Notes: a model not told the origin generated them from the sequence alone. 54,725 nucleotides of DNA from Bacilli bacterium (GCA_045601325.1 JAZRZI010000023.1:1-54725); one strand, 5' to 3'. Positions 1-54,725 are shown, counted from the first letter of the stretch. A program made the numbers and translations.

Positions 1-177
1 AAGATCAACATGGGCTTTAAAAAATAAATCACCAATCTCAAGCGCTTTGAATTCTGGATAACGTTCAATAACTTGTTTGAAATTAAATATCTTAACTTCT
101 CCATTTTTAAAATGGCAAATTAAATCTAATCCTGAATGTGGAACAACGTATGCTAATGGGTGTGATTGATATTTCAT
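1..177 (-). CDS. DUF2442-family protein (putative antitoxin), runs off the window's left edge
   Basis: Not in the ORF track. Hand translation from ATG 177 gives MKYQSHPLAYVVPHSGLDLICHFKNGEVKIFNFKQVIERYPEFKALEIGDLFFKAHVDL, matching the DUF2442 pattern (V.P...L.L.F.NGE.K.F...F..L). RBS AGGAGG lies upstream and the gene follows the DUF4160 gene. Confidence 0.75.
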   Translation of the reverse strand, partial: MKYQSHPLAYVVPHSGLDLICHFKNGEVKIFNFKQVIERYPEFKALEIGDLFFKAHVDL

Positions 178-191
178 AGCTCTTCTCCTCC

Positions 192-440
192 TTATTTAAT
201 CTTTGAGAATTTTTGAATAGCCCACATTTTTTTAAGTTCTTCTTTGTGTTCAAGAACAAACTTAACTACTTCATTTAGTACCTTGTTAGACATTTTACCA
301 GCATCAAGCGTATTGCCGTTTAAGTCTACACTACAGCGTTTATTATTATAAACACCATGAACATGAGGTGGATTATGTTCGTCCATGCTATAGTTCATAT
401 ATATCTCGATACCATTAATTCTGCAATGATAGGCATACAT
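192..440 (-). CDS. DUF4160-family protein (putative toxin of a DUF4160/DUF2442 pair)
   Basis: GIEIYM...EHNPPHVH motif and C-terminal H.EEL..MW; paired with DUF2442. Confidence 0.8.
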   Translation of the reverse strand: MYAYHCRINGIEIYMNYSMDEHNPPHVHGVYNNKRCSVDLNGNTLDAGKMSNKVLNEVVKFVLEHKEELKKMWAIQKFSKIK

Positions 441-532
441 ATAATATATTAAATATAAGATATTTTTTCAATCTTAAATTAAAGATATTTTCTACCGTTC
501 TTATAAAAAGTGAAGTGTTAGAGGCAAGATAA

Positions 533-563
533 GAAAAAGATGATGCTTATTGCACCACCTTTA
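533..563 (-). terminator. Intrinsic terminator downstream of 622..1866
   Basis: Minus strand AGGTGGTGC-AATAA-GCATCATCT followed by a T-run. Confidence 0.65.
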
Positions 564-575
564 ATTATTAGGTTT

Positions 576-618
576 ACCCTCCGTTATAAGTGTTTCATAA
601 GAAGGATTTTAAATCAAT
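576..618. repeat. Hairpin direct repeat, copy 1 (3 nt after the stop of 622..1866)
   Basis: ACCCTCCGTTATAAGTGTTTCATAAGAAGGATTTTAAATCAAT, about 80% identical to 1873-1917. Confidence 0.8.
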
Positions 619-621
619 GAG

Positions 622-1866
622 TTATTCTTGGTTATTAGATTGTTCTTGTTCTAAGTTCTCTTTACCTCTAGGTAACCACTTATAAATAACTCTAATAGCT
701 TTATCATCTAATTTACCTTTTCTATACAAGAAGAAGTAACCTAAGATATAGATGATTAAGAGTAATAAGAATAAGATTCCAATAACTATGCCTGCGATAG
801 CGCCACCAGATAAACCTTTCTTACCTGGTTCAACTGGATCATCAGTTGGATCACCTTCAATAGTAAGCGTTCTTTTCGCGCTTTCATAATCTTGGTGATA
901 AACTTCAATCTTACTAGCTTCACCAATTAAAGAAGCTGGAACTGTCATAGTGAAGTTAGAGTTACTAACACTGCTCATATCAATTTCATTGACTGAGTCA
1001 CCAATCTTAATGACTAACTTCTTAGTGGTAACATCATCACCCCAATATCCAGTAACTTTAACATCACCACTAGTAGTGAACGATGCATTGAGATTACCGA
1101 TTAATGTTGAGAATGTAATGTTATCAAGAAGATTGCCTAATGATAGGGAATATTCACAAGTGCTAACGAAAGCAAATCTTGTAACACTTTGTCCTTCAGG
1201 AATGATATATACACCTTTCGCGTTATACCATGGGTTTTCCATGAATAATTGTTCAACAGATAAGTTAGCTAATTCACTAGCGTTACCATATCCATATGTT
1301 TTACCACTAGGATTAGTAACACCACTGCTACTGAATACTGCTTTAGTGGTTGAATCAATGTGTGGATTGATAGAATCATTGATACCACTAGGATCATTAC
1401 CATCACTCGCACCTATATGTACTTCCATAGTTTGTGGATCCGCTCCATCACATCTAGCTGCATGATCAAGTGTCCAACGAATGACATCACCACCATATGT
1501 AGTTAAGTCTTGATATAAAACAGCAGCGTTATCAGCATTCATCTCTGCAAAGATGCCTTTATCTTCAGGTTCCATTACACCCCATTCATCACATTTAGCG
1601 ATGGTTAATGTTTCAAACCATGAATCAGTTGTGGTCCAACCTTCATCAATGCCTCTTCTTTCTGTTAAGTTAGTAGCGTATATTGCTTCAGTGTCTTCGA
1701 AGTCACCATTGATAATTTGAGTAGGTGTATAGCTACTTTCATTATCTTTATTAACCGTAATAGCGTCTTCCGCTGATGCTTTTTTAAATGTAGATATAGA
1801 TTGACTAGCAGTAACACCTGTTAATAAAATACCGAACAGTGCAGCAGTTTTTAATATTTTGTTCAT
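622..1866 (-). CDS. Secreted surface protein with a jelly-roll/carbohydrate-binding-like domain and C-terminal TM anchor
   Basis: Signal peptide; IINGDFE, FAEMNA...LYQDLTT and GNLLDNITF motifs; GLSGGAIAGIVIG TM followed by a basic tail. Confidence 0.7.
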   Translation of the reverse strand: MNKILKTAALFGILLTGVTASQSISTFKKASAEDAITVNKDNESSYTPTQIINGDFEDTEAIYATNLTERRGIDEGWTTTDSWFETLTIAKCDEWGVMEPEDKGIFAEMNADNAAVLYQDLTTYGGDVIRWTLDHAARCDGADPQTMEVHIGASDGNDPSGINDSINPHIDSTTKAVFSSSGVTNPSGKTYGYGNASELANLSVEQLFMENPWYNAKGVYIIPEGQSVTRFAFVSTCEYSLSLGNLLDNITFSTLIGNLNASFTTSGDVKVTGYWGDDVTTKKLVIKIGDSVNEIDMSSVSNSNFTMTVPASLIGEASKIEVYHQDYESAKRTLTIEGDPTDDPVEPGKKGLSGGAIAGIVIGILFLLLLIIYILGYFFLYRKGKLDDKAIRVIYKWLPRGKENLEQEQSNNQE

Positions 1867-1872
1867 AATAAA

Positions 1873-1917
1873 ACCCTCCGAGTATTAAGTATTTCATAAG
1901 GAGGGTTATAAATCAAT
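1873..1917. repeat. Hairpin direct repeat, copy 2 (contains the RBS of 622..1866)
   Basis: AACCCTCC (1872-1879) and GGAGGGTT (1900-1907) form a perfect inverted repeat. Confidence 0.8.
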
Positions 1918-2089
1918 AAATTAATATAATTAAACAATTTGTATTATTTGTTACTATGAGTTGCTTATGAGCTTCAAATTCCTCTTTTGAAGCTTGATAG
2001 CAACTTAATTTGTCATAAATTTCTTCCAAATCTTCTGGATATAGTTCATTTTGCAAGTTTTGATAGTATTTTGTAAACTCACAAATATC
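1913..2089 (-). pseudogene. Start-less gene remnant, possibly the C-terminal helix of a NERD-domain protein
   Basis: Open frame DICEFTKYYQNLQNELYPEDLEEIYDKLSCYQASKEEFEAHKQLI with no start codon; begins immediately after a terminator. Confidence 0.4.
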
Positions 2090-2091
2090 AT

Positions 2092-2118
2092 AAAAAGAAC
2101 GTGATGAACACGCTCCTA
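2092..2118 (-). terminator. Intrinsic terminator
   Basis: AGGAGCGTG-TTCAT-CACGTTCT plus T-run; similar to the terminator at 3537-3563. Confidence 0.65.
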
Positions 2119-2135
2119 GTTATCAATATATGTGT

Positions 2136-3395
2136 TTATTTGGCTAATCTCAATACAGGTTTATATTCACGATCAAAGTAATATAACCATCCTGAAACAT
2201 GATGATCGTTATGCCAAACATATGTGTTGTATAATCGAGTGGTTGGATTATTCGCATCTACCATTGGGCTTCTTAAAGCCATAATTTCTGGGTTAGAAGA
2301 AGCTCCATTAACAATACGATCGTAATCGCAACTACTTCTTTCAAAATAAGCAGGGTTACCTGTTTCTACTTCTGCAATACTTGGAATATATACTTTATCA
2401 AATGTATTTTCACATGTAAGGAATGAACTACCACAAGTTCCATAAGAAGCAGGGCTATTATCTACTTCAGTAACTAATATCTTATCTTGTTCTTCAGTTG
2501 TGAAATATTTTTCTAAGAACTCACCATTAAGATACTTTCTAAGGTTATAATCTTTATAAGTTCTATTCTCACCACCGACAAAGCTTTGTCCTTCCATAGT
2601 AATATGAGAAATTAATGTATATGATGCATCATCTTCTTCAATGATTGACCATGGAATTGGTTCATATTTGAAATATAGATTCATACTGGTGTTTTTAGGA
2701 ATAGTAACTGTCTTCCCTAAAGATTTATACCACGTATCAGAGTTAGTGATATTGGTGTACTTATAGCAATAATATCTATCCCCGTTATAAGATACATCAT
2801 TATCAATTGGAGTTATATCATTTAGTATATCCATAAGTTCATAATCTGTAACTAAATAGAACGGCCTACTTCCAAAATAGATATATATAGTAGATTTAGT
2901 CCAAGTAGGTGTTAAATATAAATCACCTATATTACCATTGCCTAATGTTTCTACTATGTTACCGTCTTGATCGGCCCAACCAGTAAAATCAAACATATCC
3001 ATTGTAGGATTCTCTAATACAATGTTACCCTCCACTGTGTATGTATATGGATTATCAGGATATGTTAAATAATTACCATATAAAGTAGTGTCGTATTCAA
3101 CTTTATATTCAATGATTTTGTATTTCGCTATTAAAGTCATATCTTCTTGAACTGTATCGAATTTAAAAGACCATTTGATTTTGTTATATGTCCAACTAAT
3201 GAAGTCATATCCTTTTTTAAGTGGTTCTTCTTCCGTAATAGATTCATCAATAAGACTTCCCTTATTAACTTCTATAGAGAAAGTAGGTTCACCATTATTA
3301 GGATCAAATGTCACTGTACATACCTTAGTGGCGTTACATGCTCCTAAAGGAAGCACCATCAATGTTAATAGGCTTAATAATGTAAATTTCTTCAT
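2136..3395 (-). CDS. Lipoprotein with InlB B-repeats and a DUF6273-like C-terminal domain
   Basis: Likely start MKKFTLL at 3395 (RBS GAGGAGG); lipobox LGAC; VTFDPNNG...KKGYDF..W repeats; EPIPW.I, LRKYLN..F and DKVYIPS motifs. Confidence 0.8.
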   Translation of the reverse strand: MKKFTLLSLLTLMVLPLGACNATKVCTVTFDPNNGEPTFSIEVNKGSLIDESITEEEPLKKGYDFISWTYNKIKWSFKFDTVQEDMTLIAKYKIIEYKVEYDTTLYGNYLTYPDNPYTYTVEGNIVLENPTMDMFDFTGWADQDGNIVETLGNGNIGDLYLTPTWTKSTIYIYFGSRPFYLVTDYELMDILNDITPIDNDVSYNGDRYYCYKYTNITNSDTWYKSLGKTVTIPKNTSMNLYFKYEPIPWSIIEEDDASYTLISHITMEGQSFVGGENRTYKDYNLRKYLNGEFLEKYFTTEEQDKILVTEVDNSPASYGTCGSSFLTCENTFDKVYIPSIAEVETGNPAYFERSSCDYDRIVNGASSNPEIMALRSPMVDANNPTTRLYNTYVWHNDHHVSGWLYYFDREYKPVLRLAK

Positions 3396-3536
3396 AGATT
3401 CCTCCTCTTTAAACACATTATAAAAACCATACACTATTTAAGAATGATATTCCAAATATTTTATAAATATAAAAATATCGAAAATCTTATATTTTTTTAA
3501 TATCATTCGATGGTATCAAGTTTTTTATAATTAAAT

Positions 3537-3563
3537 TAAAAGGAACGTGTTTCCACATTCCTA
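3537..3563 (-). terminator. Intrinsic terminator
   Basis: AGGAATGTG-GAAA-CACGTTCCT plus T-run. Confidence 0.7.
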
Positions 3564-3568
3564 TAATG

Positions 3569-4108
3569 TTATCTAATGCAATATAACGTATATGCTTTCG
3601 CTACTGCTATATGAGTTTTGATTTCTTTTGGTAACGCTAGTGAATAGTCTAAGTTATATCTCTCAATAGCGAGCTTCATATTGTTAGATATATCTATCAC
3701 ACTACTACTAGATATATCGTTTAATGATTTATACCCAGATAGACAATATAATCTTGCTCTAGTTTCCTTAACTCCAGGTAATAAGAAAAGTTCTTTATAC
3801 GATTCTTTTTCATCTACAGATATATCTAACTTATTAATGATGTTCAATTTGGATTCATCAACTTCATACATCACTAAAAATCTTTTAAATAGATTAACTA
3901 GTTCTGTAGAACCTAAACATTTCAAAAGAATGTTATTAGAACTATCTAAAAAGCAATCATAGTTAGTAAGAATGTCATTCTTCTTTAGTTCACTAACTAG
4001 TAATGTCTTATAAGGTATCAAAGGATAATATCTAGATAAGATTGCGTCTTTATCTAACAATATCTCAATAGCTTCTATCTTATATAACATTTGAACTTTT
4101 TTGTTCAT
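3569..4108 (-). CDS. DUF4332-like helix-hairpin-helix protein
   Basis: ELFLLPGVKETRARLY..SGYKSL is an HhH-type motif. Confidence 0.55.
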   Translation of the reverse strand: MNKKVQMLYKIEAIEILLDKDAILSRYYPLIPYKTLLVSELKKNDILTNYDCFLDSSNNILLKCLGSTELVNLFKRFLVMYEVDESKLNIINKLDISVDEKESYKELFLLPGVKETRARLYCLSGYKSLNDISSSSVIDISNNMKLAIERYNLDYSLALPKEIKTHIAVAKAYTLYCIR

Positions 4109-4111
4109 ATA

Positions 4112-6514
4112 TTATAAGTCAGACACTGAAAGTATCATTGCAGGACGAACACCACTGTTGTTATATGTATCTAAGATTTGTCCACTGCCAGTAGTGCTAA
4201 TTGCGTTTGCGTATACAGAGTTACCACTATCGGTTGAACGTGTGTAATAGTATGTGCCGTTTAAGTAAGCTTGATTTGTGTTAAGAGAGCAGCCTTTTGC
4301 TCTTAACCAATCTGTAGTAACACCCAATCTCTTTGGGCAATTGGAATTCCAGCTCTTTAAGAATCCATAACTTGTATTTTGATAATCATCCGCAGTTAAT
4401 AAGAACAAGTAGTCATCTGTATTATTTGCTTTAGTGGCAACATATCCTTGTCTAACACAGTAGTCAGTGTTAGGGATGTTAGATAGCTTAACGTAATCGT
4501 TATTTAAGTTAAATACTGCTGGATACATTTCGTTATTTAAGAATCTTCTCATCGCGCTTTCTTCATAAGCGTTATTTGGACGTGGAGGATCACAGAAGTT
4601 ATGAGCATCAATCACTCTTTCAGTTAATAAAAGTGCTTCTCCATCATTATTAGATAAGACGTGCCATTTGATAGGGTCACATCTAAACCAATATTCATCA
4701 TTTTTAACAATTGTGACTCCATCATCAAATTTAATGGAATCATTAGTTGGGTTAGCTTTTACTTTAACGTAATATAAGCCATCGTATTTATACCAACCAT
4801 TAATATCCTTAACTGCGCTTGTATTTAAGTTAGTCACTAATGCTGCATCATTAACATGAGTTTGAGGATATAAACCATAACTAACTGTTTTGCCATCGTT
4901 AGAGAATATAGGTCTAACACCCAATGCGACTTTCTCTTCTTCTGTGTAGAATTTGGCCTTATAGTTAACATCGTTACCAGGCATATTAAATGTATATGTA
5001 GATTTATTGCTCACAAATGTGTCACCGTCATACCAACCTTTAAACGCTACTTCGTTAGCGAGTGTGCATTTAATAGTGATTTCTTCATCTGTATATCCTT
5101 CGCCACTAATAATAGATACTGTACCTTTAGAACTATCTTCAGTAGTTAAATTAATTTCATTTAAGTTCGCGGAGAATATCGCATTTAAAGTAATATCACC
5201 AGTGCTACCTTTATTAATCTTAGTAACACTACTACCTAGTTCATTTTGCCATTCCACGAATGTATAACCTGTTTTGGAAGCATCTAATAATGTCACTTCA
5301 TCTTCAATCGTGTATGTAGATGGGTTATCTTTATTATTTTCTCCATCATTTAAGTTATATGTAATATCGTATTCAATCGCTTCCCAAGCAGCCATTAAAG
5401 AGGCGTTATAATCAACATTCCATTTTCCAGTAAGAGGGATTAAAGTTTCTCCATCATACCAACCAGTAAATTCATAACCATCTCTAGTAGGTGTAGGTAA
5501 TGTATATAATGAATCATATGTCATATCAAATGATGTTTCAGAAACACTACCACCATTAGGGTCTAATGTTACTTGATAGCTATTCGCATCGCTCCAATTA
5601 GCTTCAATAGAAAGCGTGCCAAAATGACCTTTTTCAATCTTAGTGAGAGATTCACCAGTCCTTCTATCAGTCCATCCTAAGAATGTATAGCCTTTCTTAA
5701 CAGGTATTTCTAAGACAAACTCATCTTCAACAGTGTATTCAAGAGGGGCGGTTTCTGAAACGCTGCCACCATTGAGGTAATAGTAAATTTTATAAACAAT
5801 AGGGGTAAATTTCGCATATAAAGTTAAATCACCAATTGTGCCGTAATAAATTCTACTAATATAATCTTTGAATTCAGGATCTAAATACCAACCATCGAAG
5901 TCATATCCTTCTTTATATGCATCTCCTAACCAGAATGATGTATCGCAATCATATGTGGTTGGGTTATCTTCATCGTTAACACCACCATCTAATACGTAAG
6001 TGATTGTATATGTTGTAGGAACATAGTTTGCGTATAAAACCAAATCGCCATAACTGCCAGTAGGGATACAAGTAATCTTTTCAGTGCAGTCATAATCTTT
6101 ATACCAACCTTCAAAGTCATATCCTTCTAAGGTAGTAGGTAATAAGTTAATGTTAGGAGATTCAACGTTATATGAAGTTGGATTAGATTCATTTACTTCA
6201 TCGTACCAAGTGACATATTCAATCGTATATTCAATTGGAGTTCTTTCATATTTAGCAGTGTATGTCATATCACCTTTAATGACTTCTAAGTTAGGTGTCC
6301 AACCACTCCAAACATATGTGTATTGATCAGCTTCTCTAACTGGTACTTTTCCATCGTATTGAGGAACAGTGCCTTTAGGGGCGTCAGTGTCTATTTCTAA
6401 CACTGTGCCGTCATAGTTTTCCCAAGTAATCGTGTAACTACCACTTTTGTTACAACCAGTACAAGATAATGACATTAGTAATGTAAGAGCAATAATGCTT
6501 AATTCTTTCTTCAT
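4112..6514 (-). CDS. InlB B-repeat (Flg_new) lipoprotein with a DUF6273-like C-terminus
   Basis: Lipobox-type signal; about 6 repeats of YTITY.L.GG.N...NP..Y...K.GY.F.GWY; YG.YPQT, PIKW.VL and terminal GVRPAM motifs. Confidence 0.85.
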   Translation of the reverse strand: MKKELSIIALTLLMSLSCTGCNKSGSYTITWENYDGTVLEIDTDAPKGTVPQYDGKVPVREADQYTYVWSGWTPNLEVIKGDMTYTAKYERTPIEYTIEYVTWYDEVNESNPTSYNVESPNINLLPTTLEGYDFEGWYKDYDCTEKITCIPTGSYGDLVLYANYVPTTYTITYVLDGGVNDEDNPTTYDCDTSFWLGDAYKEGYDFDGWYLDPEFKDYISRIYYGTIGDLTLYAKFTPIVYKIYYYLNGGSVSETAPLEYTVEDEFVLEIPVKKGYTFLGWTDRRTGESLTKIEKGHFGTLSIEANWSDANSYQVTLDPNGGSVSETSFDMTYDSLYTLPTPTRDGYEFTGWYDGETLIPLTGKWNVDYNASLMAAWEAIEYDITYNLNDGENNKDNPSTYTIEDEVTLLDASKTGYTFVEWQNELGSSVTKINKGSTGDITLNAIFSANLNEINLTTEDSSKGTVSIISGEGYTDEEITIKCTLANEVAFKGWYDGDTFVSNKSTYTFNMPGNDVNYKAKFYTEEEKVALGVRPIFSNDGKTVSYGLYPQTHVNDAALVTNLNTSAVKDINGWYKYDGLYYVKVKANPTNDSIKFDDGVTIVKNDEYWFRCDPIKWHVLSNNDGEALLLTERVIDAHNFCDPPRPNNAYEESAMRRFLNNEMYPAVFNLNNDYVKLSNIPNTDYCVRQGYVATKANNTDDYLFLLTADDYQNTSYGFLKSWNSNCPKRLGVTTDWLRAKGCSLNTNQAYLNGTYYYTRSTDSGNSVYANAISTTGSGQILDTYNNSGVRPAMILSVSDL

Positions 6515-6722
6515 ACCAATAACTCTCCTATCAACAAGACATTATTATAACATAATGTATTTATGAACAAACAAATTGAGTTGTTTTTAAAATATTTTTA
6601 ATATTATTTTTTGTTGAACCAATCAAAACATTTTAAAAACGCTTTAATCTCGCCAAAGCAAAAGCTTTGTTTTTTTAGATAATTTGCTTGTAAAATATAT
6701 CGTGCTAAAGGAGAAACTATAT

Positions 6723-8576
6723 ATGAATATGAAGAAAGTATCGAAAATATCTTTGCTATCTTTATCGCTATTGATCACTGGATGTGGTTGTAAAGCTAGA
6801 GGATTATTCTATAACCATAAATGGGTGGAAAATACTGACATCCAATATTTAATTAGAAGCGAAGGTCAATTAGATTTAACTGAAAAGGCAACATTCTACA
6901 AGAGTTGTCAATATTGTGGAGAAGCTAGTAAAGAAACATTCACCAGCGATTTAAAAGTATTGGACTTTGCCCCTACTATTAAAAAATCAATCGAAGATAC
7001 AAAGTTAACTTTAAAGTTCAAAGAAGATGGTTCTTTTAAAATCTTAGTTTTAGCGGACCCACAATTTAAGAAAGATTCTATTTCTCCTAGAACTATCGCT
7101 CTTGCGGAGGAACTAGTAGCGAAAGAAAATCCTGACTTTGTCATGCTTCCTGGCGATACCGCTTACGATCCTATAGAAAGCACATTTAAAACTTTCTTAA
7201 CTCAATTAGTTAATCCAATGGAATCAAGACATATTCCATGGGCTAATACATTTGGTAATCATGACTATTCAGGTACGATTGATCCAGAATATACACCTCA
7301 AGCACAAATGGAGATATATCGTTCATTTGATTACTGTTTATCCAGAGATGCTGAACCATCTATTCCTGGATGCAGTAACTATAACTTACCAATCCTTTCT
7401 AGCGATGGTAAGCATGTCGCATATCAATTATGGGCAATGGACACAAAAAACGGTGGTTTTGAATACCAACAAACCGAATGGTATGTTAATACATCACACG
7501 AAATTAAAAAGGAAAACGGCAATGTTCCTATTAACTCTATGATGTTCTTCCATATCCCACTACCAGAAATGAATAACATATACGCTCAGAAGGATGAACC
7601 AGGATTCATTGGTCACGCTGGTGAAGTTCCATGTTCAGAAGCTGGTAATACAGATATGTTCTCTGCGATTAAAGAAGTTAATGAAGTTAGATTAGTCGTT
7701 AACTCTCACGACCATGTCAATGACTTCATCGGTACATATGATGGAGTGACAATGTGTTATTGTTCTTCTATTGGATATCAAGACTATAGAGATGAAGATA
7801 TGATGGGCGCTAGAGTCATTAACTTAAATGAAAATGACTTAACAACATATGAAACTCATATGGTATATGCGAAAGATATCACACATCATTTAGAACCAGC
7901 AGGCACATCCACTAATTTAGAAGACTTAGTAAATAGCAATGAAGATGTATTAGATGCTGAAACCGCATTCACCGATGGACAATACATTTCACAATGTTGG
8001 GATAAAGATGAAACTCCTGCCACTATTGAAATTGAGAGTAACAAAGGTTTTGCTAGTTCAAGTGCGTATAAAGTCACTAAAGGACCAAGCACAAAAGATG
8101 CGGTTAATATCAACTCAAACTTAAGAATCTACTTACCTAATCCAGTCGATATTGCTGATAATAAATACCTAAGAGTGTGGATGGATTTATCTGACGTAGA
8201 GTTTAGAAAAGCATCTTGGGGTGTTATCAGTGATGATAATAAAGATTACAACACAGATAATAACGATAACGCTAATCCAGCTATTCCAATGTATATGTTA
8301 TTTGATAACGACACTAACTGGAGAAATAACCCATTAGGAGGAGATGGATGTTTCGGTCCTGGAGATAACAACGTTTCCTTAAAAGGTTTTAAAGGTTTTA
8401 TGGCCTTTAACTTGAGCGATATGAAAAATACATCAGGAGAAAAACTTCAATCCACCGCTAAGATTAAAGGTATATACTTCTACTTCGATGTAAAGAAAGC
8501 ATATAGAGATAATAACGTTCCATTCTACTTTGATAGAGTTGCGTTATGTGAAGAATATAACGTATTTAAAGCTTAA
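6723..8576 (+). CDS. Metallophosphoesterase lipoprotein (Dcr2/PAP-like) with a C-terminal CBM-like domain
   Basis: RBS AAGGAG before ATG 6723; lipobox ITGC; LKFKEDGSFKIL.LAD.Q, PGD, FGNHD, FFHIP and SHDHVND motifs. Confidence 0.8.
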   Translation: MNMKKVSKISLLSLSLLITGCGCKARGLFYNHKWVENTDIQYLIRSEGQLDLTEKATFYKSCQYCGEASKETFTSDLKVLDFAPTIKKSIEDTKLTLKFKEDGSFKILVLADPQFKKDSISPRTIALAEELVAKENPDFVMLPGDTAYDPIESTFKTFLTQLVNPMESRHIPWANTFGNHDYSGTIDPEYTPQAQMEIYRSFDYCLSRDAEPSIPGCSNYNLPILSSDGKHVAYQLWAMDTKNGGFEYQQTEWYVNTSHEIKKENGNVPINSMMFFHIPLPEMNNIYAQKDEPGFIGHAGEVPCSEAGNTDMFSAIKEVNEVRLVVNSHDHVNDFIGTYDGVTMCYCSSIGYQDYRDEDMMGARVINLNENDLTTYETHMVYAKDITHHLEPAGTSTNLEDLVNSNEDVLDAETAFTDGQYISQCWDKDETPATIEIESNKGFASSSAYKVTKGPSTKDAVNINSNLRIYLPNPVDIADNKYLRVWMDLSDVEFRKASWGVISDDNKDYNTDNNDNANPAIPMYMLFDNDTNWRNNPLGGDGCFGPGDNNVSLKGFKGFMAFNLSDMKNTSGEKLQSTAKIKGIYFYFDVKKAYRDNNVPFYFDRVALCEEYNVFKA

Positions 8577-8588
8577 TTATATCTATAC

Positions 8589-8624
8589 AAAAAGAACTCA
8601 GCCAACATTGGTTGAGTTTTCTTT
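8589..8624. terminator. Bidirectional terminator between convergent genes
   Basis: AAAAAGAACTCAGCCAA-CA-TTGGTTGAGTTTTCTTT. Confidence 0.8.
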
Positions 8625-8637
8625 ATGTCCATATAGA

Positions 8638-9780
8638 TTATTGCTTTTTCTTTCTAAGGAAGAAGAATAGCGCTAATGCGGTGCCTAACACTATTACTCC
8701 ACCTTCAACTGCACAAGCAACGATTAATCCAGTATTGTTACTTTTATCATTACCAGTTTTAGTGGTCATAGAATTAATAGCAATTATTTCATCGATAAGT
8801 GCTTCGATATCTTCACCTTCATAGTAATCGCTAATCATAAAAATAAAGTCATCATAATATTCACGAACTTCATCAGCAGAAGTTGCAGCTTCGATATCGT
8901 TATGAGCCCATTCTGCGCATTCATGTATTGCATCAATACGATAGTCCCAAAAGCTAACTTCACTAATGTCAACAGCGATACCTATTCTATAACTGTAATA
9001 GTTTACAGCTTCTTCGAGTTCAAGTTGCGCTATTGTTGGAGTGGTTTCAAAGAAATATATATATTCTTTATATTCGTGATATATTTCATATGATGTTTCA
9101 TAGTGTTCAATCTTAGGTCTAACTAAGCCACCAATATAGAGAATGTTTTCTTGTTCATTATCAGGGAATCTATCAAGTTGAGTGAATGTCCAATCAATAT
9201 AGTCTAAAGCTTCTTTACGAATTTCTTCTACGATTCTATTGTGCGGTAAGAAATCGTTTTCAAAGTAATCGACAAATTCTTCAAAGATTTCTTCAATTTT
9301 CGCAAAATCCTCAGTAGCGTCAATCTTATCCCATGCTTCTTGAATCTTTTGATCTAATAATGGTTGAGCGGAAGGATCATAACTATAGAACCAAGAATAT
9401 GATTCTATTTCAAATTTATATTTGCTTCTATATTGTTCTAAAGTTGGATATCTTTCGAAAAAGTATTGATCTAAATATTGATTGAAATCTCCCACTGCAG
9501 TAAAGATACGATAAACAGTGTCAGCATCATTGATAATTTTGGTAACTTTTGCTAATTCAGCTTCTAGTTCCTCTCTTGCTTGACCGTCATAGTCATTGAC
9601 ATCCACCATCTCTGCTATTCTACCGAAAGCATCTTCTCTAGCTTCAATAAGTTGTTGCTCATCATCCGCTGCTAAAACAATGGAAACATTAGAAGTATTG
9701 CAATAGGTTTTCAATCCAGAGAATAGGAACGAACCTGCTCCTAACAATGTTAAAAGAAATAATAATGGTTTCTTTTTCAT
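8638..9780 (-). CDS. Secreted acidic helical-repeat surface protein with C-terminal TM anchor
   Basis: Signal peptide, about 3 degenerate ~70-aa helical repeats (GA/DUF1542-like), TM followed by RKKKQ. Confidence 0.6.
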   Translation of the reverse strand: MKKKPLLFLLTLLGAGSFLFSGLKTYCNTSNVSIVLAADDEQQLIEAREDAFGRIAEMVDVNDYDGQAREELEAELAKVTKIINDADTVYRIFTAVGDFNQYLDQYFFERYPTLEQYRSKYKFEIESYSWFYSYDPSAQPLLDQKIQEAWDKIDATEDFAKIEEIFEEFVDYFENDFLPHNRIVEEIRKEALDYIDWTFTQLDRFPDNEQENILYIGGLVRPKIEHYETSYEIYHEYKEYIYFFETTPTIAQLELEEAVNYYSYRIGIAVDISEVSFWDYRIDAIHECAEWAHNDIEAATSADEVREYYDDFIFMISDYYEGEDIEALIDEIIAINSMTTKTGNDKSNNTGLIVACAVEGGVIVLGTALALFFFLRKKKQ

Positions 9781-9811
9781 AGATTGGATCCTCTTTTATT
9801 TATGCTTTATA

Positions 9812-10708
9812 TTATATAGTTTTCTTTGAATCATGAAATACTGCAAAATCAATAATAGAGTGTATTAGATAAGTCACTAAAGTTCCAAAGCATACATCAC
9901 TTAGGAAGTGATTGCCCATATGCATACGATTATAACCATAAAGAATAACGAATAGCACACTTAATGCGTATCCAATAACAGTGATGTAGTATTTTCTACA
10001 TTTTAATGAGTTAAGCACTAATGGGAGAGACATCATCATACATGCGATAGTCATATTGCCGCTAGGCCAACTCTTAAAGTTATCATCGCTTCCCGCTAAA
10101 TATGGTCTCCATTCCCACCAATTTCTAAAGTTCTCTTTAGGATTTTCTAATGTGATCAAATATTTATAACGTGGTCTTGATGCAACTTGTTTTAACCACA
10201 AGTTAGTGCAATCACTGATAACTCCCGCTAATAAAATAACTACTCCTACTCTTATAAGAACGCCACCATCAGTGTCATCTAATATGAAATAGAACACTAA
10301 TGGAACCCATGAATATAAAACTACCCAGAATAGATATCCTAGTAATGACGCTAGTAAAGTTCCATCAGCGCCATAATGAAATAATTCACGTACTTTACTT
10401 CCGTTATAACTATCGGAATAATACACTGCTAAAAAATAGGAAAGAACTAATAATGTCCAAGCTAGGAACTTTTCATTTTTCTTTTTTAAACCCTTATATA
10501 AGCACATGCCTGCTATAGGATATAAACAATATGAAAAGTATGATCCATAAGTAGCGAAAAATGCTCCAAAAGTTGTTTTGTTATAGATATTGGAATTGAT
10601 TTCAAAATCAAACATGGAACCAATAAGTATTCCCACTAAACAAATGGATACCATAACAACGAAACCATATAGTCGCATCCCTAAAATCATTCTTTTCTTC
10701 ATAAGCAT
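9812..10708 (-). CDS. PAP2-family membrane phosphatase
   Basis: K....RPR, SWPSGN and R.HMGNHFLSDV motifs. Confidence 0.8.
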   Translation of the reverse strand: MLMKKRMILGMRLYGFVVMVSICLVGILIGSMFDFEINSNIYNKTTFGAFFATYGSYFSYCLYPIAGMCLYKGLKKKNEKFLAWTLLVLSYFLAVYYSDSYNGSKVRELFHYGADGTLLASLLGYLFWVVLYSWVPLVFYFILDDTDGGVLIRVGVVILLAGVISDCTNLWLKQVASRPRYKYLITLENPKENFRNWWEWRPYLAGSDDNFKSWPSGNMTIACMMMSLPLVLNSLKCRKYYITVIGYALSVLFVILYGYNRMHMGNHFLSDVCFGTLVTYLIHSIIDFAVFHDSKKTI

Positions 10709-10782
10709 AACCTCAAAAACAATATCTATTTTAGTTCGATTTCCTTAAACTTCCGAATGTGTTATAAACACAATGTTGGATG

Positions 10783-11778
10783 TTATATTTTTTTATATCT
10801 TTGAATCTTACTTGTAGGCTTATCAGGGAATTCTAATACAACTAATCCTAATTTAATTGCAGGATCTAAATAATTCTTTCTAAAGTTTGCTCTATCAGAT
10901 AGTTTCAACAAACCTTGAATCTCTTTACTTGTAAACCATTTATTTCGGACAAGAACTCTTAACAATTTATTCGAATAAACGTTTGTGTTATTAATTGTTA
11001 ATGATGCTTGAGAGATTAGATCTTTGATCGAAAAATCAATCATCTTAAGCATAAATGTAATAAAAACAGTAGAATCACCATTTTTATTTGATTGAGCAAT
11101 AGCGTCATAGTATTCAGATTGATATTTTTTAATCAAGGATTCGATTGGAATAAATTCAAATATTGGTTTCCATTTACTCAAAATTAAATTTTGCCATAAT
11201 CTTGCCATTCTTCCATTTCCATCCCCAAATGGGTGAATAAAAACAAATTCATAATGAAAAACAGAAGACAAAATTAAAGTATTAACACTGTTAAAGTTTT
11301 CTTTAGCCCAAAGAAATAAATTAGTCATTAGTTCTGGAACCATTTTTCCTGGAGGTGCAATAAAAATTACATTTCCATTTCCATCAACTACGCCTTCACC
11401 ACCAATTCTATATTTTCCTGGATTCTTGACAACACCTTTCGTCATCACTAAATGAACAGATTTTAAATCAGTTTCAGAAAATGGATTTTTTTCAAATGCA
11501 ATATCATACGCGTTAATAGCGTTTTTGATTTCTAAAATATCTTTCTGCGGCCCAATTACATTATGACCATTAATTACATCTTCTACTTGTTCTAGAGATA
11601 ATGAATTAGCTTCAATAGAACAACTTGATTGAATAGACTTAATCCTATTTTGTTTTCTCAACATTGGAAACTTAGAAAGATTGTTAAAAGTTGAAATACT
11701 GCCAATCTTTTCCATAATAGAAGAGATGTATTCTAATATTTCATTTGTTAAAACAAATGGTGGTACATATTTTTCCAT
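10783..11778 (-). CDS. Fic-family protein with C-terminal winged HTH
   Basis: HPFGDGNGRMAR catalytic motif, SCSIEAN inhibitory-helix motif, C-terminal FRKNYLDPA...PDKPTSK.QRY. Confidence 0.92.
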   Translation of the reverse strand: MEKYVPPFVLTNEILEYISSIMEKIGSISTFNNLSKFPMLRKQNRIKSIQSSCSIEANSLSLEQVEDVINGHNVIGPQKDILEIKNAINAYDIAFEKNPFSETDLKSVHLVMTKGVVKNPGKYRIGGEGVVDGNGNVIFIAPPGKMVPELMTNLFLWAKENFNSVNTLILSSVFHYEFVFIHPFGDGNGRMARLWQNLILSKWKPIFEFIPIESLIKKYQSEYYDAIAQSNKNGDSTVFITFMLKMIDFSIKDLISQASLTINNTNVYSNKLLRVLVRNKWFTSKEIQGLLKLSDRANFRKNYLDPAIKLGLVVLEFPDKPTSKIQRYKKI

Positions 11779-11784
11779 AACAAT

Positions 11785-11812
11785 ATTATACCATTTAATC
11801 TTAATATTGCAA
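11785..11812 (-). promoter_or_regulatory. sigma70-type promoter of fic, leaderless geometry
   Basis: TTGCAA-16-TATAAT with an extended TG; ATG 6 nt after the -10; no SD. Confidence 0.65.
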
Positions 11813-11815
11813 CAT

Positions 11816-11850
11816 TATCTTGTAGGGTATCTTGTAGGGTATCTTGTAGG
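11816..11850. repeat. 12-bp tandem repeat (TATCTTGTAGGG x ~3)
   Basis: Units start at 11816, 11828 and 11840, directly upstream of the fic -35. Confidence 0.9.
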
Positions 11851-11896
11851 AAAATAAAAAAAATAGTTAATATTTTTATTAACTACTAATTCGATA

Positions 11897-12007
11897 AATG
11901 TGTTGTTGTAATGAAGTTAATAGTCGCTGTGTAATGAAGTTAATATTTTCTTTATTAATTATTATTAATACTTTTGTAACTTTACAATTTTATCCACCCT
12001 TGGGACG
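11897..12007. repeat. Island non-coding element, copy 1 (short form, two GTAATGAAG units)
   Basis: AATGTGTTG...GTAATGAAG...TTTATTAAT...TTATCCACCCTTG; homologous to 13417-13562 and 18887-19034. Confidence 0.9.
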
Positions 12008-12110
12008 TTTCAAATTTTAAATAAAAGCGGGGGTTCTTCCCGCACTTGGATGGATGGCCAGAGAATAAGTCTCTGTTCTCAACATAATATTAAAAATTAA
12101 TCGTTTGATT

Positions 12111-12317
12111 TCATTTTTTTCTTGTTTGAAAATCTTTATAAGTTAAGCAGTAATCTTCAATAAGTTTTACTAATTTTTCATAAGAAATGTCATTAATGCC
12201 TTTTTCAATTTTATTAATTGTAGATTTTGAGGTATATCCAAGTTTTTTAGCAAATTCTTCTTGACTTAATCCTTCTCTTTTTCTTAATTCTAAAATTAAT
12301 TCTCCTGCTGATTTCAT
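12111..12317 (-). CDS. XRE-family HTH protein
   Basis: LRKREGLSQEEFAKKLGYTSKSTINKIEKG; ATG 12317 follows the rhuM stop. Confidence 0.8.
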   Translation of the reverse strand: MKSAGELILELRKREGLSQEEFAKKLGYTSKSTINKIEKGINDISYEKLVKLIEDYCLTYKDFQTRKK

Positions 12318-12318
12318 A

Positions 12319-13314
12319 TTATTTATTTCTCTTTTCAATTAAGAATAATGAATTCATATTTTCAAGGTATTTTTTCTCTACTTCAGTCGGATTATCAGTA
12401 AAACGTTTTCTAAACTTCTCATATTCTTCTTTTGCGTGTTCAATAGCTTTTTCGTGACTAATTAACCCTTTGTTATTTAGAACGTCTTTTCTAGTCATTC
12501 TTAAGAAATAATCAAGTTCATTTGACCAATCCGCCATAGTCATTACTTTTTCTTCTTTTGCCTGTAATTCTGCAAAATCAAGATACAAAGATACCAATCG
12601 ATTGAGTGTATCTAATTCGTCTTGATTTAAATAATTTTTTGCAATTAAGGCATCATTGAGAATTGGGTAATTCCCTGAAAAAGAAGTTAAACCCATAAAA
12701 TCTTTTTCAGCTTTAGCTCTATCTGCAATAATCTCCGCAACAGTTTTACCAGAAACCGCCCAGTGCATTTTATTTTGAATTGTTTTAAAAACTGTAATAG
12801 CAACTTCTGATTTAGAATCATAGTCAACACTAGTAGCAAAAATATCAAGAACTTGTCTCCAAAAAACTTTTTCACTGCTTCTAATATCGCGAATTCTTGA
12901 TAAAAGTTCCTTAAAGTATCGACCTCCACCAGCTTCTTTTAGTAGATTGTCATTTATAACAAATCCTTTATTAAGATATTCGTTTAATGTTTCTGTTGCC
13001 CATTGTCTAAATGCGGTTCCAATATTACTTCTAACACGATATCCAATTGCTAAAATCATATTTAAATTATAATGTTTAACATTATAACCTTTGTTATCTC
13101 TAGCAGTTATTCGGAAATTCCGAACAACTGAGTTTTCATCCAATTCGCGCTCTTCTAAAATATGTTTTATGTGTTCAGAAATATTACTTTTACTAGATTG
13201 ATAAAGTTCAACAATTTGATCCTGAGATAGCCAAATATCTCCATTATTTATTTTTACTTCTATTTCCGTTTTATCGTTAACTTTGTAAATAATTATTGGA
13301 TTTTGCACATTCAT
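12319..13314 (-). CDS. Virulence RhuM-family protein
   Basis: IWLSQ..I.ELY, YNL..I.AIGYRV.S, FRQWAT..L.EY..KGF and RIRDIRSSEKVF motifs. Confidence 0.92.
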   Translation of the reverse strand: MNVQNPIIIYKVNDKTEIEVKINNGDIWLSQDQIVELYQSSKSNISEHIKHILEERELDENSVVRNFRITARDNKGYNVKHYNLNMILAIGYRVRSNIGTAFRQWATETLNEYLNKGFVINDNLLKEAGGGRYFKELLSRIRDIRSSEKVFWRQVLDIFATSVDYDSKSEVAITVFKTIQNKMHWAVSGKTVAEIIADRAKAEKDFMGLTSFSGNYPILNDALIAKNYLNQDELDTLNRLVSLYLDFAELQAKEEKVMTMADWSNELDYFLRMTRKDVLNNKGLISHEKAIEHAKEEYEKFRKRFTDNPTEVEKKYLENMNSLFLIEKRNK

Positions 13315-13379
13315 TTTTGCTCCTCCTAATATATTTTTATTATATCACAAAGTTGATTATTAATCTACTTAATTAGTAA

Positions 13380-13406
13380 TTAAAAAACGGCTGAAGTATC
13401 AACCGT
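13380..13406 (-). terminator. Intrinsic terminator after element copy 2
   Basis: ACGGTTGA-TACT-TCAGCCGT plus T-run. Confidence 0.75.
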
Positions 13407-13416
13407 GTTTTACTTT

Positions 13417-13562
13417 AATGTGTTGCTGTAATGAAGTTAATAATTTTTGAAGGTGTGCGTAATGAAGATGATAGTCGTTGTGTAATGAAGTTACTATTTT
13501 TTTATTAATTATATTAATACTTTTACAACGTTGCTTTTTTTATCCACCCTTGTAACGACTCT
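13417..13562. repeat. Island non-coding element, copy 2 (three GTAATGAAG units)
   Basis: Units at 13428, 13459 and 13482; AT-rich palindrome; TTATCCACCCTTG. Confidence 0.9.
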
Positions 13563-13575
13563 AAATGGAACACAA

Positions 13576-14094
13576 TTATTCTTTCATTTGATTAATTTGA
13601 TTTGCTGCAGCAGCAATAATTTGCTTTTTAAAACTATCTGGGTCTGGATAGTCTTCTTTATGATCTTCAAAATCTTTAAGTTTTGCAACCATTTTATCGA
13701 GTATATCGACATATTTATAGAATCCAATTCGATAATAATATTCTGCTCCCATTGCAACAAATTCATTTTCTTGTTGCCTTGGCAAAACAGTAATAACTTG
13801 TTCATCTGATAAAGCAGAAACGCAGTTCACAATTAACTCACCTTTATTCTTTGAATTATTGATTGGTCTTGATTCTTGTGAACCACCATAAATTTCGTCC
13901 ATTGTTTTTCCAGTAGCGACTGCAATTTTGTATAAAGAGTGCAAACCAATATTCCTATTTCCATTCTCATAAGCTGAAATTTGAGTAATTGAAATACCAG
14001 TTAAATCATGTAATTTGTATTGCGTTAATTTTGCTTCTTCGCGAGCTTTTTTAATTCTTTTTCCTAATTCAAATGAATTATCGATGTTTTTCAT
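13576..14094 (-). CDS. XRE-family transcriptional regulator
   Basis: LGKRIKKAREEAKLTQ..L..LTGIS...ISAYENG; RBS AAGGAGG. Confidence 0.88.
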   Translation of the reverse strand: MKNIDNSFELGKRIKKAREEAKLTQYKLHDLTGISITQISAYENGNRNIGLHSLYKIAVATGKTMDEIYGGSQESRPINNSKNKGELIVNCVSALSDEQVITVLPRQQENEFVAMGAEYYYRIGFYKYVDILDKMVAKLKDFEDHKEDYPDPDSFKKQIIAAAANQINQMKE

Positions 14095-14117
14095 AAGGTT
14101 AACCTCCTTAAATATGT

Positions 14118-14170
14118 ACTAATTGTATAACTCTTAACTAATTGTAGAACATAATTAACTAAATAGTCAA
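14118..14170 (-). promoter_or_regulatory. xre promoter overlapped by putative operator repeats
   Basis: TTGACT-18-TACAAT; ACTAATTGTA at 14118 and 14137, ACTAAATAGT at 14158. Confidence 0.55.
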
Positions 14171-14299
14171 AATACATTTACCTCTTCGCAAAATATAGCT
14201 GGGGAATTTTTCTTATCTTTTTCGACATCTAGTTCCGGTTTTTTGATTTTTTAAAATGTAATTGCATACAAAAAAGTATGCAGAAAGGAGGTAAATCCC

Positions 14300-14740
14300 A
14301 TGGAAAGCAATTATAAACCAGGAGGAGGAAACAAACCTCAACCTTATGTACCTGCTGGCAACGGAGAAAAAAGTGGCGAATACACTGACAAGTCTACATG
14401 TGAAAAGAAAAATAGAGTTTTACATTGTTTTATAAGAAATGTTCCTCGAAAATGTAATTTCAGAAATTCAAAGCTTGTTCAAACAGTAACGGACTATAGT
14501 TGACGGGCAGAACATGTCAACATCCCATCAAAACATAAAGCAAATTCAGTGATTAAGAAAATTGTTAATGGTTATGTTGTGGCAGAAAGGTATTATAATA
14601 ATAAAGGTGAAGCGTACTTAGACATCGACTATACATGTCACGGTAGACCAAACGTTCATCCTGAAGTTCCACACATTCATAAATGGACCAAGGATGAAAA
14701 TGGTAATTTGCACAGAGGTAAATGGGAGAATTTTCAATGA
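14300..14740 (+). pseudogene. Polymorphic toxin (Ntox24-like predicted RNase) interrupted by an in-frame TGA at 14501
   Basis: ORFs 14300..14503 and 14549..14740 share one frame with a single stop; RBS AAAGGAGGT; IPSKHKANSV...RYY...G...DIDY..HG.P..HP.VPHIHKW motif. Confidence 0.7.
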
Positions 14741-14982
14741 GAAGAGAATGTATTGAAGAACTAATAAATGGCAATCGTGAAATCATTTTCCGCTACCACA
14801 ACCAAAGATATTCAATTGGCTATTATAATGATAATAGAGAAAAATATATCTCTGTAGGCGAATATAACGGTGATTTCATAGATGTTAAAAATGCTGATGA
14901 AGTGTTTAATCTTAAAATTGGAAATCGAACGTTAGAAGACATATTTAGTTCCTTGCCAGATTCTGCATTTGACATTTATTAA
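14737..14982 (+). CDS. Putative cognate immunity protein
   Basis: ATGA overlap with the toxin stop; 81 aa with an EI.F.Y....YSI...DE....KIG.RTL.DI pattern. Confidence 0.65.
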   Translation: MRRECIEELINGNREIIFRYHNQRYSIGYYNDNREKYISVGEYNGDFIDVKNADEVFNLKIGNRTLEDIFSSLPDSAFDIY

Positions 14983-14989
14983 GATTTAG

Positions 14990-15013
14990 AGCCATTCTTG
15001 AGAATGGCTTTTT
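14990..15013 (+). terminator. Intrinsic terminator
   Basis: AGCCATTCT-TG-AGAATGGCT plus T-run. Confidence 0.75.
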
Positions 15014-15189
15014 ATTTTCAAAAACACCTAGTATATTAAGAAATTAAAATTTTTATATATAAAAAAGGGGGTTTGGTTCGAATCCCCTTGATATCTCGAA
15101 TGTCTTTCTCAAACGCGTTTGATACTAACTTTTATTTACTCAAACGATATTTGATACCAGTTAGATGGATTTTTCTAATTAAAAAACAT

Positions 15190-15642
15190 TTATTTATGGA
15201 TATAAATTCTACTAATGTCTCCACTATCACATTTAGTCATGGCCAAAAATGTAAAACCATATCGTTCATAAAATCCAACATGATCAGTAATCAAATACAC
15301 AGGAGAAATCCCATTCATTTTTAGATCGTCTACCGCATGATTAAGAAGCTTTCCTGCTATTCCGTTTTTGCGATATTCTTCTTCAACATAGACCGCGCAA
15401 ATATTTGGGGTCAAATCTTTTCTTTTGTGGAAGTCATTTTCTATAACGCTTAAACCTCCCACTATCTTATTATTATCTAAGCAAAGATACCAACCTAAAT
15501 TAGTCTTATTTCTAATATTATCATTCATGCATTCTAAGTAAGCTTCTTCACGAATGCCCCACTTTGAAGAAAACCAAGTAGCGGCTTCTTCTACTATTTC
15601 TAGTTTTTCTTTAATTGTGATGAATTTTAGATTATCAAACAT
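15190..15642 (-). CDS. GNAT-family N-acetyltransferase
   Basis: VYVEEEYRKNGIAGKLL and FYERYGF motifs. Confidence 0.9.
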   Translation of the reverse strand: MFDNLKFITIKEKLEIVEEAATWFSSKWGIREEAYLECMNDNIRNKTNLGWYLCLDNNKIVGGLSVIENDFHKRKDLTPNICAVYVEEEYRKNGIAGKLLNHAVDDLKMNGISPVYLITDHVGFYERYGFTFLAMTKCDSGDISRIYIHK

Positions 15643-15651
15643 GAACTTTCT

Positions 15652-16740
15652 TTATTTAATATGTATTGCCTTTCTTATATATTTTATTTTACTTATTAAA
15701 TAAGTAATTAGATACGATAAAACAACGACAAGAACATATATTAGCAAAAAATATAAAATTGGATGGATATTTAGTTTTTCAGGAGTTAACCACACTCTAG
15801 TAAAGATTTCCAAAATAAATACATGAATCATATAAACTCCGAATGATCCATTTGATAAAAATGAAAGAATTTTTGAATTGTGTGTCTTATCTTTACAAAG
15901 ATTGCTTATGAACAAGTACACTGCACCTCCATAAAGAATTACAGGTAACGCTAAGTCAGCAGACAAGTAATTTCTAATGGTAGGAATATCGTTATAGACT
16001 ATTTGAATTGTAACAATCTGGGTAATGAGAGCGAGTAGTCCAACAACGTATATAACGATTCTATATGGCTTTTTTATTTCAAAATTATCAAATAACCAAC
16101 CTAATAAAAAATACGCAACATAGCCACCTAAACCTTCAAGATGAAATTTACTAACAAACGTAGTAAAAAGAGTTGGATGATTCGCCGAATTCACCACAAA
16201 TACATTAAGAGTCTTCATTAAAAATGTATAAATCATTGCTGCCAAAACAATTCCAACGACATATTTAACATTATCTTTTTTAAGAAAGAGTCTAAAAATA
16301 GGTAGCATTAAATACAATCCAAACACCATAAACATATACCAGAGGTGAGGATAGTCGGATCCTTTGAACGTCAATATATACTCAACAAAATTCTCAAATT
16401 CAATAGCCTGATGAGTCATTGCGGGAAGAATTACTGAATAAAACAAAGCATAAAAAGCTAACCATCCAACGAGTAATAATCCTACCCATAATAAAGATTT
16501 CTTATAGAAAGTTTTTGCATCAAATGGTCTTTCTTCTTTTAAAAGTAAGGCGCCAGAAAGCATCACAAAAAGCGGAATGCATGCTCTACAAATTCCATTA
16601 GGAATATTACCCATTTGAAATTCTAATGTTGATGTATCTGGAAATTGAATTACCAAAAATGCAGATACATGGCACATCAAAACTAAAAAAATCGCAACGA
16701 TTCGAATAATGTCGTATTTTAAAATTCTATTTCTTTCCAT
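15652..16740 (-). CDS. Acyltransferase-3 family membrane O-acyltransferase (WecH-like)
   Basis: DIIRIVAIFLVLMCH, PLFVMLSGALLL, HLWYM and SFGVYMIH motifs. Confidence 0.9.
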   Translation of the reverse strand: MERNRILKYDIIRIVAIFLVLMCHVSAFLVIQFPDTSTLEFQMGNIPNGICRACIPLFVMLSGALLLKEERPFDAKTFYKKSLLWVGLLLVGWLAFYALFYSVILPAMTHQAIEFENFVEYILTFKGSDYPHLWYMFMVFGLYLMLPIFRLFLKKDNVKYVVGIVLAAMIYTFLMKTLNVFVVNSANHPTLFTTFVSKFHLEGLGGYVAYFLLGWLFDNFEIKKPYRIVIYVVGLLALITQIVTIQIVYNDIPTIRNYLSADLALPVILYGGAVYLFISNLCKDKTHNSKILSFLSNGSFGVYMIHVFILEIFTRVWLTPEKLNIHPILYFLLIYVLVVVLSYLITYLISKIKYIRKAIHIK

Positions 16741-16767
16741 ACTTTTTAAAGTATAAAACAGAAAATT

Positions 16768-16834
16768 AAAAAAGTCTCCCTTATTTAATCTACAAACTTT
16801 AGTTTATAGAGGCCAAATATAGGGGACAATTTCA
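16768..16834 (-). mobile_element. Orphan IS3-family-like (IS150 group) left end, copy A
   Basis: Minus strand TGAAATTGTCCCC...TTTGG plus an internal hairpin; direct repeat of 20587-20653. Confidence 0.55.
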
Positions 16835-17006
16835 GATTCGATGGAAGGAATTGTAAGAAATGATACAATTGCATATCCCCTTTTGAATATACCTAATTTT
16901 TCAATGAATATAGTAAAACCCGTCTTTTTTCTGGCTTTTCAATCATTTTTGCTCAAAAAATGCAAACGCAAAGGAAATAAGTGCAATTAATCGTTATAAA
17001 GTGCAA

Positions 17007-18083
17007 TTAATTTGCAACAATTTTTCTTCTCAAATAATTATATTCTGAGTAATTAATTTTTTTGTCATTTTGAAGACGCCCAACAACTATAGCTGGGCAA
17101 ACATCATTTTTAATCGCACATCTTTTGATAGATTGTTCATTAATTCCAGATGCAATCAAGTCTTCATAGGATGATTCTGAAATAAGACGATTCCTTGCAA
17201 AATCATTAGCATTATCTTCGTCAGAAAGATCAACAAATGCAGAATCGTTTCTCTTTGACAATAAATGGCCTAATTCATGAAATAACGTAAACCAAAAACC
17301 ATCTTCAAATTTACCTCTAATTGTGGTACATAAAGAAATCTTATTATTTACAGTTTTAATATAGCCTTTCACAGGTAATGAAGGTAAACTCTCAACAACT
17401 CTATAATTTATTCCACATTGGTACAAAATGTTAGTAACTTTATCAATCGATTCTTGAATATTATCCGTATTGGAACATTTTTTTATTTCATCTAAAGATG
17501 ATTTTAATTTATTTAAATCAAATTCATTTGGGTTACTAATAAAATCGGTTTGAATTTGGCATATTCGCAGCCAAGAATATAATTTGTAATGATCAATCGA
17601 TTTGCATGTTTTATCCATTCTAAAAGCAATCTTAGGCAAAACGCATGCTAATACTTCCTTAGTTTGCAATAAGTTTGAAAGTGAGGCGAATTTTCTTAAT
17701 GCCAAAATATTTTCGATTTCATTTCTCTTGTCTTCAAAATATCCTAGAGCAATTAAATTTTTAATAGGAAAACATTTATAAGCTTTCTTCTCCTCATCGG
17801 TTATATTTTCTCTAATACGAATTGACTCCATTTTTTCATCATAAATATTTTGACGATTAATCCAAAAACTCGCTTTTGGTTTTAAAACATTTTCTAGCTT
17901 CTTTGCAAACTGAACAGAAATCCCTTTTTTGCCATTAATAATCAAATTGATTTGTGTTTCGCTAGTTTGTGTTTTTAAAGCCAATTCTTTTTGAGAAATA
18001 TTATATTGCTCTAAAAGTTCAAGTAATGTATCTCCTGGATGAGAGATAAATTCAGTGGATAATCCAATTTGTGTTTCCGCCAT
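17007..18083 (-). CDS. higA: HigA-family antitoxin fused to an ImmA/IrrE-like metallopeptidase domain
   Basis: HPGDTL.E.L....SQKELA...FWINRQ N-terminus; FWFTLFHELGH; IVVGRLQ. Confidence 0.88.
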   Translation of the reverse strand: MAETQIGLSTEFISHPGDTLLELLEQYNISQKELALKTQTSETQINLIINGKKGISVQFAKKLENVLKPKASFWINRQNIYDEKMESIRIRENITDEEKKAYKCFPIKNLIALGYFEDKRNEIENILALRKFASLSNLLQTKEVLACVLPKIAFRMDKTCKSIDHYKLYSWLRICQIQTDFISNPNEFDLNKLKSSLDEIKKCSNTDNIQESIDKVTNILYQCGINYRVVESLPSLPVKGYIKTVNNKISLCTTIRGKFEDGFWFTLFHELGHLLSKRNDSAFVDLSDEDNANDFARNRLISESSYEDLIASGINEQSIKRCAIKNDVCPAIVVGRLQNDKKINYSEYNYLRRKIVAN

Positions 18084-18408
18084 GATAATCAATAACTCCT
18101 TCTATTTCAAAATTTGTAAACGTTGATAAATTCTTTATAGTATTTTCATCAAAATTTGCTTGTATCCTAAGTATCAATCTAACGTTTGCGGTTAAGTCCC
18201 ACCCAATGCACCCATCAAAATTTTCTTTAAGCATATGCGGATTGTCAATTCCACAATCTAATAACTCTTGTGCATTATTTAGTGATGCAAGCTCGTCTTT
18301 ACGTTGAGAAAGTTTTTTTGCTAATTTATTACCATAATCTTTATTTACAGCCCTAAGATTGTTCCAGTAATATTCAACATTTTTGTTTAAATATGAGATT
18401 GTACACAT
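18052..18408 (-). CDS. higB: HigB/RelE-like toxin
   Basis: K.YG...AKKL..R..EL, PH.LK....G...DL..N.RLI and IDYH motifs; lies upstream of higA. Confidence 0.8.
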   Translation of the reverse strand: MCTISYLNKNVEYYWNNLRAVNKDYGNKLAKKLSQRKDELASLNNAQELLDCGIDNPHMLKENFDGCIGWDLTANVRLILRIQANFDENTIKNLSTFTNFEIEGVIDYHGGNTNWIIH

Positions 18409-18414
18409 GACATT

Positions 18415-18442
18415 ATTATATAATAACCAATAACGAAGTCAA
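18415..18442 (-). promoter_or_regulatory. higBA promoter, leaderless geometry
   Basis: TTGACT-16-TATAAT with the ATG 6 nt downstream. Confidence 0.7.
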
Positions 18443-18517
18443 CAATTTTATTTAATTATTTGTTAAATTATTTTGTTTTACTATTGTCGTATTTCTTTAA
18501 CAAGTAGTTAACGTTTA

Positions 18518-18721
18518 TTATTTATTTTTCTTAAGCCAATTTTCACGACATTCAGGACAACAAAATAATGAATTTGATTCTGCTGGATAAAGAGATCCGC
18601 ATTCAACACATTTAACGCATGCATAATTCATAATGGTTCTAACGTAATTACACCACTCACCAAATCCGAATTTGTTCTTTCTAAAAATGCACTTTTTCAT
18701 CATGTAATTAATTGCTCTCAA
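18518..18721 (-). CDS. Small Cys-rich Zn-ribbon protein
   Basis: CVECG...FCCPEC motif; start uncertain, probably MMKK near 18703. Confidence 0.5.
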   Translation of the reverse strand: MRAINYMMKKCIFRKNKFGFGEWCNYVRTIMNYACVKCVECGSLYPAESNSLFCCPECRENWLKKNK

Positions 18722-18845
18722 ATTGTTTTTCTACAAGTCTTTTTTGAATACCCCCATTATTAGTATGCATACACCCCTTAAAAATTTGATTCAAATCGTT
18801 TTTTCACACCTTAACTTGATCGTTAAAATTATGTTAAAAAAGCAT

Positions 18846-18876
18846 AAAAAAACTCGATTTTGGATACAAATCGAGC
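18846..18876 (-). terminator. Intrinsic terminator after element copy 3
   Basis: GCTCGATTT-GTATCCA-AAATCGAGT plus T-run. Confidence 0.75.
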
Positions 18877-18886
18877 ATTTTTTGTT

Positions 18887-19034
18887 AATGTGTTGTTGTG
18901 ATGAAGTTAATAGTTTTTGAAGGTGTGTGTAATGAAGATGATAGTCGTTGTGTAATGAAGTTGCTATTTTTTTATTAATACAATGTATTAATTCTTTTAC
19001 AATGTTGCTATTTTATCCGCCCTTGTGACGACTC
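18887..19034. repeat. Island non-coding element, copy 3 (three units)
   Basis: Units at 18898 (GTGATGAAG), 18929 and 18952; TTATCCGCCCTTG. Confidence 0.9.
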
Positions 19035-19047
19035 CAACTAGAATCTT

Positions 19048-20340
19048 CTAGTCTTTTAAACAACCTATTGGAACAACGAAGACACCATCATCTCTTTTAT
19101 ACCCGTATTTTGTACCAGTAATAACGATTTTAAGGTCAGGTAATCTAAGTGGCGTTTGGTTTTCATTCTTATTATGGTCAATAATTAGCTTTTCTATTTC
19201 TAACAAATGTTTGGCCCCTTCCTCTATTTCAAATGAACCTAATTTAAACTCAATTAAAGCATATCTACCATCACGCAAATGTAGAACACAATCTGCTTCA
19301 AGTCCGTATTTGTCGTGATAATAGGAGATTTCTCCACCACCACTTTGTGAATAAACTTTTAAATCTCTAATGCAAAGATTTTCAAAAATAAAGCCAAATG
19401 ATTTCAAATCATAATTGTAGTAGGAAGGCGATCCACCTAAAGCTGCAACAGCAATTGAAGGGTCAACAAATTCTCTTTTTCTTCCACTTCTCATTGCAGA
19501 ATTAGATCTAATGTTTGGACACCAACCATATAAATCTTCAACAATAAATAATTTTTCCAATATAGAAATATAGTCATCTAAAGTTACATCACTTATACGA
19601 TTAGATGATTCGATATCTTTTAAAATATTTGTTCCTTTTGCTAGTGTTGAAATATTTCTAGCATAGCTTTTTAATATCGCTTTCATTGTTTGTGGATTTC
19701 TTTTTACATCATCGATTGAAAACATATCTTTTTTGTATATTTGATTAAAATAATCCCTTGGAATTTCAAGCTGAGCCTCTTTATCAGTAAGTAAAATACT
19801 TTCTGGCCAGCCTCCACGGCATGCAGCAAAAATCAAATCATCAATGGATAAATCTGATGTACAACCATTCGCCAATGTCTCTTTTCCATCAAAAAGTTCA
19901 ATTAGTGAAACTGATCCATTTGACTCATTTGATTCAAACAAGCTCATCGGATACATTTTTAATTCCGAAATTCTTCCGGTTCCAGTATGCAATGTTTTTA
20001 CGTTTTTTGATGTAGAACCAGTTAATATAAAATGACCTTGTCCGCCATTTTCGTCACAATATGTTCTAACTGCATCCCATATAAAAGGAATATCTTGCCA
20101 TTCATCAATCAATCTTGGCTGTTCTCCATTTAGAATTATTGATGGATTAATTTTTGCGGAATATTCTAATTCTTCTTTATTATTTTGCTTTTGCAATAAA
20201 ATTAAACTTTTTGCTTTTTGCTTTGCAGTTTCAGTCTTGCCACACCACTTAGGACCAACAATATTTGTGGCTCCAAAAGCTCTTAATTTTAAATCTAACA
20301 ATTTGTCAGCAATTCTTTTATAGTAAACTTTGTTTTCCAT
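19048..20340 (-). CDS. AAA_14 ATPase with DUF4143 (PD-(D/E)xK-like) C-terminus
   Basis: GPKWCGKT, LIDEWQ, FILTGS, HTGTGR, GFIFENLCIRDL and EAD...IEFK motifs; RBS GAGGTG before ATG 20340. Confidence 0.92.
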   Translation of the reverse strand: MENKVYYKRIADKLLDLKLRAFGATNIVGPKWCGKTETAKQKAKSLILLQKQNNKEELEYSAKINPSIILNGEQPRLIDEWQDIPFIWDAVRTYCDENGGQGHFILTGSTSKNVKTLHTGTGRISELKMYPMSLFESNESNGSVSLIELFDGKETLANGCTSDLSIDDLIFAACRGGWPESILLTDKEAQLEIPRDYFNQIYKKDMFSIDDVKRNPQTMKAILKSYARNISTLAKGTNILKDIESSNRISDVTLDDYISILEKLFIVEDLYGWCPNIRSNSAMRSGRKREFVDPSIAVAALGGSPSYYNYDLKSFGFIFENLCIRDLKVYSQSGGGEISYYHDKYGLEADCVLHLRDGRYALIEFKLGSFEIEEGAKHLLEIEKLIIDHNKNENQTPLRLPDLKIVITGTKYGYKRDDGVFVVPIGCLKD

Positions 20341-20361
20341 ATAATTCACCTCATCAATATC

Positions 20362-20430
20362 TTAAAACATTTTGCTTTTTTGTCAATATTTACTTTGCTT
20401 TTTTTCTCATTTTTACTTTGCTTTTTTTCT
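20362..20430 (-). promoter_or_regulatory. Promoter with three 23-bp-phased direct repeats
   Basis: TTTGCTTTTTT at 20371, 20394 and 20417; TTGACA-16-TAAGAT on the minus strand. Confidence 0.65.
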
Positions 20431-20586
20431 TGAAATTTATTTAAATGTATAATGCTCTCTCGAGCGAAGTCCTAAAAAATAAATAAAGACAGGAGTTCTT
20501 CCGCATTATGATGGAAAATAGATATCTAATTCCTATACTTAAAATATATTTACACAAAAAATCCCCTATCCAATAAAGGATTTCAT

Positions 20587-20653
20587 AAAAAAGTCCTCCT
20601 TATTTAGTCTACAAACTTTAGTTTATAGAGTCCAAATAATGGGGACAATTTCA
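20587..20653 (-). mobile_element. Orphan IS3-family-like left end, copy B
   Basis: TGAAATTGTCCCCATTATTTGGAC...hairpin...AAGGAGG, then ATG 20586 with only 6 codons before a stop. Confidence 0.6.
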
Positions 20654-20760
20654 CCTCGATTACACAACAGGTTTTTCAGCACAAACACATGACATAGATA
20701 GTTCGTGACTCGCTCTAAAATATCGGTGTCTTTGTATGCTTCAAAACCTTCTTCGCTCAT
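20654..20760 (-). pseudogene. 5' gene fragment truncated by the IS end
   Basis: AAGGAGG-7-ATG; MSEEGFEAYKDTDILERVTNYLCHVFVLKNLLCNR reads into the IS terminus. Confidence 0.5.
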
Positions 20761-20845
20761 AGCAGAACCTCCTTATAGTTCCGCTAATCACTCTGAACAA
20801 CTAACGAAGCAACTTTAGTTTAAAAGCAAAAAGACAATAATGTCT

Positions 20846-21420
20846 TTATTTCTCAATAATCAATTTGATTGCTTTGCCATCCGTAAGCCAGCCAATCTTC
20901 TTTTCTTGGAAGGTTTTATCCTCTTTTGCAAAGTTGAAATCCTTTAATAATTGAGTAACTCCTCCTAGATATTTACGAGCTGGAGAGAAAGTTGCTTCAT
21001 ATTCTTTTGTGCCATTAACAACCACCTTAACATTATGTTTGTTTTCATTATTTTCAAGCTTGTTAACTATTGTTGATGGTATTGAAATAATACGTGCTCT
21101 TATATCGTTGACAGTAACCATTTTAAAAACGTAATCTTTAGTTTCATCAGTTTCCATTGAGGCTTCTTTAAAATCAGAATCTCTATTCATAAATTCGGAT
21201 AAAGCAACACCACTAAATACTGGCATGTAACTGAAGCCAATTCCTTTGTCGATTAAAATCGACACTAAGTCCAAACCATCAATAACAATGACCAGACGAT
21301 GAGGATCCTTTGTTAATGCCTCGTTCTTAGCCTTGTCGCTAACATGTGAGGTTGTTATAAACAAGCCCTTTTCATTCGTAAGCAAAGTTCCACGAAGAGC
21401 ATCTATCTTCGACGCAACGC
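20846..21420 (-). pseudogene. Mrr-like restriction endonuclease, C-terminal fragment
   Basis: IDALRGTL...KGLFITTS...A...A...VIDG.DLV is the second half of Mrr_cat; the D..Q.K catalytic part is absent. Confidence 0.7.
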
Positions 21421-21755
21421 AAATCGGTGTTTTTAAACCAAGGATTAACTCCTTCAACTAAATGAAATTTATCAACCCATAAGAACAGATAACCGCTTGG
21501 GATCAAGCACCTATTTATTTCCTTAATAAACTTAAGAATTATTTTTACGTCCATTTGTGTCAACGAACTTCTATCTTTTCCTCTAGAAACACCTTCGTTT
21601 CCATAGGAAAGCTTATCTAATACGCCACGATATTGAGGATCAAAAAATAAGCACTTGATAGAGTTGTCTTCTATGTTTTTCAAAAGTACCACTCCATCTA
21701 TTTTGTTTTTATGGTTTGTCTTTATGTTTAAAGTGCAATTTTCTTTAATACCCAT
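21421..21755 (-). pseudogene. N4/N6 DNA methyltransferase (beta class), N-terminal fragment
   Basis: DG..LL..I.DNSI...FFDPQY (motif IV), EI.R.L.PSG.LFLW; no FxGxG motif because the gene is truncated. Confidence 0.8.
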
Positions 21756-21841
21756 TTACGAAATCCGACCTAACCCAAATGTATACTAATTATATTTCAG
21801 TTGGGTTTATATGCAACGCAGATGTGTATTAAAATGCTCGC

Positions 21842-22153
21842 ATGAGCGTACTAGATAAAATAAAGAAATTACAAAAGGAAAGAGGCTGGTCGACTTACAA
21901 ACTCGCTTACGAAGCAGGATTAACTCAATCGACTTTATCTAACATGTTTGCCAGGGGCACATGTCCAACGGTTGATACTCTGGAAAGAATTTGTGATGCT
22001 TTTGGCATTTCACTTTCAGAGTTCTTTAACGAAAATGATAAAGTGATTCATGTTTCTAAAGATGAGTTAGAATTGCTTGATGGTTATCGTTCATTAACAG
22101 AAAAAGAAAAAGATGCTGTTAAATCGATGGTTTCAGCATTAAAGCATAAATAG
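21842..22153 (+). CDS. XRE-family repressor (ICE/prophage type)
   Basis: ERGWSTYKLA..AGL.QSTL...PT..TLE.IC.AFGISLSEFF; LL..YR.L...EK. Confidence 0.9.
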   Translation: MSVLDKIKKLQKERGWSTYKLAYEAGLTQSTLSNMFARGTCPTVDTLERICDAFGISLSEFFNENDKVIHVSKDELELLDGYRSLTEKEKDAVKSMVSALKHK

Positions 22154-22172
22154 TTACTTTATCCAAATATTA

Positions 22173-22194
22173 TAAGAGGCCTGCCTCTTTTTTT
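22173..22194 (+). terminator. Intrinsic terminator
   Basis: AAGAGGC-CT-GCCTCTT plus T-run. Confidence 0.65.
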
Positions 22195-22200
22195 ATTGAA

Positions 22201-22355
22201 ATACTAGAAAACTATTTAAGGTCAAATCGTGTTCTAGAATTAAGATATAATTCCACGGAAGAAGAAATTGATGCATTGATGCCTTGGAATTTAGAAAAAT
22301 AACTCGGACGTTCGATGGTTCGAGTTTTTGTTACCTGTAAAACATTAACACTTAC
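22201..22355 (+). mobile_element. IS66-family 3' relic (TnpC C-terminus plus right end)
   Basis: Frame YL...VL...EEIDALMPWNLEK* (stop at 22300) resembles the IS66 I.ELLPWN tail; ends in CACTTAC, the complement of GTAAG. Confidence 0.65.
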
Positions 22356-22384
22356 ATAAAAATACATTAAAAATGCATAAAAAA

Positions 22385-22417
22385 GAAAAAAAGATGATAA
22401 AGATTTTTATCATCTTC
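22385..22417 (-). terminator. Terminator downstream of tRNA-Arg
   Basis: AAGATGATAAA...TTTATCATCTT plus T-run. Confidence 0.75.
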
Positions 22418-22429
22418 GTTTCACAATTT

Positions 22430-22506
22430 TGGCGCGCTCGAGACGATTCGAACGTCCGACTCCCACCTTAGGAGGGTGGTACTCTATCCAGCTGAGTTAC
22501 GGGCGC
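22430..22506 (-). tRNA. tRNA-Arg (anticodon CCT)
   Basis: 77-nt cloverleaf GCGCCCG...CCACC-CTCCTAA-GGTGG...GTTCGAATC...GCGCGCCA. Confidence 0.97.
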
Positions 22507-22515
22507 GTTTGCTAA

Positions 22516-23421
22516 CTACTTATTAAAAAAGTTAGCGATATCATTAAAGACGGTGAATTTATCTGTTTCGTTGCAAATTTCATGTCTCATGCCTTTATAG
22601 ATATTTGTATCTACATCATTAAACCCAAGCTTGTTATACATTTTCTTTAAAGTTAATGTAGCTTTTGAATAACCTGTAACAGGGTCTTCTTCACCGGTGA
22701 TGATATAGATAGGAAGGTCTTTTCTAATACTATTTAGACCTTTCTTTGTGTATAGCTTTTTCATTCCCTTAAGGAATTCTAAACAGAAACCATTATTAGG
22801 GCCAAAACCACTTAATGGATCCGCGATATATGTATCAACGTTTTCAGTATTATAAGATAACCAGTCGAATGACGTTCTAGGTTCTTTAATGCGTTTATTA
22901 AAGTTACCAAACATTAAGTTATTAAGCATCTTTGCTTTAACGTTTCTTTTCTTCTTAGTGGTAATCATTTTAGCGAGCATTAATCCAATAGGAACCGCTT
23001 TATTTTTCGCACCACTGCCACATAAGATAATTCTATCTATTTCGTTAGAATATTTTTGGATAAAGCCTTGTCCAACATAGCTACCCATACTATGGGCAAA
23101 TACTGATGTAGGAACATTACTATTAATACTATTTATTAATAAATGCATATTGTCTATCATCTTATTGAAGCCATCAATTGGCCAAATACCTATATTTTGG
23201 AGGTCTGGGGCAACGTTTTGTCCTTGACCGTAATAATCTAAGCAATATACATCAAATCCTTCCCCATTGAGACGTTTTGCAAGAGCGTCATATCTAAGGG
23301 AATGTTCTTCCATACCTTCAAAGATGAGAACGTTGCCTTTAGGATTATCTATTTTCCAAGATAAGCCATATACTTCTTTACCATCATTATCGGTGATTTG
23401 AATTCTAATTGCTTCAGACAT
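22516..23421 (-). CDS. Alpha/beta hydrolase (lysophospholipase-like)
   Basis: GMEEHSLRY, AHSMGS, GEEDPV and MRHEI motifs. Confidence 0.9.
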   Translation of the reverse strand: MSEAIRIQITDNDGKEVYGLSWKIDNPKGNVLIFEGMEEHSLRYDALAKRLNGEGFDVYCLDYYGQGQNVAPDLQNIGIWPIDGFNKMIDNMHLLINSINSNVPTSVFAHSMGSYVGQGFIQKYSNEIDRIILCGSGAKNKAVPIGLMLAKMITTKKKRNVKAKMLNNLMFGNFNKRIKEPRTSFDWLSYNTENVDTYIADPLSGFGPNNGFCLEFLKGMKKLYTKKGLNSIRKDLPIYIITGEEDPVTGYSKATLTLKKMYNKLGFNDVDTNIYKGMRHEICNETDKFTVFNDIANFFNK

Positions 23422-23432
23422 ATTTATATCTC

Positions 23433-24449
23433 CTATTTGTCGTATCCATTAGGATTATTCTTTTGCCATTTCCAAGAATCGCGGCATGCATCCACGATTG
23501 TCTTTTCTGTTTTAAAGCCCATTTCTTCAAATGCTTTAGTTGCATCAGCATAGTTAGTAGCGACGTCACCTGGTCTTCTATCACAGAATTCATATTTAAC
23601 AGTGACGCCATTGGCTTTTTCAAAAGCGTGCACTAATTCAAGAACAGATGTTCCACGACCAGTACCTAAGTTATAAATAACTAATCCTGGTTTAGTTTCT
23701 AATTTCTTTAAAGCACATAAGTGACCTCTTGCTAAATCCACCACATGGATATAGTCTCTAACACCAGTTCCATCAATTGTGTCATAATCATTGCCAAAGA
23801 CATTTAAGTGATCACGTTTACCCACTGCTACTTGAGTGACATAAGGCATTAAGTTATTAGGAATACCATTAGGGTCTTCACCGATTAAACCAGATTCATG
23901 CGCTCCAATTGGGTTGAAGTATCTCAAGATAGCGATGTTAGCGTCTTTATGTTCTTTAGCGTAATCTTTTAAAAGATATTCGATATCTAATTTTGTTTGA
24001 CCATAAGGATTTGTGCATCCACCGACAGGATCGGTCTCTTTTAGAGGGACATGGTCAGGAGTGCCATATACAGTCGCGGAAGAAGAGAACACTAAGTTCT
24101 TAACTCTGTATTCATTCATAAGTTTAATTAAAACTTTGGAAGAACCAACATTATTATCAAAATATAATTGAGGTTTTAAAACAGATTCACCAACGCTTTT
24201 TAAACCTGCAAAATGAATGACATCAGTGATATCTTCTTTTACAAAGATTTCACGCATCTTTTCCTCATCTTGTACAGATGCTTCATAAAATTTAGGTTTC
24301 TTACCTGTAATCTTAAAGATTCTATTTAATACTTCAGGTTTAGAGTTAACGTAATTGTCTACGATAACAACTTCATAATTGTGATTTAATAAATCAACGA
24401 CAGTGTGGGAACCAATATATCCAGTTCCACCAGTAACAAGAATAGCCAT
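23433..24449 (-). CDS. galE: UDP-glucose 4-epimerase
   Basis: GGTGYIGSH, HFAGLKSVGES, YGQTK, LRYFNPIGAH and RDYIHV motifs. Confidence 0.97.
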   Translation of the reverse strand: MAILVTGGTGYIGSHTVVDLLNHNYEVVIVDNYVNSKPEVLNRIFKITGKKPKFYEASVQDEEKMREIFVKEDITDVIHFAGLKSVGESVLKPQLYFDNNVGSSKVLIKLMNEYRVKNLVFSSSATVYGTPDHVPLKETDPVGGCTNPYGQTKLDIEYLLKDYAKEHKDANIAILRYFNPIGAHESGLIGEDPNGIPNNLMPYVTQVAVGKRDHLNVFGNDYDTIDGTGVRDYIHVVDLARGHLCALKKLETKPGLVIYNLGTGRGTSVLELVHAFEKANGVTVKYEFCDRRPGDVATNYADATKAFEEMGFKTEKTIVDACRDSWKWQKNNPNGYDK

Positions 24450-24450
24450 A

Positions 24451-25854
24451 TTATCTTTTTTCTATCTCCTTTAACAATAATGTCGAAACATTCTTAGGAT
24501 CGATTTTATCCTTGAACTCTTTTATTATAAGTCCCATTAAATATTTAATTAAATGGTTTTTACCATTTTTGTACTCTATTAATATTTCTTTATTAGAGTC
24601 GAGAATTTTGTTGATATAATCGACGACAACATCATCATCAACTAGATTAATATTCATTAGTGAATCAACATCACTGATATCTCCGTTTATTATTAAACCG
24701 ACTTTATCTTTAATAGAGTTGTATGATAGGTTACCTAAACTAACTAGATTAGTAAGCTTAGTGAAACTATTAGCGAAAACATTTAAATCTATTAAAGAAA
24801 TATTGTTCTTATAAGCAAAGCTAGAAACATTATTTATAATAAAATTCGCTAAAAGAATTGGATCAATAGAACCTAACAAGCAGGCATCAAATAAATTCTT
24901 TAAATCTATATCACTGATTAACACATCAATGGTTTCGTGTGATATACCTAAATGTTCAAATCTATGATGAGCAGAGGCTGGTAACTCAGGCATTTTATGA
25001 TAAACATCAAACACAAATTCATTAGATAAGAAAATAGGAGCAATATTAGTTTCAGGAATATAACAATATCCTTGCTCATCGCACTTATCCCTTAAAAGTT
25101 GAAGAGACTTAGTAGAATCAGCATAAGAATAAGTTTGTTTATAAATAACTCCTCCAGATAAAAGGATTCTATTTTGTTGTTCGATGGCACGTTCCAATGC
25201 AAGGCCTAAGTTTTTAACACTGTTCAAGTTTTTAATTTCAAAATATGGATTGAGTTTATTGCTTCCAAAAGGTCTTAACGATACATTAGCGTCGCATCTT
25301 AAACTTCCATCTTCAAGTTTGCCATCTGAAATACCTAAAAATGTTGATAATTGAATGACGTATTTCAAACACTTTTTAGCGTCGTCACTATTTCGTATAT
25401 CGGATTCGAAAACTATCTCTATTAATGGAATCCCACTTCTGTTGTAATCGAGATATATATTTTCGTTATCTAATATTTGTTTAGCGGTGTCTTCTTCTAA
25501 GTGGATTTCTTTGATTCTAAACGTCTTTCCATCGAGATGAATTTCTCCATCAGTTCCAATAGGGAATCTATGTTGTGTTATTTGATACCCTTTCGCTAAG
25601 TCATGATAAAAATAATTCTTTCTATCAAATGTTACGAAAGGATTGATCTTGCAATTAAGCGCAAAGGCAAGCATCAAAGCACATTCAATGCATTTGGAAT
25701 TCACTGTTGGAAGAAATCCTGGGTAAGCAATGTCAATTGGGCTAACCGCAGCATTAGCCTCTAAACTAGAAGAATTCAAAGCGTTAGAAAATAACTTGCT
25801 ATTAGTTTTTAATTGCAAGTGAAGTTCAAGCCCGATGATTGTTTCAAAGTTCAT
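24451..25854 (-). CDS. gatB: Asp/Glu-tRNA amidotransferase subunit B
   Basis: IGLELH, FDRKNYFY.DL.KGYQITQ, HLEED and RCDANVS motifs. Confidence 0.95.
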   Translation of the reverse strand: MNFETIIGLELHLQLKTNSKLFSNALNSSSLEANAAVSPIDIAYPGFLPTVNSKCIECALMLAFALNCKINPFVTFDRKNYFYHDLAKGYQITQHRFPIGTDGEIHLDGKTFRIKEIHLEEDTAKQILDNENIYLDYNRSGIPLIEIVFESDIRNSDDAKKCLKYVIQLSTFLGISDGKLEDGSLRCDANVSLRPFGSNKLNPYFEIKNLNSVKNLGLALERAIEQQNRILLSGGVIYKQTYSYADSTKSLQLLRDKCDEQGYCYIPETNIAPIFLSNEFVFDVYHKMPELPASAHHRFEHLGISHETIDVLISDIDLKNLFDACLLGSIDPILLANFIINNVSSFAYKNNISLIDLNVFANSFTKLTNLVSLGNLSYNSIKDKVGLIINGDISDVDSLMNINLVDDDVVVDYINKILDSNKEILIEYKNGKNHLIKYLMGLIIKEFKDKIDPKNVSTLLLKEIEKR

Positions 25855-25857
25855 ATA

Positions 25858-27288
25858 TTAAGAGTTAAAAATATTTTCAAATAGATGAGATATTTCTAGA
25901 AGTTTCTTTTCTTCAAAAAGATTGCAGGCAATATTGCCACCGAAAGGTAAATTATCAATATTACCTAAAGGTAAAGTTATGGATGGGAACCCACCCATAT
26001 TTTGAATAGGCATATGATTATCCGCAATTAAGTATTCATCAGATAATCTATCAACAGTGTCGCTAAATTTAGGAGCAGGCCCTGCTGCTGAAGGTACAAA
26101 CACTGCATCGTATTTATCTAATAACTTTTTATATTCATTAGTGATTAATGTTCTAGCTTTTAATGCTTTACTAAATAAAGAAATCTCGTCATTATTATTC
26201 ATCGCTATATAGCCACCCAATAGCAAACGTTTTTTAATTGATGGATGAAACAATGTAGAACGAAGATCACAAGCACTTTGTTCAAATGATTTATTAGATA
26301 AAGATTGTCCAAATTTTAAACCATCAATATAACGTAAATTAGATTGAACTTCCACACATGAAATAATCATATATGTAGGATATACCGCTCTCAATAAGTT
26401 GATATCGTAACTGGCATAGTCAATTTCAACGCCAGATGCTTTAAGTTTTTCTACATTATTTAAGAATAAATCCTTGGCTTTTTTGTTTGATAATGAATCA
26501 ACAATTTCTTTGATAATACAAATTTTATATTTTGTTTTATTTGAATTGGACGGACAATAATCTTCAACTTCTAAGGAAGAACAAGTTGTATCTTTATCGT
26601 CTTTGCCTGCTAAGGCATTAAGTATAATTGCGGAATCGTATACATATTTAGTAATAATACCAACATGGTCTAATGATGGCGCAAAAGGAAACAAGCCAAA
26701 TCTAGAAATACGTCCCCAAGTTGGTTTTAAACCTGTAACACCTGCATAAGACACAGGCTTTCTTACACTATCACCAGTATCTGAACCAACCGAAAATGGT
26801 ACTATACCAGCACACACTGCGCTAACAGAACCAGAAGAAGAACCACCAACTAATCTTTCATGGCTAGGATCTTTTGGATTATATATTTTTCCTATATGGC
26901 AAGTATCGCCTCTACCACCCATTGCGAATTCATCCATGGTGTTTTTGCCAATGAGGATAGCGCCTTGCTCTTTTAATCTCGTATATACTTCAGCATCAAA
27001 ATTAGGAATATAACCTTTAAGAGTGTCACTAGAAGCACAGGTAGGAATTCCCTTAGTGGAGAAGTTATCTTTTAAACAGTAAGGAATACCCCATAATAAG
27101 TTATTCTTTTTTGTAATATCTAAGTGATTTGCTTGATAAATTGCCTCATTTTCACAAATATATTCAAAGCAATTGTTATTATCTTCTTTAGCGCGTTTGA
27201 TAGCTTCTTTAGTGAGCTCAATAGGAGTGACTTTGCCTTCTATGATTGCTTTATGGATGCTTAAAATATCTAAATCTAAATAGCTCAT
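25858..27288 (-). CDS. gatA: Asp/Glu-tRNA amidotransferase subunit A
   Basis: KDN, MDEFAMG, GGSSSGS and GSDTGDSVRKP motifs. Confidence 0.93.
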   Translation of the reverse strand: MSYLDLDILSIHKAIIEGKVTPIELTKEAIKRAKEDNNNCFEYICENEAIYQANHLDITKKNNLLWGIPYCLKDNFSTKGIPTCASSDTLKGYIPNFDAEVYTRLKEQGAILIGKNTMDEFAMGGRGDTCHIGKIYNPKDPSHERLVGGSSSGSVSAVCAGIVPFSVGSDTGDSVRKPVSYAGVTGLKPTWGRISRFGLFPFAPSLDHVGIITKYVYDSAIILNALAGKDDKDTTCSSLEVEDYCPSNSNKTKYKICIIKEIVDSLSNKKAKDLFLNNVEKLKASGVEIDYASYDINLLRAVYPTYMIISCVEVQSNLRYIDGLKFGQSLSNKSFEQSACDLRSTLFHPSIKKRLLLGGYIAMNNNDEISLFSKALKARTLITNEYKKLLDKYDAVFVPSAAGPAPKFSDTVDRLSDEYLIADNHMPIQNMGGFPSITLPLGNIDNLPFGGNIACNLFEEKKLLEISHLFENIFNS

Positions 27289-27581
27289 TATTTGCCATCC
27301 TTCTTAGCAATAATTAAATCGCTATTATGATTAGGTGATTGATTTAATATAACTTGTTTACTGTTTGAATCAATTGGATTGTCTTCCCTAACGTTACCAA
27401 TAAATTCATAAGGAAAGATTGATTTACTGGCTTCATCTAATCCTTTAATGCAATCAAATATTTCAAATTGTTTGTGATATATTTGAAAATCATTAATAGC
27501 ACTACAAAGTTCATCATCAGTTAATATTATCAACTGATTCTTTTCGCTTTCATGAATAATTGATTTAAAATCCTTTTTCAT
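27288..27581 (-). CDS. gatC: Amidotransferase subunit C (divergent)
   Basis: Position, 97-aa size and the VRED...IL.QSP motif. Confidence 0.75.
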   Translation of the reverse strand: MKKDFKSIIHESEKNQLIILTDDELCSAINDFQIYHKQFEIFDCIKGLDEASKSIFPYEFIGNVREDNPIDSNSKQVILNQSPNHNSDLIIAKKDGK

Positions 27582-27642
27582 AGCGATAGAGATTTTATCA
27601 TAAACTAAAATTTTTATAAATAAAAATCCACTTAATGATATT

Positions 27643-27705
27643 GCTCAAATAATTCATCCCCCACCTACATATACATTTAGACGATAGGGGCTTCTTACTG
27701 ATTGC
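27643..27705 (-). mobile_element. Isolated hairpin resembling an IS200/IS605-family end
   Basis: CAGTAA-GAAG-CCCC...TAGGTGGGGG-ATGAA-TTATTTG nested stem; no transposase nearby. Confidence 0.45.
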
Positions 27706-27805
27706 TAGATAAATTGAAACATACTTTACATTGTTTTAAACAAAAAAATAGCAAACTAATAATTAAGTCCGCTATTTTAGAGTTTATTCACTAAGATTAA
27801 GTAGG

Positions 27806-32016
<4,211 letters not shown>

Positions 32017-32033
32017 AGCAATATATTATCACA

Positions 32034-32507
32034 TTACATTAAATCATACAAGATAGTATCGTAACTACTTATGAACAAATCAATATAAGTTAATATCTTT
32101 TCACCACCCGCTAAATTAGCGAATACGTGTTTGTTCATTACATGAATTAATGTTGGTGTCCCTTCTATCCATACGTTATCAACTTTAGTGGCCCCAATTG
32201 TGCACTCTATATTATTTGATACAGGAATGTCTTTATTAAAATTAATTAAATAGATTGGGTAGATATCGCTTTCAATAAACTCAAAAATGTCATCTTTTAT
32301 TTGCTTACAATAATGACATGTTTCACTGTAGATATACGCAAAATATGAAGGTTCTGCAGGTAAAAACAGTTCATTCCATAACAAATTTAGTGAAGAATAA
32401 TGATCGTAAGAAACTTCTTTTTCATCCTCCTTTTCCACGACATTATTTTGCTTCACGCAGCCAATTAATAGAGGCGTAACAAACAAGGTAAATAATTTTT
32501 TCTTCAT
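32034..32507 (-). CDS. Thioredoxin-like lipoprotein
   Basis: Lipobox LIGC, CHYC and GTPTL. Confidence 0.7.
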   Translation of the reverse strand: MKKKLFTLFVTPLLIGCVKQNNVVEKEDEKEVSYDHYSSLNLLWNELFLPAEPSYFAYIYSETCHYCKQIKDDIFEFIESDIYPIYLINFNKDIPVSNNIECTIGATKVDNVWIEGTPTLIHVMNKHVFANLAGGEKILTYIDLFISSYDTILYDLM

Positions 32508-32573
32508 ATTATATATAAAGACAAAATTTTCGTTTTTTTATAAAAATATTTTCATAAATGCTAAAATGGATAT

Positions 32574-33482
32574 ATGTCCATTTTCAGAAAAAGAACTTCA
32601 TTAACAGAAAATATAACTTATATGGCCTTGATGGCGTCCATCAATGTCGTGTTTGTTTTAATATCCACTTTAGTGCCTGTCTTATTATTTTTATTAGTGT
32701 TCCTTCTTCCTTTAACCAGTGCAATCGTTACTGTGTTTTGTAAGAAAAGATACTATCCTATATACGCGATTGTAACTGTTAGTTTATGCATGATTGTGAC
32801 GATGTGGAATATTGGAGATACATTCTATTATGTCATCCCTTCACTTTTCACTGGTTTCTTATTTGGGGTGTTATTTTCTAAAAAGATTTCTGTCTCATCA
32901 TTAATTTTATTGACAACATTTGTCCAAGTACTTCTAAGCTATGGATGTATCTTTATATTCGAAATATTAACAGAACGTAACTTCCTAAATGATATGACAT
33001 CAATCATAGGCTTAAGCAATTATCTATATCTCAGTTATATAAAGAGCATTTTCTTATTTGGAATATCTTTAATTCAAACTATTTTTAGCTTCGCGGTTAT
33101 AAACGAAGAACTTCCTAAATTTGGTGAAGATTATGTTGATAACCCTAAAGAAGGTTTAATTAATGGGATTTCTATAATAGCTTTATCAGCATTGACATTA
33201 ACATTTGCTTTCTTCTATGGTGAACTATCTTATTTATTCATGTTATCTTCATTGCTAATTGGAATTAATGAATTCGTATCTATAATGGCGGGTAAAAACA
33301 CTAGACTAATAATTGCCACTATTGTTACTACTATCGTGGCATTCTTTGTGTTTTCAATAACCTATAGTTCAATAGAGGCTCCTAAAGGTTTGTTGATGAT
33401 AGGAATAGTTCCATTATCAAATTCGATAATTGTTTTAGTGAATTATTTCATAAAACAAAGAAATAAAGTTATAATTAAATAG
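32574..33482 (+). CDS. Polytopic membrane protein (DUF2232-like)
   Basis: About 9 hydrophobic segments. Confidence 0.6.
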   Translation: MSIFRKRTSLTENITYMALMASINVVFVLISTLVPVLLFLLVFLLPLTSAIVTVFCKKRYYPIYAIVTVSLCMIVTMWNIGDTFYYVIPSLFTGFLFGVLFSKKISVSSLILLTTFVQVLLSYGCIFIFEILTERNFLNDMTSIIGLSNYLYLSYIKSIFLFGISLIQTIFSFAVINEELPKFGEDYVDNPKEGLINGISIIALSALTLTFAFFYGELSYLFMLSSLLIGINEFVSIMAGKNTRLIIATIVTTIVAFFVFSITYSSIEAPKGLLMIGIVPLSNSIIVLVNYFIKQRNKVIIK

Positions 33483-33486
33483 GCTT

Positions 33487-34089
33487 ATGGTTAAATTCTT
33501 TAAAGGTTTCGGAAAAGGCATTCTATATCTATTCGTACTACCATTTTGTTTAGTGTTTTTAACACTATTTGGAATAGCAGGAATATTTATGGTTATTTTC
33601 TTATTCGTTAAATCAATTGTTTTATTCTTCCAAGGTCGTTCTTTAAATATTGAATTGCCAGAAGATGAACAAGCTAAACGCATAATGATTAGAGAGTCCG
33701 CGGTTGTTGATCCAGTAATAGATACTAATCCAGCTCCTAGTCAATCTCCTGCACCAAGTCAATCATATCAAGAGAGTTTATATCAAGCTACATTCGCAGA
33801 AGGGCTAATCCAACCATCTCCTGAATCATATCAATATCAACAATCAACGAGAGAAGAAAAGGTTGAAGAAACTAATGAAGTAAAAGTTGAAGAACCAGTA
33901 ATAGAAGAACAAAAAGAAGTTGCTGAAGTTATCATCAATAATGAAGCTGAAGAAATCGCACCTTCAGATCATATTGATGAAATATCTATAACAGATCAAT
34001 ACGTTCCACGCACTCCAAAACAGCAAGAGTACGTAGAAGATACTTTAAATAACAACAACGATGATGACGATATAGACATCAATTTTTAA
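33487..34089 (+). CDS. Membrane-anchored protein with an acidic disordered tail
   Basis: N-terminal hydrophobic hairpin; tail rich in E, P and Q. Confidence 0.65.
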   Translation: MVKFFKGFGKGILYLFVLPFCLVFLTLFGIAGIFMVIFLFVKSIVLFFQGRSLNIELPEDEQAKRIMIRESAVVDPVIDTNPAPSQSPAPSQSYQESLYQATFAEGLIQPSPESYQYQQSTREEKVEETNEVKVEEPVIEEQKEVAEVIINNEAEEIAPSDHIDEISITDQYVPRTPKQQEYVEDTLNNNNDDDDIDINF

Positions 34090-34106
34090 GCTAGAAAGGA
34101 GGCAAT

Positions 34107-34856
34107 ATGAATATATTATTACAATTAAGTGAAAACGATAAAAGATTCCTATTTGTCATCCTTTTAGTGTTTATTTTAGTCTTCGTTCTTATCGGTTATA
34201 TCGGCATGCTCATAGTAAGAGTGATGAAACGCCAAGGCAAGAAACTAGATAGTTATGTCGCTCCTGTTGTGAAATTAAAAGTCATCACCGATAAAAAGAA
34301 ATTCAAAAAATACGCTAGAAAGAAAAACTGGATTATATTTTATAAGCAAGCCCGTATTCCAGTCCTCATCTTATTAGTGGGTGTATTAATCTTAATCGTT
34401 AGAAATGCTATCGTAGGTAACTTTGCCTATAATCCATTCCATCAACCATATTGGGTGGATACAGGCTTTGTGGATGACTTAGGTAATCCAATAATGGAAT
34501 TGCATAGTAAGTCATTCTCTTCTTTATTATGGATATGGGAATGGAAGATAGTCATAAAAGAAGGAACATTATCTATTCCTCCAATCAAATGCATTCATAA
34601 CCCTGAATTTGTCCCAGAAGCTATACCATCTTATTTATTTGTTCTTAGCTTATTAGTGGGTGGTTTATGGTATTTATACACAGTTCAAGCATTCATCGCT
34701 AGAGAAATAAGAATAAGAAAATTAAGCGATACAGTGTTCTCTATTAACTTAGATAATTACAGTCAAATAGATGACACAGCAAATAGTTTAAATCAACAAG
34801 TTAATCAAAATCCAAATCCACAAAATCCAAGCGATATAAATAATATCAATCTATAA
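34107..34856 (+). CDS. Hypothetical membrane protein
   Basis: RBS AAAGGAGG; 3 TM segments. Confidence 0.7.
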   Translation: MNILLQLSENDKRFLFVILLVFILVFVLIGYIGMLIVRVMKRQGKKLDSYVAPVVKLKVITDKKKFKKYARKKNWIIFYKQARIPVLILLVGVLILIVRNAIVGNFAYNPFHQPYWVDTGFVDDLGNPIMELHSKSFSSLLWIWEWKIVIKEGTLSIPPIKCIHNPEFVPEAIPSYLFVLSLLVGGLWYLYTVQAFIAREIRIRKLSDTVFSINLDNYSQIDDTANSLNQQVNQNPNPQNPSDINNINL

Positions 34857-34884
34857 GAAAAGTCCTGTAAAGCAGGACTCTTTT
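34857..34884. terminator. Bidirectional terminator
   Basis: AAAAGTCCTG-TAAAG-CAGGACTCTTTT. Confidence 0.75.
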
Positions 34885-35035
34885 ATTTGTCGGACATTGC
34901 TATCACCATTTGGAAGATAAGATAGCCAACAGTTAATATATCAAGTGCGATAAGCGCCCACAATAGACGTTTATTTCTTTTTGCCTTTCTTTCTTGCTCA
35001 CCAGCAACATTAGGAGTTAATTGTTCTTCTGACAT
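34883..35035 (-). CDS. 50-aa single-pass membrane protein (not in the ORF track)
   Basis: MSEEQLTPNVAGEQERKAKRNKRLLWALIALDILTVGYLIFQMVIAMSDK; AGGTG RBS overlapping the asnS stop; ends at a terminator. Confidence 0.7.
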   Translation of the reverse strand: MSEEQLTPNVAGEQERKAKRNKRLLWALIALDILTVGYLIFQMVIAMSDK

Positions 35036-35043
35036 AAACGCAC

Positions 35044-36435
35044 CTAGTATTTGATTTGATTAGATGTACGTGGATAAGGTTGAACATCTCTAATGTTTTG
35101 CATACCTGTGATGTACATGAGCATACGATCAAAGCCAATACCGAAACCAGAGTGACGGCATCCACCATATCTACGAGTATCTAAGTACCAGTTTAGTTCT
35201 TCGGCGATTCCAAGCTCATCCATTTTGGCTTTTAATAAGTCATAACGTTCTTCTCTTTGACTGCCACCGACAAGTTCACCAACTCCTGGCACTAATAAGT
35301 CACATGCCGCAACTGTTTTACCATCATCATTTTGACGCATATAGAATGCTTTGATTTCTTTTGGATAATCAATTAAGAATAATGGTCCTTTTACCACTTG
35401 TTCAGTTATATATCTTTCATGTTCACTTTGTAAATCCATACCCCATTCAATGTTGTTGTTTTCAAAGACATGACCGTTATTGACGGCTTCTTTCAGTAAT
35501 TCAATACCTTCTGTATAGGTCATCTTTTTGAATTCACTGCTAGTGACATGATGTAATCTTTCTAACAATGTTTTATCAATCATATCGTTGAAGAATTTCA
35601 TTTCTTCAGGGCATGCTGTTTCAACATATTCAATGCAGAATTTAATGCAATCTTCAATTAAATTCATATTATCAGATAAATCTGCAAATGCGATTTCAGG
35701 TTCAACCATCCAGAATTCACTAGCGTGTCTAACTGTATTAGAATGTTCCGCTCTAAAGACAGGTCCAAATGTATAAACATCTCTAAATGCTAATGCAAAT
35801 GGTTCAACGTGTAATTGGCCAGTAACAGTTAAATTAACTTTGTGGCCATAGAATTCAAATGGATCTTTTGTGTCGTGAGTTGTGACATCAAAAACGTTAC
35901 CCGCACCTTCACCATCGTTAGTGGTAATTTCAGGTGTGTGCACATAAATGAATCCTCTTGATTGGAAGAACTCATGAATAGCCATAGATAAAACACTTCT
36001 AACTCTATAGACAGCTTGGAATGTATTTGCTCTAGGACGAATATGAGCAATTTCTCTTAAGAATTCAAAACTATGTCTTTTCTTTTGAAGAGGATAGTCA
36101 TCAGCGACATCACCTTCAAGTTCACATTCTAAAACCAACACTTCAAAAGGTTGTTTATTTTCAGGTGTTAATTTAACTTCACCAACCACTCTAATAGCAG
36201 AGCCAGTTCTTAAAGCAGTTAATACATCATAGTTTGCGGATTCTTTGTTATAAACGAGTTGAACATTCTTAAAATAAGTACCATCGTTGAATTCAATAAA
36301 TCCAATTGAACCATTGTCACGATTGGTTCTTACCCATCCCTCTAATTCCACTACATTAGTAGCAGCTAATTCTTCTTCGTCATTATTAATTACAATGTCG
36401 AATAAATCAAAGTTTGTCATTTTAATAGGTTCCAT
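35044..36435 (-). CDS. asnS: Asparagine--tRNA ligase
   Basis: YPLQKK.HS.EFLR, LTVTGQL, FRAE.SNT.RH.SEFWM.EPE and GGSQREER motifs. Confidence 0.97.
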   Translation of the reverse strand: MEPIKMTNFDLFDIVINNDEEELAATNVVELEGWVRTNRDNGSIGFIEFNDGTYFKNVQLVYNKESANYDVLTALRTGSAIRVVGEVKLTPENKQPFEVLVLECELEGDVADDYPLQKKRHSFEFLREIAHIRPRANTFQAVYRVRSVLSMAIHEFFQSRGFIYVHTPEITTNDGEGAGNVFDVTTHDTKDPFEFYGHKVNLTVTGQLHVEPFALAFRDVYTFGPVFRAEHSNTVRHASEFWMVEPEIAFADLSDNMNLIEDCIKFCIEYVETACPEEMKFFNDMIDKTLLERLHHVTSSEFKKMTYTEGIELLKEAVNNGHVFENNNIEWGMDLQSEHERYITEQVVKGPLFLIDYPKEIKAFYMRQNDDGKTVAACDLLVPGVGELVGGSQREERYDLLKAKMDELGIAEELNWYLDTRRYGGCRHSGFGIGFDRMLMYITGMQNIRDVQPYPRTSNQIKY

Positions 36436-36482
36436 AAATTGCCTCCGTAAAATTAATTATACTCAATGATTTTTTTAAATCA

Positions 36483-37496
36483 TTAAAATTTATCGTAATC
36501 TTCAATACTCCAGTTAGGGTCAACGCCTAAATCAAGGCCTGCAAAAATCTTTCTTTCGTATAATCTTTCCGCAACTTTTGCAATCATAGCAGCGTTATCG
36601 GTACAGCACCACATAGGTGGAATATTAATCTTAATACCAAGAGCTTCCATTTCTCTTTTTATCTCACTTCTTAGAAATGAGTTAGCGGAAACTCCACCTG
36701 CTAATATAACTTCTTTAACGCCAAATTCTTGAGCAGCCTTAATAGCGCGTTCCACTACTAAACCAACTGCAACATCTTGGAATGATTTGCACATATTAGG
36801 AACATTAATCTCTTCACCTCTTTGCTCTAATTTATGAACAAGGTTGATGACATTAGTTTTAAGTCCTGAATATGATAAATCATATGTAGCTTCACCTCTT
36901 AAAGGTTTAGGCAAATCATAAGTGTGCTCACCAGTAGCCGCTAATCTATCAATAGGGATACCGCCAGGATAAGGTAATCCAAGAACTCTAGCGACCTTAT
37001 CATAGCATTCACCAATCGCATCATCTCTAGTCTCACCAATAATCTTAAATTTAAGGTGATCTTCCATGATAACTAGTTCACTATTACCACCACTAACAAC
37101 GACTGCTAATAATGGAAATTGCAAGGTATCTACATATTCATTTGCGTATATGTGTCCAGTTAAGTGATGAACTGGAATAAGAGGCTTTTTATATAGCATT
37201 GCTAGTGTTTTCGCGCATTGTAAACCTACGTGTAACGCACCGATTAAGCCAGGTCCACGAGTTACTGCAAATGCATCGATATCCTCTAATTTAATATTAG
37301 CTTGTTCAAGAGCTTCAGTTAAAACTACACCGATATTCTCAGCGTGTAAGCGTGATGCTATTTCAGGCATAACGCCACCATATTTTCTATGTACTTCGAT
37401 TTGAGTAGAGACAACATTAGAAAGAAGTTCGCCATTACGAGTAATAGCAACGGATGTTTCATCGCAACTAGATTCTATAGCAAGTATAACTGCCAT
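36483..37496 (-). CDS. tsaD: t6A threonylcarbamoyltransferase
   Basis: IESSCDET, GGV.PE.ASR.H, HH..GH and TDNAAM motifs. Confidence 0.97.
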   Translation of the reverse strand: MAVILAIESSCDETSVAITRNGELLSNVVSTQIEVHRKYGGVMPEIASRLHAENIGVVLTEALEQANIKLEDIDAFAVTRGPGLIGALHVGLQCAKTLAMLYKKPLIPVHHLTGHIYANEYVDTLQFPLLAVVVSGGNSELVIMEDHLKFKIIGETRDDAIGECYDKVARVLGLPYPGGIPIDRLAATGEHTYDLPKPLRGEATYDLSYSGLKTNVINLVHKLEQRGEEINVPNMCKSFQDVAVGLVVERAIKAAQEFGVKEVILAGGVSANSFLRSEIKREMEALGIKINIPPMWCCTDNAAMIAKVAERLYERKIFAGLDLGVDPNWSIEDYDKF

Positions 37497-37949
37497 TTAC
37501 ATTTCCACCTTTCTAATCATGTAATAAGCGTCATCACCATTTGTGTAATAATGAGGCTTAACAAGAATGTTTTCAAAATTGTGTTTCTTATATAAGTTGA
37601 TAGCTTTGGAATTATTCACTCTAACTTCCAAAGTGATAAATTCTACTTTCTTAGCATGGCAATCGCTAATCATTTCATCCATTAGCATATCCGCTAGATG
37701 TTGTTTTTGATAATCTGGATGAACTGCAATTTGAGCTAGTGTTGCAGAGTCAAAGGTATGCCAATAATCAATAAAACCAATGACTTTATTTTGATATTCA
37801 AGAACATAGAATACGCTCACAGGGTTTTCATTAAGTTCATAAGCGATACCTTTTTCATTCCACGGAGCAAGAAAACAAAGTTTTTCTATTTCTAACAAGC
37901 TTTGAATATCTTCTTTTGTAGCGGGTCTAATATCAACTGAGTTAAGCAT
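37497..37949 (-). CDS. rimI: Ribosomal-protein-alanine N-acetyltransferase
   Basis: LEVRVNN..AI.LY motif; tsaB-rimI-tsaD synteny. Confidence 0.92.
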   Translation of the reverse strand: MLNSVDIRPATKEDIQSLLEIEKLCFLAPWNEKGIAYELNENPVSVFYVLEYQNKVIGFIDYWHTFDSATLAQIAVHPDYQKQHLADMLMDEMISDCHAKKVEFITLEVRVNNSKAINLYKKHNFENILVKPHYYTNGDDAYYMIRKVEM

Positions 37950-37950
37950 A

Positions 37951-38538
37951 TTAGTCCTTCATATAAACAGGGGATAATGCTAAAGGATTTTCAATTTCTT
38001 TAAGATTATCTTTAATTAAGAATATTTGTTTAACTAAGTCAGTAACTTTACCTTCAATACCTAAATACTTAGTATTACCACATACGGAATAATTAGGATT
38101 ATCTTTGATATAGTTAAGAACTTGTTCATTAGTCATAATGCAATCATTTAATAAGCATTTATCACTATGATAAACACCAATATAGGAACGACTACTTCTT
38201 GCGTTTATTAAACAAATAGATGGATTATTATCGTCTTTAAGAGCTTGCAAAGATGAAAACGGATATACTTTGCATTTAAGTGCCGCTGCTAAAGTCTTTG
38301 CGATGGTAACAGCAATACGCACACCTGTGTAGCTGCCAGGTCCAAGAGCAACATAAACACTTTCAATGTTGTCATTATTAATGGAATATTTTTCTAATAA
38401 CGCATTGATTTCTGGAATCATATGTTCTGATTGAGCTTGCCAACACTCATATGAAACAGAATCAAATATTTCCTCTTCGTTTATTAAGCCAACAGATAGA
38501 AGAGTTGTAGAAGAATCTAAAACTAAAGAATATTTCAT
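37951..38538 (-). CDS. tsaB: t6A biosynthesis protein TsaB
   Basis: GPGSYTGVRI motif. Confidence 0.95.
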   Translation of the reverse strand: MKYSLVLDSSTTLLSVGLINEEEIFDSVSYECWQAQSEHMIPEINALLEKYSINNDNIESVYVALGPGSYTGVRIAVTIAKTLAAALKCKVYPFSSLQALKDDNNPSICLINARSSRSYIGVYHSDKCLLNDCIMTNEQVLNYIKDNPNYSVCGNTKYLGIEGKVTDLVKQIFLIKDNLKEIENPLALSPVYMKD

Positions 38539-38981
38539 TTCAAAGCCTCTATTAATTTTTGATTTTCAGTTTTAATGGTGATTTTACGTTCGTTTTCACC
38601 AAGATTGTTAATTGTAAAACTAATCGCATCACTAGGAATAAGCTTCTTAACATACATAGGCCATTCAATAACAGTGATACCAGTTTCATAACCGATATAT
38701 TCATCCAATCCAATATCTGTATCGATATCAGCAAGACGATAAGCATCTATATGCACTAAAGGCTTATTTCCCTTTAAATAGATTTTCATAATATTGAAAG
38801 TTGGTGATTGAACAACTTCATTAATATTTAATCCTCTAGCAATACCTCTTACCATCGTGGTTTTACCAGCACCCAAGTCACCTTCAAATGTTAAAACTGC
38901 ACCATCAGGTAAAATATCTGCTAGTTTAATTCCAAGCGAAATTGTTTCTTCAGAAGAATGTGTAAAAATTGTAAGTTCCAT
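38535..38981 (-). CDS. tsaE: t6A biosynthesis ATPase TsaE
   Basis: GDLGAGKTT, SPTF, HIDAYRL and IEW motifs. Confidence 0.96.
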   Translation of the reverse strand: MELTIFTHSSEETISLGIKLADILPDGAVLTFEGDLGAGKTTMVRGIARGLNINEVVQSPTFNIMKIYLKGNKPLVHIDAYRLADIDTDIGLDEYIGYETGITVIEWPMYVKKLIPSDAISFTINNLGENERKITIKTENQKLIEALK

Positions 38982-38986
38982 AATAT

Positions 38987-39517
38987 TTACTCTTTATTAG
39001 TCATCGATAAATACTTATCGTAATATTCTTTAATCTTAGAATCATCAAATGGATATTGCTTTGATTTCATCAATTTCATGATTTCGTTAGTTTGATACTT
39101 TAAAACAATATCAAGTTCATTACTGTAGTTATACAAGCTCTTATGATGAGCATATTCTTTTTCATCTAAAATGCGAATGTTGCCATCAGGGAATAGCTTT
39201 GTATCCAAATCATAATCAATATATTTAATATTCTCCATTTCCACTAAAGAAGGAGAAGCAATATTACAGTAATAACAAATACCATCAGGCTTAATCATGC
39301 AAATGACATTCCACCATTCTTTTTTAGAGAAGATAGTGACGGCAGGTTCTTTAGTAAACCAGCGCCTTCCATTTGCTTCAATAACTTTAGCTTTCTTAGT
39401 GGCGACAATAATAAAATCATCATCGTTGTAGACGACTAAACCACGATCCCAACATCTATGGATCTTGCCATCGTGTTTATAACATTGAATGCCTAACCAT
39501 CTACCCACTAAATTCAT
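38987..39517 (-). CDS. DUF402-family nucleoside tri/diphosphatase (Ntdp-like)
   Basis: YKHDG.IHR.W, W.TKEPA, YYCNIASP and YIDYDLD motifs. Confidence 0.9.
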   Translation of the reverse strand: MNLVGRWLGIQCYKHDGKIHRCWDRGLVVYNDDDFIIVATKKAKVIEANGRRWFTKEPAVTIFSKKEWWNVICMIKPDGICYYCNIASPSLVEMENIKYIDYDLDTKLFPDGNIRILDEKEYAHHKSLYNYSNELDIVLKYQTNEIMKLMKSKQYPFDDSKIKEYYDKYLSMTNKE

Positions 39518-39519
39518 AA

Positions 39520-40518
39520 TTATTCCTTAATTGAATCCTTAAATGCTGCAAAAACAGTGTGCAAATCACCATTAAATTGTTCTACACCACTGTTATCAAA
39601 TTTAGAGGCAAAAGGCAATGTGATTGCAATATCATCATAAGACAAATAACAAATAGTTTTGCCGGCCCAAATAGCGACAGTGAACGCTAAAAGGTGATCC
39701 TTAACTTGAACTTTTTCTAATAGTGAAACAAACTTAGTACCTAAGTCTTCTTTATATTTTGCGTCTTTAGGACCATATAATTTTGTACTTTCATTTTCAT
39801 ATAAAAGTTCTAAATCATCTATTGCATCTGGTGTATCAGTAGCGACACTACCTTGTTTGACTAATAAATATCTGCCTTCAAAGTGGAAATCATTAGGTAA
39901 GAAAATAATCTTTCCAACAAAGTTAGTGATTTGACTTCTCTTAACTGTTTCTTTATAAATTCCAACTTCAGCAACCTTAAAAGTTCTATCAAGGTATTTA
40001 CCATTGATAACATTTCTAGAAACAACGCTTTCAATTTTCTTGTAAACCCCATCAGCATATATTTCATTTAAATCAATCTTTTCAGCGGAATCATATGTAG
40101 CCACGCTAAATTCAGTATTTTTAAATAAATATGCATTGATAGCAGTGTAACTAGTTGCGATATAAGATTTAAAATCTGGTCTAGCTATTCTTTTATTAAT
40201 AATAGATAACACTATCAAAATAATAATTGCTAAACCAACAAATACCCATACCAAATAGGACATCCAACCAAATTGTTCTTTATTCTTATCAGAAATAACC
40301 GCAAAAACTAAACAAAGAATGCAGCAAAAAGAAATAATGCCCATTCCTAAGCCAGCTCTTTTATTAGAACGTTTTTGACAAGCAGATAAGCCCTCGCGTT
40401 CAGTTTCTACGACATCGTAATAATTTTTATCGTTTTTATATGTTTTTAAATCTGTAAAAGTTGAAGGTTTTTCATCTTCAATTTTAAGTTCAGTGTTGTT
40501 ATTTAAATTCTCTTCCAT
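39520..40518 (-). CDS. Hypothetical protein with two N-terminal TM helices
   Basis: Long ORF in the operon; RBS GAGGTG. Confidence 0.7.
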   Translation of the reverse strand: MEENLNNNTELKIEDEKPSTFTDLKTYKNDKNYYDVVETEREGLSACQKRSNKRAGLGMGIISFCCILCLVFAVISDKNKEQFGWMSYLVWVFVGLAIIILIVLSIINKRIARPDFKSYIATSYTAINAYLFKNTEFSVATYDSAEKIDLNEIYADGVYKKIESVVSRNVINGKYLDRTFKVAEVGIYKETVKRSQITNFVGKIIFLPNDFHFEGRYLLVKQGSVATDTPDAIDDLELLYENESTKLYGPKDAKYKEDLGTKFVSLLEKVQVKDHLLAFTVAIWAGKTICYLSYDDIAITLPFASKFDNSGVEQFNGDLHTVFAAFKDSIKE

Positions 40519-40568
40519 AAGCACCTCTCTAATTAATATATCATATTAAATTAGTAATGGTTAGTTTT

Positions 40569-41474
40569 TCATTGTTTTTTAGAAAGTTGAATTAATGGTT
40601 TTAATAAGATTTGTAATCCAATCAATAAAAACGCTCCTGAAGGAAGAACATAAATCGCATTATAGCTTAAAGATTCAAAGAAAGTAATTGGTTGATAATA
40701 AATGATTCCCGATAAAGTGTGAGACAAAATTCGTATAGTTAGAACTAACAAAGTAACCACCACAATTTGAATTCTTTTTAATGTCATTTTACCTTGTTTA
40801 TTTAATATAGATTTAGAAAATAGTCCAAATAATGACATAGAGCCAAAAGCTAATAAATAATCAAATGGATAAGTTACAAATCCATAAGGATCAATTAGGC
40901 AATCCAACACTCCAAATATTAACCCACAAGAGATAATTCCCTTAACGAATCCTTTTCTTAAACAAAGGGCCGCTAATGGTATCATGACAAATGAAATAGA
41001 GCCACCATTTTGTCCGATTTTAATCTTAAAAAACGGCATGTCTAAAACTATCGCTGCCGCCACAAAAATAGCAATCTCAACAATATCTTTAATTCCAAGA
41101 CTATTTTGATCCATTACTCTAATAAAAGAGAAAACTAGATTAACAAATATAATACCTATCATCGTAATACAAGAATTCGTTATATTAATCAAGTCTCTAT
41201 TAATTGAATGAATGTTATGAAGTAGCTCTGGAACTACGACAAAACAAATGGAAGATATAAGCAAAAAGAAGAAGACAAGATTAGAAAACTTTTTATTAAT
41301 TGAACCCAAAATTAATGCTAAAACAGCAAGTAAAACACCTACGATTTGTAATATGGATATAAAAATATAGTTATTAATTAAACACAAGTTAAGCCCATCT
41401 ATTATGAATGTCGGAAAGAATATCATCGCGACAAACATAGCAAGAGAGACTATATGAAGATTTCGAGTTTTCAT
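40569..41474 (-). CDS. thiT: ECF thiamine S-component ThiT with an N-terminal membrane extension
   Basis: EIAIFVA.AIVLD...GGSIS..MIPL, DYLLAF, H.LSG and SLSYN..Y motifs; TPP riboswitch upstream. Confidence 0.85.
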   Translation of the reverse strand: MKTRNLHIVSLAMFVAMIFFPTFIIDGLNLCLINNYIFISILQIVGVLLAVLALILGSINKKFSNLVFFFLLISSICFVVVPELLHNIHSINRDLINITNSCITMIGIIFVNLVFSFIRVMDQNSLGIKDIVEIAIFVAAAIVLDMPFFKIKIGQNGGSISFVMIPLAALCLRKGFVKGIISCGLIFGVLDCLIDPYGFVTYPFDYLLAFGSMSLFGLFSKSILNKQGKMTLKRIQIVVVTLLVLTIRILSHTLSGIIYYQPITFFESLSYNAIYVLPSGAFLLIGLQILLKPLIQLSKKQ

Positions 41475-41475
41475 A

Positions 41476-41594
41476 AAAAATTCCTCCCGCTAACGGAGGA
41501 AAAAATCTTCATTCCTACGCCAGCATTATCTGGATCAGGTAAGGTCGACTCGAAGAAGAGTCCTCTCAGCCAGGTTCGCCTAGCTCCCGTAAAC
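41476..41594 (-). ncRNA. TPP riboswitch with an RBS-containing expression-platform hairpin
   Basis: GGGAGC...GGCTGAGA...GACC..ACCTGATCCAGATAATGCTGGCGTAGG; then TTCCTCC-GTTAGCG-GGAGGAA plus T-run before the ATG. Confidence 0.95.
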
Positions 41595-41610
41595 AATATA
41601 TACCGAATTT

Positions 41611-42288
41611 TTAGTTTTGAATAGTCCAATCTATAGGACTTAATCCGTTATTCTTTAAATATTCATTTGCTAGTCTAAAATGGTTATTGCCAAACCATCC
41701 ACCTTGATTAGCGCTTAAAGGCGAAGGATGAACACACTCTAATATTAAATGATTAGGATTATGTAAATACTGTTTTAACTTTCTAGCTGGGCCACCCCAA
41801 AGTAAGTAGACAATAGGTTGTTGTTGAGCGTCGATGGTTTCCAAAACTTCCTTTAAGAACATGCGATATTCTTTAATATTATGGCTAAGTGCTTCATGCG
41901 CTTTAACAGATAATATAGAGTTTAAAAGTAACACGCCTTGACTCGCCCAGGCTGTTAAATCACCCGTGGAAAAGTCCATTTTTGCGTCATATTCTAATTG
42001 AATTTCTTTATAGATATTAACCAAAGAAGGTGGAACTTTAATACCTTTTGGAACAGAAAAAGATAAGCCCATTGCTTGTCCTGGTTCGTGATAAGGATCT
42101 TGCCCAACAATAACTACCTTAACGCTTGATAGAGGAGTAATTCTAAAAGCATTAAATAATAAATCTCTTGGCGGATAACAAACATGTTTAGAATATTCAT
42201 CATCTAAAAAAGATTTTAAAGATAAACAATAATCATCATTTTGAATGTTTTTGAAGAACTCGTTCCAACTAGTTATATTTTGCTTCAT
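41611..42288 (-). CDS. ung: Uracil-DNA glycosylase
   Basis: GQDPYH, PPSL.NI, GVLLLN and HPSPLS motifs. Confidence 0.97.
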   Translation of the reverse strand: MKQNITSWNEFFKNIQNDDYCLSLKSFLDDEYSKHVCYPPRDLLFNAFRITPLSSVKVVIVGQDPYHEPGQAMGLSFSVPKGIKVPPSLVNIYKEIQLEYDAKMDFSTGDLTAWASQGVLLLNSILSVKAHEALSHNIKEYRMFLKEVLETIDAQQQPIVYLLWGGPARKLKQYLHNPNHLILECVHPSPLSANQGGWFGNNHFRLANEYLKNNGLSPIDWTIQN

Positions 42289-42344
42289 AAGCAAATATTA
42301 ACATTTATATTAAAATCTTTAAAGTATCATAATATAATTATGTT

Positions 42345-43436
42345 ATGAAAATTCTATTTGTCTTTAATCATCCCGCTCCATACAAGGTGAGATTATTTAA
42401 TGAAATTGCAAAGTTGGTCGATTTAGATGTCATTTTTGAACGCACAAAAGCTAAAGATAGACCAGCTGATTTTTATAACTGCAATACATATGATTTTAAT
42501 GTCAAATTCTTAAAGAGAGGTTCTTTCGGAAATGAAAACTCTTTAACTAACGAATTAAAGAAAATTATCAAAAAAAGCTATCGAAACTACGATTTAATTA
42601 TTATGAATGGTTATAGCACACTCACAGAAATGAAAGCCATTAACTATATGAAGAAAAAGAATATTCCTTTTGCTTTATACATTAATGGTGGAGTAGTTAG
42701 AAAAGAAACGAAACTAAAAGCAAAAATCAAAAAACATTTTATTAGTTCCGCATTCACATACTTCTCTCCATGTATAGAAGCTGATGAATATCTAAAACAC
42801 TATGGAGTCAAAGAAGAGTTGATTCACCACTATCCTTATAGTACGTTTTATGAAAGGGAAATCGTTGGTGGACCAATATCAGACATAGAGAAAAATAGAA
42901 TTAGAGAAGAATTCAATTTGCCAAAAGGAAATCTCTATATTTCCGCAGGTCAATATATAGATAGAAAGAATAACCTACTTCTAATATCTTTATTTAAAGA
43001 TCTAAAAGATAAACAATTGGTCTTATTTGGCCAAGGCCCTTTAAAAGAAGCTTACTTAAAATATATTAATGAAAACAACATCACTAATGTTACTGTAAGA
43101 GAGTTTCTCAAAAAGAATGATCTATTCACAGTCATGAGCGCATGTGATTGCTTTGTCACATTATCTAAGGAAGACATTTACGGTCACACCACTACAGAAG
43201 CTATGGCGAATGGATTACCAGTTATCTCAAGCGACAGGGTTGTTTCCTCAAGACACTTAATTCAAAACGGCAAAAATGGATACATCGTTAGTTTAGATAA
43301 AGAGGAAGAAATCAAAAACGCAATCAATAGCATTAATACAAATATGATTTTTTCATCAATCTTAACTGCAAAAGAAAACACAATTGAAAAGACTGCTGAA
43401 GCACACGCAGAGATATTTAAGGACATAGTAAAATGA
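42345..43436 (+). CDS. Glycosyltransferase family 4
   Basis: PAPY...LFN and D.YG....EAMA.GLPVI motifs. Confidence 0.9.
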   Translation: MKILFVFNHPAPYKVRLFNEIAKLVDLDVIFERTKAKDRPADFYNCNTYDFNVKFLKRGSFGNENSLTNELKKIIKKSYRNYDLIIMNGYSTLTEMKAINYMKKKNIPFALYINGGVVRKETKLKAKIKKHFISSAFTYFSPCIEADEYLKHYGVKEELIHHYPYSTFYEREIVGGPISDIEKNRIREEFNLPKGNLYISAGQYIDRKNNLLLISLFKDLKDKQLVLFGQGPLKEAYLKYINENNITNVTVREFLKKNDLFTVMSACDCFVTLSKEDIYGHTTTEAMANGLPVISSDRVVSSRHLIQNGKNGYIVSLDKEEEIKNAINSINTNMIFSSILTAKENTIEKTAEAHAEIFKDIVK

Positions 43437-44581
43437 GAATAATTTATATCACTTCAGCATTAAATTCGAGTGATTTTTCCGAATTCCAAAAATCATGGAA
43501 AAAGCCTCTCAATCCTTCTAACCAAAATTTTCATAATAAATTGATTAGATCATTATCAAATTTTGCAGAAATTAATGTCATTTCATTAAGACCATATAAT
43601 AAATCTTTATGCTCATATAAGGATTTATCTTTTAAATCATTTAAAGAAGGAAATATTAACTGGAATTATTTGAAAGTTAATAAAAATAAATACATCCAAA
43701 TATTATCTTTTGATAATAACTCTTTAAAATTGGCTAAAAAGATGGTTAATAAAGAATCAATGATTCTTGTAGACACAATTAATCCAAAAACTATTAGAAT
43801 GGCTAATAATATAGCTAATAAATATAAATTACCAGTTATTGGTGTATTAACCGACTCACCATATAACATCACCGGAATTAACAAAGAATATGCAGATAAA
43901 ATTATTAACAACTGCTCAAATTTTAAAGGCTATATTTCACTCACAGATGAGTTAAATTTACTTTTTAATAAGTATCAAAATTCACATATCACATTAGAAG
44001 GAATCGTTGAAAACGATTCTAAGATTCTCTCTATTGATGATAATCGATATTTTTTCTTTGGTGGTGCAATGCTTGAAAGATATGGCGTTTATGAGTTAAT
44101 CAAAGCTTTTAAATCAATCAAAGAAAATGTCCAATTACTTATTTGCGGACATCATTATGATGAGGAAAAAATATTCTCCGCCATTGGTGAAGACAAAAGA
44201 ATTAAGTTTTTAGGAATATTACCTGTTGAACAAGTAATTGAATTAGAATCTCACGCATTAGCATGCATAAATCCACGTCCGTACAGCGAAGAATTAGATA
44301 AATTATCTATTCCAAGCAAAACATTAGAATATTTAGCGTCATGTTCCTTAACTATTTCCGCTAAAAACACAAAACTTCATGCATATTTTAAAGACAACAT
44401 CATCTGGGCGGATAATGGAGACGAAAAAGGCTTAAAAGAAGCAATGGAAAAAGTCCTCAAATTTAATGATGAGGAAATAAAAAACCTTGCCTCTAAATCT
44501 CAAAGCAAGGTCATCGAATTATTTTCAATTAATTCAGTTAGTAAGAAACTAGAACCATTCTTATCTCAATTTTTGAAGTAG
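43433..44581 (+). CDS. Glycosyltransferase (GT-B/GT4-like)
   Basis: INPRP...PSKTLEYLAS motif. Confidence 0.85.
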   Translation: MRIIYITSALNSSDFSEFQKSWKKPLNPSNQNFHNKLIRSLSNFAEINVISLRPYNKSLCSYKDLSFKSFKEGNINWNYLKVNKNKYIQILSFDNNSLKLAKKMVNKESMILVDTINPKTIRMANNIANKYKLPVIGVLTDSPYNITGINKEYADKIINNCSNFKGYISLTDELNLLFNKYQNSHITLEGIVENDSKILSIDDNRYFFFGGAMLERYGVYELIKAFKSIKENVQLLICGHHYDEEKIFSAIGEDKRIKFLGILPVEQVIELESHALACINPRPYSEELDKLSIPSKTLEYLASCSLTISAKNTKLHAYFKDNIIWADNGDEKGLKEAMEKVLKFNDEEIKNLASKSQSKVIELFSINSVSKKLEPFLSQFLK

Positions 44582-45751
44582 CTCGTTTTCTATTTCTTTA
44601 GAAATAGTATCTAAAGAGAAATGATTCTTATAATAGATTAGGTTGTTGGATCCTAATCTTTTTAATTGCTCTTTTGGCATGCTTGAAATGGTGACTATCG
44701 AATTAGATAATGATTCGACATTTTCTAAAGCTATAACACCCCCATCGGATTTAACTAAAACTTCTTTTCCATCACCACCAAGCATTGCTAGAATTGGTTT
44801 TTCGAAAGCCATAGACATCACTAATTTATTTGGAATTGTTTTTCCAACATAACCTTCGCCTTTAAGAGAAACGTATAATGCATCAGCGCTCTTAAAATAT
44901 GCAGCAGCTTTCTTTGCAGGGATAGGTCCATAATATTTAACACTATCTTCTAATCCATATTCTTTAATTAGTTTAACAAGATTATCAGACTTAGGACCCA
45001 TACCAATAATATGGAATCGAATCTTTTTATCTTTTAAGGTTTTCATTGCATCTGGAATCATTTCAATGTTTTGTATTGTTCCTAAATTGCCACAGTACAA
45101 AATATTGAAGTAATCTTTATCAAATTCAAATGGTTCAGCATCGCTAGATTCAACTAAGCTTGGTTGAGGAACAAATTTTCTTTGAATATCAGGTAGACTT
45201 AAAACATCAGTAAAATACTGTTCATATGAAGGTGAACCAATGAGAATTTCATCAGTGTTTTTATATAAACCCCTACTCCACTTGTATAGTATTTTGTAGG
45301 TTAATGATTTTTTCTTGACTGCGTGTGTAATTAATACCGACTCAGGCCATAAGTCAACACAGTGAACAACATGAGGAACATGATGTTTCTTTTTGTACTT
45401 GTTTCCAGCGGATAAAATTGTCACTGGAGATAATGACATAGAGTACACAATATCGAAGTTTTCCTTGCATTTCCTCACCCATTTCTTTGAATTTGACCAG
45501 AAAGACAAGTAATTTCTAACGATGGAAATACGAGATTTTTTACGAGCAATCAACTTAACTCTGTGTATTTTAACACCATTTATTTCTTGCTCTTTTATAT
45601 GCTTATATTCAGGGATAATTTCCCCATAGCCATAGTTTGGTTTGCCAGTTAAAACATCCACTTCATGACCATATGATGCAAGCTTTTCTGCTATATTAGT
45701 GATAACGAAGTTTTCAGGATAATAAAATTGGCAAACAATTAAAATCTTCAT
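44561..45751 (-). CDS. Glycosyltransferase family 4 (WbuB-like)
   Basis: CQFYYPENF, TGKPNY, DLWPES, Y.GNLG..Q and TIP.K motifs. Confidence 0.9.
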   Translation of the reverse strand: MKILIVCQFYYPENFVITNIAEKLASYGHEVDVLTGKPNYGYGEIIPEYKHIKEQEINGVKIHRVKLIARKKSRISIVRNYLSFWSNSKKWVRKCKENFDIVYSMSLSPVTILSAGNKYKKKHHVPHVVHCVDLWPESVLITHAVKKKSLTYKILYKWSRGLYKNTDEILIGSPSYEQYFTDVLSLPDIQRKFVPQPSLVESSDAEPFEFDKDYFNILYCGNLGTIQNIEMIPDAMKTLKDKKIRFHIIGMGPKSDNLVKLIKEYGLEDSVKYYGPIPAKKAAAYFKSADALYVSLKGEGYVGKTIPNKLVMSMAFEKPILAMLGGDGKEVLVKSDGGVIALENVESLSNSIVTISSMPKEQLKRLGSNNLIYYKNHFSLDTISKEIENELLQKLR

Positions 45752-45846
45752 ACAACAAAATTATACAAAAAATTCTTATAAATGTATTCTTTAAATTGAA
45801 ATGCTTTGTATTTCAAAAAAATGAATATAATCGTATAATCATTATT

Positions 45847-47370
45847 ATGCACAACAATATTAGAACAAATGTCATTGTTAATATCATTAGAACTGTAGTT
45901 TTAACGTTCTTATCATTTATTACATTCCCTTGGGTTTGTAGATATTTGGGTGATTCCGCAGTTGGAACATACACTTGGTGCAATACCTTTGTAGCATATT
46001 TCCTTATACTTGCAAAAATAGGTATTCCTAATCTTGCGGTGAGAGAATGTGTAAGTGTAAGAGATAATAAGGAAGCTTTATCTAATAAAGTACAAGCTTT
46101 CTTCTTATTACAACTTATATCTACACTAATATCCTTTGGATTAATGACTAGTGTGGTATTTACTGTTCCAGCACTTAGAGAGTCTAGCTCTTTAATATTT
46201 ATTCTTGCGTTAAACTTCTTAACCGGCGCTTTCTCTTTTGAGTGGATATTTATAGCGTTAGAGAAACAATTCTATATGTCAGTTAGATCAATAGTGACAT
46301 TAACATTATCCGCAATATTAATAATTGGTTTTATTAAAACACCTTCCGATGTTTATATTTACGCACTTGTGTGTATCTTGGTCACAGTGATAACAACAAT
46401 ATGTAACGTATATTATGTTAGAAAGTTTGTTTCATTTAAGAAAACTATGCCTTATGACTTAAAACAATACGCAAAACCTTTGTTAATTCTATGTTCTTTA
46501 TCTTTAATTATTTCTTTCTATAACCAAACAGATACATTCATCTTAGGCTTTATAGACGTAAGCAAAAAAGAGGTTGCTAGCTATTCAGTTGGTATCAAAG
46601 GTATTGATGTTATCATAGGTATTACAACAGCTTTATCTACTGTATTTATCCCAAGAGCAGCATTCTATTATTCCAAAGAAGATAAACGCTTCTTTAATAA
46701 CTTAAACAAATATTCGATTAATATTTCCTTATTTATCGTATTGCCTGCAATTGTAACAATGTGTGTATTAGCAAAACCAATATGTGGTTTGATTTCTGGT
46801 ACATATGATTTCTCTGATCCTAGCAGTGGCTATCTTTCTTCGCCATATATCTTAATGATACTTGCATCTATGATGCTCACATATACATTAGGGGATATCA
46901 TATATGGCCAAATCCTTTTACCAATGAAGAAAGAGAAATACTATCTATTAACTATGTTATTAGGTACAGTTCAAAATATTATCTTATCCATTATCTTAGG
47001 TAAATTTGTATTCCCTAATAATCCTGCAATTGGGGTCGCTATAGGAACTTCTATTACAGACTTGATTATTTTAGTGATTTTATTAACAATGACCAAGAAA
47101 TGGACTAAAAACGCTATTTTTAATAAAAATACAATTAAACTTCTTGCTGCTAACATCATTTTAGCTGCTATTTCAGTTGGGATATATGAATTATTAGCAA
47201 GAACATCACTATTATCATCTTTAGACATTGCAATGCAATTCGTCATAGAGATGTTAGCGGTAGTTGTCATAGGCGCAATCGTATACATAGGCGCATGCTT
47301 AATAATGAAAGAAGACTTAGTGTATTCATTTGTGAGAAAGAGAAAAGAAAAACAATCTTATGCCGAATAA
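45847..47370 (+). CDS. Wzx-type oligosaccharide flippase
   Basis: ITFP.V.R.LG, YF...A..GIP..A.RE and VFIPR motifs; about 14 TM; likely start ATG 45847. Confidence 0.9.
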   Translation: MHNNIRTNVIVNIIRTVVLTFLSFITFPWVCRYLGDSAVGTYTWCNTFVAYFLILAKIGIPNLAVRECVSVRDNKEALSNKVQAFFLLQLISTLISFGLMTSVVFTVPALRESSSLIFILALNFLTGAFSFEWIFIALEKQFYMSVRSIVTLTLSAILIIGFIKTPSDVYIYALVCILVTVITTICNVYYVRKFVSFKKTMPYDLKQYAKPLLILCSLSLIISFYNQTDTFILGFIDVSKKEVASYSVGIKGIDVIIGITTALSTVFIPRAAFYYSKEDKRFFNNLNKYSINISLFIVLPAIVTMCVLAKPICGLISGTYDFSDPSSGYLSSPYILMILASMMLTYTLGDIIYGQILLPMKKEKYYLLTMLLGTVQNIILSIILGKFVFPNNPAIGVAIGTSITDLIILVILLTMTKKWTKNAIFNKNTIKLLAANIILAAISVGIYELLARTSLLSSLDIAMQFVIEMLAVVVIGAIVYIGACLIMKEDLVYSFVRKRKEKQSYAE

Positions 47371-48274
47371 AAATTTAAAAGAAAATAAATTAAAAAGAAT
47401 GTTGGTGTTACCTTTTAGAAATATTGTTAAGGGTATCTCTAAAACATGGTATGTGAAAAGCCAATACAAATACATCACACATCATAAGTGCGATTTAAAG
47501 AATCCAACTAGATATACAGAAAAGCTTCAATATCTTAGATTGTTCGTGTACCCAAAAGATCCACTTGTGTGTCAATGCGCTGGTAGAGTGGGTGTAAGAG
47601 AATATGTTAAAAAACGCGGATTCTGCGATAAATTAATTCCAATATACGGAATATTTGATAAATTCGATGACATTGATTTTGATAAGTTACCAGACAAGTT
47701 TGTAATGAAGTGCAGTCATGCATCTGGTTTTAATTATATTTGTAGAAATAAAAACGAAGTCAATAAAGAAGAATTAAAAAAGAAATTCGATAAGTGGCTT
47801 AAAACTAACTATGGTAAAAAGACTTGTGAGATGCATTACACAACTATCAAGCCTCAAATCATTATCGAAAAGCTATTAGAGGAAGATGGAAAATTACCAA
47901 CTGAATATAAGTTACATATATTTAATGGAAAAGCCCGTTCTATGTATGTAGTTACCTCCAGAGGTATTGATATTAGATACAATAACTATTACATCGACTG
48001 GACTCCATTTGATGGCAGTCAATTCAACGGCTGGAAGAAAACTGATTACCCGCTTAATAAACCAGATCATTTTGATGATATGGTCGAGATGGCAGAAATA
48101 TTATGCAAACCATTCCCATTTGTGAGATGTGATTTATATAACATAAACGGGAAGATATATTTCTCAGAAATGACATTTACACCTGCAAAAGGCACACTCA
48201 TATTAGATGATGACAAGTGCGACTTTGAGATGGGCAAATGGTTAGATATCAAAAAATATATTAATGCCAAATAG
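47360..48274 (+). CDS. TupA-like ATP-grasp protein
   Basis: LKNP....EKLQ, LPDKFVMK..H.SG, PFVRCDLY and FSEMTFTP motifs. Confidence 0.9.
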   Translation: MPNKNLKENKLKRMLVLPFRNIVKGISKTWYVKSQYKYITHHKCDLKNPTRYTEKLQYLRLFVYPKDPLVCQCAGRVGVREYVKKRGFCDKLIPIYGIFDKFDDIDFDKLPDKFVMKCSHASGFNYICRNKNEVNKEELKKKFDKWLKTNYGKKTCEMHYTTIKPQIIIEKLLEEDGKLPTEYKLHIFNGKARSMYVVTSRGIDIRYNNYYIDWTPFDGSQFNGWKKTDYPLNKPDHFDDMVEMAEILCKPFPFVRCDLYNINGKIYFSEMTFTPAKGTLILDDDKCDFEMGKWLDIKKYINAK

Positions 48275-49172
48275 AATCAGGCATAACGATTTCGTAAAGT
48301 AATAATGAATGGTGAAGAGGTCTATTTTTGAACTCTTCTTTTTCATTTAAATTATCTAAAACAGAATCGCTGATTAATCTATATTCAAAAGATATACCAG
48401 CGCATCTATCGATATTAATTCCATTATTTAGTTCAAATCCAAAAAACAAATAGTCATGTTTTCTATTTGCGTCACCAGTATTAGTTGGAACATCTAGTTC
48501 ATAACTCACAGGTAAACGAGTGTATCCTAAATCGTTCTTTAAAAAGAAGTTAATAATTAATTCAACTTTAGAAATATGGCTAGGAATTGGAGGGATTTCT
48601 TGGTCAGTTCTTCTAAACTCAATAGAACCTTTTAAATTAACACCGAAGTATTTATTATCACCATTAAGGCTATATTCTTTGTTAAACAAACAACCAAAAC
48701 CATTCTCATCTATTTGCACACGAGCGTGTTCAAAGTCGCCATTGCAGAAGAATTGTCCATCGAATAATTTAGACACATATCCATATCTAAATGTTTCTTC
48801 GTCTTTTGCAAGGCACACACTTGGGCCATAATTAGCTTCGGTTATTTCTTCTGGTTTATAAGAATCTCTATCGTATTCATATATACATGATTCATGTCTA
48901 ATAGAATCTAAGTATAAGAAATTATCATCATCATAAGATGTGAAAACTTTGTTTGTAGATTTATTTAATTCGATTGTTTCTTCATTAATGTTACTAACTT
49001 TGCAATTTTCAGAATGGTAATTAATGTCATTATTCCAAACTTGATAATAGTTTTTCATAAAGTCTACAGAGTTATATTCATCCCCACGATATGTTTCCTT
49101 TAAGGAATATCCACATGCGGTTAAAAAGAAAACACCACAAAGAGAAAACACTTTAGATAGTTTCGATTTCAT
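48261..49172 (-). CDS. Hypothetical lipoprotein
   Basis: Lipobox LTAC. Confidence 0.7.
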   Translation of the reverse strand: MKSKLSKVFSLCGVFFLTACGYSLKETYRGDEYNSVDFMKNYYQVWNNDINYHSENCKVSNINEETIELNKSTNKVFTSYDDDNFLYLDSIRHESCIYEYDRDSYKPEEITEANYGPSVCLAKDEETFRYGYVSKLFDGQFFCNGDFEHARVQIDENGFGCLFNKEYSLNGDNKYFGVNLKGSIEFRRTDQEIPPIPSHISKVELIINFFLKNDLGYTRLPVSYELDVPTNTGDANRKHDYLFFGFELNNGINIDRCAGISFEYRLISDSVLDNLNEKEEFKNRPLHHSLLLYEIVMPDSIWH

Positions 49173-50574
49173 TTACGATTTCCTCCTTATTTTCTTCTTG
49201 AATAATAGCTTTATTAGATTTAGAGAATGCATAACTAAATAAGAATATAACCACCATAAAGGCACCACTTAAATACATTGGAATTGTATCTGAAGAGAAG
49301 ATATATGGATTGTTATCAAAGTTAATAAGTGTGTAAGAGAAGAACGTTAATATGAAGCCGATAATTGTGATCTTTTCTTTAATTGAATCATCACTATTTT
49401 TGTAATACATAAATAGTCTTCTAAATCCAATTACAAACGCTAAGATAAAGAATAAAGAACCAAATACGCCAGAGAACATAAAGTTATCAAATAAGAATGA
49501 ACCAGAGGCATAAACACCATTAGGATAGTTATAATATTGGTTCTTTCCAAAGTGTGGAAATCCAAATAACTTGTCACCAAATATACCATCTACAATCGCA
49601 TTATATTTGCTGATTAAAGCGTTTGAGTTAAATAATCTATCTAATAAAGCACTCTTTTTGATTAAGTTTCTAATAGTTAAACAAATTCCACCCTTATCTA
49701 ACTGAGCGTTCAAAATCATGATGATAAAGGCTATTACAAATAACACTCCAAAGATAATCATCACTAATTTAAGTGGTTTACCTTTCCAGTGTAACTTCAC
49801 AAATAAGATTGTGATTAATAACGTAACAAAGATAAGCAAATCAGTTAATAATGTGAATTTATTAATTGTGAATAATAGCGAAAGACCACCTAATAAAACA
49901 AAGCAAAGATAAGCGATGAATTCTTTTTTATTTTCTTTAGGGCTTGTCCATAACATAGGAACAATCGCACTGATAAGAAGAGATGGGAACAATGAGAAAT
50001 ATGTGACGGATACTTCGCTGATATTAAAACCAATAAGAGAAAACGCCATATCGCTGACAGGGGATTCGCTTGGTTTGCCATAGTAATAAATGTATCTGCC
50101 GCGATAATTAATCGTATAGAATGGCTCAAATTGAATCATTGTGATAATGAGGTTCACTAATGTTATTGCCGCTAAAGCGGAATAAATAACCAACATCATC
50201 GTTCTAACGTTAAATGTTTTAATCTTGCCAGAGAAATAGCCACACGCTGCAATCGCAGCTAAACCAAATGGAACAATAAATCTAACAGGTCCCATTAAGA
50301 TGAATGTTGGATCGATAACGAAGTTAGATAGGACGCTTAATAAACCATATATCATTAAAGGAAATAAGAAGAAGGAAAAAGAAGCAAAGCCATCTTTATC
50401 GAATTCTTTTATAGTCACAACAATAGTTAAAACTAATAAGACAAAAGATAATATCGAATAAAAGATAAAAGAGTTCCCTAAAGAGAAAGCGATAATCGCT
50501 AAAACTTCCAATGCAAAAAATCCTACGACTTTCGCGTAACTAGAAAAATCAAATTTCTTTTTTGAATTTGTCAT
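49153..50574 (-). CDS. Polytopic membrane protein, possibly Wzy/O-antigen-ligase-like
   Basis: About 12 TM with a late extracytoplasmic loop (LFG...S..FD....G.FG); adjacent to the glycan locus. Confidence 0.5.
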   Translation of the reverse strand: MTNSKKKFDFSSYAKVVGFFALEVLAIIAFSLGNSFIFYSILSFVLLVLTIVVTIKEFDKDGFASFSFFLFPLMIYGLLSVLSNFVIDPTFILMGPVRFIVPFGLAAIAACGYFSGKIKTFNVRTMMLVIYSALAAITLVNLIITMIQFEPFYTINYRGRYIYYYGKPSESPVSDMAFSLIGFNISEVSVTYFSLFPSLLISAIVPMLWTSPKENKKEFIAYLCFVLLGGLSLLFTINKFTLLTDLLIFVTLLITILFVKLHWKGKPLKLVMIIFGVLFVIAFIIMILNAQLDKGGICLTIRNLIKKSALLDRLFNSNALISKYNAIVDGIFGDKLFGFPHFGKNQYYNYPNGVYASGSFLFDNFMFSGVFGSLFFILAFVIGFRRLFMYYKNSDDSIKEKITIIGFILTFFSYTLINFDNNPYIFSSDTIPMYLSGAFMVVIFLFSYAFSKSNKAIIQEENKEEIVNEIETI

Positions 50575-50613
50575 ATTTATAGTTTAGAGTTTTATTTTTA
50601 ATAAATAAAGAGA

Positions 50614-51336
50614 TTAATAAATATCAGTCCACTCTGTATCGCCCCAATAAGCGATAAGTTCAATAGTATCACTATTAGAATCAATGTTCCAAACACCACT
50701 TAAACTAACACTATCTTCACCATATTTCCAAGTATCAAACATATATTCATCATGAATAGGTTCTTCAAGTGAATATGGTTGATCATATGTCACAGTGATA
50801 ATGCTATTAGAAATAGTTCCACCATTAGGATTTAAGTTAACAGTGAATGTTTTAGCGATACTAACTGCGTGAACAGTAATATTTTCAGTGATATTTGTGA
50901 AGTCAGTTCTATCCCAACTTACGTTATAACCAGTTTTGCTTGTTGGATTAGGAATATTAGTTAAATCATCTCCAACACTGACATATCTAAAAATAGAGTT
51001 TTCATCAGTATCAATAAATGTCACAGTGACAGTATTTTCAAGAGTGAAATATGCAGGATGAGTTTCATCAATTCCGCCGGTCATATTGATAGGATCATTA
51101 TCCACAAAGCTACCTACAGTTGGAACTTCTAAAAATACTTCATGACATTTACAACACACCCAGAACTCATAATGTCCAGGACATGATTCGCTAGGCATAG
51201 CCATTTCGTAATGATAACCAACATGGTCACAATCTTGACCATTGAGTTTTGCTATTTGATTCATTTTAGTGAATGAAACTGCAGTAACTGCGAATAACAC
51301 AACACCAAATAATGGAATAATCTTATTCTTTTTCAT
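50614..51336 (-). CDS. Secreted protein with a Cys/His motif and InlB B-repeats
   Basis: HY...PS..CPGH.EFW.CCKC; P..KTGY...W; V.LNPNGG...VTYD.PY.L. Confidence 0.7.
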   Translation of the reverse strand: MKKNKIIPLFGVVLFAVTAVSFTKMNQIAKLNGQDCDHVGYHYEMAMPSESCPGHYEFWVCCKCHEVFLEVPTVGSFVDNDPINMTGGIDETHPAYFTLENTVTVTFIDTDENSIFRYVSVGDDLTNIPNPTSKTGYNVSWDRTDFTNITENITVHAVSIAKTFTVNLNPNGGTISNSIITVTYDQPYSLEEPIHDEYMFDTWKYGEDSVSLSGVWNIDSNSDTIELIAYWGDTEWTDIY

Positions 51337-51337
51337 A

Positions 51338-54300
51338 TTAAATCACCCCATTATGTTTCTCGATATACCACACCTTGCCATCTAAGAATGTGACATTATA
51401 GTATGGGTAATTATCGTACAAAGTTACCGCTGGTAAAGTATAAACATCGCAATAAACTTCACCTGTTGAAGGATCTTTTAATTGACGATATGCTTCGATA
51501 TGTGTGTGACCTTCAAACACAGTTAAAGGTAAGTTATATTTTCTTAACTCGTTAAACAATTTTGTTTGTGATGTTGAATCGATATCTTGTAACGCAACAT
51601 GGCTCATCCAAACAATACCTTTAATTGAGCTATCCAATTGATTTGCTATTTCATTTTTAAGCCAATCAATGACTGCGTCAGAAATCATAAATTGTGTGCA
51701 AGTAATAATATCATTAGGATCGTCAGAACCAGTTCTAGTGAATAATGCGTCCACTGCGATAAACATGATATCTTCATATTTATAGACGGCTGTGCTACCA
51801 ACACCTTCAACATAAGGAACATAATCCTTAAATAAGCTCTTCACGCTATAAGCAACTTCATGGTTACCTAATAAATTAAATATCAATCTATTGCCCTCGA
51901 TATAGCCTATTTCTTCGTTATTAAATATGTCTAAACCATATTCTTTAAACTTCGCCATTACATCGTAATAGTTATTTAAAGAATCATAACAAGAGTTAAC
52001 AACGTCGCCTAAGCTAATATAGAATCTGCTACCCTGTGTTTCTTCAATGATTTTAGCTAGCTTCTCTATTGATTCAGTGCAATTGAATCCACCATAATCG
52101 TTTAAATCATGATGCAAATCAGAGAAGATGGTGACTGTAAATGAAGCTGACTTTCTATCGTTCATTTCATTTTCATTTAAATATCTATGTGAAACATTGA
52201 ATTCACCATCATGGTTCACTCTAATTAAAGTGCCACCAAGAATAGAAGCATTATAGTAATCATAGGTACCTGTTTTAGTGCCATAGGTATAACGAATTCC
52301 ATCATATAAAATTGAGAAGTTATTAACGTGGTCGTGACCAGCAAATACACCATCGATGTTGATAGACTTAAAGAAAGAAGATAAAGACGTATTAAACAAA
52401 GCTATGTTTTCATTCTTTTGACCAAAGTCACCATCTTGACCAACGATATCTAAATTACAATTGCTACTTTGGTTAGGATATTTAGTTTCAATTGCAGTTT
52501 TAAAATCTAATGAAGGGATATGATAACAGGCAAAGCCTGGAACATTCTCTCCATAGATAGTTTTAATAGAAGAATTAGTTTCATCCATCCAATTAAGTTG
52601 GTCTTGAGCAATACCTGCACCACGAATACAACCGCCACTATCTAACATATAAATAACTCTTTTAATCTTGCCAGTAGAATCGGTAAGTCCAATAGAATAG
52701 TTACCATTACTGGTGAGATTACCTTGTTTAAATAAACAATTCTTTGCGTTTTCTAATTGAGCGCATTGCCAATCAACACCTTTTTTAGTTTCGTTATCAT
52801 GGTTGCCAAATATAGGCGCCCAAGGGATGTTGAATGACTCCATAAAACTAATCATTCTAGTCCAAATTTCACCAGTGTCATCAAATTCACCATAGACAAT
52901 ATCGCCAGTGAAAAGAATTAAATCAGGGTTTTCTTTTTCAATGAGCTCCGCCATATGGTTGAAACAGTTTTTATCAATCTTGCCTCTAGTCCACATTTCT
53001 TTAGCGGAGTTGCCTAATCTATCTGGACTACGCATTTGTGAAGAGTCAATAATTTGTGTATCAGTAAGTTGTAATATCTTCATTTCTCTATCGCTTGGCA
53101 TCTCCAAAACGAAATCAACAAGTTCTGACGCTTGTTTTATAGAAGTTAATTTAAAGTTTAAAGAAGAGGAAGTTTTAGAAGCATTCAAACTATAATTATC
53201 TAACTTATAAGTATTTTCATTAATTTTCATTATGCTTGTAGAACCTACGTATTTATTTCCATTTATTAAAACAGTTTTAATCTCTGAATCACCACTAACT
53301 TGATATTCATGAGTGTTATTATTGTAGCTCAATGTATAAGGTGAACTATAGCCATCAATAGAGCTATCAATTTCAATATCATTAACACCACTAACAAGAG
53401 ATAAAACACTATCTAAATATCCTTTAAGTACGAGTTGTTGTTTGCTACCAGAAGAGTAATCTTTATAAGCACGCTTGATAACTTGATAGACACTTCTAGA
53501 TTCATTGTCCATCTCGTTTCCACCTAATAAGTTATAAACATTACCGTTATCAGTAACTTTGATATAACCAATACCATAGTAATCAGTACAATAATCACTA
53601 GGCGCAATGTTTTGTAACACACCATAGAATTTATAATATCCATCTTCACTAGCAGTAGAACTATTAGAGAAACCATGGTTTACCTTTTTAATGTAATCCA
53701 CTCCATCAACTTTAGAAGAACTATTAACATGTTGAGAGAATGTTGCTAATCCTAATGAAGTTTTAGGAACAATATATGTACCAGTTTCAACATTTCCTTC
53801 TCCGTATGTATCAACAAGATAATCGTAATCTTTCTTATTAATTTTAGTTTCAAATCTCATTTGAGATGGATCGGTCATTCTCACTGATGCACCTCTAGTG
53901 GTTTCAATACCCACTAAAGTGGCCCTAACAGTGATATCACTACACACCAATAAAGTTTCATTGGACTTATAAGTAGTTCCGCCTATTTCAAAGCTAACCA
54001 ATTTAACTGATAGGCTTTCTTTTTCGAATAGTTTTTCATAATGTTCTTGTCCGAGAACAGTCTTATTAGATTTCTTAACATATTGTATTTTTTGTTCACC
54101 ATTGATGATGTGAGTAATCTTATAACTTTCCGCCCAAGATGAGCCAAAGAACGCAAAATGAGTTTCAGGTAATAAAACTGTAATGAAATCAGTTGATTCA
54201 ATAATTAATTCTTTATAAGAATCCATATTAGGAACATAAATCCATAAGAAAGATGAACCAAAGTACATTACTTCAGAATGTTCAATATTTCTAATAGCAA

Positions 54301-54725
54301 CACCATCTAGTTTGATTTTAGTGCCAATCTTTTGGTTTACTAAGTTTGTCAACTTCATCGAACCCTTTGTCTCTTTAGAAACATTGGACAAATTGTCTGT
54401 ATATGATAGCAAAACACCATTCTTTCCGGAATATACATCACTACCAGAGTTATTCCATAAGATAGATGAGAACTCTACTCTACCGGGTTCTTGATAAATA
54501 GCCCATTGATCATTTCTTAAAATGAACTTAATGCCATCTAATAATTTATTTTCAAAAGGTGTGCCGTTAATAACTTCTAGATAAACATCACCTTCTGCCG
54601 CTAAAGCATCTTGATAAGCTTGAGGAATCTTAATTCTTATGTATTTCGTGCCATTCGCGTAGTCCACCAGTGCATTAGGAATTTCACTTAACTTAACTCC
54701 ATTAAGTAAAATACCTTGTCCAGTC
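51338..54725 (-). CDS. Large surface protein with two metallophosphoesterase domains; start lies beyond the window's right edge
   Basis: Frame is open to the window edge (…TGQGILLNGVKLSEIPNALVDY); domain 1 TDTQ/TGD/GNHD/HIP/GHDH; domain 2 SDLH/LGD/GNHE/GHTH. Confidence 0.85.
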   Translation of the reverse strand, partial: TGQGILLNGVKLSEIPNALVDYANGTKYIRIKIPQAYQDALAAEGDVYLEVINGTPFENKLLDGIKFILRNDQWAIYQEPGRVEFSSILWNNSGSDVYSGKNGVLLSYTDNLSNVSKETKGSMKLTNLVNQKIGTKIKLDGVAIRNIEHSEVMYFGSSFLWIYVPNMDSYKELIIESTDFITVLLPETHFAFFGSSWAESYKITHIINGEQKIQYVKKSNKTVLGQEHYEKLFEKESLSVKLVSFEIGGTTYKSNETLLVCSDITVRATLVGIETTRGASVRMTDPSQMRFETKINKKDYDYLVDTYGEGNVETGTYIVPKTSLGLATFSQHVNSSSKVDGVDYIKKVNHGFSNSSTASEDGYYKFYGVLQNIAPSDYCTDYYGIGYIKVTDNGNVYNLLGGNEMDNESRSVYQVIKRAYKDYSSGSKQQLVLKGYLDSVLSLVSGVNDIEIDSSIDGYSSPYTLSYNNNTHEYQVSGDSEIKTVLINGNKYVGSTSIMKINENTYKLDNYSLNASKTSSSLNFKLTSIKQASELVDFVLEMPSDREMKILQLTDTQIIDSSQMRSPDRLGNSAKEMWTRGKIDKNCFNHMAELIEKENPDLILFTGDIVYGEFDDTGEIWTRMISFMESFNIPWAPIFGNHDNETKKGVDWQCAQLENAKNCLFKQGNLTSNGNYSIGLTDSTGKIKRVIYMLDSGGCIRGAGIAQDQLNWMDETNSSIKTIYGENVPGFACYHIPSLDFKTAIETKYPNQSSNCNLDIVGQDGDFGQKNENIALFNTSLSSFFKSINIDGVFAGHDHVNNFSILYDGIRYTYGTKTGTYDYYNASILGGTLIRVNHDGEFNVSHRYLNENEMNDRKSASFTVTIFSDLHHDLNDYGGFNCTESIEKLAKIIEETQGSRFYISLGDVVNSCYDSLNNYYDVMAKFKEYGLDIFNNEEIGYIEGNRLIFNLLGNHEVAYSVKSLFKDYVPYVEGVGSTAVYKYEDIMFIAVDALFTRTGSDDPNDIITCTQFMISDAVIDWLKNEIANQLDSSIKGIVWMSHVALQDIDSTSQTKLFNELRKYNLPLTVFEGHTHIEAYRQLKDPSTGEVYCDVYTLPAVTLYDNYPYYNVTFLDGKVWYIEKHNGVI

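Follow-up and report, generated by a model that had tools for sequence, protein, structure and literature searches.

A lineage-restricted triple-repeat element at the module junctions of a tRNA-Arg-associated defence island in a Bacilli bacterium

A stretch of 54,725 nt from a Bacilli bacterium (GCA_045601325.1 JAZRZI010000023.1:1-54725, in a genome of 1.44 Mb and 57 contigs), here called the window, holds a defence island that is punctuated by three direct copies of a non-coding element, and it raises the question of what these copies are and why accessory genes meet at them. An earlier, sequence-only reading offered recombination sites of a cassette system with its recombinase encoded elsewhere, a multicopy small RNA or protein sponge, or stacked ends or res sites of mobile elements that repeatedly inserted at tRNA-Arg. 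We give an even chance to the explanation that serial insertion at tRNA-Arg left the copies behind as junction relics, with a putatively transcribed triple-repeat unit in every one. The features of the island are listed in Table 1. Its defence character is upheld by PADLOC matches (SoFic, PDC-S05 for RhuM, PDC-S01 for AAA-DUF4143, and a PD-Lambda-2_B-like protein); a Pfam search did not recover the labels 'higBA' and 'toxin-immunity'.

Table 1. Features of the island in window coordinates, from the tRNA gene at its head to the last module.
Feature	Position	Strand	Remarks
tRNA-Arg(CCT), island head	22430..22506	-	ARAGORN; all three copies downstream on the same strand
AAA_14-DUF4143 ATPase	19048..20349	-	PADLOC PDC-S01; stop 9 nt ahead of the copy 3 tRNA-like box
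Copy 3, type A, 3 units	18887..19038	-	tRNA-like box, AT palindrome and core
Copy 3 tRNA-Arg-like box	19018..19038	-	17/21 identity to tRNA-Arg(TCT) positions 54-74
Copy 3 core, ACA end	18889..18975	-	three units, spacing 23 and 31 nt; 72.5 bits
Intrinsic terminator 3' of copy 3	18852..18876	-	family also behind a type-B copy in L081
Module after copy 3, first part	17007..18721	-	genes in the following three rows
Zn-ribbon-like protein, 67 aa	within 17007..18721	-	scores under the Pfam cut-off
Protein of 118 aa	within 17007..18721	-	without family
HTH protein, 361 aa	within 17007..18721	-	PD-Lambda-2_B-like (PADLOC)
Module after copy 3, rest	13576..16740	-	Acyl_transf_3, GNAT, small ORFs, Xre of 172 aa
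Copy 2, type A, 3 units	13417..13564	-	tRNA-like box 13547-13564, core 13419-13505
Intrinsic terminator 3' of copy 2	13387..13406	-	TTGATAC-loop family, common to copies of types B, C and D
Module after copy 2	12111..13314	-	RhuM (PDC-S05) and Xre of 75 aa; own terminator 12027-12043
Copy 1, type A, 2 units	11897..12014	-	weaker tRNA-like box 11999-12014, core 11899-11954
AT-only terminator hairpin 3' of copy 1	11864..11885	-	one module with the CCTACAAGATA x3 repeats and fic
Fic, last module	10783..11778	-	PADLOC SoFic

The three copies lie where they had first been placed and share one orientation, minus, and one layout: each reads CAAGGG(T/C)GGATAAAA, a TATTAAT...ATTAATA palindrome, the repeated units, and a final CAACACATT. 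There are two CTTCATTAC units in copy 1 and three in copies 2 and 3, the third unit of copy 3 being CTTCATCAC. Homology begins a few bases earlier than the sequence-only reading had set the bounds, at 12014, 13564 and 19038. Its account of the flanking genes stands, with copies 2 and 3 starting 13 nt past the stop codons of xre and of the AAA_14-DUF4143 gene, and with the roughly 100 nt reported for copy 1 amounting to 103 nt from the stop of the small xre gene, behind that gene's own terminator. A blastn search of the whole genome shows 88% identity between copies 2 and 3 over 160 nt and 82-86% between copy 1 and either of these over ~100 nt; it found no fourth copy in the 57 contigs, and its sole other match is 30 nt of the AT palindrome at C18:9358-9393. 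With up to two mismatches allowed, the 13-mer unit occurs 14 times in the window (mean 4.8 and largest 11 in 100 shuffles), and eight of the 14 sites, every one on the minus strand, fall inside the three copies.

Comparison with known families gave no assignment. In the window, Rfam 15 at the gathering threshold returned only a TPP riboswitch, away from the copies, and with E up to 5 the region 11700-19200 returned only a chance CRISPR-DR61 match (11777-11813, E 0.51); a blastn search with the element against 50,697 phage and 72,556 plasmid records found no match. The matches to an IS, Rfam or plasmid family that might have explained the element away did not appear, and the copies are confined to the island and not scattered. 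An IS, MITE or transposon end was rejected, since the genome has neither an inverted copy nor a cluster, and its four IS110 genes sit on other contigs; a plasmid or phage iteron origin was likewise rejected, with no rep gene adjacent in the window island or among the ORFs scanned around arrays, and with no plasmid or phage match.

Among 151 genomes of one Bacilli family, relatives of the element were found in 15, with 1-6 copies each; 110 genomes from sister families yielded none. What they share is a core of two or three TTAACTTCRTTRC-like units, spaced 23 and 31 nt, that ends abruptly at ...ACA; the window copies are of type A, and the core also occurs without the tRNA-like box described below, in types B-D. 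At every locus examined, copies and their flanking genes are oriented alike. Upstream neighbours differ from one inspected locus to the next (FeoB, Lgt, PBECR4, a C39 peptidase, an ATPase), and no protein family is constant among them. The family is a new, lineage-restricted triple-repeat unit built like a small RNA gene.

A link to tRNA is provided by the upstream end of the type-A copies, a feature new in this analysis. All seven, including the three in the window, open with what resembles a degenerate tRNA-Arg from position 54 to 74, T-loop to discriminator. The best ungapped match among 82 distinct tRNAs is tRNA-Arg in 7/7, a result to be read with the bias that 29 of the 82 are Arg; a gapped local alignment of the box to tRNA is not significant. 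Identity reaches 16-17 of 20-21 positions in copy 3 and L031 and 13/16 in copy 1. For six copies 0-3 of 40 shuffles attain the score of the box, for copy 1 10 of 40 do, and the score of copy 3 is reached by 0 of 100. The register is constant across the seven (tRNA positions 54/55-70/74, 42-46 nt ahead of unit 1), and the boxes are oriented as the tRNA-Arg gene, which stands 3.4-10.5 kb upstream of the copies. The boxes are without CCA. The same comparison with tRNAs found no remnant in types B-D. Arrays lie 3' of tRNA genes and co-oriented with them in the window and at ten further loci, mostly at tRNA-Arg (as at L078, L080, L081, L084, L057, L061 and L064), with tRNA-Met at L077 and tRNA-Glu at L049. 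A strict pattern search for an intact tRNA end followed directly by units returned 0 of 401 family genomes.

As junctions, the end of the core and the end of a tRNA gene are equivalent: the same downstream modules of terminator, promoter and gene or genes join the 3' end of tRNA-Arg or the 3' end of the element, depending on the genome. A module of terminator and HTH213 stands behind tRNA-Arg(TCG) in L081 and behind a copy in L079. The terminator, CCTACAAGATA x3 and fic stand behind tRNA-Arg(TCG) in G149 (L085), behind copy 1 here and behind a type-C copy in G107, and the fic homology to G107 and G149 stops at the fic stop codon. A 75-nt module is found behind tRNA-Arg in L112, L113, L115 and partly L117, and behind a copy in L078. 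In the genome the core behaves as a tRNA gene end does, taking modules at exactly the point where the CCA end of tRNA-Arg takes them in other genomes.

Strain comparison also places breaks at the copies. A metagenome locus, L048, has 94% identity to window positions 13417-15504, with 98.5% in the 600 nt upstream of copy 2 and 88% in the element; the drop falls immediately past the tRNA-like box, and no common sequence follows downstream. L050 matches the window at 97% upstream of copy 3 and 95% across the element, again with no common sequence downstream. Synteny is mostly lost at the far end of the core and not at the tRNA remnant. That module boundaries in other strains would coincide with the copies was thus borne out at L048 and L050 and by the fic, HTH213 and 75-nt modules; L048 and L049 share just part of the window's module. 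We note that plain homologous recombination also predicts homology ending where a shared element ends.

Such junctions invite comparison with integrons, in which ~100-150-nt attC elements similarly lie directly 3' of genes in a single orientation and divide small accessory cassettes of similar cargo. The element might then be the recombination site of an active system, in which circular cassettes of terminator, promoter, genes and element would be inserted by a trans-encoded recombinase behind tRNA-Arg or a resident element, in either case at the 3' end. This would account for one-stranded arrays with 0.75-5.5 kb from copy to copy, for cargo typical of cassette arrays (GNAT, TA-like pairs, Fic, RhuM, R-M), for the same module behind either kind of end, and for the units within one copy all having the same type, as expected of sites co-evolving with a protein. 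We nevertheless consider it very unlikely, and the cassette proposal of the sequence-only reading is not supported as stated, as no dedicated recombinase accompanies the arrays. The window island has no PF00589 or PF00239 match, and 63 ORFs over four of eight fetched stretches around arrays included only one small resolvase and one IS3 transposase (rve); G165 and G083 have only two Xer-sized tyrosine recombinases, G107 and G083 have no serine recombinase, and the recombinases of the present genome sit on other contigs. RNAalifold on 31 copies gave 0 pairs and so no conserved fold, with no attC-like hairpin, R/L boxes (R''/L''-L'/R') or core sites. Nor do the modules behave as discrete units, given the partial module at L048 and L049 and a DUF4160-DUF2442 pair that follows tRNA or tmRNA genes where the element is absent; the tRNA-Arg/tRNA-Ala spacer, moreover, gains inserts of 0.3-7 kb in many genomes without a match to the element model. 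Unlike integron cassettes, those here bring their own terminators and promoters and form an array anchored at a tRNA gene, and no IntI gene is present. The proposal of stacked mobile-element ends at tRNA-Arg is directly supported by the boxes, the position behind tRNA genes and the boundaries; its 'res site' part is not supported.

The downstream side of the element bears on transcription. A terminator stands behind 18 of 26 copies, compared with 41 of 1000 random sites, with the foot of the hairpin 6-12 nt past the end of the copy (in one case 22 nt); behind this genome's own tRNAs the foot lies at 5-13 nt (13/28). With its terminator at the distance seen for tRNA genes, the core is organised and placed like a small RNA gene. 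A promoter consensus scan showed no excess (54 sites, 65.6 in shuffles); conserved -10-like leaders (TTATCATTTTAGTGT...), seen by eye, lie ~40-45 nt upstream in B and C subtypes. The sequence-only reading had a different, unrelated terminator behind each copy, which is so among the window copies, but the terminator families of copies 2 and 3 recur behind copies elsewhere. A type III toxin-antitoxin RNA of the ToxI kind was considered and set aside, the units being 13-16 nt long in unlike linkers and not near-identical tandem repeats of 34-45 nt; the downstream genes encode Fic, RhuM and a Zn-ribbon protein instead of a ToxN/AbiQ-type toxin partner.

Each copy could on this evidence be purely an independent sRNA gene of ~100-115 nt, trans-acting and multicopy, whose three single-stranded CUUCRUURC motifs would titrate a protein or base-pair with a target. 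That copies stand at module joints would be incidental, sRNA genes being, like tRNA genes, conserved anchors beside variable DNA. Besides the terminator placed just past the sharp ACA end and the promoter-like leaders, such a reading draws on the type-A AT palindrome, which recurs ahead of a protein gene at C18:9358-9393, on a type-A core that is almost G-free and unstructured, on certain terminator families being common to several element types, and on the constant match of orientation with neighbouring genes. As a full account we think it unlikely. The distribution is patchy, the tRNA-like box and the junction equivalence require a history of recombination anyway, terminators are unrelated even between very close copies, an unusual trait for sRNA genes, and the spacing and variable-centred AAC-NNN-GTT dyad of the units would suit DNA sites equally. 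Multicopy sRNA families with repeated single-stranded motifs include LhrC1-5 and the CsrB/RsmZ-type sponges. The element is like these in that a genome holds several homologous copies, some of them in tandem, with three repeated short motifs and an intrinsic terminator; it differs in showing no conserved hairpins, in the unrelated terminators of very close copies, and in its patchy, mobile-element-like distribution.

The units themselves may also be read as double-stranded DNA. Each is an imperfect 13-bp dyad, [G/T]YAAC-NNN-RTTRC, with conserved half-sites around a central triplet that varies (TTC, GTC, TCC, TCT, ATC); the spacing of 22-23 and 30-31 nt is ~2 and 3 helical turns, and type A has a further, compact dyad upstream, its fourth (CAACGTTG or TTGTAA-AG-TTACAA). 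These properties could describe an array, be it a tripartite operator, iterons or arm-type sites, to which a dimeric protein binds, for example one of the many Xre-type regulators of these islands, or the integrase or excisionase of an incoming element. Of about 20 copies viewed by eye in the scanned loci, five directly follow an Xre gene. We judge a binding array to be quite unlikely as the whole explanation: it has no protein family as a constant neighbour, no adjacent rep gene and no plasmid or phage match, it sits behind genes and before a terminator instead of occupying a divergent promoter region, and it would leave the strict terminator link and the strand asymmetry unexplained. The P' arm of a lambda-type attP consists of an IHF site and three arm-type sites, and the order here, from tRNA-derived core through an AT-rich stretch to three direct repeats within ~90 bp, is similar; the spacing, however, is 23 and 31 bp where the lambda type has about 10 bp, no arm-binding integrase is found nearby, and types B-D are without the tRNA-derived core.

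We return to junction relics of serial insertion at tRNA-Arg, a process of tandem accretion in which accessory, here defence, modules would have been inserted one after another at the tRNA gene. Each copy would consist, in order, of a displaced and decayed tRNA-Arg 3' end, a promoter-like AT palindrome, and the core of two or three units, which ends in ACA 6-12 nt ahead of a terminator. Past integrase-type events at the tRNA T-loop may have created the boxes, the core may be transcribed and work as RNA, and the copies may now serve as portable points of homology or docking for module exchange. As to the core, we lean slightly toward an RNA and rate a protein-binding DNA array as less likely.

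The arrangement departs from the classical model, which has host flank immediately past the tRNA remnant of a displaced fragment: here ~130 nt, made up of spacer and core, come in between, and the breaks fall mostly at their far end. Also against the relics reading are the missing integrase in the window island and among the 63 scanned ORFs, promoter-like sites no commoner than in shuffles, and the lack of a conserved RNA fold.

Tandem accretion is known for islands in tRNA and tmRNA genes, where displaced 3'-end repeats separate units of which some are integrase-less, as in the ssrA islands of Dehalococcoides and the ICE/IME/CIME tandems of streptococci (PMC4383910, PMC3146451, PMC5704250). 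As far as these accounts describe their repeats, the likeness extends to an array directly 3' of a tRNA gene and co-oriented with it, to repeats that hold a copy of the tRNA 3' end starting in the T-loop, to accessory modules between repeats, some without recombination genes, and to additional conserved sequence around the repeat. Measured against the same descriptions, the present arrays differ in that the copied tRNA end shows decay (16-17 of 20-21) and has no CCA, no integrase module occurs in any array examined, most breakpoints fall at the far end of the core and not in the tRNA-derived part, and the repeat, of ~150 nt, is mostly the triple-repeat core that also exists without a tRNA remnant.

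The three minus-strand copies noted in the sequence-only reading are present as described and are the sole full matches in the whole genome by blastn (1.44 Mb, 57 contigs, 33.5% G+C), each running from a tRNA-like box through an AT palindrome to a core of two to three units that ends in ACA. Copies 2 and 3 are 88% identical over 160 nt and copy 1 matches them at 82-86% over ~100 nt (both by blastn); the one other blastn match comprises 30 nt of the AT palindrome, 5' of a protein gene at C18:9358-9393. The 13-mer unit is enriched in the window, with 14 matches against a shuffle mean of 4.8, and eight of the 14 fall inside the three copies, on a single strand. With their starts placed as in that reading, copies 2 and 3 do begin 13 nt past stop codons, and copy 1 sits 3' of the terminator of a small xre gene. 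The defence character attributed to the island is borne out by Pfam and PADLOC; the labels 'higBA' and 'toxin-immunity' were not recovered.

Coordinates of the repeat copies and of other features in the window and in the compared genomes (G, with contigs C) and loci (L)
Feature	Location	Strand	Remark
Copy 1 (type A)	window 11897-12014	minus	
Copy 2 (type A)	window 13417-13564	minus	
Copy 3 (type A)	window 18887-19038	minus	
tRNA-Arg(CCT)	window 22430-22506	minus	
Fic	window island		PADLOC SoFic
RhuM	window island		PADLOC PDC-S05
AAA_14-DUF4143	window island		PADLOC PDC-S01
HTH protein	window island		PD-Lambda-2_B-like (PADLOC)
AT-palindrome match	C18:9358-9393 of the window genome		
Three tandem CCTACAAGATA units	window ~11816-11850	minus	directly upstream of fic promoter TTGCAA-16-TATAAT
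75-nt module	L112, L113, L115, L117 (partial), L078:8850-8925		
DUF4160-DUF2442-like pair	L084:10230-10960; L107-L111		
tRNA-Ala of the window genome	G000:C25:74-216		start of contig
Conserved stretch	window 22238-22357		~120 nt behind tRNA-Arg
Hairpin in conserved stretch	window 22301-22326	plus	
Stretch shared with G063:C24	window 21409-22237		98% identical
Second repeat	window 16767-16834	minus	before acyltransferase gene
Second repeat	window 20586-20653	minus	upstream of AAA-ATPase gene
Second repeat	L049:2746-2820 (metagenome contig)		directly behind tRNA-Glu
Restriction-modification remnants	window 20846-21755	minus	
TPP riboswitch	window 41494-41600	minus	55.6 bits vs gathering score 54.3
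GTTAACTTC(R)TTGCA-like units	L034:60-200 (Bacteroides MAG)		

The element belongs to a wider family. Exact-pattern scans found one more full copy (L031, a Bacilli MAG from horse faeces), and a variant with TTAACTTCGTTGCG units in the same 23/30-31 spacing, followed by different terminators, occurs at five Bacilli MAG loci and on one viral contig; a metagenome scan yielded four loci more, and on a single metagenome contig both variants lie 3.1 kb apart on one strand. R1, a sequence-only model of the core built from 12 copies, matches 15 of the 151 genomes searched in the window's family, in 13 of 48 genera, and none of 110 genomes in the order's seven other families, both searches having used Infernal's stricter filters. 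Same-strand clusters of copies are frequent (for example in the family genomes G107, G149 and G130), with three copies within 2.8 kb and another three within 6.7 kb in G107. Alignment of 31 matches (A3) distinguishes four unit types, A to D, all units of a copy being of one type, and the best-conserved parts are the third unit and the tail ..AAGACA/..AACACA. Each unit forms an imperfect dyad whose centre varies, [G/T]YAAC-NNN-RTTRC, and RNAalifold predicted no pair on the aligned element copies. Judged from these features, the core may function as an RNA, albeit one with no fold, or as a DNA binding array with dyad units at helical-turn spacing; in the former case it would represent a new family of multicopy sRNAs linked to mobile defence modules, and a role as a recombination or docking site would show how cassette arrays can grow without an integron.

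Known identities were also considered. An Rfam search gave no match to the element; it is likewise unmatched in phage and plasmid records, and literature searches, all by words and none by sequence, found no description of it. A Tn7/Mu-type transposon end is ruled out because there is no inverted partner, and none of dif/Xer site, Fur box, cre site, LexA box or anticodon-loop mimic fits when compared by eye with the consensus sequences. Eight of 13 pattern matches in unrelated phyla seem to be coincidental or to be 23-nt tandem repeats of no relation. The Bacteroides MAG locus L034 has four to five units with a 23-nt period and one inverted unit, which may be chance or a distant relative. An 8.5-kb phage-like viral contig (L045/L121) carries a 2-unit type-B copy 3' of a holin gene and near the contig end; the copy is truncated by 20 nt of tRNA T-arm/acceptor sequence in inverted orientation.

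The CAAGGG(T/C)GGAT start described earlier is present and lies within a longer box (GTTGGAGTCGTCACAAGGGCG in copy 3) that is identical at 17 of 21 positions to tRNA-Arg positions 54-74: the T-loop, the 3' strand of the T-stem, the 3' acceptor strand and the discriminator. In an ungapped scan against 82 distinct tRNAs, 29 of them Arg, tRNA-Arg was the top match for all seven type-A copies, in a constant register 42-46 nt upstream of unit 1; the score was reached by 0-3 of 40 shuffles for six copies and by 10 of 40 for copy 1. When the 5' boxes were aligned with gaps to the 30 tRNAs of the genome, the result was not significant, and types B-D have no tRNA-like box. In genome G083 a box with a 2-unit copy stands 230 nt downstream of an intact tRNA-Arg(TCT), and an intact tRNA end joined to units (GCCA, 5-65 nt, two units) was found in none of 401 family genomes. 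Over species representatives the box pattern gave four loci, one real (the known horse-faeces MAG) and three chance matches in GC-rich DNA. Three published accounts describe a displaced, decaying tRNA-end copy starting from the T-loop as the mark of island integration at tRNA or tmRNA genes, and put tandem island arrays with integrase-less members on record (PMC4383910, PMC3146451, PMC5704250). We see about an even chance that the copies are relics left at junctions by serial insertion at tRNA-Arg, in which a decayed tRNA end accompanies a conserved triple-repeat unit that is probably transcribed and that the genome handles as it does the end of a tRNA gene. The known kind is the tRNA-anchored tandem island; what is new is the undescribed element family carried by such islands. 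In the window, the conserved stretch just behind tRNA-Arg matches stretches of at least eight other family genomes at 87-94% identity and contains, besides its hairpin, 12 nt that match the tRNA-Arg T-arm in inverted orientation (TCGGACGTTCGA).

Arrays follow tRNA genes in the same orientation, for the most part tRNA-Arg (CCT, TCT or TCG anticodon), and a given downstream module is joined to a tRNA-Arg CCA end or to a copy's ACA end, depending on the genome. Comparison of loci L081 and L079 presents these two kinds of junction for a terminator plus HTH213 module; a module of terminator, three CCTACAAGATA units and fic stands 3' of tRNA-Arg(TCG) in G149, of copy 1 here and of a type-C copy in G107; a 75-nt hairpin/terminator module follows tRNA-Arg in four genomes (one partial) and a copy in G107; and a DUF4160-DUF2442(-like) gene pair is found behind a tRNA, tmRNA or copy according to genome. 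The CCTACAAGATA units, kept with variants before the fic homologues of G107, G149, G083 and G114, are probably an operator of the fic module. The 75-nt module, 89-99% conserved, consists of a hairpin with apex ACTTTG-ATA-CAAAGT and a terminator; several genomes, all of one genus, have it 1 nt past tRNA-Arg(TCT or CCT). The DUF4160-DUF2442-like pair has a palindromic promoter/operator, ATATCACGGAACAGTGATAT, and adjoins a different tRNA or tmRNA gene from genome to genome, being placed directly 3' of it with a different terminator in front each time.

The spacer from tRNA-Arg(CCT) to tRNA-Ala(GGC) measures 67-176 nt in some genomes, many relatives of the window genome among them, and 0.3-7 kb in others, and each insert whose start was read opens with a terminator. 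Most genomes with the longer spacer gave no R1 match; tRNA flanks are therefore general hotspots in the window's family, element or not, and the 3' flanks are its main sites of gene exchange. In the window genome tRNA-Ala lies on another contig, so the island may extend past this one.

Under a strict rule that 41 of 1000 random positions satisfy, a hairpin and T-run stand behind 18 of the 26 copies that reach the 3' tail, with the hairpin starting 6-12 nt past the copy end (one at 22 nt), and several of the eight others show looser terminators by eye; this finder replaced a permissive one that failed to discriminate (28 of 31 copies vs 179 of 400 random positions). The genome's own tRNA genes have the same layout, with a terminator in 13 of 28 at an offset of 5-13 nt. 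Closely similar copies can carry unrelated terminators, and some terminator families recur across element types: that of copy 2, with a TTGATAC loop, is also behind type B, C and D copies, and that of copy 3 behind a type-B copy. Within its own genome TTGATAC is in terminator hairpins no oftener than control 7-mers (21/320), and we read its recurrence as shared ancestry of some terminators rather than a general signal. A promoter-like leader ~40-45 nt upstream is common to some B/C copies; a consensus promoter scan of this AT-rich DNA gave no information. Two metatranscriptome runs from one bovine-gut sample, available as contigs, include sequences related to the xre module and to the ATPase gene, with the contigs breaking within repeats.

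Locus L048 is 98.5% identical to the window over 600 nt upstream of copy 2 and on through the box, then 85-92% over the remaining element, the usual level between any two type-A copies, and is unrelated downstream. At locus L050 identity is 97% upstream of copy 3 and 95% across the element, after which the sequences are unrelated. These comparisons therefore place breakpoints at both sites, just past the tRNA-like box and at the ACA end. Plain homologous recombination through the copies would equally be expected to leave homology ending where a shared element ends.

The sequence-only reading had raised recombination sites of a cassette-accumulating system, and proposed looking for a co-occurring recombinase; this finds no support in the window island or in the array-bearing genomes scanned. 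The window island encodes none, and 63 ORFs in four of eight fetched stretches around arrays included one small resolvase and one IS3 transposase. The window genome has three tyrosine recombinases, three serine recombinases and four IS110 genes, all on other contigs; the only tyrosine recombinases of G165 and G083 are two, Xer-sized, and no serine recombinase was found in G083 or in G107, with its six copies. An active integron-like system appears quite improbable. The IS110-family transposase genes lie on C9, C31, C35 and C53 of the window genome, three of them at contig starts, and its 3-kb contig C20 consists of two large serine recombinase genes side by side (518 and 448 aa), a pair also present in G027 and G165.

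We give a small chance to a further reading, in which the core would imitate the end of a tRNA gene in portable form, as a small RNA-gene-like unit whose 3' end would be a preferred docking point for terminator-promoter-defence-gene modules. Were this so, integron-less gut Bacilli would build integron-like defence cassette arrays behind tRNA-Arg, and the arrays would grow without a resident dedicated recombinase, through copy-copy homologous exchange or enzymes acting in trans. R1 and the tRNA-like box together offer a sequence handle for mapping where defence modules join in an uncultured and little-known family of small-genome gut Bacilli.

The window contains a second repeat, whose copies are 91% alike; it is a long, imperfect ~25-bp hairpin with a T-run behind it. 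The apparent remnants of a restriction-modification system include a 127-aa fragment that matches positions 11-115 of 228 in a type II methyltransferase (PADLOC MTase_II) and an overlapping 203-aa ORF that retains only the end of an Mrr-type nuclease domain. A TPP riboswitch scores just over its gathering threshold.
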